NCBI GenBank assembly: GCA_046593725.1
Contig: JBKJQY010000021.1
Coordinates: forward strand, 12,179-76,178
DNA: 64,000 bases
Reading direction: 5' to 3'
From: Candidatus Limnocylindrales bacterium
GTDB lineage: Bacteria; Chloroflexota; Limnocylindria; Limnocylindrales; CSP1-4
Both the position numbers and the translations under genes were made by a program. This document shows positions 1-64,000 of this stretch, piece by piece. Numbering within the stretch: position 1 is the stretch's first letter; the number at the start of each line of letters is the position of its first letter. The notes under the pieces are model-generated. The model worked only from the letters and a program-made list of their open reading frames with translations, was not told the DNA's origin and searched no databases.

Positions 1-1152
1 CAGGTCGGCGTCGGTGACGTCCTTCTTGGCGTCGGCCAGGGCGATCGCCTGGCGATAGAGCGTGTCGAGCGCCTCGCCCTCGACCTCGTGGCCGAGCTCA
101 CGGAGCTTGCCCTGGAGTCCGCGCCGGCCCGACAGCTTGCCGATCGTCAGCTGGCTGCCGGTCAGCCCGACCGACTGCGGGGTCATGATCTCGTAGGTCA
201 GCGGGTGCTTGATCACGCCGTCCTGGTGGATCCCCGACTCGTGGGCGAACGCGTTGCCGCCGACGACCGCCTTGTTCGGCTGGACCGCGAACCCGGTCAG
301 GTAGCTGACCAGACGCGAGGCCGCGGTGATCTGCTCGGTCTGGACGCCACTGACCAGCTCCGGGAACTGGGTCGGCCGGGTCCGGAGCGACATCACGACC
401 TCTTCGAGCGAGGCGTTGCCGGCCCGCTCGCCGAGCCCGTTGATCGTGACCTCGACCTGGCGCGCCCCGGCCTGGACGGCGGCCAGCGTGTTCGCGGTGG
501 CCAGCCCGAGATCGTTGTGGCAGTGGACACTGACGGTCGCGTCGCGCCCGACGAGGTCGACCACGCGCTTCGTGAGCGCCGCGAACTCGGACGGGATCGC
601 ATAGCCGACGGTGTCGGGGATGTTCACGGTCGATGCCCCGGCCGCGACGACGGACTCGTACACCTGGAGGAGGAAGTCGGTGTCGGTTCGCGAGGCGTCC
701 TCGGCGCTGAACTCGATCTCGGCGTCGGAGCCGAGCGCCTCGCGGCCATAGCGGACCCAGCGGACGGCCTCGGCGAGGGCCTGCTCGCGCGAGATCTTCA
801 GCTTGTGCTTGAGGTGGATGTCGCTCGTCGCGATGAACACGTGGAGGTGCGGCCGCTCGGCGATCCGGATCGCCTCGACGGCCCGCTGCGGATCGCCGTC
901 GCGGCAACGGGCGAGGGCGGCGACCGCGATCCCGCCCTTTGTCTCCTGGGCGATCCGGCGGACCGCCTCGAAGTCGCCGGGCGAGGCGGCCGGGAAGCCG
1001 GCCTCGATGACGTCGACCTTGAGCCGGGCGAGCTGACGGGCGACCTCGAGCTTTTCCGCTGCGGTCAGCCCGGCGCCCGGCGCCTGCTCCCCGTCACGCA
1101 GGGTCGTGTCGAAGATCCGGACGCTGCCGGCCGCGACCGCCGAGCCGCTCAT
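1..1152 (-). CDS. leuA: 2-isopropylmalate synthase, 5' part (384 codons; 3' end lies beyond position 1)
   Basis: Not in ORF track (no stop inside window). Hand translation of minus strand from ATG 1152..1150: [69 protein letters not shown]...[22 protein letters not shown], typical LeuA N-terminus. ATGA overlap with ilvC stop. Confidence 0.9.
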
Positions 1153-2234
1153 CGGGGAGTGCCGGCCGTGGCCGGTGCGGGCGGCGCGGCGCCGGTCGCG
1201 CCCGAGCCGACCGACGACTGAGCCTCGCCCGCGGCCACGACGACCGGGTTGAGGAACGCCATCTGGGCCCGCAGGTCGCGCCCGACCTGCTCGATCTGGT
1301 GCTCCTTGTCCTCCTGGCGAAGGCGGGCGAACTCGGCCCCGCCGGACTCCTGCTCGGCGATCCAGCGGTTCGCGAACGAGCCACTCTGGATGTCGGACAG
1401 GACGTCTTTCATCGCGGTCTTCACGCCCTCGGTGACGCGCGGGCCCGAGACATAGTCGCCGTACTCGGCGGTGTCGCTGACGCTGAAGCGCATGAAGTTC
1501 AGGCCGCCGCGGTACATCAGGTCGACGATCAGCTTCAGCTCGTGCATCGTCTCGAAGTAGGCGAGCTCGGGCTGGTAGCCGGCTTCGACGAGCGTCTCGA
1601 AGGCTGCCTTGATCAGGGCCGACACGCCGCCGCACAGGAGCGCCTGCTCGCCGAACAGGTCGGTCTCGGTCTCCTCCTTGAACGTCGTCTCGAGGACCCC
1701 GGCCCGGGTCGAGCCGATCCCGCGGGCGTATGCCAGGACCCGGTCCCGGGCGGTGCCCGACGCGTCGTTCTCGACCGCGAACAGGGCAGGCACCCCGCCG
1801 CCCGCCTCGTAGACGGAGCGCAGGAGGTGGCCCGGGCCCTTCGGGGCGACCATCCCGACGTCGATGTGGCCGGGCGGCGTGATCCGACCGAATCGGATGT
1901 TGAACCCGTGGGCGAACATCAGGAGCTGGCCGGGCCGGAGGTACGGCTCGATCTCGGCGTCGTAAACCGACTTCTGGAGCGTGTCGGGGACCGCGATCAT
2001 GATCACGTCGGCCGACTTCACGGCGTCGGCGACGTCGGCGACCCGGAGCCCGGCCTCCTCGGCGAGGGCGCGACTCCTGGAGCCCGGCTTGAGCCCGACG
2101 ACGACGTCCACACCCGACTCGTGGAGGTTCCGGGCGTGGGCGTGGCCCTGCGACCCGTAGCCGATGATCGCAACCGTCTGCCCCGCGAGGGCCTCGGGCC
2201 GGGCATCGTTGTCGTAGTACATCTTCGCCGTCAT
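1149..2234 (-). CDS. ilvC: ketol-acid reductoisomerase
   Basis: 361-aa ORF; [15 protein letters not shown] Rossmann motif, class I KARI length, full-length resemblance (…[10 protein letters not shown]…[10 protein letters not shown]…). Confidence 0.95.
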
Positions 2235-2824
2235 CGCTTGATTGCCTCCTCGATGGACGATGAGCCGCGCGACATGACGACGGCGCCCGTCCTGACGATT
2301 TCCTTGATCCCGTAGCCGCGGACGAGCGCGACGAAGCCGTCGATCTCAGCTTCCGGGCCTGTTACCTCCACGACCACCGACTCCCCGGCCAGGTCGACGA
2401 CCCGGCCCTTCGACAGCTCGACGAGCTTCAGGATCTCGCCCCGGTTCGAGTCGGTCGCCCGGATCTTCACGAGGGCCAGCTCCTGGGCGACGACGGCCTC
2501 CGCGGTCACGTCCTGGACCTTCAGGACGTCGATCAGGCGATAGAGCTGCTTGGCGGCCTGCTCGACCGCGACGTCGTCCCCGTGGAGGGTGATCGTCATC
2601 CGGCTGACGTCGGGCTGGTCGGTCCGGCTGACGGCCAGCGAGTCGATGTTGAAGTTGCGGGCCCGCATCAGCGACGACACCCGGTTCAGGACGCCGGGCT
2701 TGTCGAGGACGATCGCGATCAGGGTGTGGCGGCGGGTCTCGCCGCCGCCGGGCAGGGAGCGGGCCGGCGGGGGACCGGCAACATGTGCCGGCGCCGTGCC
2801 GTTCGAGCTCGAGTCCGTGCTCAC
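2231..2824 (-). CDS. ilvN: acetolactate synthase small (regulatory) subunit
   Basis: ORF 2231..2842; ACT-domain core [33 protein letters not shown]. Start placed at GTG 2824, which forms a GTGA overlap with the ilvB stop. ATGA overlap with ilvC start. Confidence 0.85.
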
Positions 2825-4656
2825 TCGTCCGCCCCTCCCCACTTCTCGATCAGGTCGGACAGACCCTTGCCGGCCGGCATCATCGGGAACACGTTCTGCT
2901 CCTCGGCTATCTCGAACCAGATGAGCGCCGGGCCGTCCACCGCCTGCGCTGCCTGGATGGCGGGGTCCACCTCCTCAGGAGTCCGCGCCCGGAACGCCGG
3001 GATCCCGAAGGCATCGGCGAGCTTGGCGAAGTCCGGTCCGGGCAGGCTGGACGAGTGGTAATTGCCGGCGTAGATGATCTCCTGCCACTGGCGGATCATG
3101 CCCAGCTTCTTGTTGTCCAAGAGGGCGATCTTCACCGGGATGTGGTCAGCCACGAGCGTCATGAGTTCCTGGAACGTCATCTGGAAGCCACCATCGCCGG
3201 TGATCGCCCAGGTCTCGCGATCCGGCCGACCCAGGGCCGCGCCCATCGCCGCCGGGAGGCTGAAGCCCATCGTGCCGAGGCCACCGGAACTGACGTGGCT
3301 GTTCGGCTGGCGGAAGCCCGTGTAGCGGGCCAGCCACATCTGGTTCTGGCCGACATCCGCGACATAGGTGCCGGCATGCCTGGACAGCTCGCCGATCCGC
3401 TCCACGACATAGTCCGCCGACAGCAGGCCGTCGCGCCACGCGCCTGAGCCGTGCCAGCTGGACGCGACGGAGTCCGTCTTCCACGCCGCGAGCTGTTCGA
3501 AGTAGTCGGCGCGGGTCGCCGGATCGACAGTCTCGACCATCGGGGTCAGGGCGCGCAGGACGCGGCCTGCGTCACCCACGATGGGCACCTCCACGGCGAC
3601 GTTCTTGCCGATCTCGGCCGGGTCGATGTCCACGTGGACGATCCGGGCGTACGGCGCATAGGTCCGGACGTTGCCGGTGACCCGGTCGTCGAAGCGCATG
3701 CCGAGGGCGATGAGCAGGTCCGCACTCTGGATAGCCCGGTTGACGTGTTTCCAGCCATGCATGCCCATATAGCCGTAGGCAAGCGGGTGGGTCTCGTCGA
3801 TGACGCCGATCCCCAGCAGCGTCCACGCGACCGGGATCTGGGTCTTCTCGGCGAACGCCAGCAGGTCGTCCCACGCCTCGGCGTGCAGGACACCATGACC
3901 GGCCAGGATGACCGGGCGCTTGGCGGCGGCGATCTCCGCGGCGGCCGTCTTGAGTTGCTTGGGGTGGCCGTCCAGGTTTGGCCGGAAGCCGGGCAGCCCG
4001 GCGATGACCTCCGCTTCGGTCGGGTGCTGCGCCCGCGTCTCCTGCTGGAGCGCGTCCTTGGTGATGTCCACGTGGACGGGGCCGGGCCGGCCTGACCGGG
4101 CGATGTGGAAAGCCTCGGCGATGACACGCGGGAGGTCGTCGGCGTCGCGCACGAGGTAGTTGTGCTTGGTCATGGGCAACGTGATGCCGTTGATGTCGAT
4201 CTCCTGGAAGGCGTCCTTGCCCAGCAGGGCGGCGGGCACGTTGCCGGTGATCGCGACCATCGGAACGGAGTCCAGCAGCGCGGTGCCGATGCCGGTGACG
4301 AGGTTCGTGGCGCCCGGACCGGACGTGCCCATGCACACCCCCACCCGACCGGTGACGCGGGCGTAGCCGTCGGCGGCATGGGCGCCACCCTGCTCATGGC
4401 GGACCAGGACGTGACGCAGTTCGGGATAGTCGCCAAGGACGTCGTACAGCGGCAGGATCACGCCGCCGGGGTAGCTGAAGATGACGTCGACGCCCTGGCG
4501 CAGCAGCGCCTCGCACAGGACGTCGGCCCCGATGCGGGTGCGCTTGAGGTCACGCGCCTCGTGGAGCATGCCCTTCCGGGCGCGCTCGACGGCGGCCGCC
4601 TCGGGCGTCCCGTCGTTCGGCACGTGACTGCGTCGCGCCGGTTTCGTCATCGTCAT
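2821..4656 (-). CDS. ilvB: acetolactate synthase large subunit (ThDP-dependent)
   Basis: 611-aa ORF; GADVLCEALLRQGVDVIFSYPGG N-terminus and ThDP motif GGLGTMGFSLPAAMGA…ITGDGGFQM. Confidence 0.95.
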   Translation of the reverse strand: MTMTKPARRSHVPNDGTPEAAAVERARKGMLHEARDLKRTRIGADVLCEALLRQGVDVIFSYPGGVILPLYDVLGDYPELRHVLVRHEQGGAHAADGYARVTGRVGVCMGTSGPGATNLVTGIGTALLDSVPMVAITGNVPAALLGKDAFQEIDINGITLPMTKHNYLVRDADDLPRVIAEAFHIARSGRPGPVHVDITKDALQQETRAQHPTEAEVIAGLPGFRPNLDGHPKQLKTAAAEIAAAKRPVILAGHGVLHAEAWDDLLAFAEKTQIPVAWTLLGIGVIDETHPLAYGYMGMHGWKHVNRAIQSADLLIALGMRFDDRVTGNVRTYAPYARIVHVDIDPAEIGKNVAVEVPIVGDAGRVLRALTPMVETVDPATRADYFEQLAAWKTDSVASSWHGSGAWRDGLLSADYVVERIGELSRHAGTYVADVGQNQMWLARYTGFRQPNSHVSSGGLGTMGFSLPAAMGAALGRPDRETWAITGDGGFQMTFQELMTLVADHIPVKIALLDNKKLGMIRQWQEIIYAGNYHSSSLPGPDFAKLADAFGIPAFRARTPEEVDPAIQAAQAVDGPALIWFEIAEEQNVFPMMPAGKGLSDLIEKWGGADE

Positions 4657-4710
4657 CAGTGTGGAGCCTCCAGAGCGTCCGGTGGTCGTCGTGTCGTGGT
4701 CCCGGAAATC

Positions 4711-4738
4711 AAAAGACCCCCGCCTCCCGGCGAGGGTC
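4711..4738 (-). terminator. intrinsic terminator / attenuator in the ilvB leader
   Basis: Minus-strand RNA GACCCUCGCC-GGGA-GGCGGGGGUC-UUUU: 10-bp stem (one G.U, which would be a C.A mismatch on the plus strand), 4-nt loop, U4 tail. Ends 55 nt before the ilvB ATG. Confidence 0.6.
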
Positions 4739-4767
4739 CCTTCGGTCTTCGGTGGTTCGGTGTGCGC

Positions 4768-4977
4768 CTAGCGCCCGTTCCTCCGCGTTCCTCCGTTCTC
4801 CCGCCGGGAGCCGGTAATGAGGCCAATAAGGCCATCAAGCCCCGGAAGCGAGCGAAGCAGTTCGAGGAGGGGTACGTCGGCGAAGCCGGCCGGTTCGATC
4901 GGCATGTGGACGTGTCGTCCGTCCGTCGTGATCACGACGGCGACCCGGCGACGATCCTGTCGATCGAAACGACCCAA
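4768..4977 (-). CDS. candidate ilvB leader ORF (69 codons, Val/Ile/Leu-rich)
   Basis: TTG 4977 preceded by GGAGA with a 5-nt spacer. Reads LGRFDRQDRRRVAVVITTDGRHVHMPIEPAGFADVPLLELLRSLPGLDGLIGLITGSRRENGGTRRNGR*. TAG lies 30 nt before the terminator stem. Length is atypical for a leader peptide. Confidence 0.25.
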   Translation of the reverse strand: MGRFDRQDRRRVAVVITTDGRHVHMPIEPAGFADVPLLELLRSLPGLDGLIGLITGSRRENGGTRRNGR

Positions 4978-5069
4978 TGTGGTCTCCACTGACGGGGCAT
5001 CTCCCGACGAGGTCGGGCGACGTGCGCGCAGTCTACGGGCAGGAAGGATGATGCGCAACCCCGGCCCGC

Positions 5070-6614
5070 TCACGCGGGCACGGCCCGGAGACGCTCGACG
5101 AGCCAGTCGCCGCCGCCCCGCGACAGCGCGTCGAGGTCGATGGCATCGGCGGTGGGTGCATCGGCCGGGCGACCCAGGAGGTACCCCTGGCCGGCGGCGA
5201 TGCCGAGCGACCGAACGAGGTCCAGCTGGACGGGCGTCTCGATGCCTTCGGCGATGACCAGCGCGCCCCACCGATCGGCCAGGTCGCGCAGGGTTCGGAC
5301 GACCTCCAGCGACGTCTGACGGACGGCGCCGCCCTGGACGAGCGACAGGTCGATCTTGACGATGTCGAAACGCATCTGGCTCAGGAGTCGCAGTCCGGCG
5401 TTGCCGGCCCCGACATCGTCGGCGGCGATGCGGATCCCGGCCGCACGGCACGCCTCGACAGCGCGCCGCAGTCGCTCCAGATCCTCGACGCTCTCACGTT
5501 CGGTCAGCTCGAGGACGACGGTCGCGGGATCCACGCCGTTGCGCTGGAGCATGCGCAGGAGCGCGGGGACGCTGAACTCGTCGGACTCGAGGGTCCGCGG
5601 CGACAGGTTGACGGTGAGCGACCCCGGCAGGCCCAGCGTCGCGAACGACGACAGGACGGTGGCGAGACAGGCGAGGTCCAGTTCGACGGTCCGACCGGCC
5701 TTCTCGGCCGCGGCGAACAGCTCGCCCGGATCGGCGAACCCGGTCCCGGGCAACGGCCGCGTCAGACCCTCGAAGCCGTGGACCGCGCCGGACTTCATGT
5801 CGTAGATCGGCTGGAAGACCGCGCGCAGGGCGCCTGTGGCCGCGATCTGGCCGATGGCTGCGGCGAGCTCGGCCGGCGGGCGGGTGGAGGCGCTATCGTG
5901 CTTGGCTGGATCGAACTGTGACACGCACGTCCGGCCGTGGCGCTTGCCCCAATACAGGGCAGCGTCCGCCTGGCGATACATGGACTCACGGTCCACGGCA
6001 GGGCCTGGCAGCGCGCTGACGCCGGCGGTGAACGAGATCGACGGCTTGATCTCGTAGCCGGTGGAACTCTCGAGGGAAGCCGCGAGGAGACGACGGATCG
6101 TGATGTAGGCGCCGTCCACGTCGGACTGGGGCAGGATGATCGCGAACTCGTCGCCGCCTACGCGGAACGCCCGGTCGGTGCGGCGCAATTGGCCGTTCAC
6201 CGTTCGGGCGAACAGGTTCAGACAACGGTCGCCGGCCGCGTGGCCACCGACGTCGTTGACCTGCTTGAAGTCGTCCAGGTCGATCATGGCGAGCGCCAGT
6301 GGCGTCCCATACCGCCGGGCGAGCAGCCACTGGCGCTCGAATTCCTCCTGGAAGGAACGGTGGTTCCCAAGCCCGGTCAGAGCATCGCGCAGGGACTCGG
6401 CTCGGGCACGGTCGTAGGCGTCCTCGAGGATCACTCGTGAGCGCTCGAGCTGCTCAGCGGGTTCGAGGATCCTGCGCGCGAGGTAGACCACCAGGCTGCC
6501 CAGGGCCATCGCCAGCGCGATGATGGCGAGGGCCGGGGCCAGGAGCGATCCGCCGGGCCGCCACACCAGTCCGAAGACGACCGGGGCCGCGATGGCAAGG
6601 GGGATCGCGAACAT
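5070..6614 (-). CDS. membrane-anchored GGDEF-EAL protein (diguanylate cyclase / c-di-GMP phosphodiesterase)
   Basis: ORF 5070..6893. Two N-terminal hydrophobic helices, RVGGDEFAIILPQ (GGDEF), then an EAL domain (FQPIYD…, LELTERES, DDVGAGNAGL, EGIET). Start uncertain: first ATG after the Arg-rich 5' extension is 6614; maximal ORF reaches 6893. Confidence 0.85.
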   Translation of the reverse strand: MFAIPLAIAAPVVFGLVWRPGGSLLAPALAIIALAMALGSLVVYLARRILEPAEQLERSRVILEDAYDRARAESLRDALTGLGNHRSFQEEFERQWLLARRYGTPLALAMIDLDDFKQVNDVGGHAAGDRCLNLFARTVNGQLRRTDRAFRVGGDEFAIILPQSDVDGAYITIRRLLAASLESSTGYEIKPSISFTAGVSALPGPAVDRESMYRQADAALYWGKRHGRTCVSQFDPAKHDSASTRPPAELAAAIGQIAATGALRAVFQPIYDMKSGAVHGFEGLTRPLPGTGFADPGELFAAAEKAGRTVELDLACLATVLSSFATLGLPGSLTVNLSPRTLESDEFSVPALLRMLQRNGVDPATVVLELTERESVEDLERLRRAVEACRAAGIRIAADDVGAGNAGLRLLSQMRFDIVKIDLSLVQGGAVRQTSLEVVRTLRDLADRWGALVIAEGIETPVQLDLVRSLGIAAGQGYLLGRPADAPTADAIDLDALSRGGGDWLVERLRAVPA

Positions 6615-6864
6615 CGTGACGAGTGCCAGCCACAGCCTGAACCGGACCAGCCCGAGACTGCTCGAGCTGGAGAGGAGCGATTCCTGACCAGACTGTTCGT
6701 CGTGGATGGGCGTGACTCCTGGGCGGTTGGGGGCGTTCTGTTCCCGTTTATACCTGTCTCGATCGCCGTTCGGACGGGAACGGTCGTACTGTCGCCGCCA
6801 GGACCAACGGGCACGGCAAGAGGCTCGAAACCGGCAGTCGCCGGGCCTCTGGTACGCTCCGGTC

Positions 6865-8304
<1,440 letters not shown>

Positions 8305-8306
8305 CT

Positions 8307-8930
8307 ATGGCCGAGCCGTTCCGGATGTTCACCAGCAAGGCCATCCCGCTCCCGGCGGAGAACGTCGACACGGACCAGATCGTCCCGGCCCGATACCTCA
8401 AGGTCACCGACAAGGACGGCCTCGCCGAGGCCCTGTTCCGCGACTGGCGATTCGAGGAAGACGGCTCGCTGAAGGAGCCGCGATTCGTGCTGGACCAGCC
8501 CGAGATGGCCGGCCGCAGGATCCTGCTCGTCGGCGACAACTTCGGGGCCGGGTCGTCGCGCGAGCACGCGCCCTGGGCGCTCACCGCGTGGGGGATCCGG
8601 GCCATCTTCTCGACCTCATATGCAGATATCTTCCGCAGCAACAGTCTCAAGAACAGCGTCCTGCCGATCGTCGTGGACCCGGCGACGCACGCGCGCCTGT
8701 TCGAGCTGCTGGCCGCGGATCCCGACGCAGAGTTCACGATCGACCTCGCCGAACAGGGCGTCCTGCTGCCGGACGGCAGCACACTGGACTTCGACATCGA
8801 CCCGTTCTCGAAGCGGATGATCCTTGCCGGGACCGACGAGATCGGCTACCTGCTCTCCAAGGATCCGGACATCGACGCCTGGGAAGCCCGCCACCCAGCA
8901 CGTATCGACTCGCGAGTCGGCGTGGCCTGA
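8307..8930 (+). CDS. leuD: 3-isopropylmalate dehydratase small subunit
   Basis: MAEPFRMFTSKAIPLPAENVDTDQIVPARYLK…GDNFGAGSSREHAPWAL; ATG 2 nt after the leuC stop. Confidence 0.95.
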   Translation: MAEPFRMFTSKAIPLPAENVDTDQIVPARYLKVTDKDGLAEALFRDWRFEEDGSLKEPRFVLDQPEMAGRRILLVGDNFGAGSSREHAPWALTAWGIRAIFSTSYADIFRSNSLKNSVLPIVVDPATHARLFELLAADPDAEFTIDLAEQGVLLPDGSTLDFDIDPFSKRMILAGTDEIGYLLSKDPDIDAWEARHPARIDSRVGVA

Positions 8931-8935
8931 CACGC

Positions 8936-9127
8936 ATGCAGGGCTCGCACCAGCGCAGCTTGTGGGGCATCAACCTCTATCCGGCGGCGTTCGGCACTCC
9001 GAGATACATCGAGTTCGACGCGGTGATCAATATCCGCCCAAGCCAGGGGAATCGGACGCGCTCCGTCGATGACGCGGCAGCGCGCACATCCATCGCCTCG
9101 ACGGTAGAGCGGCTCGTGACGCGGTGA
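8936..9127 (+). CDS. hypothetical small protein (63 aa)
   Basis: In-frame tail of ORF 8240..9127 starting at ATG 8936: MQGSHQRSLWGINLYPAAFGTPRYIEFDAVINIRPSQGNRTRSVDDAAARTSIASTVERLVTR. By my count about 54 of 63 codons end in G/C, which is coding-like for this genome. GTGA overlap with the next ORF. Confidence 0.4.
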   Translation: MQGSHQRSLWGINLYPAAFGTPRYIEFDAVINIRPSQGNRTRSVDDAAARTSIASTVERLVTR

Positions 9128-9456
9128 CGGTGCACACAGGTCTGGCGAGCGGGCGATGGTGGACATTGACACTCGCCGAACAACTCGGCAATGCCGGGGC
9201 GGATGTCGGCCGAGCGCTCCGCGCTCAGCGAGATGGCGATCAGGAGCGCTTCGTCGCCGCGCTCGATCGCGCGCTCGAGCTGCCTGACCTGACCATGGCG
9301 GACTCTCGATGGAATGAGCGTCGACGGCGAGAGATCGCGCGTACTCGCAAGGCTGTGTGCGACTTTCTCGTCGGGGACAACGAGTACGGGCCCACTCCCG
9401 AGACGATCGACGGCTACTTCCTCGCGTACGCCATCATGGCTCGGCGCGACAGGTAG
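9124..9456 (+). CDS. hypothetical protein (110 aa), helical
   Basis: ORF 9124..9456. Non-repetitive composition (…WWTLTLAEQLGNAGADVGRALRAQRDGDQERFVAALDRALELPDLTMAD…). Family not recognised. Confidence 0.45.
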   Translation: MTVHTGLASGRWWTLTLAEQLGNAGADVGRALRAQRDGDQERFVAALDRALELPDLTMADSRWNERRRREIARTRKAVCDFLVGDNEYGPTPETIDGYFLAYAIMARRDR

Positions 9457-9536
9457 AAAGGTCGGGCCGTGCCGGGCGACAGGCACGCCATGTCGCCCTT
9501 GCAGCCATCTCTCCGGACCTGTGGGACCATCGAGCC

Positions 9537-10721
9537 GTGAACCTCCTCGACCTGGCCGCCATCGCCCTCGTCGTGGTCGCGGCCATCCTGGGGTTCCGAT
9601 CCGGGGCGCTGCCGCAGATCGGCGGCCTCATCGGCGCGCTGCTCGGCGGCATCGTCGCCGTGCTGTCGCTCCCCTGGTTCGCCGACTGGTTGCGCGACGT
9701 GGATGCATCCCTGCGACCGATCCTTGTGCTGGGAGGGCTGCTCCTGGCGGTCGCACTGGGCGAGTCGCTTGGTTCGGCCGCCGGTCGCGCCATCGCCCGG
9801 GCGCTCGGCACTGGCGTCCTGAGCGCCGCGGACCGGGTCGGCGGCTCCATCGTAGGAGTGGCCCAGGCATTCCTGATCATCTGGCTCATGGGCAGCCTCC
9901 TCGCGCTCGGCCCGCTGCCACGCCTCTCGGAGATCGCCCAGGGCTCGACGGCGATCCAGACCCTGTCCGCGGTCCTCCCGCCGGTCGGTGAAGTCGCCGG
10001 CGAGCTCGGCGGCCTGTTGAGTGCCTCGGGGCTGCCGGACGTCTTCGTGGGCTTCGAACCCCTTCCGGCCCCGGAGGTCCAGCGGCCGGACGACCCGAAG
10101 GCACGCGCGATCGCCGCCGCCGCCGAAGTGAGCACCGTCAAGGTCAGCGCCGGGACCTGCGACGTGGGCTCCGTCGGGTCAGGCTTCGTCGTTGCCGATG
10201 GATACGTCGTGACCAATGCGCATGTCATCGCGGGAGCGGACGAGGATGGGATCAGGGTCGCCGACGCGGACGGCAAGACGTGGGACGCGGTCCCGGTCCT
10301 GTTCGACCCGAACCTGGACGTGTCGCTCCTGCGGGTCATCGGGCTGGACCTGCCCGCTCTCCGGTTCGCGACCACGGACCCGGGCCGCGGCGCCATCGCG
10401 GCGACGCTCGGCTATCCCGGCGGCGGACCACTCACCGTCCTGCCGGCAGCGGTGACCGGCCGCTACCCGGCGACCGGCCTGGACATCTACGACAAGACGC
10501 GGGTCAGGCGCGACATCCTTGAGCTGCGCGCCGCCATCGAACGTGGCGACAGCGGCGGTCCGATGATCCTGGAGGACGGCACGGTGGGCGGCGTCGTCTT
10601 CGCCGAATCGCGCACCAACGACGACGTCGGGTACGCGCTGTCGCCAACGGCCGTCGCCGTGGCGCTCGCCCCAGGGTTCGGCCGGACGAGCCCGGCGGCC
10701 ACGGGTGCCTGCCTGCGCTGA
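9537..10721 (+). CDS. CvpA-family membrane domain fused to trypsin-like serine protease (MarP-like)
   Basis: ORF 9357..10721. Start at GTG 9537 ([23 protein letters not shown]…). Four hydrophobic helices, then an S1 triad context: VTNAHV, DVSLLRV, GDSGGP. Confidence 0.8.
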
Positions 10722-10764
10722 CCGTTGGGTCCTACACTTGACCGCGCCGACAGCCCGCTCAGGA

Positions 10765-12516
10765 ATGCCCCGAATGCCCGACGCTCCGCATCCCTACCTC
10801 GCCCCGTCCGACCCGGCCAAGCGCCACTCGGCCGGGCTGACTGACGGCCCGGACCGGGCTGGCGCGCGGAGCATGCTCAAGGCCATCGGCTTCACCGACG
10901 AGGATCTCGCGAAGCCGCTCGTCGGCGTCGGAACGTCGTGGATCGAGACGATGCCGTGCAACTACAACCACCGCCGGCTCGCGGAACACGTCAAGGCGGG
11001 CATCCGGGCCGCCGGCGGGACGCCGATGGAGTTCAACACGGTCGCTATCAGCGACGGCGTGACGATGGGCACCGAGGGGATGAAGACCAGCCTCGTCAGC
11101 CGCGAAGTCGTCGCGGATTCGATCGAGCTGGTCGTGCGCGGGCACCTGCTCGACGGCGTCGTCTGCATCATCGGCTGCGACAAGACCGGCCCGGGCGCAG
11201 CGATGGCGCTGGGGCGGCTGGATGTCCCCGGCCTGATCCTCTACAGCGGGACGATCTACCCAGGCACGCTCCATGGCGAGCGAAGCGCGACGGTCGTGTC
11301 CGTCTATGAGGCCATCGGCGCCTACCGCGCCGGCAAGATCACGCTCGATGAGTTGTACGAGGTCGAGAGCGTGTCCTGCCCCGGTCCGGGCGCCTGCGGC
11401 GGCCAGTTCACGGCCAACACGATGTCCACGGTCCTCGAGTTCATGGGGCTCTCGCCGGCCGGCTTGAACGGCATCCCGGCCGAGGATCCGGCCAAGGAGG
11501 ACGCGGCCCGCCAGGCCGGCCGGCTCGTGATGGGGCTCGTCCGCGACGACCTGCGGCCCAGCCGCTTCGTCACCCGCGAATCGCTCGAGAACGCGATCGC
11601 GTCGGTGGCCGCGACAGGCGGCTCCACGAATGGCGTGCTACACCTCCTCGCGATCGCGCACGAGTATGGGATCGCGCTGGGCATAGACGAGTTCGGGGCC
11701 ATCGCGGACCGCACGCCTATCGTGGCCGACCTCCAGCCGGGCGGCCGCTATACCGCCTCGGACCTGTACGACGCCGGCGGGATCGGCCTGATCATGGCCG
11801 AGCTGCTCAAGCGTCCGGGCCTGCTCCACGGCGACCTGCCGACCGTCGACGGCCGGACGATCGCCCAGATCGCCGCGGCGACCGTCGCTACGGAGGGCCA
11901 GCAGGTGGTCCGTTCGATCGCGAAGCCGCTCAAGGCCACTGGTGGGCTGGCCATCCTCCACGGCACGCTCGCGCCGGACGGCTGCGTCGTGAAGCTGGCC
12001 GGCCACGAACGTCGCGAGCATCGCGGGCCGGCGCGCGTGTTCGACTCGGAGACCGCCTGTTATGCCGCCGTGCGCGATCGCAAGATCAGGGCCGGCGACG
12101 TGGTCGTCATCCGCTACGAGGGCCCGGTGGGCGGGCCCGGGATGCAGGAGATGCTCAGCGTGACCGGCGCCCTGGTCGGCGAGGGCCTGGGCGACTCCGT
12201 GGCGCTCATCACGGATGGCCGATTCTCCGGCGGCACCCACGGGCTGATGATCGGGCACGTCGCGCCGGAGGCCGCACTCGGCGGCCCGATCGCGATCGTC
12301 CACGAAGGCGACACCATCGTCATCGATGTCGACCGCAAGGCCCTGGACCTCGAGGTTTCCGCGGAGGAGATCGAACGGCGCCTCCACGGCTGGACCCCGC
12401 CCGAGCCGAACTACACCGGCGGCGTGCTCGCGAAGTACGCAGCGCTCGTCGGGTCCGCCTCCGACGGAGCCGTCACCACGGGTCCGCGGATGACGGCCAA
12501 CCTGCGCCAGCGGTGA
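10765..12516 (+). CDS. ilvD: dihydroxy-acid dehydratase
   Basis: ORF 10705..12516; [36 protein letters not shown]-type motifs ([22 protein letters not shown]). Start ATG 10765 or 10774. Confidence 0.95.
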
Positions 12517-12523
12517 TCGGCCG

Positions 12524-13423
12524 GTGACCGAACCGCTCCACCTCGGGATCAAGACCTCGCCCCAGGCGGTCGACTGGGCGACCCTGGATGCGGTCTGGGC
12601 GAGGATCGGCGAACGGCCCGAGTTCGAGTCGGTCTGGATGAACGACCACCTGACCGACATCAGCGAGGACCGGGCCGGCACGAGCTGGGAGGCGGTGACC
12701 GCGATGGCCGCGCTTGCGCATCACGTCCCCGGTCGCTGGCTGGGGCACGCGGTGCTGTCGGCGACGTTTCGCCACCCGGCGCTGACGGCGAAGGCGGCCA
12801 CCGTCCTGGACCATGTCACCGGCGGCCGGTTCGTGCTGGGCCTGGGGGCCGGCTGGTTCGAGCCGGAACACGCCCCGTTCGGGATCCCATTCCCGCCCAT
12901 GCCGGAGCGCTTCGATCGCTTCGAGTCCGCCGTGCGGACGGTCAAGGCGCTGTTTTCGGCGGAGGCCGCGATGGCCGCGGGCGTGACGCGCGCAGACCCG
13001 TTCTACCCGCTGGATGGCGCGACGAATGATCCGCCCACCGTCCACGCGGCCGGCCCGCCGATCTGGCTGGGCGGCCAGAAGCGCCGCGGCATCGCGCTGG
13101 CGGCGGAACTCGCCGATGGCTGGCTGCTGCCGGCCGTCCTGCCCGACAAGTCCGAGACGAACATGGCGTACTTTCTGGACCGACGCGATGCGCTCCTCGC
13201 GGCGATGGACGGCATCGGTCGCGACCCGGCCGGGTTCGCGCTCGTCGCGCAGGTGCCGGCCGGACGGACAGCCAAGCATCGGCGGGCCGCTCTGGCTCAG
13301 GCGTTCGAAGCCAGGCTCGGAGGTGCCACGCACGTGATCATCGGGATCCCACCATCGGCCGGACCCGGGGCGGTGGATGAGGCTGCGCGCGACATCGCGA
13401 TCCCGCTCCGCGATGCCCGATGA
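12524..13423 (+). CDS. luciferase-like (LLM class, probably F420-dependent) oxidoreductase
   Basis: 299-aa ORF; LGIKTSPQ…W…VWMNDHL…GRFVLGLGAGW pattern typical of LLM-class proteins. Confidence 0.8.
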   Translation: MTEPLHLGIKTSPQAVDWATLDAVWARIGERPEFESVWMNDHLTDISEDRAGTSWEAVTAMAALAHHVPGRWLGHAVLSATFRHPALTAKAATVLDHVTGGRFVLGLGAGWFEPEHAPFGIPFPPMPERFDRFESAVRTVKALFSAEAAMAAGVTRADPFYPLDGATNDPPTVHAAGPPIWLGGQKRRGIALAAELADGWLLPAVLPDKSETNMAYFLDRRDALLAAMDGIGRDPAGFALVAQVPAGRTAKHRRAALAQAFEARLGGATHVIIGIPPSAGPGAVDEAARDIAIPLRDAR

Positions 13424-13466
13424 CGCTCACGATGCGAGGCCCGGCGACCGGCGGCATGATTACGCC

Positions 13467-13718
13467 ATGAAGGACGCGCCGACGGGCACCGCCCCACTCC
13501 CCCCGGATCCGGACCTGTACGACTCCCCTCGGGCCGAACTCGCACGCGCCCGCGGCTTGAAGGCGCCATACATCGCGGGCGGCGATGACCCTGATCCAGC
13601 GGGCGCGCTCGAGCTGGACCGCCGCTACGGTCGGCTGCTCCTGATCATGGTGATCGTCATCGTCCTCGCCGGGTTCGTCGTCGGCATCGCCATCGCCCTG
13701 GCTGAATCGGCCCTGTGA
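13467..13718 (+). CDS. small C-terminally membrane-anchored hypothetical protein
   Basis: ORF 13377..13718. MKDAPTGTAPLPPDPDLY… ends in a hydrophobic helix LLLIMVIVIVLAGFVVGIAIALA. Alternative start ATG 13413. Confidence 0.4.
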   Translation: MKDAPTGTAPLPPDPDLYDSPRAELARARGLKAPYIAGGDDPDPAGALELDRRYGRLLLIMVIVIVLAGFVVGIAIALAESAL

Positions 13719-15130
13719 CGACCGCGGCGACCTCGATCGACTGGGACGCCGCGACCGGAGCTCTGGTCGCCTCGCTCCGCGATCTCATCCGGATCCCGTC
13801 GGTGAACCCGCCGTCAGCCGACGCCCCTGACGGCGAGCTGCGGGCGGCGCAGTACCTCGCCGACGCGCTCGAGGAGGCTGGGTTGCAACCGACCGTCGTC
13901 GAGCCAGTCCCCGGACGGGGATCGGTGCACGTCCGTCTACGCGGCGACGGCACTGGCGGCGAACCGCTCCTGCTGCTGTCCCACCTCGACGTCGTGCCGG
14001 CGCCCGCGGAGCGTTGGACCCACGGGCCGTTCGATGCGGACCTGGCGAACGGCTACGTCTACGGTCGTGGCGCGGTCGACATGAAGAACATGGTCGCGAT
14101 GGAGCTTGCGGTCGTGCTGCAACTGGCCACCGAGGCGCGGGCGGCCGGTCTCGACCCCTCGCAGGATCCCATTCCCGGCCTGCGACGCGACGTCCTCTTC
14201 ACCTGTACCGCCGACGAAGAGGCGGGCGGCCAGGCAGGCGCGGCTTGGATCGTCGAGCACCATCCGGACTGGATCAGGGCCGCAGGCGCCTTGAACGAGA
14301 GCGGGGCTGTCTCGACGACCGTCGCCGGCACCCGGTTCTACCCGATCGGCGTGGCGGAAAAGGGCTACGCCGCCTACCGGATCCTCGTCCGAGGGACATG
14401 GGGCCACGGGTCCATGCCGCGCGAGGACAACGCGGTGATCCTGGCGGCCGAGGTCATCGCGCGCCTGGCGGGACCGGAAGCGACCCGACTCACGCCGGTC
14501 ATGAGCCGCTTCCTGGAAGCGGCGGCGGCGGCGCTACCGCCCGATGCGGCGCGGGTCGCCCGGGCGATCGCCGCGGGCGATGAGGCGCTGACGGCGGCGA
14601 CCCTCGACGGGTTGTGCGACCCGCGCGACGCACTCGTGCTGCGGGCGCTGCTGCGCGACACGATCAGCCCGGATGTCGTCCATGCCGGGGTCAAGTACAA
14701 CGTCATCCCGGGCGACGCGGTCATCGAGGTGGATTGTCGAGTCCTGCCCGGTACGACCGAAGACGCGATGCGCGCTCGCCTGGTGAACCGTCTCGGGCCG
14801 GAGCTTGCCGCGGCCTGCACGATCGAACTCATCGTCTGGGGCGAACCCATCGAGGCGCCGGCGGACGGCCCACTCTTCGAGATCATGGCGGCCACGATCC
14901 GCGATCACGACCCGGACGCGGTCCCGGTGCCGGTCATGGTCCCGTTCGCGACGGACGCGAAGCACACCGCGGACCTGGGTGTCCCGACCTATGGCTTCTC
15001 GCCCCTTCGGCTCGAGGCGGACGAGCGGCTGCTCGACCGGTTCCACGGCGTCGATGAACGGGTGAGTGTCGCCGCCCTGCGCTGGGGCCTGCCCGTCCTG
15101 TATGACGTGGTCAGACGGTTCTGCGGCTGA
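13715..15130 (+). CDS. M20-family metallopeptidase (dipeptidase/deacylase type)
   Basis: 471-aa ORF; LLLLSHLDVVPA…W…PF…YVYGRGAVDMKN; GTGA overlap with the preceding ORF. Confidence 0.85.
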   Translation: MTTAATSIDWDAATGALVASLRDLIRIPSVNPPSADAPDGELRAAQYLADALEEAGLQPTVVEPVPGRGSVHVRLRGDGTGGEPLLLLSHLDVVPAPAERWTHGPFDADLANGYVYGRGAVDMKNMVAMELAVVLQLATEARAAGLDPSQDPIPGLRRDVLFTCTADEEAGGQAGAAWIVEHHPDWIRAAGALNESGAVSTTVAGTRFYPIGVAEKGYAAYRILVRGTWGHGSMPREDNAVILAAEVIARLAGPEATRLTPVMSRFLEAAAAALPPDAARVARAIAAGDEALTAATLDGLCDPRDALVLRALLRDTISPDVVHAGVKYNVIPGDAVIEVDCRVLPGTTEDAMRARLVNRLGPELAAACTIELIVWGEPIEAPADGPLFEIMAATIRDHDPDAVPVPVMVPFATDAKHTADLGVPTYGFSPLRLEADERLLDRFHGVDERVSVAALRWGLPVLYDVVRRFCG

Positions 15131-15133
15131 GGC

Positions 15134-15712
15134 CTACTCGCCCGGGGCTTTGATCAGGCGTCCGCGGCGAGAGATGGCGTGGGTCGCCAACGCGGCCACG
15201 CCCATCGCCACGATCGCGCGCTCACCGGCGGGGAGCGGACGGACCGCCCCCAGGAACTGATCGGCACGACCGCGATCCACGACCCGCAGGATCGCTCGGC
15301 CACGCTGGGTGAGGCGGAGCGTCCGCTGCCGCCGGTCCTCGGGCTCCTGCTGGCGTTCGACCAGGCGCCGCCGGACGAGGCCGTCGATCAGCCGGCTCGT
15401 GGCCGATGGCGATCGGCCGATCTCCTCCGCCAGTTCGCCGACTGTCATCGTGCTGCCATCGGCGAGGACGTACAGGGCGGCGAGCTGGGTGAACCCCAGG
15501 CGCAACTCCCCAAGCTGACCGGCGAACCCGATGACGAGCTCGCGCCACAGCGCTCGACCCATCGCCACGCGCTCGCTCAACTGGCGGACGTTCTGGATGC
15601 GGCTGCCGGCCGCGAGCACTGGTGCGGACAGGTCCGCCTCGAACCGTCGAGCCAGCGCGCGGGCCGGGGCGGGCCGTCGGGGAATACGCGAGATGGAAGG
15701 CTGTTCTGCCAC
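15134..15712 (-). CDS. MarR-family transcriptional regulator
   Basis: 192-aa ORF; winged-HTH core LAALYVLADGSTMTVGELAEEIGRSPSATSRLIDGLVRRRLVERQQEPEDRRQRTLRLT. Divergent from fabD. Confidence 0.85.
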   Translation of the reverse strand: MAEQPSISRIPRRPAPARALARRFEADLSAPVLAAGSRIQNVRQLSERVAMGRALWRELVIGFAGQLGELRLGFTQLAALYVLADGSTMTVGELAEEIGRSPSATSRLIDGLVRRRLVERQQEPEDRRQRTLRLTQRGRAILRVVDRGRADQFLGAVRPLPAGERAIVAMGVAALATHAISRRGRLIKAPGE

Positions 15713-15798
15713 GACACAAGCGTAATCCGCGGGTCAGACGCGTGCAACCGTGCATGGGAATCGGGAGGGCCACGACTCGCGCGACGTACCCTGCCAAC

Positions 15799-16767
15799 GT
15801 GCAGCGGATCGCCTTCGTCTTTCCCGGTCAGGGCTCGCAGGCCGTGGGGATGGGCGAGGCCCTCAGCGCGTCCTCCCCCGCCGCAGCGGCCGTCTTCGCC
15901 ACCGCCGACGCGGCGCTTGGCGAACCCATCAGCACGTTGGCCTGGGCCGGCCCCGCCGAGCGCCTGGACCTCACCGAGAACGCGCAACCCGCACTCGTGG
16001 CGACCTCGATCGCCATCCTCGCCGGGATCCGCGAGGGGTTCGAGGCCAGCAGACCGGGCATGATCCAACCGGTCTTCGCGGCCGGTCATTCGATGGGACA
16101 GTACACGGCGATGGTCGCGGCCCGGGCCCTGGACCTGGGCGACGCGGTACGTCTCGTGCGCGAGCGCGGCCGACTCATGCAGGCGTCAGGTCAGGGACGC
16201 GACGGCGCGATGGCTGCCCTCATCGGCCTCGATGATGCGAGGCTCCCGGAACTCATCGCCGGCGCAAGCGCCCATGGGGTCTTCGTCGTCGCCAATCGGA
16301 ATGCGCCGGGACAGGTCGTCGTGTCGGGCGAGCGCCGAGCCATCGAGGCGGGCGCCGAGCTGGCACGCACCCTGGGGGCCAAGCGAGCCATCGTCCTGCC
16401 GGTGTCCGTAGCGGCACATTCGCCCCTCATGGCGGAGGCCGCCGACGGCCTGCGGCGGGTCCTCGAGAGCATCGAGTTCCGCGATCCGCTCGTGCCGCTG
16501 CTAGCCAATGCGGACGGCCACCTGATCACGACCGCCGACGAGTGTCGGACCGAACTCGTCGAGCACCTGACCGCCGGTGTCGACTGGGTCGGCGCGGTCG
16601 AGGCGATGACCGCAGCCGGTGTCGACACGTTCGTGGAAGTGGGGCCGGGCAAGGTCCTGACGGGACTCATCAAGCGCATCGCCCCGGAGGCGACCCCCAT
16701 CCCGGCCGACGATCCGGAGATCGTCGTTCGCCTGCTAGCCATCGAATCGGAGGTCCCCAGCGCGTGA
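15799..16767 (+). CDS. fabD: malonyl-CoA:ACP transacylase
   Basis: ORF 15622..16767. Start GTG 15799 gives VQRIAFVFPGQGSQAVGMG; active-site GHSMGQY. Confidence 0.9.
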   Translation: MQRIAFVFPGQGSQAVGMGEALSASSPAAAAVFATADAALGEPISTLAWAGPAERLDLTENAQPALVATSIAILAGIREGFEASRPGMIQPVFAAGHSMGQYTAMVAARALDLGDAVRLVRERGRLMQASGQGRDGAMAALIGLDDARLPELIAGASAHGVFVVANRNAPGQVVVSGERRAIEAGAELARTLGAKRAIVLPVSVAAHSPLMAEAADGLRRVLESIEFRDPLVPLLANADGHLITTADECRTELVEHLTAGVDWVGAVEAMTAAGVDTFVEVGPGKVLTGLIKRIAPEATPIPADDPEIVVRLLAIESEVPSA

Positions 16768-18038
16768 GGAAGCCAGACTACGAACGCCGCGTCGTCGTCA
16801 CCGGACTCGGAGTGATCAGCCCGGTCGGCAACGACCCGAAGACCGCCTGGTCCAACATCGTGAACGGCGTCAGCGGACTCGTGCCGCTGACCCGCTTCGA
16901 CACGACGCCGTATGACGCCAAGTGGGGTGGCGAGGTCCACGATTTCGTCGCCGGCGACTGGATGGACGCGAAAGCCGCCCGCCGCGGGGAGTCCACGATG
17001 GCCTACGGCGTCGCCTCGGCCAAGCAGGCCCTGGCCGATTCCGGGTTCGAGCTGACGGACGAGAACCGCACCGAAGTGGGCGTGGTCTACGGCTCCGGCG
17101 CCGGTGGCCAGCTGCTCATGATCGAGAGCGTCAACAACCTGCGCGAGAAGGGCCCGCGCAGCGTCGCGCCCACGTTCATCGCGAATGCGCTGAACGACAG
17201 CACGTCCGGCATGATCGCCATCGAGACAGGCGCGATCGGGCACAACATCTGCATCGTGTCGGCCTGCGCGACCGGCACCCACAACATCGGGGAAGGTGCC
17301 GAGGCGATCCGTCGCGGCGACTGCATCGCGGTCATCAGCGGGTCCGCCGAGTCGCCGCTGCTCGAGGTCGGCCATGCCGGCTTCTCGAACATGCGCGGCA
17401 TGGGCACGCCGCGACCCGAGGAGCCGTACCAGACCGTGTCGCGACCGTTCGACCTGACCCGAAACGGGTTCATCCTGGGCGAGGGCGCCGCATCGCTGTT
17501 CCTGGAGGACCTGGAGTTCGCCAAGGCGCGCGGGGCGCGGATCTACGGGGAAGTCGTCGGGTACGGCTCGGCGGCCGATGGATGGGATATGGTCCAGCCG
17601 ATCGCGGCCGGCGCCGGGTCCGCCCGCGCGATGAAGATGGCCCTGGAGCGTCGCGGGGTGCCCGCGGACGAGGTCGACATGATCAACCCCCACGGGACGT
17701 CGACGCCGCTGGGCGACCTGCGCGAGACCGAGGCGATCCACACCGTCTTCGGCGATCGTGCCAAGGGCGGCGCGCGCGAGGTCTACATCAGTGCCACCAA
17801 GTCGATGACCGGTCACATGATGGGCGCCGCCGGCGCGTTCGAAGCCTTCGCGACCGTCATGTCCGTAGCCGAGCAGACCGCACCCGGCACGCTCAACTAC
17901 CGCGACCCGGATCCCGACTGCGACCTGTGGGTCACGCCCGAGACCCTCGAGATGCCGATCCGGTACGCCCTCTCGAACAACATCGGCCTGGGCGGCCACA
18001 ACGGCGCCGTCATCTTCAAACGCTACGACGGCGACTGA
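16764..18038 (+). CDS. beta-ketoacyl-ACP synthase I/II (FabF/KasA-like), copy 1
   Basis: ORF 16542..18038. GTG 16764 (GTGA overlap with fabD stop) gives VRKPDYERRVVVTGLGVISPVG. Cys (SACATG), His (NPHGTSTP), His (KSMTGHMMGAAG). Confidence 0.9.
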   Translation: MRKPDYERRVVVTGLGVISPVGNDPKTAWSNIVNGVSGLVPLTRFDTTPYDAKWGGEVHDFVAGDWMDAKAARRGESTMAYGVASAKQALADSGFELTDENRTEVGVVYGSGAGGQLLMIESVNNLREKGPRSVAPTFIANALNDSTSGMIAIETGAIGHNICIVSACATGTHNIGEGAEAIRRGDCIAVISGSAESPLLEVGHAGFSNMRGMGTPRPEEPYQTVSRPFDLTRNGFILGEGAASLFLEDLEFAKARGARIYGEVVGYGSAADGWDMVQPIAAGAGSARAMKMALERRGVPADEVDMINPHGTSTPLGDLRETEAIHTVFGDRAKGGAREVYISATKSMTGHMMGAAGAFEAFATVMSVAEQTAPGTLNYRDPDPDCDLWVTPETLEMPIRYALSNNIGLGGHNGAVIFKRYDGD

Positions 18039-18076
18039 GCTTCTGCGCGGCGCACAAGGGTCGTCCGACACCTTGT

Positions 18077-18150
18077 CCGCAGCCGATCGGCCGGCCGCTG
18101 CTGATCGGGCAACCGCAGCCGATCGGGCACCCGCTTCCTGCTACGATCGC
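18077..18150. repeat. 18-nt tandem repeat, about 3.5 units (CCGCAGCCGATCGGGCAC-like)
   Basis: Units at 18077, 18095 and 18113, with a partial unit at 18131. Each carries the CCGATCGG/CTGATCGG core. Lies in the 137-nt gap between the two KAS genes. Confidence 0.75.
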
Positions 18151-18175
18151 GACCAGTCACTGACCGGAGGAGTTC

Positions 18176-19444
18176 GTGCCCACCCAGGATCCAGCTCGTC
18201 GCGCCGTCATCACCGGACTCGGCGCCCTCATGCCGAACGGCAACGACTTCCCCACGTACTGGGCCAATCTGGTCGCCGGCGTGACCGGCACGCGGACGAT
18301 CACCGGGTTCGACACCTCGAACCAGGAGGTCCACATCGCGGCGGAGGTCATCGGGTTCGAGCCGAGTTCCGTCATGGACCCCAAGATGGCCCGCCGGATG
18401 AGCCGGTTCGTGCACCTGGCGATCGGGGCGGGCCAGGAAGCCGTCAAGCACTCCGGGATCGACTTCGCGGCCATGTCGCCGGAGCAACTCGACCGGGTCG
18501 GGGTCGTGATGAATACCGGCGGTGGCGGGATCGAGGAGATCATCGACGGCACCCACATCCACGACGGCAAGGGCCCACGGTTCGTCTCGCCGTTCGCGGT
18601 CCCGGCCCTGTCCGGCTCGATGGGCGCCTGCATGCTCTCGATGGAGTACGGCCTGACCGGCCCGGTCATGACTCAGGTCGCCGCCTGCGCCACGTCCGTC
18701 ATCGCCTTCCACGACGCCCTGCGCCTGATCCGTTCAGGTGAGTGCGATGTCGTCCTCGCCGGAGGTTCGGAAGCCCCGATCGTCCCGATGGGCGTGGCGG
18801 CCCTCGCCAACATGGGCGCTCTCTCGAAGCGCAACGACTCGCCGGAAACCGCCTCACGACCGTTCGACGCCACCCGCGACGGCTTCGTCCTGGGCGAAGG
18901 CGCCGGTGTCGTCGTCGTCGAATCCCTCGAACACGCGCTCGCCCGCGGTGCCACACCGCTCGCTGAGATCCTGGGCGGCGCGCTGACCGCCGATGCGTTC
19001 CACATCAGTGCCCCGGAGCCCACTGGCCGCGGCCAGACACGGGCCATGACCCTGGCGCTGCGCAACTCCGAGATCGCCCCCGACGAGGTCGACTACATCG
19101 TGGCCCACGGCACGGCGACCGCCCTCAACGATGTGACTGAGACCCGGGCGATCAAGGCCGCCTATGGGGAGCACGCCTACAAGGTCGCCATCAGTTCGCC
19201 CAAGTCGATGATCGGCCACCTCGTGGGTGCTGCAGGCATCGCCAGCGCGCTGGCGGCCATCGGGTCGATCCGTGATGGCGTCATCCCGCCGACCGCCAAC
19301 CTGCACACGCCGGACCCGGAGTGCGACCTCGACTACGTCCCGCTGACCGCTCGCACGGCGAAGGTCGACACCGTCGCGGTGGATGGATTCGGGTTCGGTG
19401 GTCAGAACGCGGTCGCCGTCTTCCGGCGGGTCACGGACGCCTGA
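18176..19444 (+). CDS. beta-ketoacyl-ACP synthase I/II (FabF/KasB-like), copy 2
   Basis: 422-aa ORF; GGAGGAG 4 nt before GTG 18176. RRAVITGLGALMPNG, AACATS, VAHGTATAL, KSMIGHLVGAAG. Confidence 0.9.
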   Translation: MPTQDPARRAVITGLGALMPNGNDFPTYWANLVAGVTGTRTITGFDTSNQEVHIAAEVIGFEPSSVMDPKMARRMSRFVHLAIGAGQEAVKHSGIDFAAMSPEQLDRVGVVMNTGGGGIEEIIDGTHIHDGKGPRFVSPFAVPALSGSMGACMLSMEYGLTGPVMTQVAACATSVIAFHDALRLIRSGECDVVLAGGSEAPIVPMGVAALANMGALSKRNDSPETASRPFDATRDGFVLGEGAGVVVVESLEHALARGATPLAEILGGALTADAFHISAPEPTGRGQTRAMTLALRNSEIAPDEVDYIVAHGTATALNDVTETRAIKAAYGEHAYKVAISSPKSMIGHLVGAAGIASALAAIGSIRDGVIPPTANLHTPDPECDLDYVPLTARTAKVDTVAVDGFGFGGQNAVAVFRRVTDA

Positions 19445-19461
19445 TCGGAACGCGGCGCCAC

Positions 19462-19524
19462 CTGCGCGACCGGCGCTACGTGGGCGACCGGCGCTACCTG
19501 CGCTACCTGCGCGACCGGCGCGAC
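19462..19524. repeat. 18-nt tandem repeat, about 3.5 units (CTGCGCGACCGGCGCTAC-like)
   Basis: 19462..19479, 19480..19497, half unit 19498..19506, 19507..19524. Fills the convergent gap between the KAS-2 stop (19444) and the copA stop (19526). Confidence 0.75.
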
Positions 19525-19525
19525 C

Positions 19526-21823
19526 TCAGCCTGCCGGCCGCGCGTCGAACGCACGCAGTCGCAGCGAGTTCGTGACCACCGAGACGCTTGAGAGCGCCAT
19601 CGCACCGGCCGCCAGCACCGGCCCAAGGGTGACTCCGAACGTTGGATAGAGCACGCCCATCGCGACCGGGATCAGCACGATGTTGTAGCCGAACGCCCAG
19701 ACCAGATTCTGGCGGACGATACGCATCGTCGCGCGTGACAGGTCCACGGCCGCCGCGACGCCCCGTGGGTCGCCACCGATCAGCGTGATGTCCGAAGCCT
19801 CGATGGCGACGTCCGCCCCCGTCCCGATGGCGATCCCGACGTCCGCCTGGGCGAGTGCCGGCGCATCGTTGATGCCATCGCCGACCATCGCCACGATCCG
19901 GCCGCGGCCCTGCAGCCGCTCGACGATCGCCGCCTTGTCTTCCGGTCGGACGTCGGCGAGGACACGGTGTGCGGGGATCCCGACCTGGCGGGCGACAGCC
20001 TCGGCGGTCGCCCGGCCGTCGCCTGTGACCAGCCACGCCTCGATGCCGTCGGCGTCGAGGCGCTGCACCGCCGCCGCGCTCTCCGCCTTGACCGGGTCGC
20101 TGATGACGAACAAGCCCGCGGCGATGCCATCGATCGCGATGTAGGCAGCGGTCCGGCCCTCGGCGGCAGCGGCGTCCGACGCCTCCTGCAGCGCCGACAG
20201 GTCGACGCCGTGCTCGCGCAAGAGGCGAGCGCTGCCGACGAGGACCCCGTGCGATCCCGTCGCGGTCTCGACCCGACCCTCGACGCCACCGCCGACGATC
20301 GCCGCGAACGCCTCGACGCGCCCGAAGCCGAGCTCGTCTTGCAGGGCCCGCGACCGGATCGCCGCGCCGAGCGGATGTTCGCTCCCCTTCTCGATGGCTC
20401 CGGCGAGATCGAGGACATCCGGGATCGTGAACCCCGGTGCCGCATGGACCGAGCTCACGGTCGGACGACCGAGCGTCAGCGTGCCGGTCTTGTCGAGGAC
20501 GACGGCCGTGATGCGATGGGCCATCTCCAGGGCCTCGCCACCGCGGATGAGGATACCGGCCTCGGCGCCGCGGCCGGTCCCGACCATGATGGCCGTGGGC
20601 GTCGCCAGGCCCATCGCGCACGGACAGGCGATGACGACGACGGTGATGAAGGCGATCAGGGCGTTCGTGAGCTGCGGTTGCGGTCCGAGGGCGAGCCAGA
20701 GCGCGAACGCGAGGGCGGCCAGGCCGAAGACGATCGGGATGAAGACCGAGCTGACCTGGTCGGCGAGGCGCTGGATGGGGGCCTTGCTGCCCTGAGCGCG
20801 CTGGACCAGGTCCACGATCCGGGCGAGCGCGGTGTCGCGGCCGACCTTGGTGGCGCGCATGACGAACGTGCCGTTCGTGTTGAGGGTGGACCCGATGACG
20901 GCAGCGCCCGGGCCCTTCTCGACCGGGATCGGTTCGCCGGTCAGCATCGACTCGTCCACCGCTGAAGCCCCGGCCGTGATGACGCCGTCCACGGGGATCT
21001 TGTCGCCTGGCCGTACGCGCAGCAGGTCGCCGGGCTGGACCGCCTCGAGCGGGACGTCCGTCTCGACATCGCCGACCACGACGCGGGCGGATGTGGCCTG
21101 CAGCCCGATGAGCCGACGGATCGCACCGGTCGCCTGACCCTTGGCGCGAGCCTCCAGCCAGCGACCCAGCAGGACCAGGCCGATGATGAGCGCCGATGAG
21201 TCGAAGTAGGTCTCGGGCTCCCGGCCGGCCTCCATCGCGATCATCGGCCACAACGTGAGCACGACCGAATACGCCCACGCGGCCGTCGTGCCGGCGACGA
21301 CGAGCGTGTCCATGTTCGTGCTGCGGTGGCGAAGGGCGCGCGACGCGGCACGATAGAACCGGGCGCCCGCCCAGAACTGGATGACCGTGGCGGGCCCGAT
21401 GGCGATGAGGTTCCGCTGCTCCATGGTGAGCGGGATCCCGGGGGCGAACATCAGGACCATGATCCCGACCGCCACCACGATCGACGCCATCGCGCGAACG
21501 AGGAGGGCCCGCGTGGCACGCGCCTTCTCGAGGTCCTCCTCGGACAGCTCCTCGACGAGACTGACCGGCGCGTCATCCGGGCCGGGGGAGGTTCTTGTCC
21601 GCACGTCGTATCCAGCGGCCTCGATCGCACCGACCAGCTCGGTCCGCCCGGTCACGTCCGGCAGGTATCGGATCGTCGCGACCTCCGTCGCGAGATTGAC
21701 CGTGGCCGACTCCACGCCCGGCGTTTTCGTGAGGAACCGCTCGATGCGGTTCACGCAGGACGCACAGGTCATGCCCTCCACGGGCAGGGCGACCTCGACG
21801 CTGGCGGTTGGAGTGTCATTCAT
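19526..21823 (-). CDS. copA: copper-translocating P1B-type ATPase
   Basis: ORF 19526..22465. Start ATG 21823 gives [31 protein letters not shown] (HMA domain). CPC ([11 protein letters not shown]), [17 protein letters not shown]. 765 aa. Confidence 0.9.
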
Positions 21824-21838
21824 ACTCCCTGGGAGTAT
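21822..21838. promoter_or_regulatory. perfect 8-1-8 dyad ATACTCCC-T-GGGAGTAT overlapping the copA start codon and a TATACT -10 hexamer; candidate metal-repressor operator
   Basis: Read directly. Minus strand reads gaTATACTCCCAGGGAGTATGaat. A near-copy sits before the YHS gene at 56152..56168. Confidence 0.5.
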
Positions 21839-21859
21839 ATCACTCGCTAGGATGGCTCG

Positions 21860-22429
21860 GTGAGCGCACCCGTCGCGTGGACCGCGAGCCTGCCTGGGCC
21901 GTGGGGCCCGATCCACCTGGCCGTTTCCACCCATGGCGTCGTCGCTGTGGCCTGGCTCACGACGATGCACGACCTCCAGGCCACGGTCATCGCCAGGCAG
22001 CACGGTACGGTCGTTGCGCTGCGCGACGACCACGGCGGGCCACAGGCCGCCCGGATGTCCGTCGCGATCGAGGCCATCGAGGCCGTGCTCTTCGGCGTCC
22101 CCCACGAACCGATCCTGGTCGACCTCCGCGATCGGCCGGACTGGGACCGGCTGGTTTTGGGCGAGGTCGCCCGCATCCCGCTCGGTGCCACGGCGAGCTA
22201 CGGCGAGATCGCGCGTCGGATCGGACGACCCGGAGCGGCGCGCGCGGTGGGTGGCGCGGTCGGTCGCAACCCCGTGACGCTGCTGATCCCCTGCCACCGG
22301 GTCATCGCCGGCGACGGCACGCTGGGTGGTTATGGCGGCGACGACTGGGGCGGCCGGGAAGAACGGCTCGCGATCAAGCGCGACCTGCTCGTGCGTGAAG
22401 GCGTCACGGTCCGCCCGACGCCGGGCTAG
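21860..22429 (+). CDS. ogt: methylated-DNA-protein-cysteine methyltransferase
   Basis: 189-aa ORF; active-site IPCHRVI and upstream [20 protein letters not shown]. Confidence 0.85.
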
Positions 22430-22518
22430 ACTCGGCGCCAAGCGTGGGGGCGCCCACCGGTCCAACCGCTCGGAGGCTCGATTTGACCGTCGCGACCGCG
22501 GCCGCCCCAGCTCCGTCC

Positions 22519-24291
22519 ATGTTCTCGATCTTCCGCAAGCGCGACTTCAGCCTGTTGTGGCTCGCCCAGCTGGTCTCGACCGCGGGTTCAGCCCTGACAG
22601 ACCTCGCGGCCGGCATCTACGTCTGGCGCGCGACCGGGTCGGCTCTGGCGGTCGGCCTCACCCTGATGGCCACGGCCGTCCCCAGCCTGATCGTGGGCCT
22701 CCTGGCCGGTGTCTACGTGGACCGCCACGACCGCAAGAAGATCATGATCGCGACCTGCCTGATCCAGGCCGTGACGGTCGGACTCATCTCCGTGGTGATC
22801 GGCATCGAATCGATCGCCCTGGTGGGGCTGTACGCCTTGCTGCTGTTCAATGCGGGCATCAAGCAGTTCTTCGACCCGGCCCACGACAGCCTCATCCCCG
22901 AGGTCGCGACGGACGACGAGCTCACCGCAGCCAACTCCTTCCTGTCGATCGCCTCGTTCGGCTCGACTGCGATCGGGTTCGCCGCGGCCGGTCTGCTTGC
23001 GGGCACGGCCGGGCTGCAATGGGCGTTCATCATCGACGCGGCGACCTTCGTCTTCGCCGCAGGCTGCATCGCCCTGATGGGCCGCTACGAGATGCCGGTC
23101 CCGGACGAGGACGCCAGCGTGAGCGTCATCGTTGCGAATCTCAAGTCCGGCATGGCGACGCTGTTCGGGACCCCGATCATCCGGTCGCTGTTCATCGTCG
23201 GATCGTTCATGTTCTTCGCGTTCGGGCTCTGGAATGTCCTCCTGCTTCCATTCACCCTCGAGGTCCTGGATGCCACGGAATTCCAGTACGGGCTGCAGGA
23301 GGGCTTGACGTCCGTGGCCTTCGTGGCCGGCTCGTTCTTCATGGCCCGCTTCTCCGGTCGACTGCCGGAGCCGGTCTGGATCTTCATCGCCATGGTTGGC
23401 ATGGGCGTGAGCGGCATCCTGTACGCCCTGTCGACCCACATCGGGGTCGCCATCAGCCTCGTCATGGTGTCCGGCTTCTTCAATTCACCGGCATCCGTGT
23501 CGCGAGCCGTCCTCCTCCAGCGCAATACCCCGCGCGAGATGCGGGGGCGCGTCTTCTCCTCGTTCGCCGTGATGCGCGACATCGTGTTCCTGTTCGGGAT
23601 GGCTGGTGCGGGACTCGCCGATGTCATCGACATCCGCGTCCTGATCATCTTCGCCTCATGCCTCCTGTTCGTGTCGGCCGCGTTCGTACTCGTGGCCCCG
23701 GGTCTCGGCTATGCCACCTGGCGTGGAGCGTCGGAGCGGCTTCGCGGTGCCGTGGGGGCCGCCGTGCTGGGCGCCATCCCGGTGCGACCGGCATCGATGT
23801 CGGACTTCGATCGACTGGCGGGCCGCCTCGTCACCTTCGGCAGGCTGTCGGCGGATCAACGTGCCGCGTTCATCAAGGACGCCACCGTCCAGGACATCCC
23901 GCAGGGGACCCGGATCCTGGAGCACGGCGAAGCCTCCACGGCCGCCTATTTCGTCCTGGACGGGACGCTCACAGCGGGTGTCCCCACCGAGACCGGGTTC
24001 CGCGGCTTCTCGACCATGGGAGCCGGCGACTTCTTCGGTGAGATCGGCGCGCTGACCGGTAGTCCGCGAACGGCGGACGTGGTCGCCGACACGGACATCG
24101 AACTCATGCAGGTCCCGGCAGAGGCGCTGCGAGCCACGATGGTCGTGCCCGAGGTCCAGCGGCTCATCCTTTCGACGCTCAGCAGCCGACTCCAGCGCAC
24201 CGAGTCCGCGGACCTGCCACGCCTGGCTGGCCTGGACCAGGCCGATCTCCGCGATCTGCGCACACCGCGCCCGAGCGTCGAGCCGAACTAG
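22519..24291 (+). CDS. MFS transporter fused to a C-terminal cyclic-nucleotide-binding domain
   Basis: ORF 22444..24291. Start ATG 22519 ([24 protein letters not shown]). About 12 hydrophobic segments, then a CAP_ED-like [19 protein letters not shown]. Confidence 0.8.
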
Positions 24292-24352
24292 GCTGTGATA
24301 CCCGGACGCGTTGTCGACCTCGTCGCGGACCTCGTCGCGGGACTTCGCCGCT

Positions 24353-24513
24353 GGACCGCCCTGCGGTCCTGTGAGGACCGAGATCTGCACGAGTTACTCG
24401 TGAGGCGTGACGATATCGACGTTGGCCGTCGGATCCAGCCGGTGGCCATGCAGGTTCGTCACGATCGCGGTCCCGCCAGGACCGGAGCGGGACCACGTCG
24501 CGCGCGACAGCCG
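24353..24513 (-). repeat. copy 1 of a duplicated ~150-nt element (decayed small ORF or structured RNA)
   Basis: Ungapped hand alignment to 41279..41444: 116/145 identical. The minus frame is shared with copy 2 but has an in-frame TAA and no canonical start. Confidence 0.6.
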
Positions 24514-24539
24514 ACCCGGGCCAGGTCGACCGGCGAGGT

Positions 24540-25208
24540 TCAGGGGCGGGGTGCGGGCCGCATCGGATAGACGCCGACGACGATCGGCGCGCGCGGGTCG
24601 AGCGACAACTCGTAGCCGATCTCGCCCGCCCGCAGGAGTTCACCCAGCAGGCCGCCCTCTCGTGCCGGGAGGCCCACAAAGATCCAGTGTCGCTCGATGT
24701 GGACGGGCGTCACGTCATCGTCGCCGCCCTCGATGGCGAAGCGGCGGCGCAGCTCGTGCATGGGCACATATGGGCGGCTCTTGATGAAGCGACGAAGCTG
24801 CGGGGCCGTGGCTTGACTCGGCGCGATGGGAGGCATCTGCCCCATCTGGGGCGGGCGCGGTGGCTCGTGAGCCTCGATCGGTGCATGACCGGGAGTCGGG
24901 GCCACGAAGGCGGCCGGGCCGTCCGCCGGAACGGTCGGAGCCTCGGCGCGAACGGGCGGTTCGGCGGTCGGAGCGGCCGGGCCGTCCGCCGGAGCGGGCG
25001 GTTCTGAGTCGGCAGTCGGCTCGGGCGATTCGGGCGGTTCGGGAGCGACGGCCGTCAACGCCGGGGGCGAGGCGGGCGGGAGCCTGTTCGCCCCCTGAGC
25101 GTCATGCGCGGGCTCGACGGCGCGGGGTCCCGGCGTACCGGTCGCTGTCTGCGCGCCGGGCGTCGCTCGGTCGTGGTGGCGCGGGCGGCCGTGGTGGCGA
25201 CGGCTCAT
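24540..25208 (-). CDS. hypothetical protein, Pro/Ala-rich N-terminal half plus compact C-terminal domain
   Basis: 222-aa ORF. C-terminal part (LRRFIKSRPYVPMHELRRRFAIEGGDDDVTPVHIERHWIFVGLPAREGG…) is non-repetitive. Family not recognised. Confidence 0.5.
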   Translation of the reverse strand: MSRRHHGRPRHHDRATPGAQTATGTPGPRAVEPAHDAQGANRLPPASPPALTAVAPEPPESPEPTADSEPPAPADGPAAPTAEPPVRAEAPTVPADGPAAFVAPTPGHAPIEAHEPPRPPQMGQMPPIAPSQATAPQLRRFIKSRPYVPMHELRRRFAIEGGDDDVTPVHIERHWIFVGLPAREGGLLGELLRAGEIGYELSLDPRAPIVVGVYPMRPAPRP

Positions 25209-25314
25209 CGAATGGCGACGGCGCTGAGCCGTCGGAGTGTGGTGGGCATCAGGTCTCGAAGGGTTCGGTCACGCACTCCGGCGTGGGATCGGCCGATGAT
25301 ACCGGCCATCGGGC

Positions 25315-26484
25315 TCAACCGTCGACGACGTAGAGCTCGCGCGGCGCCTCGTTCATCGCGACCGGGCCGTCTGGGCCGCACACGACGATGTCCTCGATCC
25401 GCGCGCCATACCGTCCGACGAGGTAGATCCCAGGCTCGACCGAGAAGGCCATGCCGGGTCGGAGTGGCTCCGTGTTGCCCGCGATGATGTACGGATCCTC
25501 GTGCGCCTCCAGCCCGATCCCGTGCCCTGTCCGGTGGAAGAATGCCTCGCCGTAGCCCTCGTCATCGATGACGGTCCGGGCGGCGGCATCGACGGCCTCG
25601 CAGGTCACGCCCGGCCGGACCGCGCGGGTTGCAGCCGCCTGCGCCGTGTGCAGGACACCGAACAGATGGCGGAACGCCTCATCGGGTCCCTTGGTAGCGT
25701 CGCCGCCGGTGACCCACAGCGTTCGCGTGATGTCGGATCCGTAGCCGGACAGCCTGCCCCCGATGTCGAGGACGATCGGCTCACCGGCCTGGATGACGCG
25801 CTCAGACGCGTCGTGGTGTGGCGAGGCGGAGTTCGGCCCCGAACCGACGATCGCGAACGACGCATCCTCGTGCCCCTCGGCGAGAAGGCGCTCCTGGACC
25901 TCGCGCGCCACGTCGGCCTCGGTTCGGCCGACCAGCCGACCTGCCGCGATCTGCGCAACGACCCGATCCGCTGCGTGGGCCGCCAGTCGCAGCAGCTCGA
26001 TCTCATCGGGGTCCTTGATCATGCGCAGCTCCCGCAGGACGCTCGAAGCGACGCGGACGTCCGCAGACGAGAACCGCGAATCGGCGCCCAGTGCGGCCTG
26101 CAGCTCCAACAGGTGGCTCGCCCACAGCGTGTCGGAAACGGCGACCCGGGCCACGCCGCCCGGACCGTCGTCGATCCGATCGACGACCAGGCGGTACGGG
26201 TCCGCACCCTCGTCGAAGGTCAGCACCTCCACGTCGCCGTGGACGCCGGCCTCCGCCGCGGCGCGCTCGAGTCGCGGCACGACGATCGCGGCGCCCCGCG
26301 ACGACAGGACGAGCATCGTGAGTCGCTCCAGGGGCATCGCCAGGTAGCCGGTCAGGTAGCGAAGGTCCGGCCCGACACCCACCAGCAGGGCGTCCAGGCC
26401 GTGAGCTCGCGTCGCGGCCAAGGCTCGCTCCAGACGCCCGGCGTGATGCGCGGTCGTGATCACGGGTCGAACGGGGGCACTCAC
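25315..26484 (-). CDS. M24-family Xaa-Pro aminopeptidase/dipeptidase
   Basis: 389-aa ORF; pita-bread metal ligand context DIGGRLSGYGSDITRT, HRTGHGIGLEAHE, EPG. GTGA overlap with the upstream receiver gene. Confidence 0.85.
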   Translation of the reverse strand: MSAPVRPVITTAHHAGRLERALAATRAHGLDALLVGVGPDLRYLTGYLAMPLERLTMLVLSSRGAAIVVPRLERAAAEAGVHGDVEVLTFDEGADPYRLVVDRIDDGPGGVARVAVSDTLWASHLLELQAALGADSRFSSADVRVASSVLRELRMIKDPDEIELLRLAAHAADRVVAQIAAGRLVGRTEADVAREVQERLLAEGHEDASFAIVGSGPNSASPHHDASERVIQAGEPIVLDIGGRLSGYGSDITRTLWVTGGDATKGPDEAFRHLFGVLHTAQAAATRAVRPGVTCEAVDAAARTVIDDEGYGEAFFHRTGHGIGLEAHEDPYIIAGNTEPLRPGMAFSVEPGIYLVGRYGARIEDIVVCGPDGPVAMNEAPRELYVVDG

Positions 26485-26843
26485 GCGGGCGTCTCCTTGG
26501 CGATCCAGGCGGACAGGGTGGCGGGACCATCCTCGAACAGCTTGCGGTAGGCGTACACGCGCGTGGCGCCGGCGGCCAAGGCTCGCTTGCGCAGGTCGTG
26601 ATCGTCATGCTGGCCGACCGCGAGGACCGGGTGGGCCGCCGCGGCCACCTGGATGGCCGCCACGCCGTCGTAGGCGCGGGCGGTCAGGTCCACGATGACG
26701 AGGTCCACGTCAGGCAGGAGCGTCTCCAGGCCGGCTGCGGATCTCGCAGGAGATGCAGTCGCCCCTGCCGCGCGAACGACGTCCGCCAGGCGGGTCGCCC
26801 AGATCAGGTCGTCGGCCAGGATCGCGACGCGCGCGGGAATCAG
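26481..26843 (-). CDS. stand-alone receiver (REC) domain protein, non-canonical start
   Basis: ORF track gives only 26481..26708 (MDLVIVDL…). Hand translation upstream in the same frame gives (L)IPARVAILADDLIWATRLADVVRAAGATASPARSAAGLETLLPDVDLVIVDL, the missing beta1-alpha2 of a REC fold. Only CTG 26843 or ATT 26840 are available as starts, 6-9 nt after GAGGG. Confidence 0.6.
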   Translation of the reverse strand: MIPARVAILADDLIWATRLADVVRAAGATASPARSAAGLETLLPDVDLVIVDLTARAYDGVAAIQVAAAAHPVLAVGQHDDHDLRKRALAAGATRVYAYRKLFEDGPATLSAWIAKETPA

Positions 26844-27340
26844 TCGAAACCCTCGGCCAGGTGGTGGAAGACGTCGCGGGCGGTGACCACGCCCGTCGGG
26901 CGGCCGTCCTCCAGGATGGGGATGTGGCGGAACCCGCCGACGGCCATCTTGTGGATGGCCACGGCGATCGGGTCGTCGTGGCGGAGTACGACCGGATCCG
27001 GGGTCATGAACTCGCGAACGCGGTGCGCCTCGAGCGGCAGTCCGGCGGCCTTCACCACGGCATCACGGTCGGTGAAGATGCCCACGAGCTTGTCGCCTGC
27101 CATGACCAGGACGCAGTCCGCCTCGGCGGCGTGCATCGCGGCCACCGCGACGTCCATCGTCGTGTCAGGGCTCACGAGGATGGGCGCCGGAGCGCCCAAT
27201 TCGTCGAGGTGTTCGCCCAGGAGCGTGGAATGGAACGTGATGGCCGGCTGCGGCAGGTCGTGCCCGGCAAGGTCTGCGCCGCAGTTGTCGCAGACCTCCG
27301 TCCCGATCAGGTTGTCGAAGCCACACGCAGGGCAGTGCAT
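26840..27340 (-). CDS. zinc-ribbon plus CBS-pair protein
   Basis: 166-aa ORF; MHCPACGFDNLIGTEVCDNCG, then two CBS motifs (…VGIFTDRDAV…, …TGVVTARDVF…). GGGAGG 5 nt before the ATG, 15 nt after korB. Confidence 0.75.
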   Translation of the reverse strand: MHCPACGFDNLIGTEVCDNCGADLAGHDLPQPAITFHSTLLGEHLDELGAPAPILVSPDTTMDVAVAAMHAAEADCVLVMAGDKLVGIFTDRDAVVKAAGLPLEAHRVREFMTPDPVVLRHDDPIAVAIHKMAVGGFRHIPILEDGRPTGVVTARDVFHHLAEGFD

Positions 27341-27355
27341 CGGACCTCCCGCTCC

Positions 27356-28411
27356 CTACTCGACCGTCCAGGTCTCGCGGCCGCGAAGGACCCGGACCAG
27401 GTCGCCCTCGCCGCTCTTTGCGATGGCCGTTGCGATCTGCTCCTCGATGAGCTGGTCGTGAGTCGGCCGCGGGACCGCGCGCAGGACACCGACCGGGACC
27501 GGGAAGTCCGGCCAGAACATGCGCGACAGCATCAGCGCCAGGTATGGATCCTCGGCGCGCTCGTCGTGGACCAGCAGGTCCGCTTCGGTGACGCCGTCCT
27601 CGCCGATCGTGACGACCTCCGGATGGAGCCCGCGCAGGCGGATCCCGCGGTCCCGATCCTTGCCGAAGATCATCGGCTTGCCGTGCTCCAGGACGAGCAT
27701 CCGATCCTCGCGGACTTCGCGGTCGGTGAAGTCGCGCCAGGCGCCGTCGTTGAAGATGTTGCAGTTCTGCAGGACCTCCACGAACGAACTGCCCTTGTGC
27801 CGGCCGGCTCGCTCCAGCGTCCCTTGCAGGTGCTCCGTGTGGGTGTCGACGGACCTTGCCACGAAGCTCGCCTCGGCGGCAAGGGCGATGGTCAGCGGCA
27901 TGATCGGCGTATCGACCGACCCCAGCGGCGTCGACTTGGTCTTCTTACCGAACTCCGACGTGGGCGAGGCCTGGCCCTTGGTCAACCCGTAGATCCGGTT
28001 GTTGAACATGATCAGGTTGATATCGACGTTGCGGCGCATCGAGTGGATGACGTGGTTCCCGCCGATCGACAGGGCGTCGCCGTCCCCTGTGATGACCCAG
28101 ACCATCAGGTCGGGTCGGGCCGCCTTGAGCCCGGTCGCCAGCGTCGGGGCGCGGCCGTGGATCGTGTGGAAGCCGTACGTGTTCATGTAGTAGGGCAGCC
28201 GGCCGGAGCAACCGATGCCGGAGATGAACACGATGTTCTCGCGGGCGTACCCAAAGTCCGGCATGACCTTCTGGGTCTGGGCCAGGATCGAGTAATCGCC
28301 GCAACCCGGGCACCAGCGAACCTCCTGGTCGGACACGAAGTCCTTGCGGGTCAGCTGGATGACGGCCGCGTTCTCCGGGCTGAGCGGTGGCTGGACGAGG
28401 GGGTCGGTCAT
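27356..28411 (-). CDS. korB: 2-oxoglutarate/2-oxoacid:ferredoxin oxidoreductase beta subunit
   Basis: 351-aa ORF; WCPGCGDYSIL and ThDP-binding GDGDALSIGGNH. Confidence 0.9.
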   Translation of the reverse strand: MTDPLVQPPLSPENAAVIQLTRKDFVSDQEVRWCPGCGDYSILAQTQKVMPDFGYARENIVFISGIGCSGRLPYYMNTYGFHTIHGRAPTLATGLKAARPDLMVWVITGDGDALSIGGNHVIHSMRRNVDINLIMFNNRIYGLTKGQASPTSEFGKKTKSTPLGSVDTPIMPLTIALAAEASFVARSVDTHTEHLQGTLERAGRHKGSSFVEVLQNCNIFNDGAWRDFTDREVREDRMLVLEHGKPMIFGKDRDRGIRLRGLHPEVVTIGEDGVTEADLLVHDERAEDPYLALMLSRMFWPDFPVPVGVLRAVPRPTHDQLIEEQIATAIAKSGEGDLVRVLRGRETWTVE

Positions 28412-28415
28412 CGGG

Positions 28416-30269
28416 TCACTCCGCCAGGAGGCGTTCGGCCTCGGTCACGATCTCGGCGATGGTGAACGGCTTGCCACGCACCCGGTCGTAGCCCACGGCA
28501 TCGACGAGGTAGCGCGCGCGGATGAGCATCAGCAGCTGGCCGAGGTTGACTTCCGGGATGAGTACTCGGCGATAGGCGCGAACGACTTCCTCGGTGTTGG
28601 CCGGGAACGGGTTCAGGTGGCGCAGGTGCGCGTGGGCGACCGACTTCCCGTCCGCCTGGAGCCGCTCCACCGCGGAGCGGATCGCGCCATACGTGGAGCC
28701 CCAGCCCAGGATCAGGAGATCGCCGCGCTCGGGTCCGTAGACGTCGAGCGGCGGGATATCCGTCGCGATCCCCGCGATCTTCGCCTGCCGGTAGAGCTGC
28801 ATCTTGTGGTGGTTGTCCGGGTCGTAGCTGACGTTGCCTGTGATGTCGGCCTTCTCGAGACCGCCGATCCGATGCTCCAGGCCCTTGGTGCCCGGCACTG
28901 CCCACGGTCGTGCGAGCGTCTCCGGATCGCGTTGGTACGGCCGGAACGTCGCCGCGTCCGTCGCGTTGGTGACGCTGATGTCCGGCAGCGTCGTCGGGTC
29001 CGGCACGTTCCAGGGCTCGGATCCCGTCGCGAGGAACGCGTCCGACAGGTACACGACGGGGGTCATGTACTTGAGGGCCAGCCGGCAGGCCTCGATGGCC
29101 ATCCCGAAGCAGTCGCCCGGGGTCGCCGGCGCGACGACCGGCAGGGGCGAGTCCGAGTTGCGCCCGAACATGACCTGGAGCAGGTCCGCCTGCTCGTTCT
29201 TGGTGGGCATGCCGGTCGACGGTCCGGCGCGCTGGACGTCGATGACGACAAGCGGCAGTTCCACCATGACCGCGAGGCCCATCGCCTCGGTCTTGAGCGC
29301 GATGCCGGGGCCGGATGAGGCGGTCATCGCAAGCGCGCCGCCATATGCCGCTCCGATCGCGGCGCCGATCGCGGCGATCTCGTCCTCCGCCTGGAACGTT
29401 TTGACCCCGAACGTCTTGTAGCCCGCCAGCTGGTGGAGGATGTCGCTGGCCGGGGTGATCGGATAGGAGCCGTAGAACAGCTGTCGGTTCGCGAGCTTCG
29501 ATGCGGTCAGGAAGCCGAGTGCCGCCGCCTCGTTTCCGGTGATGTTCCGGTAGATCCCAGGCGGCAGGTGGGCCGGAGCGACGCGGTAGTGGGTATGGAA
29601 GATCTCGGTCGTCTCACCGAACGCGTAGCCGGCCTTGAGGGCACGCTTGTTCGCCTCGGCGACGACCGGCCGGGCACCGAACTTGTCGTCCACCCAGGCG
29701 ATGGTGGGATCCATGCTCCGTTCGTACAGCCAGAACATCAGGCCAAGGGCGAAGAAGTTCTTGGTCAGATCGACCTGCTTGGAGGTCATCCCCAGGTCCT
29801 CGAGCGCCCGGGCGTTCAGGGTGGAGATCGGGATCTCGAAGACGGTGTACGGCGACAGGGACCCGTCGGTCAGCGGGTTGCTGGCGTACGCCGCCTTGTT
29901 CAGGTTCTGTTGGGTGAACGCGTCGCTGTTGACGATGAGCGCACCGCCAGCCGGAAGGTCGCCGACATTGGTCTTGAGCGCGGCAGGGTTCATCGCCACG
30001 AGGACGTCCGGCTGGTCGCCGGGGGTGTGGATGTCGTTCGACGAGAAGCTGATCTGGAAGCCTGAGACGCCCGGCAGAGACCCGGCCGGCGCCCGGATCT
30101 CCGCGGGGAAGTCCGGCAGCGTGCTGATGTCGTTGCCGAAGACGGCCGCGGTCCGCGTGAATTGCGTGCCGGTGAGCTGCATGCCATCGCCGGAATCGCC
30201 CGCGAATCGGATCGTGACGCGATCGAGTTCCTCGACGTCCGGGCCGAGCTCAGGGGCGGGTGTCGTCAT
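28416..30269 (-). CDS. korA: 2-oxoglutarate/2-oxoacid:ferredoxin oxidoreductase alpha subunit
   Basis: 617-aa ORF; RFAGDSGDGMQLTG N-terminus and YPITPASDILH motif. Confidence 0.9.
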   Translation of the reverse strand: MTTPAPELGPDVEELDRVTIRFAGDSGDGMQLTGTQFTRTAAVFGNDISTLPDFPAEIRAPAGSLPGVSGFQISFSSNDIHTPGDQPDVLVAMNPAALKTNVGDLPAGGALIVNSDAFTQQNLNKAAYASNPLTDGSLSPYTVFEIPISTLNARALEDLGMTSKQVDLTKNFFALGLMFWLYERSMDPTIAWVDDKFGARPVVAEANKRALKAGYAFGETTEIFHTHYRVAPAHLPPGIYRNITGNEAAALGFLTASKLANRQLFYGSYPITPASDILHQLAGYKTFGVKTFQAEDEIAAIGAAIGAAYGGALAMTASSGPGIALKTEAMGLAVMVELPLVVIDVQRAGPSTGMPTKNEQADLLQVMFGRNSDSPLPVVAPATPGDCFGMAIEACRLALKYMTPVVYLSDAFLATGSEPWNVPDPTTLPDISVTNATDAATFRPYQRDPETLARPWAVPGTKGLEHRIGGLEKADITGNVSYDPDNHHKMQLYRQAKIAGIATDIPPLDVYGPERGDLLILGWGSTYGAIRSAVERLQADGKSVAHAHLRHLNPFPANTEEVVRAYRRVLIPEVNLGQLLMLIRARYLVDAVGYDRVRGKPFTIAEIVTEAERLLAE

Positions 30270-30766
30270 GCGCCTTCCGAGGCCTTCAGGCGTTGGTGCG
30301 GCCGGGGCGGAAGGTTGAGGAGTTCTTCGGGAAACGACTCGGCGAGGTACGAGATGATGTCCTGCTGGCGGACCACGCCCACGAGGTGGCCGCGCTCATC
30401 GACCATCGGGACGTTCCGGTACCGGCCGGTCTGCATCAGCTCGATGGCGTCCCGGATGGTCTGGTCCAGGTCGAGCGTCCTGGGCTCCGTGGTCATGAGC
30501 GTCTCGACGGGCTGACTCAGGTCCACATGTCCGCCCACGATCCGCCCGAAGATGTCGCGCTCCGTGAGGACGCCGGTGAGGCGCCCGGAGGCGTCGCAGA
30601 CGAAGACCGAGTCACCGGTCCGTGTTCGCTGGATGGCCTGTAGGCACTCGGCCAGGCTGGTCCCGGGCAGGACGGTCACGGGCTGGCGGCGACTGAGCAC
30701 GCGCAGCCGTTCCTCCGCAAGGGCGGGCACGCGTCGGACCATGTCCGCTTCGGTGGTTTCGCTCAC
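30266..30766 (-). CDS. CBS-pair domain protein
   Basis: ORF 30266..30859. Start GTG 30766 or ATG 30742. …LTGVLTERDIFGRIV… and …LVGVVRQQDIISYL…. ATGA overlap with the korA start. Confidence 0.75.
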   Translation of the reverse strand: MSETTEADMVRRVPALAEERLRVLSRRQPVTVLPGTSLAECLQAIQRTRTGDSVFVCDASGRLTGVLTERDIFGRIVGGHVDLSQPVETLMTTEPRTLDLDQTIRDAIELMQTGRYRNVPMVDERGHLVGVVRQQDIISYLAESFPEELLNLPPRPHQRLKASEGA

Positions 30767-30955
30767 GGCCCAAGTGTAGTGCGGACGGCCGGAGCGGTCC
30801 CGGGGTGCGGGGCGCCGCCTTCGAACCCCATCCGGTCCTGACAGGACCGCGATCGCCACGAACGAGCGCGCCCAGTCCCCGATTTCGACCGGCGGTCGTC
30901 ACTTCTGCTCACCGTCACGAGGCACTCATCGTGGGTCGGGTCCCGTGAGGACCAC

Positions 30956-31060
30956 GGCGGGAGCGGGGCCGCGGGGGCGGGGCCGCGGGGCCGCGGCAGC
31001 GGGGCGGGGTGCGAGGCGGGCGAGCGGGGCGGGGTGCGAGGCGGGCGAGCGGGGCGGCCG
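30956..31060 (+). repeat. G-rich tandem-repeat block (GGGGCCGCGG units, then a 25-nt unit x2.4)
   Basis: 25-nt unit GCGGGGCGGGGTGCGAGGCGGGCGA at 30999..31023 and 31024..31048, partial to 31057. At least 10 runs of G3-5 on the plus strand. Confidence 0.8.
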
Positions 31061-31098
31061 ATAACGGCCAGATAAGCGTCATGGAGTGAACTACGGTC

Positions 31099-31428
31099 GT
31101 GCCATCGACAGTGTCGCCTCCACGCCACACGATCAGTCAGACCTTCCGACGGATGTGTCGCGACTCGCGGCTCTCGCTCGGCATCACCCAGGAGCGACTT
31201 GCGACCAAGGTCGGCGTGACCCGGAGCCACATCGGAAAGATCGAGCGCGGCGTTGGCAACCCGACGGTCCGCGTGATGGAAGCGATGGCCGAGGCCCTCG
31301 GGATCGAGCTGGACCTGGTCGCGCGGATGCCGATCATCCGCAGCCTCGCGACGCCGTTCATGCCCGGTGCTCGGCCTACGTGGATCGGCGCCTCCGAACA
31401 CTCGATCTTGCCGCGGCCCGTGAGGTAG
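31099..31428 (+). CDS. XRE-family helix-turn-helix protein (probably the 5' half of a frameshifted gene)
   Basis: 109-aa ORF; LSLGITQERLATKVGVTRSHIGKIERGVGNPTVRVMEAMAEALG. After about codon 80 the sequence turns non-descript, while the -1 frame becomes protein-like. Confidence 0.7.
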   Translation: MPSTVSPPRHTISQTFRRMCRDSRLSLGITQERLATKVGVTRSHIGKIERGVGNPTVRVMEAMAEALGIELDLVARMPIIRSLATPFMPGARPTWIGASEHSILPRPVR

Positions 31429-31880
31429 AGGTCGTCCACGGCCGGTCGCACGGTTGGATCGACCTATTGGCATTCGACGAGCGAGCGGGCACGCTATTCC
31501 TGATCGAGATCAAGACGCGACTGCACGATCTGGGTGCGATCGAGCGGCAGCTGAGCTGGTATGAACGGTCGGCCTGGGCGATCGGACGCGGTCAGGGCTG
31601 GTCAGCGCGCGAGGTCCGATCGTGGCTCCTCGTGCTCGCGAGCGAGGAGGTCGAGGCGTCCCTGCGGGCTAACCGGGACCTGTTTGACCATGCCTTTCCG
31701 ACACGGGCTCCGACCATGCTGTCCGATCTCGCCGGCTCGACGCCGCAGCGACAGACCAGACGCGGCCTTGCCATGATCGATCCCGCGAATCGCGGACGTC
31801 AGTGGATGCTCAAGGCACGAATCGATGGCCGACGATCACCCGCCAGGTACGCCGGCTACGCGGACGCCGCCGGTCGATGA
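31380..31880 (+). CDS. PD-(D/E)XK-like nuclease-fold domain (3' half; frame of ORF 31086..31880)
   Basis: …VHGRSHGWIDLLAFDERAGTLFLIEIKTRLHDLG… (D…E-x-K signature). First canonical in-frame start is GTG 31380, but protein-like sequence (RDAVHARCSAYVDRRL) begins earlier. Confidence 0.45.
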   Translation: MDRRLRTLDLAAAREVEVVHGRSHGWIDLLAFDERAGTLFLIEIKTRLHDLGAIERQLSWYERSAWAIGRGQGWSAREVRSWLLVLASEEVEASLRANRDLFDHAFPTRAPTMLSDLAGSTPQRQTRRGLAMIDPANRGRQWMLKARIDGRRSPARYAGYADAAGR

Positions 31881-32021
31881 CCGTCCATGGGATTGACAGG
31901 ACCGTCATCGATACGAACAGGCGTGACCGCGGACTGAAACCGACCTTGATCCCCGGCTCTGCATCAGGCCACGAGGGACTTGTCGAACACCCGGTACTGA
32001 CGGGACCGAAGGGCGAGACGC

Positions 32022-32073
32022 GGGGCGCCGGGCCCGAACGGGGCGCCGGGCTCGCGGGACGCCGGGCTCGAAC
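32022..32073. repeat. about 18-nt tandem repeat x3 (GGGGCGCCGGGCCCGAAC-like)
   Basis: 32022..32039, 32040..32055, 32056..32073. Lies in the convergent gap between the 31880 stop and the aldolase stop at 32088. Confidence 0.7.
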
Positions 32074-32087
32074 GACGCGACCAGCGG

Positions 32088-32846
32088 TCAGGTGCGACCG
32101 GCAGCCGCGAGCATGGCCCTCGCCCCGCTCATGACGAATCCACCATCCGATCCCAGGCCAACGAACGTGAAGCCGCGATCCAGGTGGGGCCCGATGGCGG
32201 CCGGGTCGTACAGCAGGATGCCGGCAGCCTTGCCGTGCGCCAGACAGGCGGCGATGACCTCGTCGATGGCGGCGAGGTAGATCGGGGCGTCGAATTGGCC
32301 GGGGACGCCCAGGGCGTGCGACAGATCAGCTGGACCCACGAACAGGACGTCGGCGCCCGGTTGTGCGGCGATCGCCTCCGCATCGGCGACCGCCGAAGCG
32401 TTCTCGACCTGGAAGACCCCGAGTACGACATCGTTCAGCATGGCGACCTCCGCGTGCGGCACACGCCCAAAGGCCTGGCCGCGAACACCAAGCGCGACCC
32501 CGCGCTGGCCGGCCGGCGGAAAGCGCATCCAGCCCAGGGCCTGGGCGACGTCGGCGGCGCCGTCGACACGCGGGACGACGAGGCCCTGCGCCCCGATATC
32601 CAATGCTCGCGAGACCCGTAGCCGGTCGAGGCTCTGGATGCGGACGAGCGCGGTCGCAGGCGTGTTCCCGATGGCGTAGAGCTGCGGCAGGATGTCGACG
32701 TCGGCGCTCATGCCGTGTTCGCCATCGATCACGAGCCAGTCGAAGCCAGCCTGGCCGGCGATCTCCGCCGCGACCGGCGAGGCCATCGACAACCAGGTCC
32801 CGAAGGTGGTCTCGCCGCCGAGGACGCGTTCGCGCAGGGTGGTCAT
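32088..32846 (-). CDS. HpcH/HpaI-family 2-keto-3-deoxy-acid aldolase
   Basis: 252-aa ORF; FGTWLSMASPVAAEIAGQAGFDWLVIDGEHG…VRI…LDIGAQGLVVPRV. Confidence 0.85.
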   Translation of the reverse strand: MTTLRERVLGGETTFGTWLSMASPVAAEIAGQAGFDWLVIDGEHGMSADVDILPQLYAIGNTPATALVRIQSLDRLRVSRALDIGAQGLVVPRVDGAADVAQALGWMRFPPAGQRGVALGVRGQAFGRVPHAEVAMLNDVVLGVFQVENASAVADAEAIAAQPGADVLFVGPADLSHALGVPGQFDAPIYLAAIDEVIAACLAHGKAAGILLYDPAAIGPHLDRGFTFVGLGSDGGFVMSGARAMLAAAGRT

Positions 32847-32886
32847 GCGCCAATCATGCTCGACCGGTCATGGTCGCGTCGGTCCG

Positions 32887-33266
32887 TTATGGGCCGTTGA
32901 CCAGCCCGGTCGTGTCCACCACCTCGTGGTCGCGGCCCGTGATGACGTCCAGCTGGTGCATGACGTCGTCGTCGAGCGCGGGTCGCTGGCGCCAGACAGG
33001 TACCAGTCAGAGCCGTTGCCGGCGAGAATCATCCTGTAGCGCTTGAGGGCCTCGGCGATGACGCGGGTCTGCGGCGACAGGTGACTCTTGTCGCAGCTGG
33101 CCTTGAGGCGGACGCGCTGGCCCATCGGCGGCAGCGACGTCGAGGACGCCTCCCCAGCCTGGTGGCGCGCCGGGTATCTGTAACTCGTTCGAGTCCGGTC
33201 TGTGGTGAACCGGAGCGCGTGCAGGATCTGCCCGGCTGCCAGGGAGGCCCGTCGACGGGGCGCCAT
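32887..33266 (-). pseudogene. frameshifted 3' remnant of a conserved hypothetical gene
   Basis: Tail of ORF 32868..34391 reads …ILHALRFTTDRTRTSYRYPARHQAGEASSTSLPPMGQRVRLKASCDKSHLSPQTRVIAEALKRYRMILAGNGSDWYLSGASDPR, then degenerates to S/T/R/W. Shifting one frame at about 32975 gives DDDVMHQLDVITGRDHEVVDTTGLVNGP* (TAA 32887..32889). Confidence 0.35.
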
Positions 33267-33452
33267 CCCGAGATCATCGATGGTCTCCGCCGGCAGCGGG
33301 ACCCACCAGGTCGTCGCGGCGGTCGGATCCCGTGGTCCGGTTTCCGACTGGCACCACGCCACTTGCGACGGGGGCGAGATTGAACCTTTTGGCAGGTGCC
33401 ACCATCTGTACCGGTGAAGCACCCACTCGGGTGCCGTGTGGAGAGACCGCAT

Positions 33453-34004
33453 ATGCGGACGAGGCTGGTCGAACAGGCGAGGGATGGCGACGATGTCGCC
33501 TTCTCCGAGCTCGTCGACCTGGAGGGTGACCTCTGCTACGCCATCGCCTACCGGATCCTGCGCGATGTCGAGCGGGCCCAGGACGCCGTCCAACAGGCAT
33601 TCCTCCTCGCCTGGCGGGAACTCCCACGGTTGCGCGAGGCCGAGCGCTTCGGTCCATGGCTCCATCGGCTCCTCGTCAACGCCTGTTACGAGGAGTTGCG
33701 CCGACATCGGCGCTGGAGCACCCGCATCAGGGCACTCCCGGTCGACGGACCAGGAGGACCCGATACCACCGTCTCGGTCGACGACCGGGACACGCTTGAT
33801 CGGGCGTTCGTTCGGCTCACCCCGGAACACCGCTCGGTCTTTGTCCTGCACCACCATGCCGGACTTCCCCTGGCTGAGATCGCCGACATCGTCGGTGTCC
33901 CGGTCGGGACGGTGAAGTCCCGGCTGCACTACGCAACCCGAACCCTGCGCGCGGCGATCGTCGCCGATAGCCAGGTCGAATCCACGGAGGCACGACCGGC
34001 ATGA
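33453..34004 (+). CDS. ECF (group IV) sigma factor, paralogue A
   Basis: ORF 33396..34004. ATG 33453 preceded by GGAGAG. Region 2 (AQDAVQQAFLLAWREL…) and region 4 (LPLAEIADIVGVPVGTVKSRLHYA). Confidence 0.85.
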   Translation: MRTRLVEQARDGDDVAFSELVDLEGDLCYAIAYRILRDVERAQDAVQQAFLLAWRELPRLREAERFGPWLHRLLVNACYEELRRHRRWSTRIRALPVDGPGGPDTTVSVDDRDTLDRAFVRLTPEHRSVFVLHHHAGLPLAEIADIVGVPVGTVKSRLHYATRTLRAAIVADSQVESTEARPA

Positions 34005-34762
34005 CGACACCACGCGATCCCGACGAGATCCTGGCCGCGTGGCTGGACGAGGGGCCGACCCGGCTCCCCGACCAGACCCGACGGGCGATCTCCGTCGCCC
34101 TACCAACCACTCCCCAACGACGGCGCGGCTGGTCCGTGCCCTGGAGGACACAACCGATGAACCAGACCACCAAGTTCGCTTTGGGCCTTGTCGCCGTCGT
34201 GGCGATCGCGGCGGGCGGGCTGTACCTGACCAGACCGGCGACTGCACCCGCCGTTGGGGGTCAGGCGAGCCCGTCGCCGACGGCACCGCCGACCCCTTCG
34301 TCGGCCCCGTCGGCGGGAGCGGTGACGTCCGGCGCGCCATCCGGCAGCCTTGGCGACGACCCCACGATCCTCTCGGTCGTGGCGACCGCAACCGGTTGCA
34401 GCGCAGATCCAGTCCAACTTGCGAGCGGACCGCTCGCGCCCGAGACCCAAGGCTGGATCTCCGTCACGAATGATTCGCCACGCTCAGTGTTCTTCCAGCT
34501 GAACGATGCGCCTACCGCAGCGAAATACGAGGAGTTCAGGCTCTACATGCAGGCCGAGCACGAACGTGTGCTCGCTGGACAAGCCCTGAAGGGTCCGGCC
34601 ACGTTCGTCGGCTTCGGGGCCAGTCGGCTCGTGCCCGCGGGCGCGACCGACCGGTTCCGGGCGCCGACGCAGGTAGGCTTCTATGGCATCGCGTGCGACC
34701 CAGCGGATGGCAACAATGTCTTGGATGTGTACCTGGTCGGGCCCTTGGAGGTCGCGCCGTAG
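34001..34762 (+). CDS. anti-sigma-like single-pass membrane protein with extracytoplasmic domain
   Basis: 253-aa ORF; ATGA overlap with the sigma gene. The N-terminus parallels that of the 37345 gene (…WL.EGPT..PD…PWR…M). One TM helix, a Pro/Ser/Thr linker, then a C-terminal domain. Confidence 0.6.
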   Translation: MTTPRDPDEILAAWLDEGPTRLPDQTRRAISVALPTTPQRRRGWSVPWRTQPMNQTTKFALGLVAVVAIAAGGLYLTRPATAPAVGGQASPSPTAPPTPSSAPSAGAVTSGAPSGSLGDDPTILSVVATATGCSADPVQLASGPLAPETQGWISVTNDSPRSVFFQLNDAPTAAKYEEFRLYMQAEHERVLAGQALKGPATFVGFGASRLVPAGATDRFRAPTQVGFYGIACDPADGNNVLDVYLVGPLEVAP

Positions 34763-34780
34763 ACGCCGCCTCGGGGCGGC

Positions 34781-36010
34781 TCAGTCCGGGAACGCCTCCG
34801 GTCCGCGCTCGCTGAGTTCGCGGGCCTCACCGGAGGCGTCTTCGGCCGGTAGCCAGCTGTACGGGTAGCGGGCATCTTCCAGGGCGGCGGCTTGCCGCGT
34901 GATCTTGAGGGGATGGAAGGTGTCCACCATGACCGCCAGCTCTTCGGTCGCGTCCTTGCCGATGGAGGCTTCCGCGGTCCCCGGGTGCGGTCCGTGCGGG
35001 ATCCCTGCCGGATGGAGCGTGAAAGAGGAGATCCCCACGCCGCGGCGGCTCATGAAGTTGCCGGCCACGTAATAGATGACCTCATCGCTGTTGATGTTGC
35101 TGTGGTTGTACGGCGCCGGGATCGCCAGCGGGTGGTAGTCGAACTTGCGCGGTACGAACGAGCACACGACGAAGTTCCGCGCCTGGAACGTCTGGTGCAC
35201 GGGCGGCGGCTGGTGGACGCGCCCGGTGATGGGCTGGAAGTCCGCGATGTTGAAGGCGAACGGCCACAGGTAGCCGTCCCAGCCGACCACATCGAACGGA
35301 TGGAACGTGTAGTGATAGGCGGTCAGCCGGTTGCGCATCTTGACGTGGACGCGGAACTCGCCCTCGTCGGTCCGGGGCGGGACGTCGTCCGGGAGCCGGA
35401 TGTCGCGCTGGCCGTACGGGGCGTGCTCCAGCAACTGCCCGTAGTCGTTGCGATAGCGCTTGGGCGCCTCGATCTCGGACGGGCACTCCAGGTACAGCAT
35501 CCGCTGCTCGCTGCCAGGGTCCGGAGCCAGTCGCCAGGTCGTGCCGATGGGCAGGACGAGATAGTCGCCCGGTCCATAGCGAATCGGCCCGAACACCGTG
35601 TCCAGGAGGCCGCTCCCCTCGTGGACGTAGAGCATCTCGTCCGCCTCGCCGTTTCGGTAGAAGACGTTCTCCGGCATCTCGTCGGCCGGTCGGACGACGC
35701 CCATCGCGACGTCGTTGTTGAAGAACAGCGGGATCCGGCCGGTGACGGCGTCGCCGTGTGGTTCGACTCCCGAAGCGTCGATCAGTCGGTGGTGGTGGTA
35801 CCCGTCGTCCGCTTCCTCCAGCTCAAGGTGGGCGCCGATGATCGGTTCGATCCGGTGGGTCCGGGTCGGCGGCGTGACGTGATACAGCAGCGAACTCCGC
35901 CCAGTGAACCCCTCCACGCCGAACAGCTCCTCGGCGTAGAGCGAGCCGTCGGCGGCGCGATGCTGCGTGTGGCGAGTGGGCGGGATGCTGCCGTGGGCCG
36001 CGTAGAACAT
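34781..36010 (-). CDS. hmgA: homogentisate 1,2-dioxygenase
   Basis: 409-aa ORF. Resembles bacterial HGD throughout (…EELFGVEGFTGRSSLLYH…, …FRVHVKMRN…, …FVPRKFDYHPLAIPAPYNHSNINSDE…). Confidence 0.85.
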   Translation of the reverse strand: MFYAAHGSIPPTRHTQHRAADGSLYAEELFGVEGFTGRSSLLYHVTPPTRTHRIEPIIGAHLELEEADDGYHHHRLIDASGVEPHGDAVTGRIPLFFNNDVAMGVVRPADEMPENVFYRNGEADEMLYVHEGSGLLDTVFGPIRYGPGDYLVLPIGTTWRLAPDPGSEQRMLYLECPSEIEAPKRYRNDYGQLLEHAPYGQRDIRLPDDVPPRTDEGEFRVHVKMRNRLTAYHYTFHPFDVVGWDGYLWPFAFNIADFQPITGRVHQPPPVHQTFQARNFVVCSFVPRKFDYHPLAIPAPYNHSNINSDEVIYYVAGNFMSRRGVGISSFTLHPAGIPHGPHPGTAEASIGKDATEELAVMVDTFHPLKITRQAAALEDARYPYSWLPAEDASGEARELSERGPEAFPD

Positions 36011-36073
36011 GGCGACTGGCCTCCTCGATGAGAAGGCCAGTCTAGGGCGACCGGGCCGGTCAGAGTCGGGCCG

Positions 36074-37345
36074 TCATGGCGTGTCGATCCAGTGACCGGT
36101 GTAGGCAAAGCCGGTCTCAGAGGACGTGAGGTCCATCCCGTTGGCATTGACCGGACGCTGATCCGAGCCATCCGGGTTCATAAGCCACTGGAAGTTCTCC
36201 GAGTAGAGGATGTGCTTCCCGTCAGGCGTGAAGGACGCCCCACCGGCGCCGTTGGAATTCGTCAATCGCGTCTGACCTGTGCCGTCCGGCCGGATCGTGT
36301 ACACGTCGTGCGGCAGGCGCTGCACGCCGCCTGTGGAGTCGAGTGGTCCCGCGGTGAAGACGATCAACGTCCCATCCGGCGACCAATCTGGCTCCCCAGG
36401 GATCAGGGTGCCCGGGATGGGCAGGTCCGCGACGACGCGCGTGGCGAGGTCGACGATGGAGATGACTCCGGACTTCGGATACTCCGAGCCAGCCCAGGTG
36501 ATCCGCTGGAAGGCGATCTTCGAGCCGTCAGGCGACCAGGTGGGTTGCCCTGCGACCGCGTCGACGGAAGGCCCTCTCGTCGACTCGATGATCGTGATCG
36601 CGCCGGTCGCCAGGTCGCGGATGCCGATCCAGCTCTGGTCGCCTTCGATGTGCACGTAGGCGATCCTGGTGCCGGTCGGATCGTAGGCCGGGTCGCCTTC
36701 GATGCAGTCGCAGGTCGACCTGAGCTCGCGGAGGCCGCTGCCGTCCAGGTTCGCCTGCCAGTTCCGTGATTTGTCGGTGGTGTCCTGGAACACGACCCTG
36801 GTCCCGTCCCGCGATACGTCGGCGACCATCTGGCCCCAGGAGCCCGGCCGAAAATTCGTGGGAAGGAATTCGCGGGCGGTGGCGCCAGTCATGGTGGCTG
36901 GATCCATGAGGTAGAAGCGGCGCCGGTCGTAGTTGTTGCCGGTCCCGGTCTCGGAGCCGTCGGGGGCATTCCCGAAGTGTTCGAGGAGGATCCGGCCGGG
37001 CAGATCCGAGTAGTCGGCCGCAGGGCTGGCCGACGGCGTCGGCGATGGCGTGGCGGTCGGAGCCGGCGAGGGCGTCGGGCTCTCACCCGGTCCGGCGACG
37101 GACGAGTTCGATCTCCCGAAGGCGAAGAACGCGACGCCGACGACGAGCACGCCGATGCCGGCTGCGGTCGCGAGGCGAGTGGTGGGAGTCATCTTGGGCA
37201 ACCTCCACGGGATCCGCAGATCCCGTTCCTGTGATGTGGTCTGGATCAAGAGGAGCGCGGCGTCCACGGCGCGGTCGGGCGCCTGGGTCGGGCCGACCTC
37301 GAGCCACGACCGAGCGGCCCGTTCGAGCGAACGATCGTCGGTCAT
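36074..37345 (-). CDS. anti-sigma-like N-terminus plus TM plus TolB-like beta-propeller protein
   Basis: ORF 36074..37690. Start ATG 37345 (ATGA overlap with the sigma stop). Repeated …SPDG(S/T)…(I/V)(A/V)F… propeller blades. Confidence 0.7.
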   Translation of the reverse strand: MTDDRSLERAARSWLEVGPTQAPDRAVDAALLLIQTTSQERDLRIPWRLPKMTPTTRLATAAGIGVLVVGVAFFAFGRSNSSVAGPGESPTPSPAPTATPSPTPSASPAADYSDLPGRILLEHFGNAPDGSETGTGNNYDRRRFYLMDPATMTGATAREFLPTNFRPGSWGQMVADVSRDGTRVVFQDTTDKSRNWQANLDGSGLRELRSTCDCIEGDPAYDPTGTRIAYVHIEGDQSWIGIRDLATGAITIIESTRGPSVDAVAGQPTWSPDGSKIAFQRITWAGSEYPKSGVISIVDLATRVVADLPIPGTLIPGEPDWSPDGTLIVFTAGPLDSTGGVQRLPHDVYTIRPDGTGQTRLTNSNGAGGASFTPDGKHILYSENFQWLMNPDGSDQRPVNANGMDLTSSETGFAYTGHWIDTP

Positions 37346-37893
37346 GCGAGGCGTCCTTCCTGGACGACGGGTTCCGATTCCGTCAACAGATAGGCGCGAA
37401 GCCCGCGCGTGGCGTAGTGCAATCGGGATCGGGCCGTGCCCGCGGGGATCTCCAACAGCTCGGCGATCTCCACGAGCGGCAGCCCGAGGTAGTGGTGCAG
37501 GACGAAGACCGCCCGCTGATCCACCGGAATGCGCCGGAAGGCGCGCTCCAGTTCGTCTCGGTCGGCCAGGGCGGCGCTCCCATCCGGCGTCGATGGCCCA
37601 TCCATGGGCAGGACGCGCACGGAAGCGACCCACGGACGAGCCCGCTGGGACTCGTCGTAACAGGCATGCACGAGGATCCGATGGATCCACGCTTCGAATC
37701 GCTCTGGTTCCCGCAGGTGCGGGAGCCGGCGCCAGGCAAGCACGAGTGCGTTCTGCAGCGCGTCCTCGGCGAGACTCGAGTCGCGCAGGATCCGCTGGGC
37801 GACGGCATAGAGCGAGTCACTCACCTGATGCACCAGGAGCGTGAACGCTTCGCGATCGCCCCGACGGGCCTGTTCGACCAGGTCTCGATCCAC
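37342..37893 (-). CDS. ECF (group IV) sigma factor, paralogue B
   Basis: 183-aa ORF; MDRDLVEQARRGDREAFTLLV…, LPLVEIAELLEIPAGTARSRLHYA. Clearly paralogous to 33453..34004. Confidence 0.85.
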   Translation of the reverse strand: MDRDLVEQARRGDREAFTLLVHQVSDSLYAVAQRILRDSSLAEDALQNALVLAWRRLPHLREPERFEAWIHRILVHACYDESQRARPWVASVRVLPMDGPSTPDGSAALADRDELERAFRRIPVDQRAVFVLHHYLGLPLVEIAELLEIPAGTARSRLHYATRGLRAYLLTESEPVVQEGRLA

Positions 37894-37942
37894 CTTGAGC
37901 CTCCGGTCGCCGCTCCCATCGTGGGTGCGGACTACCCACTAT

Positions 37943-37969
37943 GACGGGAGGCCACGGGCCAAACGTTCA
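37943..37969 (-). promoter_or_regulatory. ECF-type promoter candidate (TGAAC-N18-CGTC) upstream of sigma paralogue B
   Basis: Minus strand TGAACGTTTGGCCCGTGGCCTCCCGTCATA, about 50 nt upstream of ATG 37893. Confidence 0.35.
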
Positions 37970-38307
37970 GTCGCGTTGGAGCGAGTGATCGAACGGCGCA
38001 CCGCACTATTGACTGGCAGTCAGCGTTCCAGGCCGCAAGGGCCGATCCAAGGCCGATCCGAACCCGTTTCCGGTCGTGTTGGTGACCCGTGGTCATCGGT
38101 GGCTCGGGATGACAGTGGTGAGGAGTCGCGTCAGGGGCACTTCAGGGCCAGATCGATGACCTCCGGTCATCGCCGGACGAAACCCGACAGCTTCGTGTGG
38201 CACTAGAGATATCTCGTGACAGGTGCGTCAACCCGCATCGCGAGCGGCGTCGGACCGGGCTCCGCGGGTCTACCATCGCGGGGACACGGGATCACATCGG
38301 AGGCCGC

Positions 38308-39171
38308 ATGGTCCGACTCTTGCGCAAGCACCTCGACGCCCCGGATGAGGTCCGCAGGTTCCCGAACGGCCGCGTCGAGATCTTCGTGATCGGGGACAAC
38401 ATCGTCGGCAAGACGGTGTACGAGCCCGGCTGGCGATGGTCGACCGATGTCAGGCCCATCGCCGGCACGGACTTGTGCATGTATCACCACCTGGGCTACT
38501 GCCTCGGCGGCGTGCTGCGCTGCGTCCTGGAGGACGGCACGTCCCTGGAGATCGGCGCGGGCGAGGCATTCGAGATCCCACCGGCCCATGACGCGTGGGT
38601 CACCGGCGACGAACCCTGGGTGTCGGTGGACTTCGCCGGGATGCGCTCCTTCGCCCGCCCCATCGTGGGCAACGGCGAGCGGATCCTGTCGACCATCCTG
38701 TTCACGGACATCGTCGATTCGACGGCGATCGCCGTCCGGCTGGGCGACGCCGCCTGGCGCGAGGTGCTGTCGAGGCACAACGAGAAGGGTCGCTTCGAGC
38801 TGGATCGTTTTCGTGGACGAGAGATCGATACGACCGGCGACGGGTTCCTGGCACTGTTCGACAGCTCCGAGCGTGCGGTTCGTGCGGCAGCCGGCATCAG
38901 CGCGGCGGTGTCCGATCTGGGTCTTGCGATCCGGGCGGGCGTCCATACCGGTGAGGTCGAACTGGTCCCCGGAAACGTCCGGGGCGTCGCGGTGCACATG
39001 GCGGCGCGGGTGATGGCGCTTGCCGGCCCCGGCCAGGTCCTGGTCTCGGGCACCACGTACGAACTGCTGGCCGGGTCCAGCCTGGTCTTCGAGGACCTGG
39101 GTCGTCACGAGCTCAAGGGGATCACCGGCGCCCGGACGATCTACGCCCTGGCCATGCCACCACCGAGTTGA
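38308..39171 (+). CDS. cupin-like N-terminal domain fused to a class III adenylate/guanylate cyclase
   Basis: ORF 38197..39171, ATG 38308. Cyclase core ILFTDIVDSTAI…DTTGDGFLALFDS…IRAGVHTGEVE…GVAVHMAARV. Confidence 0.8.
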   Translation: MVRLLRKHLDAPDEVRRFPNGRVEIFVIGDNIVGKTVYEPGWRWSTDVRPIAGTDLCMYHHLGYCLGGVLRCVLEDGTSLEIGAGEAFEIPPAHDAWVTGDEPWVSVDFAGMRSFARPIVGNGERILSTILFTDIVDSTAIAVRLGDAAWREVLSRHNEKGRFELDRFRGREIDTTGDGFLALFDSSERAVRAAAGISAAVSDLGLAIRAGVHTGEVELVPGNVRGVAVHMAARVMALAGPGQVLVSGTTYELLAGSSLVFEDLGRHELKGITGARTIYALAMPPPS

Positions 39172-39195
39172 CCGACGGCGCCATGTCGGTCCGGA

Positions 39196-39720
39196 TCAGT
39201 CTCGGCCAACGACCTCACTTCGGCGCTCGAGCAGTACGACGTCGCGCCAGCGGCCGGTCCCGTCCTTGCCCATCCCCCGCTGGACGCCGACGCGCCGGAA
39301 CCCGACCGACTCATGCAGGGCGAGCGAGGCCGCATTCTCCGCCATGACGCCGGCGAAGAGGGTCCAATAGCCGGCCGCCTCCGAGTCGCGGATGAGCGCC
39401 CGCAACAGCGCCTGTCCGAAGCCGCGACCCCTGGCCTCTTCGGCGATGTAGACGCTCTCCCACGCGACGCCGCTGTAGACCTTGCGCGCCGAGTAGTGGC
39501 CGAGCGCCGTCCAGCCAAGCACGGGCCCAGCCGCCTCAGCCCGCCCGACCAAGCGGCACTCGGCCGGATGAGAGCGGTCGAAGTGGTCCCAATCCGGGGC
39601 CTCCCGCTCCAGCGTGGCGTCGCCGGTCGCGATCCCCTGGGCGTAGATCCGCCGGACGTCCGGCCAGTCGGCGGCCGTCATCGGCTCGACTCGGAGTCGC
39701 GAGGCCCTGGCGGATCCCAT
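39196..39720 (-). CDS. GNAT N-acetyltransferase (phosphinothricin/amino-acid acetyltransferase-like)
   Basis: 174-aa ORF; …VYIAEEARGRGFGQALLRALI…AENAASLALHESVGFRRVG. Start may be the internal ATG (MTAADW). Confidence 0.8.
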   Translation of the reverse strand: MGSARASRLRVEPMTAADWPDVRRIYAQGIATGDATLEREAPDWDHFDRSHPAECRLVGRAEAAGPVLGWTALGHYSARKVYSGVAWESVYIAEEARGRGFGQALLRALIRDSEAAGYWTLFAGVMAENAASLALHESVGFRRVGVQRGMGKDGTGRWRDVVLLERRSEVVGRD

Positions 39721-39811
39721 CGGCGAATGATAGAGAGGCCCGAACGTCAGGGAGCGGCAGCGGCTCCGATCCGACGCGCGCAGCGACGGTTCGATCTTCG
39801 GTCTGGAGACC

Positions 39812-40822
39812 TCAGCCGGGGCGCATGACGATGGGATTCCGCAGTGAGCCCAGGCGTTCGACGGCGAGGGTCACCACGTCGCCCGGCTCCAGATATCGTC
39901 CCAGGGTCGCCTCGCGGGTCTCCAGCAGGCAGCCCGTCCCTACCGTCCCGCTGCCGACCAGCTCGCCGGGCCGAAGACGGACGTCTCTGGACGCGCGAGC
40001 GAGCATCTCGCCGAAGCTGAACTGCGCGTCCGACCAACGGCCCCGGCCGGTCTCGGTGCCGTTGACGTCGACGGTCATCGTCAGGTCGTAGCCGGTAGCG
40101 CGCCGAACGTCGGTCAGTTCGTCCGGCGTGACGATGTACGGGCCGAACGAGCTCGCGAAGTCCTTTCCCTTGGCCGGCCCCAGGTGGAGCGCCATCTCCT
40201 CGCGCTGCAGGTCGCGCGCCGACCAGTCGTCGAAGATCGTGTAGCCGCCGATGACCTCCTCGGCGCGTTCCGCGACGAGGTCCGCGGCCGGCGTGTCCAC
40301 GATCGCGGCGACCTCCAGCTCGTAGTCCAGTTCGGCGCAGCCGGCCGGGGCCCAGATGAGATCGCCATGGCCGCGGATCTCGGAGGGGTTCGTGAAGTAG
40401 AAGACCGGCAGCGTGTACCAGCGCTCCGGGATCGTCCCGCCGCGTCGAGCCCACATCGCGCCCACGTGGCCTTCGAAGGCATAGAAGTCCCGTACCGACG
40501 GGGGACGCAGGACCGGCGGGCCGAACGCGAGATCGTCCGCCAGCAGGACCGCGTCGTCGTCGTCACGGGGCTGGAACCCCTCGATCAGCTCGCGCAGGGC
40601 CTCGATCCGGAGCCCGCGGGCCAGATGGTCGTCCAGGGTCGTGACCGGGGTGCGGTGGAGGACGGCGTTGTGCGCGAGGGCCCCGTTCGCACGAACGGCA
40701 CGAGCCCTCGCGACCTCAAGGTCCAGCCAACGAACCGGGCTGTCGGCCGCATCCAGCGCAGCCGCGAGCCGCCACGGCATCCCGGCCGGGGCGGCTCGCT
40801 CGCGGACATGCGCGATCCTCAT
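39812..40822 (-). CDS. fumarylacetoacetate hydrolase (FAH) family protein
   Basis: 336-aa ORF; …LDYELEVAAIV…IGGYTIFDDWSARDLQ…GPAKGKDFA…PGELVGSGTVGTGC. Confidence 0.8.
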   Translation of the reverse strand: MRIAHVRERAAPAGMPWRLAAALDAADSPVRWLDLEVARARAVRANGALAHNAVLHRTPVTTLDDHLARGLRIEALRELIEGFQPRDDDDAVLLADDLAFGPPVLRPPSVRDFYAFEGHVGAMWARRGGTIPERWYTLPVFYFTNPSEIRGHGDLIWAPAGCAELDYELEVAAIVDTPAADLVAERAEEVIGGYTIFDDWSARDLQREEMALHLGPAKGKDFASSFGPYIVTPDELTDVRRATGYDLTMTVDVNGTETGRGRWSDAQFSFGEMLARASRDVRLRPGELVGSGTVGTGCLLETREATLGRYLEPGDVVTLAVERLGSLRNPIVMRPG

Positions 40823-40840
40823 CGATCCGGTCCCGCGTCC

Positions 40841-41185
40841 CTACGAGACAGGCGCGGCGACGATATCGCCACCGCCCATCAGGGTCAGCGTGCCATCGGC
40901 TGCGACCGTCCAGGTCGTCGAGGCCTGCAGCGCCGCCGTGAACGCCGTCTCCTGACCGCCGACCGGCCCTTCGCTTGCCATCATGGTCAGGGCCAGGGGT
41001 CCGAACGTCAGTGCGGCGCCATCGACCGGGTACGCACCGTTGTCGGTGTTGCAACCGGTCGTCCCGGTGACCATCCCATCGGCCCCGTGTCGCAGCGTCG
41101 GCGGTGTCGCCCGAAGCGTGTCGGTCGCCAGTCGTGGACGCATGTGCCGGGGCTCCAGGTTCGAAGGGAGACGGGACCGCTTCAA
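40841..41185 (-). CDS. META (HslJ-like) domain protein, no obvious signal peptide
   Basis: 114-aa ORF; …DGMVTGTTGCNTDNGAYPVDGAALTFGPLALTMMA…. The N-terminus looks non-native, so the start is uncertain. Confidence 0.5.
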   Translation of the reverse strand: MKRSRLPSNLEPRHMRPRLATDTLRATPPTLRHGADGMVTGTTGCNTDNGAYPVDGAALTFGPLALTMMASEGPVGGQETAFTAALQASTTWTVAADGTLTLMGGGDIVAAPVS

Positions 41186-41268
41186 CGCGGCGACGAAAAG
41201 GGTGCGGAATGTCCTTCGGCAGGCATTGTAGGCATCAGACGGCCCATTTCGAACGCTCGGCAGACCGA

Positions 41269-41451
41269 TCAGCCCATAGGGCCGCCCTTCGGTCCTGTGG
41301 GGACCGTGATCTGCACGAGCTCTTCGTCAACGTTGACGATCTCGACGTTCGATGTCGGATCTGGCCGATGGCCATGCACGTTCGCCACGATCGCGGTCCC
41401 TCCAGCATCGGAGCGGTCACGAGCGGTCGCCGCGAGGCCAGCCGCCGTCAC
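41269..41451 (-). other. copy 2 of the duplicated ~150-nt element; contains an intact 60-codon ORF
   Basis: ORF 41269..41451: MTAAGLAATARDRSDAGGTAIVANVHGHRPDPTSNVEIVNVDEELVQITVPTGPKGGPMG. About 80 % nt identity to 24353..24513. Confidence 0.4.
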
Positions 41452-41469
41452 GCCCTGACGAGGCCGCGG

Positions 41470-42639
41470 CTAGAGGTTGCCGCGCTTGGCCTGTTCGCGT
41501 TCGATGGCTTCGAACAGGGCCTTGAAGTTGCCGACCCCGAAGCCGCGCGAGCCGTGCCGCTCGATGATCTCGAAGAAGAACGTGGGCCGATCCTGGACCG
41601 GTCGCGTGAAGATCTGGAGGAGGTAGCCCTCCTCGTCGCGATCCGCTTCGATACCAAGCTCCTCGAGCGTGTCGATCGGCACGCCCACGTCACCGACGCG
41701 GTCGGCGAGCGTCGCGTAGTACTCGTGTGGCAGGCCAAGGAATTCGATGCCGTTGTCGCGCAGCCGCCGGACGGTGCCCACGATGTCCTCGGTTCGCAGG
41801 GCGATGTGCTGGCAGCCGGGCGAGCGATACCAGTCGAGGTACTCCTGGATCTGGCTCTTCTTCTTGCCAGCGGCCGGTTCGTTGATCGGGAACTTGACCC
41901 GGCCGTTGCCGTTGGTCATGACCTTGGACATCAGCGCCGAATACTCGGTGTGGATGACCTTGTCGTCGTAATGGATGAGCTGGGCGAAGCCCATCACGTC
42001 ACGGTAGTACTCGACGAAGGTGTCCATCTCGCCAAGGCCCACGTTGCCGACGCAGTGGTCGACTTCCAGCAACGACAGCCCGCCCGCCGCGGGAGCGCCA
42101 GGCTTGACGTTGCGATAGCCGGGCGCGAAGACACCGCCGTAGTCATTCCGATCGACGAACGAATGGAGCGTCTCCCCGTACGTCCGGATCGACGCCTTGC
42201 GCAGGATCCCATCCTCACCGCCGTCGAGCTCCGTGGGCGTCAACGATGAGACAGCGCCGCGGGCCGTCGTCTCGCGCCAGGCCGACTCGACGTCGTCCAC
42301 CGCGAATGCGATGTCGTGGACCCCATCGCCGTGCTCGCGGACGTGGTCGGCGATCTCGCCGTCCGGCGTCAAGGGCGCCGTGAACACGAATCGGATCCCG
42401 TTCTGGACCATGACGTAGCTGGCCCGGTCGCGGATCTTGGTCTCGAGGCCACTGAACGCCACCGGCGTGAAGCCCCACAGGGCGCGGTAGTAGGCCGAAG
42501 CCTGGCGGGCGTTGCCCACCCAGAACTCAACGTGGTCGATGCCCTTCAGCGGCAGGAAGTCCTCTGCCTTCGCATACGCGTCCACATCGATACGCGCGCC
42601 CGCCTGGTTGGCGGCACCGCGGGATACCGTCTCGGTCAT
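41470..42639 (-). CDS. hppD: 4-hydroxyphenylpyruvate dioxygenase
   Basis: 389-aa ORF. Two VOC modules and a C-terminal …FFEIIERHGSRGFGVGNFKALFEAIEREQ, typical of HPPD. Confidence 0.9.
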   Translation of the reverse strand: MTETVSRGAANQAGARIDVDAYAKAEDFLPLKGIDHVEFWVGNARQASAYYRALWGFTPVAFSGLETKIRDRASYVMVQNGIRFVFTAPLTPDGEIADHVREHGDGVHDIAFAVDDVESAWRETTARGAVSSLTPTELDGGEDGILRKASIRTYGETLHSFVDRNDYGGVFAPGYRNVKPGAPAAGGLSLLEVDHCVGNVGLGEMDTFVEYYRDVMGFAQLIHYDDKVIHTEYSALMSKVMTNGNGRVKFPINEPAAGKKKSQIQEYLDWYRSPGCQHIALRTEDIVGTVRRLRDNGIEFLGLPHEYYATLADRVGDVGVPIDTLEELGIEADRDEEGYLLQIFTRPVQDRPTFFFEIIERHGSRGFGVGNFKALFEAIEREQAKRGNL

Positions 42640-42730
42640 GTCTGCTCCCCTGCTGCTGGCGGGGCGGGCGGCCAGAGTCGCCCGTGGTCGTGGCCAGTCA
42701 TGCTACGCCGCTCGTGCGACACTGCCCACC

Positions 42731-43252
42731 ATGACGACCGAAGACCCGCTCAGCCGACTACGCGCGGCCGCCGAGCGCTTTGCCGCGACCCGTCCCGCCG
42801 TCGTCGAGGGATCGCCCTGGCCGTTGGCCGAGCGGTTCGACGACGCCCCCGAAGCCGACTGGGGACCGCCGGAAGTCCTGGCCCATCTCGCCGAGATGAT
42901 CCCGTTCTGGCAGGGCGAGATGGAACGGATCCTGGCAGGTGGCTCGGCCGGCGCGGCCGGCGATGCCGTCCCGTTCGGCCGGGTTGCCTCGGACGCTGTC
43001 CGGATCGCGGTCCTCGGACGGGACCGATCGCTCCCGGTGGCCGAGCTCTACGATCGCGTCGCCGGGTCGGTCGAGCGCTTCGAGCGTCGCCTCCGGTCGC
43101 TCACTGACGAAGAGCGCGCCCGTGAGGGCCTCCATCCACGGCTCGGCGCCATGACCATCGAGGCGATCGCGGAGCGGTTCGTCATCGGCCACCTGGCCGA
43201 TCACGCGGTCCAGCTCGAGACCATCCTGGGCCTCGGGCCGCTGGAGTCCTGA
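42731..43252 (+). CDS. DinB-superfamily (MDMPI-like) protein
   Basis: ORF 42512..43252, ATG 42731. His-containing helix ends (EVLAHLAEM…, IGHLADHAVQL) typical of a DinB four-helix bundle. Confidence 0.65.
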   Translation: MTTEDPLSRLRAAAERFAATRPAVVEGSPWPLAERFDDAPEADWGPPEVLAHLAEMIPFWQGEMERILAGGSAGAAGDAVPFGRVASDAVRIAVLGRDRSLPVAELYDRVAGSVERFERRLRSLTDEERAREGLHPRLGAMTIEAIAERFVIGHLADHAVQLETILGLGPLES

Positions 43253-43258
43253 CCCAGG

Positions 43259-43834
43259 GTGTTCATCCTGTATGCGATCCCCATCGGGATCCTCCTCGGG
43301 TATCTCCTGGGCGGTCATTTGGGCCGGCTCGCCGACCTGCGCCTTCACTGGATCCCGCTTGCGCTGCTGGGCCTCCTGATCCAGGTCGCCCTGTTCTCGA
43401 ACCAGCTGGATGGGGACTTTGGTGACGCGGCGCCGGCGGTCTACATCGCGTCCAATCTGCTCGTATTCGCGATGGTCCTGCGCAACATCCGCGTCCCGGG
43501 CATGGCCCTCGCGGCCGTCGGGGCCGTGAGCAACCTCGTCGCGATCATCGCCAACGGCGGCTGCATGCCGGCGGACCCTGAAGCGGTCGCCGCGGTGGGT
43601 CTTGGTGGCCCGGGCTACTCCAATAGCTGCATCCTGACGGATCCCATCCTGCCGTTCCTGACCGACATCTTCGCGATGCCGGCGTGGATGCCCGGGGCGA
43701 ACATCTTCAGCGTGGGCGACGTCCTGCTGGGGGCAGGTGTGGCCCTGACGATCGCGCTGGCCATGCGCGCGCCGAAATCGGATCAGTCCGAATGGGGTCC
43801 TGCCGGTGACTCCGCCGCCTCGGCGGGGATGTGA
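43259..43834 (+). CDS. polytopic membrane protein (DUF5317-like)
   Basis: 191-aa ORF; MFILYAIPIGILLGYLLGG… with 5-6 hydrophobic segments and …NGGCMP…. The family name is from memory only. Confidence 0.55.
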   Translation: MFILYAIPIGILLGYLLGGHLGRLADLRLHWIPLALLGLLIQVALFSNQLDGDFGDAAPAVYIASNLLVFAMVLRNIRVPGMALAAVGAVSNLVAIIANGGCMPADPEAVAAVGLGGPGYSNSCILTDPILPFLTDIFAMPAWMPGANIFSVGDVLLGAGVALTIALAMRAPKSDQSEWGPAGDSAASAGM

Positions 43835-44463
43835 TAGGACCGCTTGAGCTCAGCGACGAGGCGATCCTCGGCGGATCGCGCCAGGAAGGTCCACACGAGA
43901 TAGACCGCGATCGCGACCGTCCAGGCGAGCGCCAGAACGGGAAGGACGATGGCGACCCCACCGGACGCACGAGCCCAGGTGATCGTCCCGTACATCCCTG
44001 CCGCCCACAGAAGGGCCGCGGCCCCGCTGTAACCGAGCGTTGAGGCCGACATCATCCCGGTCGGGTCACCCAGGGACAGCGCCGCGATCTTCGGGGCGTC
44101 CGGCGGGTAGAAGTAGGCCGCCTCCAGTCGATGCGCGACGAGGACGTTACGCCCGAACCGCGCATTGATGGCCCGCTCCAGGTACTCGGCATGGCGGCGG
44201 GCGAAGACGGTATAGAAGAAGAGGTAGCCCGTCTCGAGGAAGGCGAATGGCACGAGGAACGGGACGATCACGACGGCGGCCGGCGCGAGATCGGTGGACC
44301 CCACGATCAGGAGTGCGATGGTCACGATGCCCCAGTCGCGGATCCGCCTGAAGAACAGGTCCGAGTACCCGAAGAGCATCCCGCGCATCCGCGCCAGCTG
44401 GTCCGCCAAAAGGTCCAGCTCGCGCCGTCCGTCGTCGTCCACGAATGCATCGTAGCCAGTCAC
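43783..44463 (-). CDS. hypothetical membrane protein
   Basis: ORF 43783..44553. GTG 44463 forms a GTGA overlap with the S9 peptidase stop. Four hydrophobic segments. Confidence 0.5.
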   Translation of the reverse strand: MTGYDAFVDDDGRRELDLLADQLARMRGMLFGYSDLFFRRIRDWGIVTIALLIVGSTDLAPAAVVIVPFLVPFAFLETGYLFFYTVFARRHAEYLERAINARFGRNVLVAHRLEAAYFYPPDAPKIAALSLGDPTGMMSASTLGYSGAAALLWAAGMYGTITWARASGGVAIVLPVLALAWTVAIAVYLVWTFLARSAEDRLVAELKRSYHIPAEAAESPAGPHSD

Positions 44464-46433
44464 CCGGAGGTCGGTGACCCTTCGAGGACGTGCGTCTTGA
44501 GGAACGCCAGGATCCGTTCGAAGGCGTCGCGCCGGTTCTCGCGCCGCTGCCAACCGTGGCCTTCCTCGTCGTACCAGTGGACCTCGTAGGTCTTGCCCTC
44601 GATGTCAAGGGCCTCGACCATCCGCTCGGTCATCAGCGGGACGACGCGCTTGTCCTTGCGGCCGTGGAGCAGGAGCAGCGGCGCCTCGATCCGCTCAGCA
44701 CGGTAGACCGGTGATCCGCGACGGAACGATCCGGTGCGCGCGGCATCGTCCGGCGAGCCCATCTGGCGGTGGAGGTCCAGGCGACCCACCCGATCGCCGT
44801 GCCGATAGCTCTCCGCGATCTCCGAGTCGCCGAACAGGTCCACGCCGGCCGACCACATCGCCGGCTCCTCGACGAGCGCGCACAGGACGACGTAGCCCCC
44901 ATACGACCCGCCGTAGATCGCCAGCCGGCCATCGGACCACGGCTGCTGGGTCGCCCAACGGGCGGCATCGATGACGTCGTGGATGTCGGCATGACCCCAC
45001 TCATCGCGATTGCCTTCGCGAAAGGTGCGGCCGTAGCCGGTCGAGCCGCGGAAGTCGACATCGAGGGTGGCGTAGCCCTCGGCGGCCAGCAGGCGCTTGA
45101 ACGGCGCGAAGGCGCGGAACGTCTGCGAGGTGGGTCCGCCGTGGGGGTAGACGACGGTGGGCACGCGACGACCGCCACGCTTGCCCGTGGCCGCGACCGG
45201 CCGATGGAGGTTGCCCTCGAGGCGCAGGCCGTCGCGCGCCGTGATCGCGAACCGCTCCACGACCGGTCCCTTGCCGGGCGCCAGCCACGGTCGGATGGCC
45301 ATCGGCAGGGAGTTGGTCACCTGACGAGGTCGAGCATCGTCCGCCGCGACACCGGATACGGGCAGCAGCCACAGATCCTGCGGACGGTCCTCGCTCTCGC
45401 CGATCGCGGCCACCCACTCGCCGTCCGCAGACCAACCGACCGCGCGCCAGACGCCATCCCATGGGTCGAGCCGCCGGCTCACGCCGGCGGCGCTGACCGT
45501 CCGAGGCGTCTTGGGCGGTCGTCCGCGTCCGCGCTTGGGGGCCGGCCCCGCCGCCGTAGAGGCGACCATCAGGTCCTGCAGCCCGTCGTGGACCTCGATG
45601 TGGACGAACCGGCTGCCGTCCGGAGACGGGAGCGGGACGTACCCCACGCTGCCGCCAGGTTCGCCGTGCTCGCGCTCGCCGCCGGTCAGGACGATCCGCT
45701 CGCGTCCGTCCGCCGAGCGACGGATGACCTGGAACCAGCCACTCTCGTCGCTCACGTAGAGCATCGACCCATCGCTCATCCATGTCCCACCGGTGGCACA
45801 CGCATCCTCGCCGGCGACGATCTTCGACGTCCCGGATGCGACATCCACGATGGCGATCTCGGCGGCGGCCGGGTGGGTCGGGTCGTGACGCGCCATCACG
45901 GCGAGACGCGCAGCGTCGGGCGCCCAGCTGAACGAGTCGACATCGAGTCCGGTCTGCGTGATCGCGTGGGCGACCGGGGGCTTCGGATCGTTGGCCGGCC
46001 GGCCGCGGCGGGGTACCGGGGCATCGATGAGCCATAGCTGCGACCACCCGCGGCGACGCGACAGGAACGCCAATCGGCCGCCGTCCGGCGACCAGCGGGC
46101 CTCCGTCCCGCCACCGGGCTTGGCGACGACCAGTGTCGTCCGCGAGCCGTCGGCCTCGACGACCCAGATCTCGCCGTCGCGGACGTACGCCAGGCGCCGA
46201 CCGTCAGGGGACCATTGCGGGTCCGAGACGTCCTTGTCGGATGCCGTCACCTGGACCGGATGCCCGCCGCGCAGCTCAAGACGGAAGAGCTGCCGCGCGC
46301 CAGCCCGTTCAGCTGTGTAGGCGACGCTCCGGTCCCGCGGGTGCATCCGGAACTCGCGCGGGGCGTCGATCGCGACGATCGCCGCGATCGTCAGTCCGGT
46401 CGTCGGGCCGGCCGGCTTGGGAGAGGTCGCCAT
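44460..46433 (-). CDS. S9-family peptidase (beta-propeller plus alpha/beta-hydrolase; acylaminoacyl/dipeptidyl peptidase type)
   Basis: ORF 44460..46535, ATG 46433. WSPDG propeller blades; nucleophile elbow GGSYGGY; HG…D…V and a C-terminal His context. Confidence 0.85.
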   Translation of the reverse strand: MATSPKPAGPTTGLTIAAIVAIDAPREFRMHPRDRSVAYTAERAGARQLFRLELRGGHPVQVTASDKDVSDPQWSPDGRRLAYVRDGEIWVVEADGSRTTLVVAKPGGGTEARWSPDGGRLAFLSRRRGWSQLWLIDAPVPRRGRPANDPKPPVAHAITQTGLDVDSFSWAPDAARLAVMARHDPTHPAAAEIAIVDVASGTSKIVAGEDACATGGTWMSDGSMLYVSDESGWFQVIRRSADGRERIVLTGGEREHGEPGGSVGYVPLPSPDGSRFVHIEVHDGLQDLMVASTAAGPAPKRGRGRPPKTPRTVSAAGVSRRLDPWDGVWRAVGWSADGEWVAAIGESEDRPQDLWLLPVSGVAADDARPRQVTNSLPMAIRPWLAPGKGPVVERFAITARDGLRLEGNLHRPVAATGKRGGRRVPTVVYPHGGPTSQTFRAFAPFKRLLAAEGYATLDVDFRGSTGYGRTFREGNRDEWGHADIHDVIDAARWATQQPWSDGRLAIYGGSYGGYVVLCALVEEPAMWSAGVDLFGDSEIAESYRHGDRVGRLDLHRQMGSPDDAARTGSFRRGSPVYRAERIEAPLLLLHGRKDKRVVPLMTERMVEALDIEGKTYEVHWYDEEGHGWQRRENRRDAFERILAFLKTHVLEGSPTSG

Positions 46434-47488
46434 CAGTCGCCGGCCCCCGGCCAGGTCTGCGCAGCGCACCACGGCCCGACGAGCGCGAGGTGCTTGCGGG
46501 CGTGCCCGTGCAGGCAGTCGTAGGTCCAGGCCCAACCATCGGCGGAGCGCAGGTCATCGACCGACAGCGTCGCGATCGCCGTCAGCAGGTCGGTCCGGAG
46601 GGCGTCGTAGCGGGCCAGGGTCTCGGCCTTGGAACTGCCACGCGTGCGCACGACCATCCGTTCGTTCCAGGCATCCAGGCCCTCCTCCGGGTCGGACGGC
46701 CAGTCCCCGCGACGCACGAAGACGTCGATCGCCCGGATCCCTTCCTCGGCCCAGTCGCCGAGGTGCGCCACGTGGTCGCGCAACGTCCAGCGTGGCGTCA
46801 GTTCCTGGGCGTCCCAGCGGTCAGCGGCGATCGGTCGGATGAGCCGGTCGAAGTCTGCGACCACGGCAGCGTCCTGGGCGATGAGTCCGGCATGGTCTGC
46901 CGGTCGTGGATCCTCGATGAACGGATCCCCATCGTTCTGGCGGATGCGGAGTGCGTCGTCCCAGGCTGCCACGATGCCCAGGTGATCCAGATAGTGCCCA
47001 TGGAGGGTCATGAACACCCAGCCCCAGGCTGCGTCGCCGCGGATCTCGGCATCCGTGAGGCGCCCCACCGCGGCGATCAGCGCCGCTCGCGAGGTCGTGA
47101 ACCGCGCGAGGATGGCGTCGCGAGACATCGTCGTCCATGGCACGCGGTGGCGTTCGTTGAAGCGGTCGAAGTCGCCGTCGTCGAAGTCGGTGTCGGCCGG
47201 CCAGCGACCGGTCTCCGCCGCCACGGTCGTGTAACCGGTGGCGAGCTCCTGCCAGAGGACGATGTGGCCGACGTGCTCGGCCAGGGACCAGTCCGGGCCG
47301 CCCGCATCGGACGGCGCCGCACCGGGCACGTGCCAGGCCGCGTCGTCAAGGCCCGCCCACGAGGCGCGCATCCGGTCGTACAGCGCAGCCTCGTCGTCCC
47401 ACAGGTCGCGCGACGACGAGCGCAGGCTGATGGCGCGCACGTCGGCCAGGGGCGCGCGACGCAGGTCCGTCGCGGTCGCGTCGATCAT
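46433..47488 (-). CDS. protein with two tandem DinB/ClbS-like helical-bundle repeats
   Basis: ORF 46433..47578, ATG 47488 (ATGA overlap with the proC stop). Internal repeat: W(S/T)L..HV.H… and LHGH…HL occur in both halves. Confidence 0.55.
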   Translation of the reverse strand: MIDATATDLRRAPLADVRAISLRSSSRDLWDDEAALYDRMRASWAGLDDAAWHVPGAAPSDAGGPDWSLAEHVGHIVLWQELATGYTTVAAETGRWPADTDFDDGDFDRFNERHRVPWTTMSRDAILARFTTSRAALIAAVGRLTDAEIRGDAAWGWVFMTLHGHYLDHLGIVAAWDDALRIRQNDGDPFIEDPRPADHAGLIAQDAAVVADFDRLIRPIAADRWDAQELTPRWTLRDHVAHLGDWAEEGIRAIDVFVRRGDWPSDPEEGLDAWNERMVVRTRGSSKAETLARYDALRTDLLTAIATLSVDDLRSADGWAWTYDCLHGHARKHLALVGPWCAAQTWPGAGD

Positions 47489-48357
47489 CGCCCGCCCGGG
47501 CGTCCCTTGCCCTGGGGATCCGTCACGCTGGCCTCGAGCTGGTCGCCAAGCTCCACGGTCCGCCGATAGGCGGCCCACACCGCCTCGGAGAGGACCGTGC
47601 GGAGGCGCCCCGACTCCAGCTCATGGAGTGCCGCCGCCGAGGTCCCGCCCGGGGACGTGACCATGTTGCGGAGCTCGGCGGGGTGCATCCCGGATTGCTT
47701 GGCGAAGAGGGTCGAGCCTTCCAGGGTCTCGATGACGAGATCGTGGGCGACGTGGCGCGGGAACCCCAGATGGACGGCCGCATCGATGAGGGCCTCCATG
47801 ACGAGGAACACGTAGGTGGGGCCTGTGCCGGAGACGGCCGTGGCCATCGCGACGAACTTCTCGTCGTCCACCTCGAGCTCGGCGCCGAGTGCGCCAAGCA
47901 AGGCTGCGGCCTGGGCTCGCTGATCGGCAGTCGTCTCGGGCGTCGCGTACCAGACGGTCATCCCCTTGCCCAGGCGAGCCGGCGTGTTCGGCATGCTCCT
48001 GACGACCTGATCGTGGCCGAGCAATCCGGTCAGCGCGGCGGTCGTGGCGCCGGCCAGCACGCTCAGGACGAGCTGCCCGCGGTCAAGGTGCGGGCCGATC
48101 TCGCGCCCGACCCGGCCCAGCATCTGCGGCTTGATCCCGAGCAGGATGACGTCTGCGCCCGCGACCGCCTCCACGTTGGACGCGACCGTCCGGATCCCGT
48201 AGTCGCGGGCCAGTGCCTCCCGGCGCTCTGCCCGGGGATGGCTGGCGACGACCTGGTCCGGCGTGACGAGCTGGCCGCGGAGCAGGCCGGCGATCATCGC
48301 CTCCGCCATGACGCCGGAGCCGACCGTCGCGATGGTGCGCTGCTGCAGGGGTGACAT
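47485..48357 (-). CDS. proC: pyrroline-5-carboxylate reductase
   Basis: ORF 47485..48750, ATG 48357. IATVGSGVMAEAMIAGL, …RSMPNTPA…, …MVTSPGGTSAAAL. Confidence 0.9.
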   Translation of the reverse strand: MSPLQQRTIATVGSGVMAEAMIAGLLRGQLVTPDQVVASHPRAERREALARDYGIRTVASNVEAVAGADVILLGIKPQMLGRVGREIGPHLDRGQLVLSVLAGATTAALTGLLGHDQVVRSMPNTPARLGKGMTVWYATPETTADQRAQAAALLGALGAELEVDDEKFVAMATAVSGTGPTYVFLVMEALIDAAVHLGFPRHVAHDLVIETLEGSTLFAKQSGMHPAELRNMVTSPGGTSAAALHELESGRLRTVLSEAVWAAYRRTVELGDQLEASVTDPQGKGRPGGR

Positions 48358-48365
48358 GAGGCCGG

Positions 48366-48371
48366 AGTATA
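48366..48371 (-). promoter_or_regulatory. TATACT -10 hexamer 8 nt upstream of the proC ATG (leaderless-type arrangement)
   Basis: Minus strand cTATACTCCGGCCTCATG. No Shine-Dalgarno is possible in 8 nt. Confidence 0.3.
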
Positions 48372-48395
48372 GCGGGGCGCCATCGCCCTTCCGGC

Positions 48396-49316
48396 TCATC
48401 GGGCCCGCCCGCTGCCCAGGATGAAGAACCGGCCGGTCGTCGTCACCGAGACGTCCTCGAAGCCCGCGGCCGTCAGCGCCGCGCGCATTTCCTGGCGGTC
48501 GCGGTAGACCTTGACGACCCTGAATGAGCGGCCGTCGGCGAGTCGGCGGGTAGAGACCCCGCCCACGTTGGCGGTCCGGTCGGCCGTCCCCGACTGCGGA
48601 TCGTCCAGCGAATCGATGAAGGCGAAGGTGCCGCCCGGCTTCAGCCAGCGCTTCGCTAGGCCCAGGAAGTCCCCCAGTCGCTCCGACGTGATGTGGCTGA
48701 GCCAGAAGCCCGTGAACAGGGCGTCCACCGGACGGTCCGGCTCGGCCCACGCGTCGCGGACGTGCAGGTGCGCCCGAAGGTCATGGGCGACCAGGCGGTC
48801 GCGCGCCCGTGCAAGTGGCGCATCGCTCGCGTCGTACAGGGCCAGGTCGCCCTTCGTGGCCAACAGCGGGGACCACCAGCCGGTCCCGGCGGCCAGCTCG
48901 ACGATCTCGCCTTCGATCGGGAGCCCGTCCAGCCACCGTCCAGCGGCGTCCAGCTCCGCGTTCCAGGCCGCATCGTGGATCGGCCCGTGCGTATAGCGGC
49001 CGCGGCGCAGATACCAGTCGTCGTACTCGGGCGCACGAGCCTCGTAGTACGCGACCATCTCGCGGTCCGGGTCAGGGACCGGGACGACCGGGACGACCGG
49101 GACGGGATCGGCGACCGCTGCGGTCGGACTCGCGCCATGCGCCGCCGCACCTCGCTCCGCGATGGCCTGGTGGAGCCGGAACCGCAGGAAGCTGTTGTCG
49201 CCGGCCTTGCCGACGCAGTCCGGACACAGTTGCGCCCAGCCCTCAAGGTCGTCCGACCCGCGGGTCGTATGCGCGGCGCCACACCACAGGCAGGCGAAGC
49301 TGGCCCGGAACGGCAT
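48396..49316 (-). CDS. class I SAM-dependent methyltransferase with an N-terminal Cys4 zinc-ribbon-like segment
   Basis: ORF 48396..49421, ATG 49316. CLWCG…CPDC, then VELAAGTGWW (motif I). The linker carries a VPVVPVVPVP repeat. Confidence 0.75.
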   Translation of the reverse strand: MPFRASFACLWCGAAHTTRGSDDLEGWAQLCPDCVGKAGDNSFLRFRLHQAIAERGAAAHGASPTAAVADPVPVVPVVPVPDPDREMVAYYEARAPEYDDWYLRRGRYTHGPIHDAAWNAELDAAGRWLDGLPIEGEIVELAAGTGWWSPLLATKGDLALYDASDAPLARARDRLVAHDLRAHLHVRDAWAEPDRPVDALFTGFWLSHITSERLGDFLGLAKRWLKPGGTFAFIDSLDDPQSGTADRTANVGGVSTRRLADGRSFRVVKVYRDRQEMRAALTAAGFEDVSVTTTGRFFILGSGRAR

Positions 49317-49332
49317 GGTGTGTCGAGACCCC

Positions 49333-50262
49333 TCAGGCCTGGATCGGTGTCCAGGACCCTCGAGGCGCGACGTCCACGAACGCGTCGGGGTCGAGGATCT
49401 CCGCCAGCAGCTCGATGCCATCGATCACCCGTGGGCCCGGCCGACTGAAGTAGGACGACCCGTCCACCGCAAAGACCTGGCCGCGGCGAACGGCGGTCAG
49501 CTCGCGATACCAGGTGGGCTTGGGGGTCCGCGACCACTCGCTGACGGTCTCCGGCAGGTGCAGGCCGCAGGGCATGAGGATGAGCATCTCCGGGTCTACC
49601 TCGGCCACGGCATCCCATGAGATCTCGCGCGATCGCTCGCCGTCCGAACCCAGGAGGTCCCAGCCACCGGCCCGGCGGATCTGCTCCGGGACCCAGTGCC
49701 CGGCCGAGAACGGCGGGTCGAGCCATTCGAGGGCCACGACGCGGATGGCGGATCGCCCGGAGTCGCGCCGGGCCTCGACCAGCGCCTCGATGGCGCCGAG
49801 CCGTTCGCGCAGTGAGGCGACGAGCTCCATCGCCTCATCCTCCGCCTCCGCCATGGCGCCGACGGTCGCGATCGCGTTGAGGATGCCCTCGATCGACGTC
49901 GGTTCGAGCGAGACGACGGTCGTTTCCGCATCCAGCGTGCGAGCGACGGCGTTGACCTCGCGGTAGCTGACCGCGCAGACCCGGCACAGCTCCTGGGTCA
50001 GGATGAGGTCCGGTTCGGCCGCGGCCAGGGCCGATTCGTCAAGGACGTAGAGCGAGGAACCGCCGTGCATCGCGCTCACGACCCGTGTGTGGATCTCGCG
50101 CGACGAGGCGCCCGGGTCGTCCTGGACGTTGCGCGTCATGACCGGCTTGCCGATCGCCTCCGGCGGCCAGTCACACTCGTGGGTGACGCCGACGAGTTCA
50201 TCGCCCAGCCCGATGGCGCACACGATCTCCGTGGCGGACGGCAACAGCGAGACGATGCGCAT
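49333..50262 (-). CDS. BtuF/FhuD-like (class III) substrate-binding-fold protein without a signal peptide
   Basis: 309-aa ORF; MRIVSLLPSATEIVCAIGLGDELVGVTHECDWP. Confidence 0.7.
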   Translation of the reverse strand: MRIVSLLPSATEIVCAIGLGDELVGVTHECDWPPEAIGKPVMTRNVQDDPGASSREIHTRVVSAMHGGSSLYVLDESALAAAEPDLILTQELCRVCAVSYREVNAVARTLDAETTVVSLEPTSIEGILNAIATVGAMAEAEDEAMELVASLRERLGAIEALVEARRDSGRSAIRVVALEWLDPPFSAGHWVPEQIRRAGGWDLLGSDGERSREISWDAVAEVDPEMLILMPCGLHLPETVSEWSRTPKPTWYRELTAVRRGQVFAVDGSSYFSRPGPRVIDGIELLAEILDPDAFVDVAPRGSWTPIQA

Positions 50263-50313
50263 CGGGCCTCCGATCAGGCGATCCGGCCCTGGCCCGGCGT
50301 CCCGGGCGGACGA

Positions 50314-50601
50314 TCAGCGGGGCTTGGCGGCGTCGATGGCGGCCCGGGCGGCCGCCTTGTCCGTATACCAGATGGCGTCGATCGCCGTGTAGTTCGCCCA
50401 TTCCGGAGGGAGGGACTCCTCCGGGAAGATGGCGTTGACCGGGCACTCCGGTTCGCACGCGCCGCAGTCGATGCATTCGTTCGGATCGATCACCAGCTTG
50501 CGATCCACGCCTTCTTCGAAATGGATGCAATCGACCGGGCAGACCGAGACGCACGAGACGTCGAGCACATCGATGCACGGCTCGGCGATCACGTATGTCA
50601 T
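50314..50601 (-). CDS. fdxA: ferredoxin (7Fe/2x[4Fe-4S]-type)
   Basis: 95-aa ORF; [12 protein letters not shown]…[10 protein letters not shown]…[12 protein letters not shown]. Confidence 0.9.
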
Positions 50602-50675
50602 CCAGACTCCTCCTGAAGGTAGCCGGTCACCAGAAGCTCGACCGGCGGGTCAACGGAATGTACCACTCGGGAGGC

Positions 50676-51173
50676 TCAGGGTGCCGGAACCCAGCGAACC
50701 GGGATCGTCATCCCCTTTTCGAGGTGGCCGGGGATGTGGCACTGGACGAGGTAGGGATCCGCGTCGAGCGGGATGGTCCAGACGAGGTCCACGCGCTGTC
50801 CGGAGGTGACGACGAGCCGGATCCCCGCCACGTTTGGCGACACGCTGACGACGGGGGTCGGGCCAGGCGGGGCTTCGTCGGTGCCGGACTCCGCGTCTGC
50901 CCAGGCGGCCTGCGTTGCCACATCGCCGATGATGGCCTCGTGCGTGGCGAGGCCACCGTTGACGACGTGCAGCAGCACCGTCTCGCCCGGGACGAGGTCG
51001 AGGACGTCCGGCAGGAACGAGTAGTCCTTGGCGATCAGGTTGACCTCGCGTGGGCTCGCGGAACCGCCGGGCACGATGGGCGGGGTCGCCGGCGGTGGAC
51101 CGGCATCGCACGCGGCAAGCGCCACGACCAGGATGGCGAGGGCCAGCCAGGGGTGGGAACGGCGGGGAGTCAC
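50676..51173 (-). CDS. cupredoxin-fold lipoprotein (type-1 copper site)
   Basis: 165-aa ORF; lipobox LAAC; ligand pattern …THEA… and C-x4-H-x4-M (QCHIPGHLEKGM). Confidence 0.75.
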   Translation of the reverse strand: MTPRRSHPWLALAILVVALAACDAGPPPATPPIVPGGSASPREVNLIAKDYSFLPDVLDLVPGETVLLHVVNGGLATHEAIIGDVATQAAWADAESGTDEAPPGPTPVVSVSPNVAGIRLVVTSGQRVDLVWTIPLDADPYLVQCHIPGHLEKGMTIPVRWVPAP

Positions 51174-51241
51174 GGCCGAAGTCTAGGGGTGGCCGGGCGC
51201 GCGGGCCGGGCAGGCTCCCACCGGCTTGCTCCCCCCGCGGC

Positions 51242-51438
51242 TTGCATGAGATGCAACCATGGTCGGCCGAGCGTGCTGAACGGGCTCGAATATGCAGATT
51301 CCTCGTATCCAGCGCAACGGAGCTACACGTCGTGCTCGAAACTTGCGCCGGATGCAACCCGAAGGGTCTCCCGACGACCCCTGCCGACAGTGCTTGCATC
51401 CGATGCAACGCGATGCAGGATCCTTGCATCCCACGCAA
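51242..51438. promoter_or_regulatory. array of four 15-bp dyads of type TTGCAT-N3-ATGCAA
   Basis: 51242 TTGCATGAGATGCAA (perfect); 51343 TTGCGCCGGATGCAA; 51394 TTGCATCCGATGCAA (perfect); 51424 TTGCATCCCACGCAA. Also an everted ATGCAGGATCCTTGCAT at 51413. Confidence 0.5.
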
Positions 51439-51628
51439 CTGACCGAACACCGGCGCCCGCTCCACCCTGCGCGGCCGCCCACATCTGCCGCGATCTCGCT
51501 TGACATGGCCCGGACCGAACGGCACAGTGCGGCGACCCGGACCGGCAGCGCGTGACCGGCCCAGCTTTCCCAGTTCGAGGTCCTGCTTGGCGATCCCGAC
51601 CGACAGTCGCGAACCGGCAACGAGCTCG

Positions 51629-52756
51629 ATGGCCCGCTCCGTCGCCGTCCGTCTCGAGGGTGTCGTCAAGACCTTCGGTGATGATGATGCCGGCCGGCGG
51701 GTGGCCAAGGCCATCGACGCGGCGCCCGGCGATGCCATCACCGCGGTGGCGGGCATCGATCTCGACATCTACGACGGCGAGTTCTTCTCGATGCTCGGCC
51801 CGTCCGGCTCCGGCAAGACGACCACCCTGCGGATGATCGCCGGCTTCGAGTTGCCGACGAGTGGCCGGATCCTGCTGCACGGCGAGGACGTCTCGTCCAA
51901 GCCTCCGTTCGATCGCGACGTGAACACGGTCTTCCAGGACTACGCGCTCTTCCCGCACATGACCGTGGGGGATAACGTGGGGTACGGCCTGATGGTGCGC
52001 AAGGTCCCGAAATCGGAGCGCGCGGCCCGGGTGGCCGACGCCCTGCGCATGGTCCGCCTGGAGGGCTACGACAACCGAAAGCCCGGCCAGCTGTCCGGTG
52101 GCCAGCGCCAACGCGTCGCGCTGGCTCGAGCCCTCGTCAACCGGCCGCGCGTGCTGCTCCTCGACGAGCCGCTGGGCGCCCTGGATCTCAAGCTCCGCGA
52201 GGAGATGCAGATCGAGCTCAAGGCCATCCAGCAGGCCGTGGGCATCACCTTTGTCTACGTCACCCACGACCAGCAGGAGGCGCTCACGATGAGCGACCGC
52301 CTCGCGGTCTTCAACAAGGGCCGGATCGAGCAGGTCGGCGCCCCGGCCGACGTATATGAGCATCCCGCGACCCGGTTCGTGGCCGGCTTCGTGGGGACGT
52401 CGAACCTGCTCAGCGGCGATGTGGCACAGGCCATCGTGGGGACCCGCGGCACGTTTACGATCCGGCCGGAGAAGATCCGCCTGGCGGGACCCGAGGCGAC
52501 AGCGGAAGCGGATGAGACATCGGCGACCGGGACGATCCACGACGTGGTCTATCTCGGGCCCGATACGCGGTATATCGTGGCGCTCGACGTCGGTGGGCGA
52601 CTGGTGGTCACCCAGCAGAACCTGTCATCGACATCCACCGAAGCACTCGCGCAACAGGGCCGGGCGGTCCGGCTGATCTGGAAGCGACAGCACCAGCTCC
52701 TCGTCGCCGACGGTGGAGCACCGATCGAGGTAGTGGAGGAGGAGACGACATCGTGA
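51629..52756 (+). CDS. ABC transporter ATP-binding protein (PotA-like)
   Basis: ORF 51500..52756, ATG 51629. GPSGSGKTT, LSGGQRQRVALARAL, LLLDEPL. Confidence 0.85.
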   Translation: MARSVAVRLEGVVKTFGDDDAGRRVAKAIDAAPGDAITAVAGIDLDIYDGEFFSMLGPSGSGKTTTLRMIAGFELPTSGRILLHGEDVSSKPPFDRDVNTVFQDYALFPHMTVGDNVGYGLMVRKVPKSERAARVADALRMVRLEGYDNRKPGQLSGGQRQRVALARALVNRPRVLLLDEPLGALDLKLREEMQIELKAIQQAVGITFVYVTHDQQEALTMSDRLAVFNKGRIEQVGAPADVYEHPATRFVAGFVGTSNLLSGDVAQAIVGTRGTFTIRPEKIRLAGPEATAEADETSATGTIHDVVYLGPDTRYIVALDVGGRLVVTQQNLSSTSTEALAQQGRAVRLIWKRQHQLLVADGGAPIEVVEEETTS

Positions 52757-53925
52757 ACATCCGAAAGGCGCTGGCACTGGCCGGTGCGATCGGCCTGTTG
52801 GCCGCAGCCTGTTCCGGCGCGTCCGGCACACCCAAGCCGAGCGTGCCCACGGAGCTCGGTAGCACCCAGGGACAGACGATCAACGTGCTGGCATGGCCCG
52901 GGTACGTCGAGGACGGCACGACCGACCCGGCAGTGGACTGGGTCACGGACTTCGAGAAGACGAGCGGCTGCTCGGTCAACTACCAGATCTTCGGGACCTC
53001 CGATGAGGCGTACACCCTGTACTCGACGAGCCCGGAACAGTTCGATGTCGTATCGGCATCCGGTGACGCCAGCTTGCGGCTGGTCCGCGGCGGGTTCGTG
53101 CAGCCGGTGAACCTTGCCCTGTTCAAGAACTATCCCGACATCTTCGAAGCCCTGAAGAACAAGCCGTACAACACCGTGGACGGGGTGCCCTACGGCGTGC
53201 CACACGGCCGTGGCTCCAACCTGTTGACGTGGCGGACCGACCTGGTCACGCCGGCCCCGACGACCTGGGCGGAGATGTTCGACCCGGCCAACGGGTACAA
53301 GGTGAGCGTCTACGACGCCCCGATCTACATCGCCGATGCGGCCGTCGTCCTGATGACGACAAAGCCCGAGCTGAAGATCAAGGACCCGTACGCCCTGGAC
53401 GACACCCAGTTCGCGGCAGCTGTTGACCTGCTCAAGCAGCAAAGGCCGTCGATCAAGCAGTACTGGGTGGACTACCTGAAGCAGATGGACGACCTGCGCA
53501 GCGGCAACGCGACCGTGGGCACGACCTGGCAGATCATCACGAACCTGCTCCAGGGCGAGGACCCGGCCGTTCCGGTCGAGGTCATCAAGCCGCCGGAAGG
53601 TGCGACCGGCTGGTCCGACACCTGGATGATCAACTCCAAGACCAAGAATCTGGCCTGCTCGTACGCCTTCATCGACCACCTGGTCTCCCCGGAGACCAAC
53701 GCCGCCATCGCCGAGTGGTTCGGCGAGGCGCCGGGCAACTCGAAGTCCTGCGCCCTCACCGTGGACCCGAACCACTGCACGATCTTCCATGCCGACGACG
53801 ATGCGTTCTGGAAGGACGTCTGGTTCTGGCGGACTCCGACCGTGGACTGTGTCGATGGCCGCACGGACGTCAAGTGCAAGGGCTTCGACGACTGGATCAA
53901 GGCGTGGACGGAGATCAAGGGCTGA
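52753..53925 (+). CDS. ABC substrate-binding lipoprotein (PotD/PotF-like, polyamine type)
   Basis: 390-aa ORF; lipobox LLAAC. General resemblance to the spermidine/putrescine-binding family. GTGA overlap with the ATPase stop. Confidence 0.75.
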   Translation: MNIRKALALAGAIGLLAAACSGASGTPKPSVPTELGSTQGQTINVLAWPGYVEDGTTDPAVDWVTDFEKTSGCSVNYQIFGTSDEAYTLYSTSPEQFDVVSASGDASLRLVRGGFVQPVNLALFKNYPDIFEALKNKPYNTVDGVPYGVPHGRGSNLLTWRTDLVTPAPTTWAEMFDPANGYKVSVYDAPIYIADAAVVLMTTKPELKIKDPYALDDTQFAAAVDLLKQQRPSIKQYWVDYLKQMDDLRSGNATVGTTWQIITNLLQGEDPAVPVEVIKPPEGATGWSDTWMINSKTKNLACSYAFIDHLVSPETNAAIAEWFGEAPGNSKSCALTVDPNHCTIFHADDDAFWKDVWFWRTPTVDCVDGRTDVKCKGFDDWIKAWTEIKG

Positions 53926-54001
53926 TCGCCGACTGACCTGAGCCGATCGAAGGCCCGGTGTCCGCGTCGCGGCGCCGGGCCTTCATCCATCCGATGGTGT
54001 C

Positions 54002-54901
54002 ATGACGACTGCTGAGCACTCGCTTCCCGGCGCTCCCCGACGATCACCCGGGCGTCGGATCTCCACGTGGCTGCACCAGCATCCCAGGACACGACTCGGC
54101 CTCATCCTGGCTCTGCCGCTGGCATGGCTGCTCGTCGCCTACCTCGGGTCGCTGCTCGTCCTGTTCCTGAACGCGTTCTGGTCCCGCGACCCATTCACGT
54201 CGCTGGTGGTCCGCCAGTTCACGCTCGACAACTTCATCGAGCTGTTCAGTACGGACGTCTATCGGGCGGTGACTTTCCGGACGGTGGCGATGGCGCTGTT
54301 GGTCACGGTGACCTGTGCGTGCATCGCCTATCCCATCGCCTATTACATGGCGCGCGTCGCCTCCCCCCGCGTGCGCGGCTTCCTGGTCGTGGCGGTCGTC
54401 ATGCCGCTGTGGGCCAGCTACCTCATCAAGGCCTACTCGTGGCGCCTGATCCTGTCTCAGGACGGCGTCCTCGACTGGTCCCTCGGACCACTCGGACTCA
54501 AGGGCCCGGGGTTCGGGGACGTGGCGGTCTGGCTCGTGTTCGTGTACCTCTGGCTGCCGTTCATGATCCTGCCGATCTTCGCCGGGCTGGAGCGGATCCC
54601 GTCCTCGTTGCTCGAGGCATCGTCCGACCTTGGCGGCCGGAGCTGGGTCACGTTCCGTCGGGTGATCTGGCCACTGTCCGTCCCGGCGGTCGCCGCGGGC
54701 TCGATCTTCACGTTCTCGTTGACCATGGGCGACTACATCGTGCCCGGGCTCGTCTCCACGACGCAGTTCATCGGCAACGTGATCTTCATCAACGTCGCCC
54801 AGAACCTCCCGTTGGCCGCAGCCTACGCCCTCGTGCCGCTCGCGATCATGCTGTCGTACCTGTTCGTCGTACGGCGGTTCGGCGCCTTCGACGCGCTGTG
54901 A
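54002..54901 (+). CDS. ABC transporter permease (PotB-like)
   Basis: 299-aa ORF; six hydrophobic segments; EAA-type loop LLEASSDLGGRSWVTFRRVIWPL. Confidence 0.85.
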   Translation: MTTAEHSLPGAPRRSPGRRISTWLHQHPRTRLGLILALPLAWLLVAYLGSLLVLFLNAFWSRDPFTSLVVRQFTLDNFIELFSTDVYRAVTFRTVAMALLVTVTCACIAYPIAYYMARVASPRVRGFLVVAVVMPLWASYLIKAYSWRLILSQDGVLDWSLGPLGLKGPGFGDVAVWLVFVYLWLPFMILPIFAGLERIPSSLLEASSDLGGRSWVTFRRVIWPLSVPAVAAGSIFTFSLTMGDYIVPGLVSTTQFIGNVIFINVAQNLPLAAAYALVPLAIMLSYLFVVRRFGAFDAL

Positions 54902-55695
54902 TGCCGCGCGACCTCAGCCGTGTCGCCCTGCGGATCGCGACCGCGTTAGTCCTGGCATTCATCTATATCCCGCTCGCGATCGTCGTCATCTACGCCTTCA
55001 ACCCGAGCGGCACGTCGGCCTGGCCGCCATCCGGTTTCACTCTGTCATGGTTCGAGGTGGCGGCACGCAATACGGGCCTCCAACAGGCTTTCCTGACCTC
55101 GATCGTCGCGGCGCTCGGGGCGACCCTTATCGCGTTGGTTCTCGGCGGCCTCGCCTCGCTCGCGGTGGCCCGTTACGACTGGTTCGGCCGGGACACCGTC
55201 TCGTTCGTGATCCTCCTGCCGATCGCCCTGCCCGGGATCGTGACGGGTATGGCCCTCTCGACGACCTTCGCCTCGCTCAGCATCCCGCTGGGCCTGCTCA
55301 CGGTCATCGTCGGCCACGCCACGTTCTGCGTGGTCCTCGTGTTCAACAACGCCATCGCACGCCTGCGACGGACCGCGAGATCCTTCGAGGAAGCTTCAGC
55401 CGACCTGGGCGCCGACAGCTTCCAGACGTTCCGCTACGTGACGTTCCCGGCGCTCCGGTCGGCGCTGCTCGCGGGCGCCCTGCTCGCCTTCGCCCTCTCG
55501 TTCGACGAGGTCATCGTGACGATCTTCACCGCGGGTGGGATCAAGACGCTGCCGATCTGGATCTTCCAGAGCTTCCGCCTCGCGAACCAGGTACCCCTGG
55601 TCAACGTGGCTGGCGTGGTCGCGATCGCGTTGTCCGTGATCCCGGTCTATCTGGCGACGAGATTCAGCTCCGGGGCCGGCGTCGGGCGGACCTGA
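54901..55695 (+). CDS. ABC transporter permease (PotC-like)
   Basis: ORF 54067..55695, ATG 54901 (1-nt overlap with the PotB stop). FEEASADLGADSFQTFRYVTFPAL. Confidence 0.85.
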   Translation: MPRDLSRVALRIATALVLAFIYIPLAIVVIYAFNPSGTSAWPPSGFTLSWFEVAARNTGLQQAFLTSIVAALGATLIALVLGGLASLAVARYDWFGRDTVSFVILLPIALPGIVTGMALSTTFASLSIPLGLLTVIVGHATFCVVLVFNNAIARLRRTARSFEEASADLGADSFQTFRYVTFPALRSALLAGALLAFALSFDEVIVTIFTAGGIKTLPIWIFQSFRLANQVPLVNVAGVVAIALSVIPVYLATRFSSGAGVGRT

Positions 55696-55714
55696 CCGGC
55701 GAGCCGTAGCGCCG

Positions 55715-55819
55715 TCAGCCGACGAGGCGGGATCCGATCGCCCACTTCCAGCCACACGTCACCATCAGCGCCGCGAGCGGCAGGACCACCGCGACAGATC
55801 TCGACACGAGGTCGCGCAC
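55715..55819 (-). CDS. candidate 34-aa hydrophobic micro-protein
   Basis: Hand translation: VRDLVSRSVAVVLPLAALMVTCGWKWAIGSRLVG*. About 30 of 34 codons end in G/C. GGAG lies upstream. Below the ORF-track size cut-off. Confidence 0.25.
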   Translation of the reverse strand: MRDLVSRSVAVVLPLAALMVTCGWKWAIGSRLVG

Positions 55820-55952
55820 GAGACACCTCACTCCGGCACGAAACCGGATCACTCCGACGGCGGACCCCTCCAGGGAGTGCCCGGTCACGGACCGTCGGGT
55901 GAAGTCTCGCAGGGGCGGCTCACCGCTTGGTCAACTGCCACTTATCTGGCGC

Positions 55953-56126
55953 TTATCCCATGCTCGGGACGTGATCCGGCGCGAGGTACTTGTCCGGGTC
56001 GTCCTTGAACTCGAGCAGGCAACCCTTCCCGCAGAACCAGTACGTCACGCCGTCGTGCTCGTGGGAGAGCAGCGCGGTCGTGTCGTCGACCTGCATGCCG
56101 CAGACGGGATCGATCTGGATTGCCAT
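55953..56126 (-). CDS. YHS/TRASH-domain metal-binding protein
   Basis: ORF 55953..56297, ATG 56126. MAIQIDPVCGMQVDDTTALLSHEHDGVTYWFCGKGCLLEFKDDPDKY. Confidence 0.7.
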   Translation of the reverse strand: MAIQIDPVCGMQVDDTTALLSHEHDGVTYWFCGKGCLLEFKDDPDKYLAPDHVPSMG

Positions 56127-56151
56127 CGGACTTCCTCGACGCTGTGGGTTG

Positions 56152-56168
56152 ATACTCCAGGGCAGTAT
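56152..56168. promoter_or_regulatory. dyad ATACTCCAGGGCAGTAT (14/17 identical to the copA dyad) with an embedded TATACT
   Basis: Minus strand gTATACTGCCCTGGAGTATc, 26-42 nt upstream of the YHS ATG. Sits in the divergent gap to the TraR/DksA gene. Confidence 0.45.
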
Positions 56169-56217
56169 ACGGCACGGTCGACCGGACAGGCGCACGCTGG
56201 GGGCGTAGCATCGGCCG

Positions 56218-56556
56218 ATGGACACTGGATCCGGCAACCGGGACGCACTGCTCGAGGAGCGCGTGCGACTGCTCGGCGAAGTCGCCGAGACGATCACCGC
56301 CCCGAGCCAGATGACCTACGGGTCGCAGGCCGCCGCCGCCAGCCAGGTCTTCGAGCAGCAACGCGACCTCGCCCTGCGCGACCGTGCGACCCAGCACCTG
56401 GCGCTCGTGGACGCGGCGCTGGCCAGGCTGGACGCCGGGACCTATGGGCCGTGTCAACGCTGCGGCAAGCCGATCCCGGTCGAGCGGCTCGAGGCACTTC
56501 CATGGGCCGCCTACGACATCGACTGTCAGCGGGTGATCGACAAGGGCGGCCGTTGA
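56218..56556 (+). CDS. TraR/DksA-family C4 zinc-finger protein
   Basis: 112-aa ORF; coiled-coil N-terminus, then GTYGPCQRCGKPIPVERLEALPWAAYDIDC. Confidence 0.8.
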   Translation: MDTGSGNRDALLEERVRLLGEVAETITAPSQMTYGSQAAAASQVFEQQRDLALRDRATQHLALVDAALARLDAGTYGPCQRCGKPIPVERLEALPWAAYDIDCQRVIDKGGR

Positions 56557-57548
56557 CGACGAGGGACGCGCCGCTGGTCGACCTCGTGGCCATCCGCGCC
56601 GCGGCCGTCCGCCTGACCGGCATCGCGATCCGTTCGCCGCTGCTGGCATTCGGGCCGCCCGAGGGCCGCCGCTTCCTCAAGGCCGAATCCCTCCAGCCGA
56701 TCGGCGCGTTCAAGATCCGTGGCGCCTACAACGCCGTCGCCTCGCTGTCGGCAGACCAGCTCGCTCGCGGTGTCATCACCTACTCGTCCGGCAATCACGC
56801 CCAGGGCGTCGCTCGGGCCGCGCGCCTGCTCGGGGCGCCGGCGGTGGTGGTCATGCCATCCGACGCGCCGGCCATCAAGCGCGACAGGGTCGCGGCCGAT
56901 GGCGCGGAGGTCGTCATCGTCGGGCCTTCCAGCGACGAGCGCCAACGGGTCGCCGAGGCCCTGGCCCTCGAGCGCGGCCTGTCGATCGTCCCGCCGTTCG
57001 ACGACGACCGGATCATCGCGGGCCAGGGCACGGTCGGCCTCGAGATCGTGGAAGACCTGCCGGACGTGGCCGCGATCCTCGTCCCGGTGGGTGGCGGCGG
57101 GCTGGCCAGCGGGGTCGCGGCGGCGGTCAAGGCCCTCCGGCCGACGACCCGTGTGATCGGTGTGGAACCGGAGCTGGCCGCCGACGCGCGCGATTCACTG
57201 CGCCGCGGCGAGATCGTCCGCTGGTCCCCGTCCGACGTCGCGCGCACCTGCGCTGACGGTACCCGGACCCAGGCGCTCGGCCGACGGACGTTCCTGCACC
57301 TGCGCGCCCATCTCGACACGATCGTGACCGTGACCGAGGCAGAGATCGTGGCCGGCGTCCGCCTGGCGGCCGAGATCGGCCGGATCGTCGCCGAACCGTC
57401 CGGGGCGCTCTCGATCGCTGCGATGACCTTCCGCTGGGATGAGCTTGCGCTAGGCGCGACCGATGGCCCGGTCGTGGCCGTGGTCAGTGGCGGGAACGTG
57501 GATCCGGAGCAGTACCGCGCCTACCTCGCGGTGCCACTCCCCGTCTGA
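56553..57548 (+). CDS. PLP-dependent threonine/serine dehydratase (no ACT domain)
   Basis: Frame of ORF 55899..57548. TTG 56553 (TTGA overlap). LKAESLQPIGAFKIRGA (PLP Lys), SSGNHAQG, GGGGLASG. Confidence 0.85.
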   Translation: MTTRDAPLVDLVAIRAAAVRLTGIAIRSPLLAFGPPEGRRFLKAESLQPIGAFKIRGAYNAVASLSADQLARGVITYSSGNHAQGVARAARLLGAPAVVVMPSDAPAIKRDRVAADGAEVVIVGPSSDERQRVAEALALERGLSIVPPFDDDRIIAGQGTVGLEIVEDLPDVAAILVPVGGGGLASGVAAAVKALRPTTRVIGVEPELAADARDSLRRGEIVRWSPSDVARTCADGTRTQALGRRTFLHLRAHLDTIVTVTEAEIVAGVRLAAEIGRIVAEPSGALSIAAMTFRWDELALGATDGPVVAVVSGGNVDPEQYRAYLAVPLPV

Positions 57549-57554
57549 TCGGGT

Positions 57555-58586
57555 TCAGGGCCGTTCGCCGCGCTCCTCGGCCAGGCGGTCCGCCAGTCGC
57601 TGCTCGCGGACGCGGATGGCCGCGAGGTCAGCCGTAGCTGCGCGATCCGCCCGCGGCGTAGCTCGCTCCTCGGAGCGCATCCAGCCCCACATCAACGCCA
57701 TCAGGGCGGCGATGAAGATCGCGTCGCCGGCGATCCACATGATCCCTGCCGCCAGCTTCTGGTCGGCCAGCGCGTCCGACGGCCACGGCAGGGCGAGCGT
57801 CGCGTAGTGCTGATAGAGAACGCTCGACGCACCCAGGATGACGACCGCGAGGAACGTGTTCTGGGTCATCTGCATGAACACATAGGTCAGTCGACCGGGG
57901 TGGCCCATACGCGACGGCGCCGGATCGAGCGCCACGACCGGCCACCAGAACAGCATCGCCGCCGTCAGGAACAGGGCGTGCTCCAGGTCGTGGACGAGGG
58001 GGTCCTCCAGTGACGCGTCGAACAGCGGCGAAAAGTGGCTGACCCACATGACGACCGCGAGCGTCAACCAGGCGACGACCGGGTTGGACAGGACACGGAC
58101 CACCCGCGAGTGCAGGATCGGCAGCAGCCAGCGTCGTCGGGTCCCGGACGAGCTGACCCGGAGGCACAGCGTGACCGGGGCGGCCAGCGCGAGCAACGGC
58201 GCCGACACCAGGATGAGCAGGACGTGCTGGACCATGTGCACGGAGAACGATGTCGTGTCGTAGCGGCCGATCCCGGACACGAGGGCGAAGGCGATCGCGG
58301 TCATCCCGGCGAGGAACGCCCAGGTCCGCCGGCGAGGGACCGGATTGGCCGGGTGGCTGGCGTTGACCCGTCCGACGGCCCAGAACCACCACGTCGTGGC
58401 GGCCAGGATCGCCAGAGTCGGGACGGGCTCGAAGGTCCAGCCGAGCAGCAGCGAGGCGGCCGTGGGCGGCTCGGCGGGCGGCACGCCATGAGCGGCCGCG
58501 GGAGCGGCGCCGACGAGCCAGGCCGCCACGCCGGCGGCGAGTCCCAGGACGGCGCTGGACCGGCGCGTCGATCGCATGGTCGGCAT
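57555..58586 (-). CDS. ctaG: cytochrome c oxidase assembly protein (Bacillus CtaG-type membrane protein)
   Basis: 343-aa ORF; multi-pass, …SFSVHMVQHVLLILVSAPLLAL… signature. Confidence 0.75.
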   Translation of the reverse strand: MPTMRSTRRSSAVLGLAAGVAAWLVGAAPAAAHGVPPAEPPTAASLLLGWTFEPVPTLAILAATTWWFWAVGRVNASHPANPVPRRRTWAFLAGMTAIAFALVSGIGRYDTTSFSVHMVQHVLLILVSAPLLALAAPVTLCLRVSSSGTRRRWLLPILHSRVVRVLSNPVVAWLTLAVVMWVSHFSPLFDASLEDPLVHDLEHALFLTAAMLFWWPVVALDPAPSRMGHPGRLTYVFMQMTQNTFLAVVILGASSVLYQHYATLALPWPSDALADQKLAAGIMWIAGDAIFIAALMALMWGWMRSEERATPRADRAATADLAAIRVREQRLADRLAEERGERP

Positions 58587-58633
58587 CGTCGCATGAACGG
58601 ACCGAGCGGACGCGCGCCTCGCATCCGCTCGGG

Positions 58634-58639
58634 TAGAAT
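58634..58639 (+). promoter_or_regulatory. TAGAAT -10 candidate for the cta operon
   Basis: gggTAGAATg, 90 nt upstream of the ctaC ATG. No convincing -35. Confidence 0.25.
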
Positions 58640-58728
58640 GACCGGCGTCCGGCCGGGTGGTCGGTCCATGGGCCTATGCACATCGCCAAGGCCCGTCCGT
58701 GCCCGAAGACCCATCCTCGAGGACGTTG

Positions 58729-59592
58729 ATGTCGAGCCCTCCCAGGACGCGCCCCTCCACCGTCGCGCTCACGGCGATCGCGGTCGGGGTCCTCGTCGTG
58801 GGCGCCGTGGTGGTGGCCGCGATCCTGGGCGTGAACGTGATCAAGTACGGCGAGACCTTCGTCACCGGCCTGTACCCGCCCCAGGCCGTGACCGCCCAGG
58901 GCGGCAAGATCCGCGACCTGTACACGATCGTGTTCCTGGTCGCGGTCGCCATCTTCTTCGTCGTCGAGGGCCTGATCCTGTGGTCCGTGATCCGGTACCA
59001 CCGCAAGCCGGGCGACGACTCCCTGCCACCCCAGACGCACGGCAACAATGCCGCCGAGGCGGTCTGGACCATCGTCCCGACCCTCATCGTCGCCTTCCTG
59101 TTCGTCATCTCGTGGCAGACGCTCAACGAGGTCGATGCCACCTCCGCCGCGCCCCAGACGCGGCTCCACGCGCAGGCGGGCCAGTTCCAATGGAGCTTCG
59201 ACTACCTCGACGCGAACGGCAACATCCTCTACACCGAGTTCGCTCCGGTCGGCCCGGAGGGGGGCCTCAACGTCCCGACCGGGCGGACCATCGAACTGAC
59301 GCTGAACAGCAAGGACGTGATCCACGCCTTCTACGTCCCGCAGTTCCTGTTCAAGCGGGATGTCGTGCCGGGCCGGACCAACAAGTTCCAGTTCGACGTC
59401 CAGGATTCGATGGCCGGCCAGACCTTCCGCGGCCAGTGCGCCGAGCTCTGCGGAGCCGGCCACGACGTGATGCTGTTCGAAGTCCACGCCATGTCGGGCA
59501 AGGAGTTCGATGCCTGGCTGGCCGCCAAGGTGGCCGAGGCTGCGGCCACGCCGACGCCCGCCGCGTCGCCTTCCGGCAGCACCGCCCCATGA
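58729..59592 (+). CDS. ctaC: cytochrome c oxidase subunit II (no fused cytochrome c domain)
   Basis: ORF 58657..59592, ATG 58729. Two TM helices; CuA site H…CAELCGAGHDVM. No CxxCH anywhere. Confidence 0.9.
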   Translation: MSSPPRTRPSTVALTAIAVGVLVVGAVVVAAILGVNVIKYGETFVTGLYPPQAVTAQGGKIRDLYTIVFLVAVAIFFVVEGLILWSVIRYHRKPGDDSLPPQTHGNNAAEAVWTIVPTLIVAFLFVISWQTLNEVDATSAAPQTRLHAQAGQFQWSFDYLDANGNILYTEFAPVGPEGGLNVPTGRTIELTLNSKDVIHAFYVPQFLFKRDVVPGRTNKFQFDVQDSMAGQTFRGQCAELCGAGHDVMLFEVHAMSGKEFDAWLAAKVAEAAATPTPAASPSGSTAP

Positions 59593-59624
59593 CCACCGCG
59601 TCCCACGGCACGAGGATCGACTGA

Positions 59625-61253
59625 ATGGCGACCACCACGCTGACACCGGCCGCCACGGCGTACAAGAGCGGGCTCTATGACTGGGTGACGACGACCGATC
59701 ACAAGAAGATCGGGATCCTGTACATCGTCAACTCATTCCTGTTCTTCTTCATCGGCGGGATCCTGGCCCTGGCCGTCCGCAGCGAGCTGGCGGTGCCCGG
59801 CCTCCAATTCCTGACGAGCGCGACCTATAACCAGGTCTTCACGATGCACGCCACGTTCATGATCTTCCTCTTCGTGATCCCGATGCTGGCGGGCTTCGGC
59901 AACTATGTGGTACCGCTCATGATCGGCGCTCCTGACATGGCCTTCCCGCGGATTAACGCCCTGTCGCTGTGGATGCTGCCGCTGGCCGGCGTGCTCCTGC
60001 TCACAGGATTCGTCACAGGTGGGACGGCCGCAGCAGGATGGACGAGCTACGCGCCGCTGTCCGAGGACTTCCCGCTGTCATCGCCCGGCGCAGGCCAGGA
60101 CCTGTGGATCGTGGCGCTCATCCTGATCGGGACGAGCTCCATCCTGGGGGCCATCAACTTCATCGTGACGATCTTCAAGATGCGGGCACCGGGCATGACC
60201 CTGTTCCGCATGCCGATCATGGTCTGGACGGTCCTTACGACGTCGGTCCTCGTGCTGATGGCCACCCCGGTCATCACGAGCGCGTTGATCATGCTGTTCA
60301 TCGACCGGAACTACGGCGGCAGCTTCTTCGATCCGCGCACGGGAGGGGACCCGATCCTCTATCAGAACATCTTCTGGTTCTACTCCCACCCGGCGGTCTA
60401 CGTCATGGTGCTGCCGGCGATGGGCATGATCAGCGAGATCCTGCCGGTGTTCAGCCGCAAGCCGCTGTTCGGCTACAAGGCGTTCGTGTTCGCCACGGCA
60501 GGCATCGGGGCGCTCGGGTTCTCCGTGTGGGCGCACCACATGTTCACGACAGGTGCGGTCTACCTGCCGTTCTTCAGCCTCATGACGTTCCTGATCGCGA
60601 TTCCCACGGGTGTGAAGATGTTCAACTGGATCTTCACGATGTGGCGCGGCAAGCTGACATTCTCGACCCCGATGATCTTCGCGATCGGGTTCCTCTCGAT
60701 GTTCCTGCTGGGCGGGATCAACGGTGCGATCACGGCCTCGGTCCCGGTGGACTTCGCCCTGCACGACACCTATTTCGTGGTGGCGCACCTCCACTACGTC
60801 CTGTTCGGCGGGTCCGTCTTCGGGATCATGGCCGGGTTCTACTACTGGTTCCCCAAGATGACCGGCCGGATGCTCAATGAGACGCTGGGCAAGACCCAGT
60901 TCGTGCTGATGTTCATCGGCTTCAACCTGACGTTCTTCCCGATGCATGAACTCGGCCTGGCCGGGATGCCGCGCCGCATCGCCGACTACTCGTCGACGGC
61001 CGGCTGGAACGACTTGAATCTGCTGGCCACCGTCGGTGGCTTCCTGATCGCGGCCAGCATGCTGCCGCTCCTGTGGAACGTCTTTGTCTCGCTGCGCAGC
61101 GGCCAACCGGCCGGCGACGACCCATGGGAGGCGAACACGCTCGAGTGGGCGACCAGCTCGCCGCCGCCGCCGTACAACTTTGATCGACTGCCGGAGATCC
61201 GCTCTGAGCGACCCCTGTTCGACGTCCGGCACGGGCCGGCGGCGGACCACTGA
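59625..61253 (+). CDS. ctaD: cytochrome c oxidase subunit I
   Basis: 542-aa ORF; WFYSHPAVYVMVLP, HHMFT, HYVLFGG. Confidence 0.95.
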   Translation: MATTTLTPAATAYKSGLYDWVTTTDHKKIGILYIVNSFLFFFIGGILALAVRSELAVPGLQFLTSATYNQVFTMHATFMIFLFVIPMLAGFGNYVVPLMIGAPDMAFPRINALSLWMLPLAGVLLLTGFVTGGTAAAGWTSYAPLSEDFPLSSPGAGQDLWIVALILIGTSSILGAINFIVTIFKMRAPGMTLFRMPIMVWTVLTTSVLVLMATPVITSALIMLFIDRNYGGSFFDPRTGGDPILYQNIFWFYSHPAVYVMVLPAMGMISEILPVFSRKPLFGYKAFVFATAGIGALGFSVWAHHMFTTGAVYLPFFSLMTFLIAIPTGVKMFNWIFTMWRGKLTFSTPMIFAIGFLSMFLLGGINGAITASVPVDFALHDTYFVVAHLHYVLFGGSVFGIMAGFYYWFPKMTGRMLNETLGKTQFVLMFIGFNLTFFPMHELGLAGMPRRIADYSSTAGWNDLNLLATVGGFLIAASMLPLLWNVFVSLRSGQPAGDDPWEANTLEWATSSPPPPYNFDRLPEIRSERPLFDVRHGPAADH

Positions 61254-61267
61254 GCGCGAGCGCCACG

Positions 61268-61915
61268 ATGACCACCGACAGCCAGTCCCTCACCACCACG
61301 CCGGCGCAGCACGACCCACTGGAGCACTACGGCCACGACCGTGGCGGCGGCATCAGCAACCCGATCATGGGGATGATGCTGTTCATCACCTCCGAGGTGA
61401 TGTTCTTCGCCGGCCTCTTCGCGGCCTACTTCAATACCCGGGCATCCGCATCGATCTGGCCGCCCGAGGAGTTCGCCGAGACCCTCAAGATCATGCCGTT
61501 CGTGGGACCCGCCACGATCCTCCTGATCATCAGCTCATTCACCTGCCAGATCGCGGTGTGGTCCATCCGCAAGGGAGACCGGGTCAGGTTCATCCGGGCC
61601 ATGTCCGTGACGGTCGTTCTGGGCATCACCTTCCTGATCATGCAGGCAGTCGACTACTTCGTGCTTGGCAGTGAGGGACTCACCCTCTCGTCGGGCACGT
61701 TCGGGACCACGTACTACACACTCACCGGCTTCCATGGCGCCCACGTGTTCGGTGGCGTCGTGATGTTGAGCGTCATCCTCTACCGCGGGATGGCCGGGCA
61801 ATTCTCAGCCAAGCATCACGACGCGGTCGAGGCCGCGTCGCTGTACTGGCACTTCGTCGACGTCGTGTGGATCCTGCTGTTCACACTGTTGTACATCGTC
61901 CCGGGCAAGGGCTGA
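61268..61915 (+). CDS. ctaE: cytochrome c oxidase subunit III
   Basis: 215-aa ORF; …YYTLTGFHGAHVFGG…YWHFVDVVW. Confidence 0.9.
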   Translation: MTTDSQSLTTTPAQHDPLEHYGHDRGGGISNPIMGMMLFITSEVMFFAGLFAAYFNTRASASIWPPEEFAETLKIMPFVGPATILLIISSFTCQIAVWSIRKGDRVRFIRAMSVTVVLGITFLIMQAVDYFVLGSEGLTLSSGTFGTTYYTLTGFHGAHVFGGVVMLSVILYRGMAGQFSAKHHDAVEAASLYWHFVDVVWILLFTLLYIVPGKG

Positions 61916-61929
61916 GGAGGACCCGCCAG

Positions 61930-62151
61930 GTGCATCTCCTGAAGCATCCACGCAACGCGGCCTTGCTGGGCGTGATCTTCATCGCGATCGGGGTCATCTA
62001 CCTCGTCGTCCCGAATGTCCTCGGGGTGAACGACGTGAACGGCGACGCGAACTGGCTCGACATCGCGGCCGGTGGCACGATGCTGTTGGCCCTCGGGGTC
62101 GCGATGTCGCTCATGGCCTACGTCCTCGCGGCAGGGACACGCGGCGAATGA
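61930..62151 (+). CDS. small two-helix membrane protein in the cta cluster
   Basis: ORF 61867..62151, GTG 61930. VHLLKHPRNAALLGVIFIAIGVIYLVV…GGTMLLALGVAMSLMAYVLAA. Confidence 0.5.
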   Translation: MHLLKHPRNAALLGVIFIAIGVIYLVVPNVLGVNDVNGDANWLDIAAGGTMLLALGVAMSLMAYVLAAGTRGE

Positions 62152-62214
62152 CCCGGCGCGTGACCGGCCGTTCCGTGCGTCCAGCAGCCGCCCTGGCCTG
62201 ACCCGAGCACCGCC

Positions 62215-63309
62215 ATGTTCGAAGCCTGGTCCGCCCTGCTGCAGCTCCTCTCCCAGTTCGTCATCCCGGACTGGGGAGCGTTGATCTCGCTGCTGCCCAT
62301 CGCGATCATGGCGCTGGCGCTGCTCACCTTCGCGATCGTCTTCCTTCGGCTGATGCGGGCTCCAAAGGCCCGACGCGGATTCCAGCCGATCGCCCCATCG
62401 ACGCCCGAGGGCATCCACATGCCAGGCCCGTCGTTCGCCCCGATCTTCGCGGCCGTAGGAGCGTTCCTGTTGTTCCTCGGCGTGGTCTTCGGTGGGACGA
62501 TCCTGATCCTTGGCGCGATCGCCTTCGCGCTCACGCTGTTCTACTGGCTGGCCGAGGCGATGCGCGTCTACGACCACGACATCTCCGCGTCGGCGCCGCC
62601 GCTCCCCGCCGTCGTCCACGACGGGCCGCCGCCCGGTGTCCACATGCCGGGTCCGTCGTATCGCCCGTTCCTCGGCGCCCTCGGCACGATGATGCTGATG
62701 TTCGGTCTGGTCTTCGGGGGGTGGCTCCTTGCGGTCGGGGTGATCGCGCTCATCGTCACGTTGTCAGGTTGGCTGGTGGACGCGGTCAAGGAATACCGCA
62801 AGACGGTCGAGGCGGACCAGACAGGCCATATGGAGAACATCCCGGCGCCGCGCACGCCGTCGCTCCTGATCGGCACCCTGGCCGTCCTGTTCATCGGCGG
62901 GGTCCTGCTCCAGGCCGGGATCCTGCCGCCGCGCTCCGCCGTGGCCGGCGCACCGGGCGCCTCAGGGGCACCGCCGGTCGGATCCGCGGCCCCACCGGTC
63001 GGATCGGCGGCCCCGGCGCCGGACCTGCCGACAGGCGATGTCACCGTCACCGCGAGCGGGATCAAGTTCGTGGAGACGACCTTCTCTGCCCCGGCAGACA
63101 AGCCGTTCACGATCGTCTTCGATAACCAGGACCCGAGCACGGCCCACGACATCGACATCAAGGACGCGTCCGGGGCGCTCGTGTTCGAAGGAAAGATCAT
63201 CAAGGGCGTCTCGAACATCGTGTACGACGTGGGAGCCCTGCCAGCCGGGACCTACCCCTATGTCTGTTCGATCCACTCGAACATGACCGGGACGGCCACG
63301 ATCCAGTAG
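62215..63309 (+). CDS. membrane protein: duplicated HMPGPS(F/Y)xP + 2-TM module fused to a C-terminal cupredoxin
   Basis: 364-aa ORF. Repeat 1 PEGIHMPGPSFAPIFAAVGAFLLFLGVVFGG…, repeat 2 PPGVHMPGPSYRPFLGALGTMMLMFGLVFGG…. C-terminus …STAHDIDI…YPYVCSIHSNMTGTATIQ (H…C-x2-H-x2-M). Confidence 0.75.
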   Translation: MFEAWSALLQLLSQFVIPDWGALISLLPIAIMALALLTFAIVFLRLMRAPKARRGFQPIAPSTPEGIHMPGPSFAPIFAAVGAFLLFLGVVFGGTILILGAIAFALTLFYWLAEAMRVYDHDISASAPPLPAVVHDGPPPGVHMPGPSYRPFLGALGTMMLMFGLVFGGWLLAVGVIALIVTLSGWLVDAVKEYRKTVEADQTGHMENIPAPRTPSLLIGTLAVLFIGGVLLQAGILPPRSAVAGAPGASGAPPVGSAAPPVGSAAPAPDLPTGDVTVTASGIKFVETTFSAPADKPFTIVFDNQDPSTAHDIDIKDASGALVFEGKIIKGVSNIVYDVGALPAGTYPYVCSIHSNMTGTATIQ

Positions 63310-63366
63310 GCAGGTCCCACCACGCCTCGTCGTCCGATCCTGGTCGCACTTGCCATCGCCGTCGCC

Positions 63367-63840
63367 GTGACCGTCGGCGTGCTGCTGGTCAGCAACGCGA
63401 TGCGTTCGGGCGGGGCGAAGGCGGGGATCGGGGATCCGGCACCGGACATCGTGGGGACGACCCTGGACGGTCAGCCGTTCCGCCTGTCCGACCTCAAGGG
63501 CCGGTCGGTCGTCATCAACTTCTGGGGTCCCTCGTGCGTCCCCTGCCGTGACGAGTTCCCGCTGCTGGAGGCCAAGCAAGCCCAGTTCGGGCCGGCCGGA
63601 CTCGCGATCGTCGGCATATTGACGGACGACCCGCCGGCGCCGGCGAGGGAGTTTGTCGCCGAGTTCGGCGCCACGTGGCCCACGGTCATCGATCCAGACA
63701 AGGCGGCCAAGTCCGCGTATCGCGTCATCGGCCGACCACAGACCTACTTCGTGGACACGACCGGCGTGATCCGGTCCATCCAGGTGGGCGAGATGACCGA
63801 CGAGGAGTTCGACGCGCAGTACGCCAGGATCGCGCCGTGA
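63367..63840 (+). CDS. TlpA/ResA-like thiol-disulfide oxidoreductase (5' end probably upstream of the first canonical start)
   Basis: 157-aa ORF; FWGPSCVPCRDEFP. The hydrophobic anchor continues upstream, in frame, to TAG 63307..63309. Confidence 0.8.
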   Translation: MTVGVLLVSNAMRSGGAKAGIGDPAPDIVGTTLDGQPFRLSDLKGRSVVINFWGPSCVPCRDEFPLLEAKQAQFGPAGLAIVGILTDDPPAPAREFVAEFGATWPTVIDPDKAAKSAYRVIGRPQTYFVDTTGVIRSIQVGEMTDEEFDAQYARIAP

Positions 63841-64000
63841 CCGACGCTCCGGCGATCGTCGTGACGGAGCTCTCGAAGCGATACGGCGATCGGACAGTCC
63901 TGGCCGGCCTGTCGATGACGGTCGCCCGAGGCGAACTCGTTGCCCTCCTGGGTCCCAACGGGGCCGGAAAGACGACGACCGTGGAGATCGTCGAGGGCTA
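63837..64000 (+). CDS. ABC transporter ATP-binding protein, 5' fragment (runs off window)
   Basis: Hand translation from GTG 63837 (GTGA overlap): VTDAPAIVVTELSKRYGDRTVLAGLSMTVARGELVALLGPNGAGKTTTVEIVEG. Confidence 0.75.
   Translation, partial: MTDAPAIVVTELSKRYGDRTVLAGLSMTVARGELVALLGPNGAGKTTTVEIVEG

Follow-up and report, generated by a model that had tools for sequence, protein, structure and literature searches.

Between the gene for 4-hydroxyphenylpyruvate dioxygenase (hppD) and a META-domain gene, a 64,000-nucleotide stretch of Candidatus Limnocylindrales DNA (here called the window) contains a segment, positions 41269 to 41451, whose nature is the question addressed here. In an initial annotation it was taken for the second copy of a duplicated ~150-nt element and read either as an intact 60-codon ORF or as a structured RNA. 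The ORF does exist on the minus strand, from GTG 41451 to TGA 41269, and its translation was confirmed as given. Both neighbours were likewise borne out by domain and homologue identification, with hppD upstream and the META-domain gene downstream. Close HppD homologues bear names that point to Candidatus Limnocylindrales (Chloroflexota) as the host and not to Actinobacteria. The question is whether the segment is a gene, an RNA or neither.

The duplication itself is readily recovered. A direct-repeat finder returned 24353-24490 against 41279-41416 as the longest ungapped direct repeat in the window (138 nt, 82-83% identity). By our own count 114 of 139 positions are identical over 41279-41417, and a MAFFT alignment agrees. 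The similarity had been drawn from 41279 to 41444 (against 24353 to 24513); the match stands but its right limit was too generous, as similarity fades beyond ~41417. Elsewhere in the window, direct-repeat families D5-D7, spaced by ~1.4 kb, correspond to two tandem beta-ketoacyl synthase paralogues at 16542-18038 and 18176-19444 (+), which are preceded by an acyltransferase gene and a MarR regulator gene.

The initial annotation had noticed no other non-coding pair of this similarity in the window, but the pair does not stand alone. With copies 1 and 2 as its sole input, an HMM picked out two further, more diverged members on the minus strand: copy 3 (~31874-32023, E = 4e-7) and copy 4 (~30823-30962, E = 9e-6), which were then delimited at about 31879-32019 and 30824-30965. 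The family has at least four copies in the 64-kb window, each of ~140 bp. A spaced motif drawn from these four copies (GGTCCNNNNNGNACC-N60-90-GTTCGNNNCGATNNCGGTCC) matched exactly the four in the window and gave no match in 100 shuffles. Moreover, related copies were seen, via nine short ORF calls, on at least nine other public contigs (ENA and NCBI). Eight copies were available as DNA, namely the four in the window and one on each of the contigs L124, L125, L126 and L127, and these were used for two eight-sequence alignments (A7 and A8). Coordinates of the last four refer to their own contigs.

24353..24493 (+): copy 1, between convergent neighbours, an MFS/cNMP-binding transporter gene and an unknown 222-aa gene
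41279..41419 (+): copy 2, between the hppD stop and the META-domain gene, both genes on the minus strand; nhmmer E = 4.5e-37
31879..32019 (-): copy 3, diverged, 50-58% identical to the others; between the stop of an HTH gene and the stop of an HpcH/HpaI aldolase gene
30824..30965 (-): copy 4, diverged, 54-59% identical to the others; between divergent CBS-domain and HTH genes
873-1012: L124 copy, between an alpha/beta hydrolase stop and tRNA-Glu
1583-1709: L125 copy, between peptidase S41 and SmpB genes
1358-1485: L126 copy, between peptidase S41 and SmpB genes; 98% identical to the L125 copy
775-907: L127 copy, between an ABC ATPase gene and a LysM protein gene

Copies 1, 2, L124, L125 and L127 share 73-84% identity with one another; for copies 3 and 4 the identity drops to 50-59% against the rest and is 56% between the two. 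At 50-84% identity overall the copies are old and diverged, and the window has no near-identical pair of the kind that would demonstrate recent transposition. Small duplications also arise within copies: the one underlying protein P0129 (on an ENA contig), which is close to that of L124, has 15 nt repeated in tandem and in frame (PDPTS PDPTS) within the element.

Wider searches returned little. The strict spaced motif had no match in 185,579 species-representative genomes, and in JGI metagenomes it gave only two doubtful matches (L001 and L002), which were judged to be chance or pattern-enforced and were rejected as family members; the source genome is in neither of these two collections. With a looser motif, species-representative genome and viral contigs yielded chance matches only, agreeing just in the enforced right arm. 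No match to copy 1 was found by blastn in plasmid and phage collections, and no copy lies on contig L014, which reaches 2 kb past the window. A limited literature search found no published account of such a repeat family in Limnocylindria. From these searches, the family appears to be narrow in distribution.

All eight copies are intergenic, and seven of them lie 0-80 nt past a stop codon, as calculated from gene and copy coordinates. Their orientation relative to the flanking genes goes either way: the strand that carries the peptide sense is the sense strand of the flanking genes in copy 2, L125 and L126, and the antisense strand in L124. The neighbouring genes are unrelated between copies (tRNA-Glu/hydrolase, peptidase S41/SmpB, ABC ATPase/LysM).

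Several features of the immediate surroundings were recorded. In L124 a tRNA-Glu(CTC) gene (722-798, -) is 75 nt away from the repeat, and the tRNA, the repeat and the hydrolase gene together sit between two DUF1015 genes (21-698 and 1918-2742, both -). A single DUF1015 gene split by insertion was considered and rejected, as both genes begin at profile position 1 and are paralogues. Tandem GC-rich duplications adjoin copies in the window (30975-31060 and 24317-24340), with CCCCGCTCGCCCGCCTCGCACCCCG present twice beside copy 4 and GACCTCGTCGCG twice beside copy 1; the 9-mer GGCGCCCCG is found twice on the outer flank of copy 3 and once on that of copy 4. A Logan contig of the same organism (L003, equivalent to window 32069-34808) ends 46 nt from copy 3, which could be an assembly break at the repeat. 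The ends of other short-read contigs do not coincide with repeat copies.

The substitutions between copies 1 and 2 had been taken as a sign of protein-level constraint, a claim that did not survive closer inspection. Mismatches between these copies have no three-base periodicity (9:6:10 over codon positions 1:2:3), and the annotated frame is broken in two of the four window copies, by an in-frame TAA in copy 1 and, in copy 4, by a 1-nt insertion with a stop after it. Mean pairwise variability at codon positions 1, 2 and 3 is 0.27, 0.38 and 0.32, respectively; position 2 is the most variable, the opposite of what purifying selection on a protein produces. For the five close copies, the median dN/dS (Nei-Gojobori) is 1.3 in the annotated frame and ranges from 0.8 to 1.3 across the six frames. 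It is therefore highly improbable that the minus-strand ORF represents a family of small-protein genes encoding a peptide of ~40-60 aa with the core NVHGHRPDPTSNV-IV-VHEELVQITVLTGPQGGP, even though the annotated frame is open in six of the eight copies and gene callers placed ORFs in it on nine other contigs.

These ORF calls came from protein searches. Run exhaustively against 1.84 billion representative proteins, phmmer returned six short ORFs (38-75 aa, 62-77% identical to the query), and a profile search raised the number of homologous ORF calls to nine, up to 105 aa in length and 59-83% identical to the query in the annotated frame. However, predicted starts and stops are not conserved between calls over different copies. 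A word-indexed search of 5.8 billion proteins with the 60-aa peptide returned nothing, the ORF itself included, and the window's own ORF is absent from a collection of 15 billion proteins. No Pfam match was found for the peptide, which the initial annotation had likewise been unable to place in a family, or for five of the homologous ORF calls. The segment might also have been the relic of a larger gene, which the same phmmer search spoke against, as it returned no long protein containing the peptide; a 1037-aa match (P0123) proved to be unrelated repetitive sequence. Moreover, one plus-strand frame is equally open, in five of five close copies (dN/dS 1.05), so openness reflects the GC-rich sequence rather than coding. 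By these comparisons the protein reading is largely refuted, and the ORF at 41269..41451 (-) is judged to be a chance open frame over a GC-rich repeat; it would be a by-product of the open frames that occur in 70%-GC DNA.

What the copies do have in common is a palindromic architecture. In each copy five short palindromes follow one another. GGTCC-N5-GGACC units, inverted relative to each other and 104-105 bp apart from start to start, form the outer pair, and the three inner palindromes of copy 2 span 41314..41373.

41291..41305: left-arm palindrome of copy 2, GGTCC-N5-GGACC
41314-41328: inner palindrome of copy 2, CACGAG/CTTCGT
41338-41361: inner palindrome of copy 2, GATCTCGAC/GTCGGATC
41363-41373: inner palindrome of copy 2, GGCC-GAT-GGCC
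41394..41410: right-arm unit of copy 2, CGGTCC-N5-(GGACCG), second half degenerate, 104 bp from the left unit
24365-24379 and 24469-24483: exact GGTCC-N5-GGACC units of copy 1
30834-30848 and 30939-30953: exact GGTCC-N5-GGACC units of copy 4
31993-32007: left unit of copy 3, with one mismatch; the right unit of copy 3 is degenerate

The arms of copy 1 (~30 nt, 75% complementary) form the longest inverted repeat in the window, i.e. terminal inverted repeats are present. As the outer units are inverted and ~104 bp (ten helical turns) apart, the arms can also pair into one long hairpin. Unlike classic REP singlets, single GGTCC-N5-GGACC units are not enriched in the window outside the four copies.

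The palindromes are also the conserved part of the element. The eight-copy alignment has 41 invariant columns against 26 +/- 3.4 expected, and variability in stem columns is half that in loops and linkers (0.20 versus 0.40, permutation P < 1e-4, with the stems defined on these same sequences). Conserved half-sites are GGTCC / GGACC at both ends, CACGAG / CTCGTG, GTCG, GG.C..GC, GTTCG and CGAT..CGGTCC. The lower variability of the stems and the excess of invariant columns therefore indicate that the palindromic units are under constraint. Such a pattern would be expected if the units were recognised as sequence plus shape, in the manner of REP recognition by its transposase or of sites bound by dimeric proteins.

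Conserved stems could equally be looked for in an RNA, and the element does fold strongly. Minimum free energies range from -63 to -78 kcal/mol with z-scores of -2.8 to -4.8, and both strands fold far beyond shuffles (copy 2: -2.8 on the minus strand, -4.3 on the plus strand). Within the fold originally drawn by hand, the closing helix and the UGGCC/GGCCA hairpin are present in predicted folds, but the GUCAAC/GUUGAC hairpin occurs in copy 2 only. Foldability is nevertheless weak evidence for an RNA, because any palindrome folds. If the element were a structured non-coding RNA, its hairpins would act in 3′ or 5′ UTR transcripts or from a promoter of their own, for example as a 3′-end stabiliser, an attenuator or a small-RNA family; REP elements can act in the first two ways. 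The position of seven of the eight copies just past a stop codon is in keeping with such a role, and so is the greater conservation of stems than of loops. However, the orientation of the element to flanking transcription is inconsistent between copies. Copies 1 and 2 showed no terminator-like site, and the element itself no promoter-like site, the single match lying outside it at 41252-41225 (-).

Two fold models fit the alignment, one with long-range arm-arm pairing and one with five local hairpins. Under the first, paired cells amount to 84.0% against 83.5% in shuffles (130 of 500 shuffles reach the observed value), the covariation score is 0.110 against 0.101 (118/500), and 18 of 36 pairs depart from pairing solely via broken pairs. 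Thus covariation in this model is not above that of shuffles, and most changes break pairs. The five-hairpin model does marginally better: 87.9% of cells are paired against 86.6% (24/500), the covariation score is 0.124 against 0.101 (25/500), and there are four double-change cells where 1.3 are expected (7/500). This signal is, however, within the range that the tool quotes for unconstrained related sequences, and eight sequences give little power. Individual compensatory changes can be found, namely GC to AT at A8 columns 60/84 in copies 3 and 4, TA to AT at columns 62/82 in copy 3, and GC to AT at columns 119/131 in L127. G-T and A-C cells are balanced (16 versus 11 and 12 versus 7), so that neither strand looks like a selected RNA strand, as expected for a DNA palindrome. 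As read from these alignments, pairing is maintained by sequence conservation and not by compensation.

Searches against known RNAs gave a similar picture. No Rfam 15 family matched anywhere in the window at the gathering threshold, and around the element at E <= 10 there was only a spurious miRNA match, which lies outside it. A hammerhead-like reading of CUG...CACGAG/CUCGUG...AAC was rejected, its core being incomplete and without an Rfam match. The RNA function raised as a possibility in the initial annotation thus retains the strong folding on its side and lacks support from Rfam, covariation, strand bias and orientation; on this balance we regard it as unlikely. The more general description of the segment as a repeated, strongly folding, non-annotated element is supported. 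ARAGORN placed a tRNA-Ser at 2608-2706 (+), inside the acetolactate synthase small subunit gene, and a tRNA with a 4-base anticodon at 25823-25918 (-), inside an M24 peptidase gene; because both lie within well-supported coding genes, these calls are probably false positives.

The window was compared with an 80-kb ENA contig (L005) whose HppD protein is 96% identical. The two share 81-88% DNA identity in most collinear blocks, and less in paralogous sigma-factor matches. No copy of the repeat was found in L005 within +/-10 kb of hppD, and likewise none in L013, whose HppD is 90% identical. Copies 2, 3 and 4, the three that belong to the region open to comparison, fall exactly in breaks of collinearity with L005, in two segments.

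30803..32086: segment of 1.28 kb absent from L005, comprising copy 4, an HTH_3 gene and copy 3, with the copies in the same orientation
41085..41468: non-collinear segment with copy 2; L005 has 1.85 kb in its place, with the META 5′ part, a sigma factor gene and a 297-aa gene

The L005 equivalent of 30803-32086 is 26 nt between collinear blocks, and the HpcH-CBS spacer there is 63 nt. The comparison shows lineage-specific presence at rearrangement points; as the genomes are ~18% diverged, it does not imply recent transposition, and the absence from L005 could be loss rather than gain. Copies 3 and 4 differ strongly from copies 1 and 2 as well as between themselves, from which we infer that the 1.28-kb segment may have arrived with its own versions of the repeat.

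The gene enclosed by this segment (31099-31880, +) encodes an HTH_3 (XRE) domain and an unassigned C-terminal domain. The HTH domain is in the frame that starts at 31099 and the C-terminal two-thirds are in another (ORF 31086-31880), pointing to a frameshift near 31340-31370, from assembly error or in a pseudogene. The C-terminal part contains a D...ExK-like motif (GWIDLLAFD...LFLIEIKT), suggesting a PD-(D/E)xK nuclease fold; searches of Pfam, NCBIfam, PHROGs, PDB sequences and plasmids (tblastn) returned the HTH domain only or nothing. At the other break, the META-domain gene (40841-41185, -) lacks the lipoprotein-like signal region present at the N-terminus of its L005 counterpart, and homology ends ~173 nt into the L005 gene. 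A single rearrangement may have both cut off its 5′ end and eliminated the sigma factor gene together with the adjacent 297-aa gene. Outside the repeat, in the stretch from copy 2 to META, is a sigma-70-like promoter match (TCGAAA-16-TACAAT, 41225-41252, -) from which META could be transcribed independently of hppD.

Two copies in the same orientation that bracket a one-gene segment missing from a relative recall a gene cassette, and the repeat might be an attC-like site, with the HTH gene between copies 3 and 4 as an inserted cassette bounded by two such sites. attC sites are imperfect palindromes that keep architecture rather than sequence, and ~140 nt is within their length range. Copies 3 and 4, only 56% identical, similarly have the same short motifs at fixed spacing. 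However, attC sites have R'' (RYYYAAC) and R' (GTTRRRY) core sites at their ends and their arrays adjoin an integron integrase. Inspection of the aligned ends and flanks of the element found neither RYYYAAC nor GTTRRRY core sites, and there is no integrase, tyrosine recombinase or other recombinase in the window. Moreover, copies 1 and 2 each stand alone, as do the four metagenomic copies, and the enclosed gene runs opposite to the orientation of the element. A cassette origin of this kind is very unlikely.

Taken together, these data point to a family of ~140-bp non-coding, imperfectly palindromic intergenic repeats in Candidatus Limnocylindrales (Chloroflexota), which is probably REP/BIME/REPIN/MITE-like and has spread at the DNA level. 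Such a family would spread and persist as DNA, like REP doublets (REPINs), BIMEs and MITEs. The repeat would be non-autonomous: an enzyme acting in trans, with its gene at another place in the genome, would recognise the palindromic units, and the repeat would insert into intergenic DNA, mostly just 3′ of genes. Both the mobility of the element and the nature of the mobilising enzyme are what we infer from this pattern. A Pfam search found no transposase, RAYT or recombinase among ~56 scanned ORFs of the window. No consistent direct repeat that could be a target-site duplication was found in the 70-nt flanks of the eight copies, a weak negative given that the exact termini are uncertain.

The closest known systems differ in how far they resemble the repeat. 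[quoted passage not shown] The repeat resembles them in having two short inverted imperfect palindromes (exact in copies 1 and 4, partly degenerate in 2 and 3) around a less conserved spacer, and in having complementary ends from which the whole unit can form a hairpin, with 84% of cells paired in the long-range model. It is also strictly extragenic and non-coding, and copies within one genome differ. In contrast to REPINs, the 89-bp spacer itself holds three conserved small palindromes. REP-RAYT systems have tens to hundreds of extragenic copies per genome, with a single-copy RAYT (Y1/HUH transposase) gene that is typically flanked by repeats. Here the count is four copies in 64 kb of an uncultured Chloroflexota host, without a RAYT among the window's ORFs or an excess of single units.

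The BIME and ERIC (IRU) elements of enterobacteria are imperfect palindromes of ~100-130 bp, often in transcribed regions. Like these, the repeat has several palindromic units and is intergenic, 3′ of genes and in either orientation. There is no sequence similarity and the phylum is different; the likeness rests on sequence architecture and not on IHF or gyrase binding or transcription. MITEs such as Correia, RUP and Nezha have terminal inverted repeats, a target-site duplication flanking each copy and a cognate autonomous insertion sequence whose ends they share. The repeat is similarly small, non-coding and dispersed, has terminal inverted repeats and is absent from the corresponding sites of a relative. 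However, it has no recognisable target-site duplication, its copies are far more diverged than those of a typical recent burst, and we know of no parent insertion sequence whose ends match it. With attC it shares an imperfect palindrome of up to ~140 nt, architecture conserved over sequence, and two same-orientation copies that bracket one gene; it differs in having no R''/R' core sites, no integrase nearby and mostly solitary copies. On balance the family is classed as working like a REPIN or BIME, its membership being putative.

A more specific form of this reading would make the repeat the cis-acting site of a DNA-mobilisation system in Limnocylindria, either a REPIN-RAYT-type partnership or a cassette system in which copies 3 and 4 delimit and carry the HTH gene. 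The five-palindrome architecture would then be a recognition platform. This is a speculative proposal, and we consider it quite unlikely.

For annotation, reading the locus as a palindromic intergenic repeat means that ORF 41269..41451 should not be called a gene, and the ORF calls over other copies (P0121-P0130) are probably spurious. For the organism, the repeats described here are new and lineage-restricted palindromic intergenic elements in Limnocylindria, an uncultured but widespread class of Chloroflexota. Since copies coincide with breaks in synteny, the repeats may be markers, or a cause, of local rearrangement and of assembly breaks in these MAGs. Discovery of a partner enzyme would extend REPIN-like systems to another phylum.
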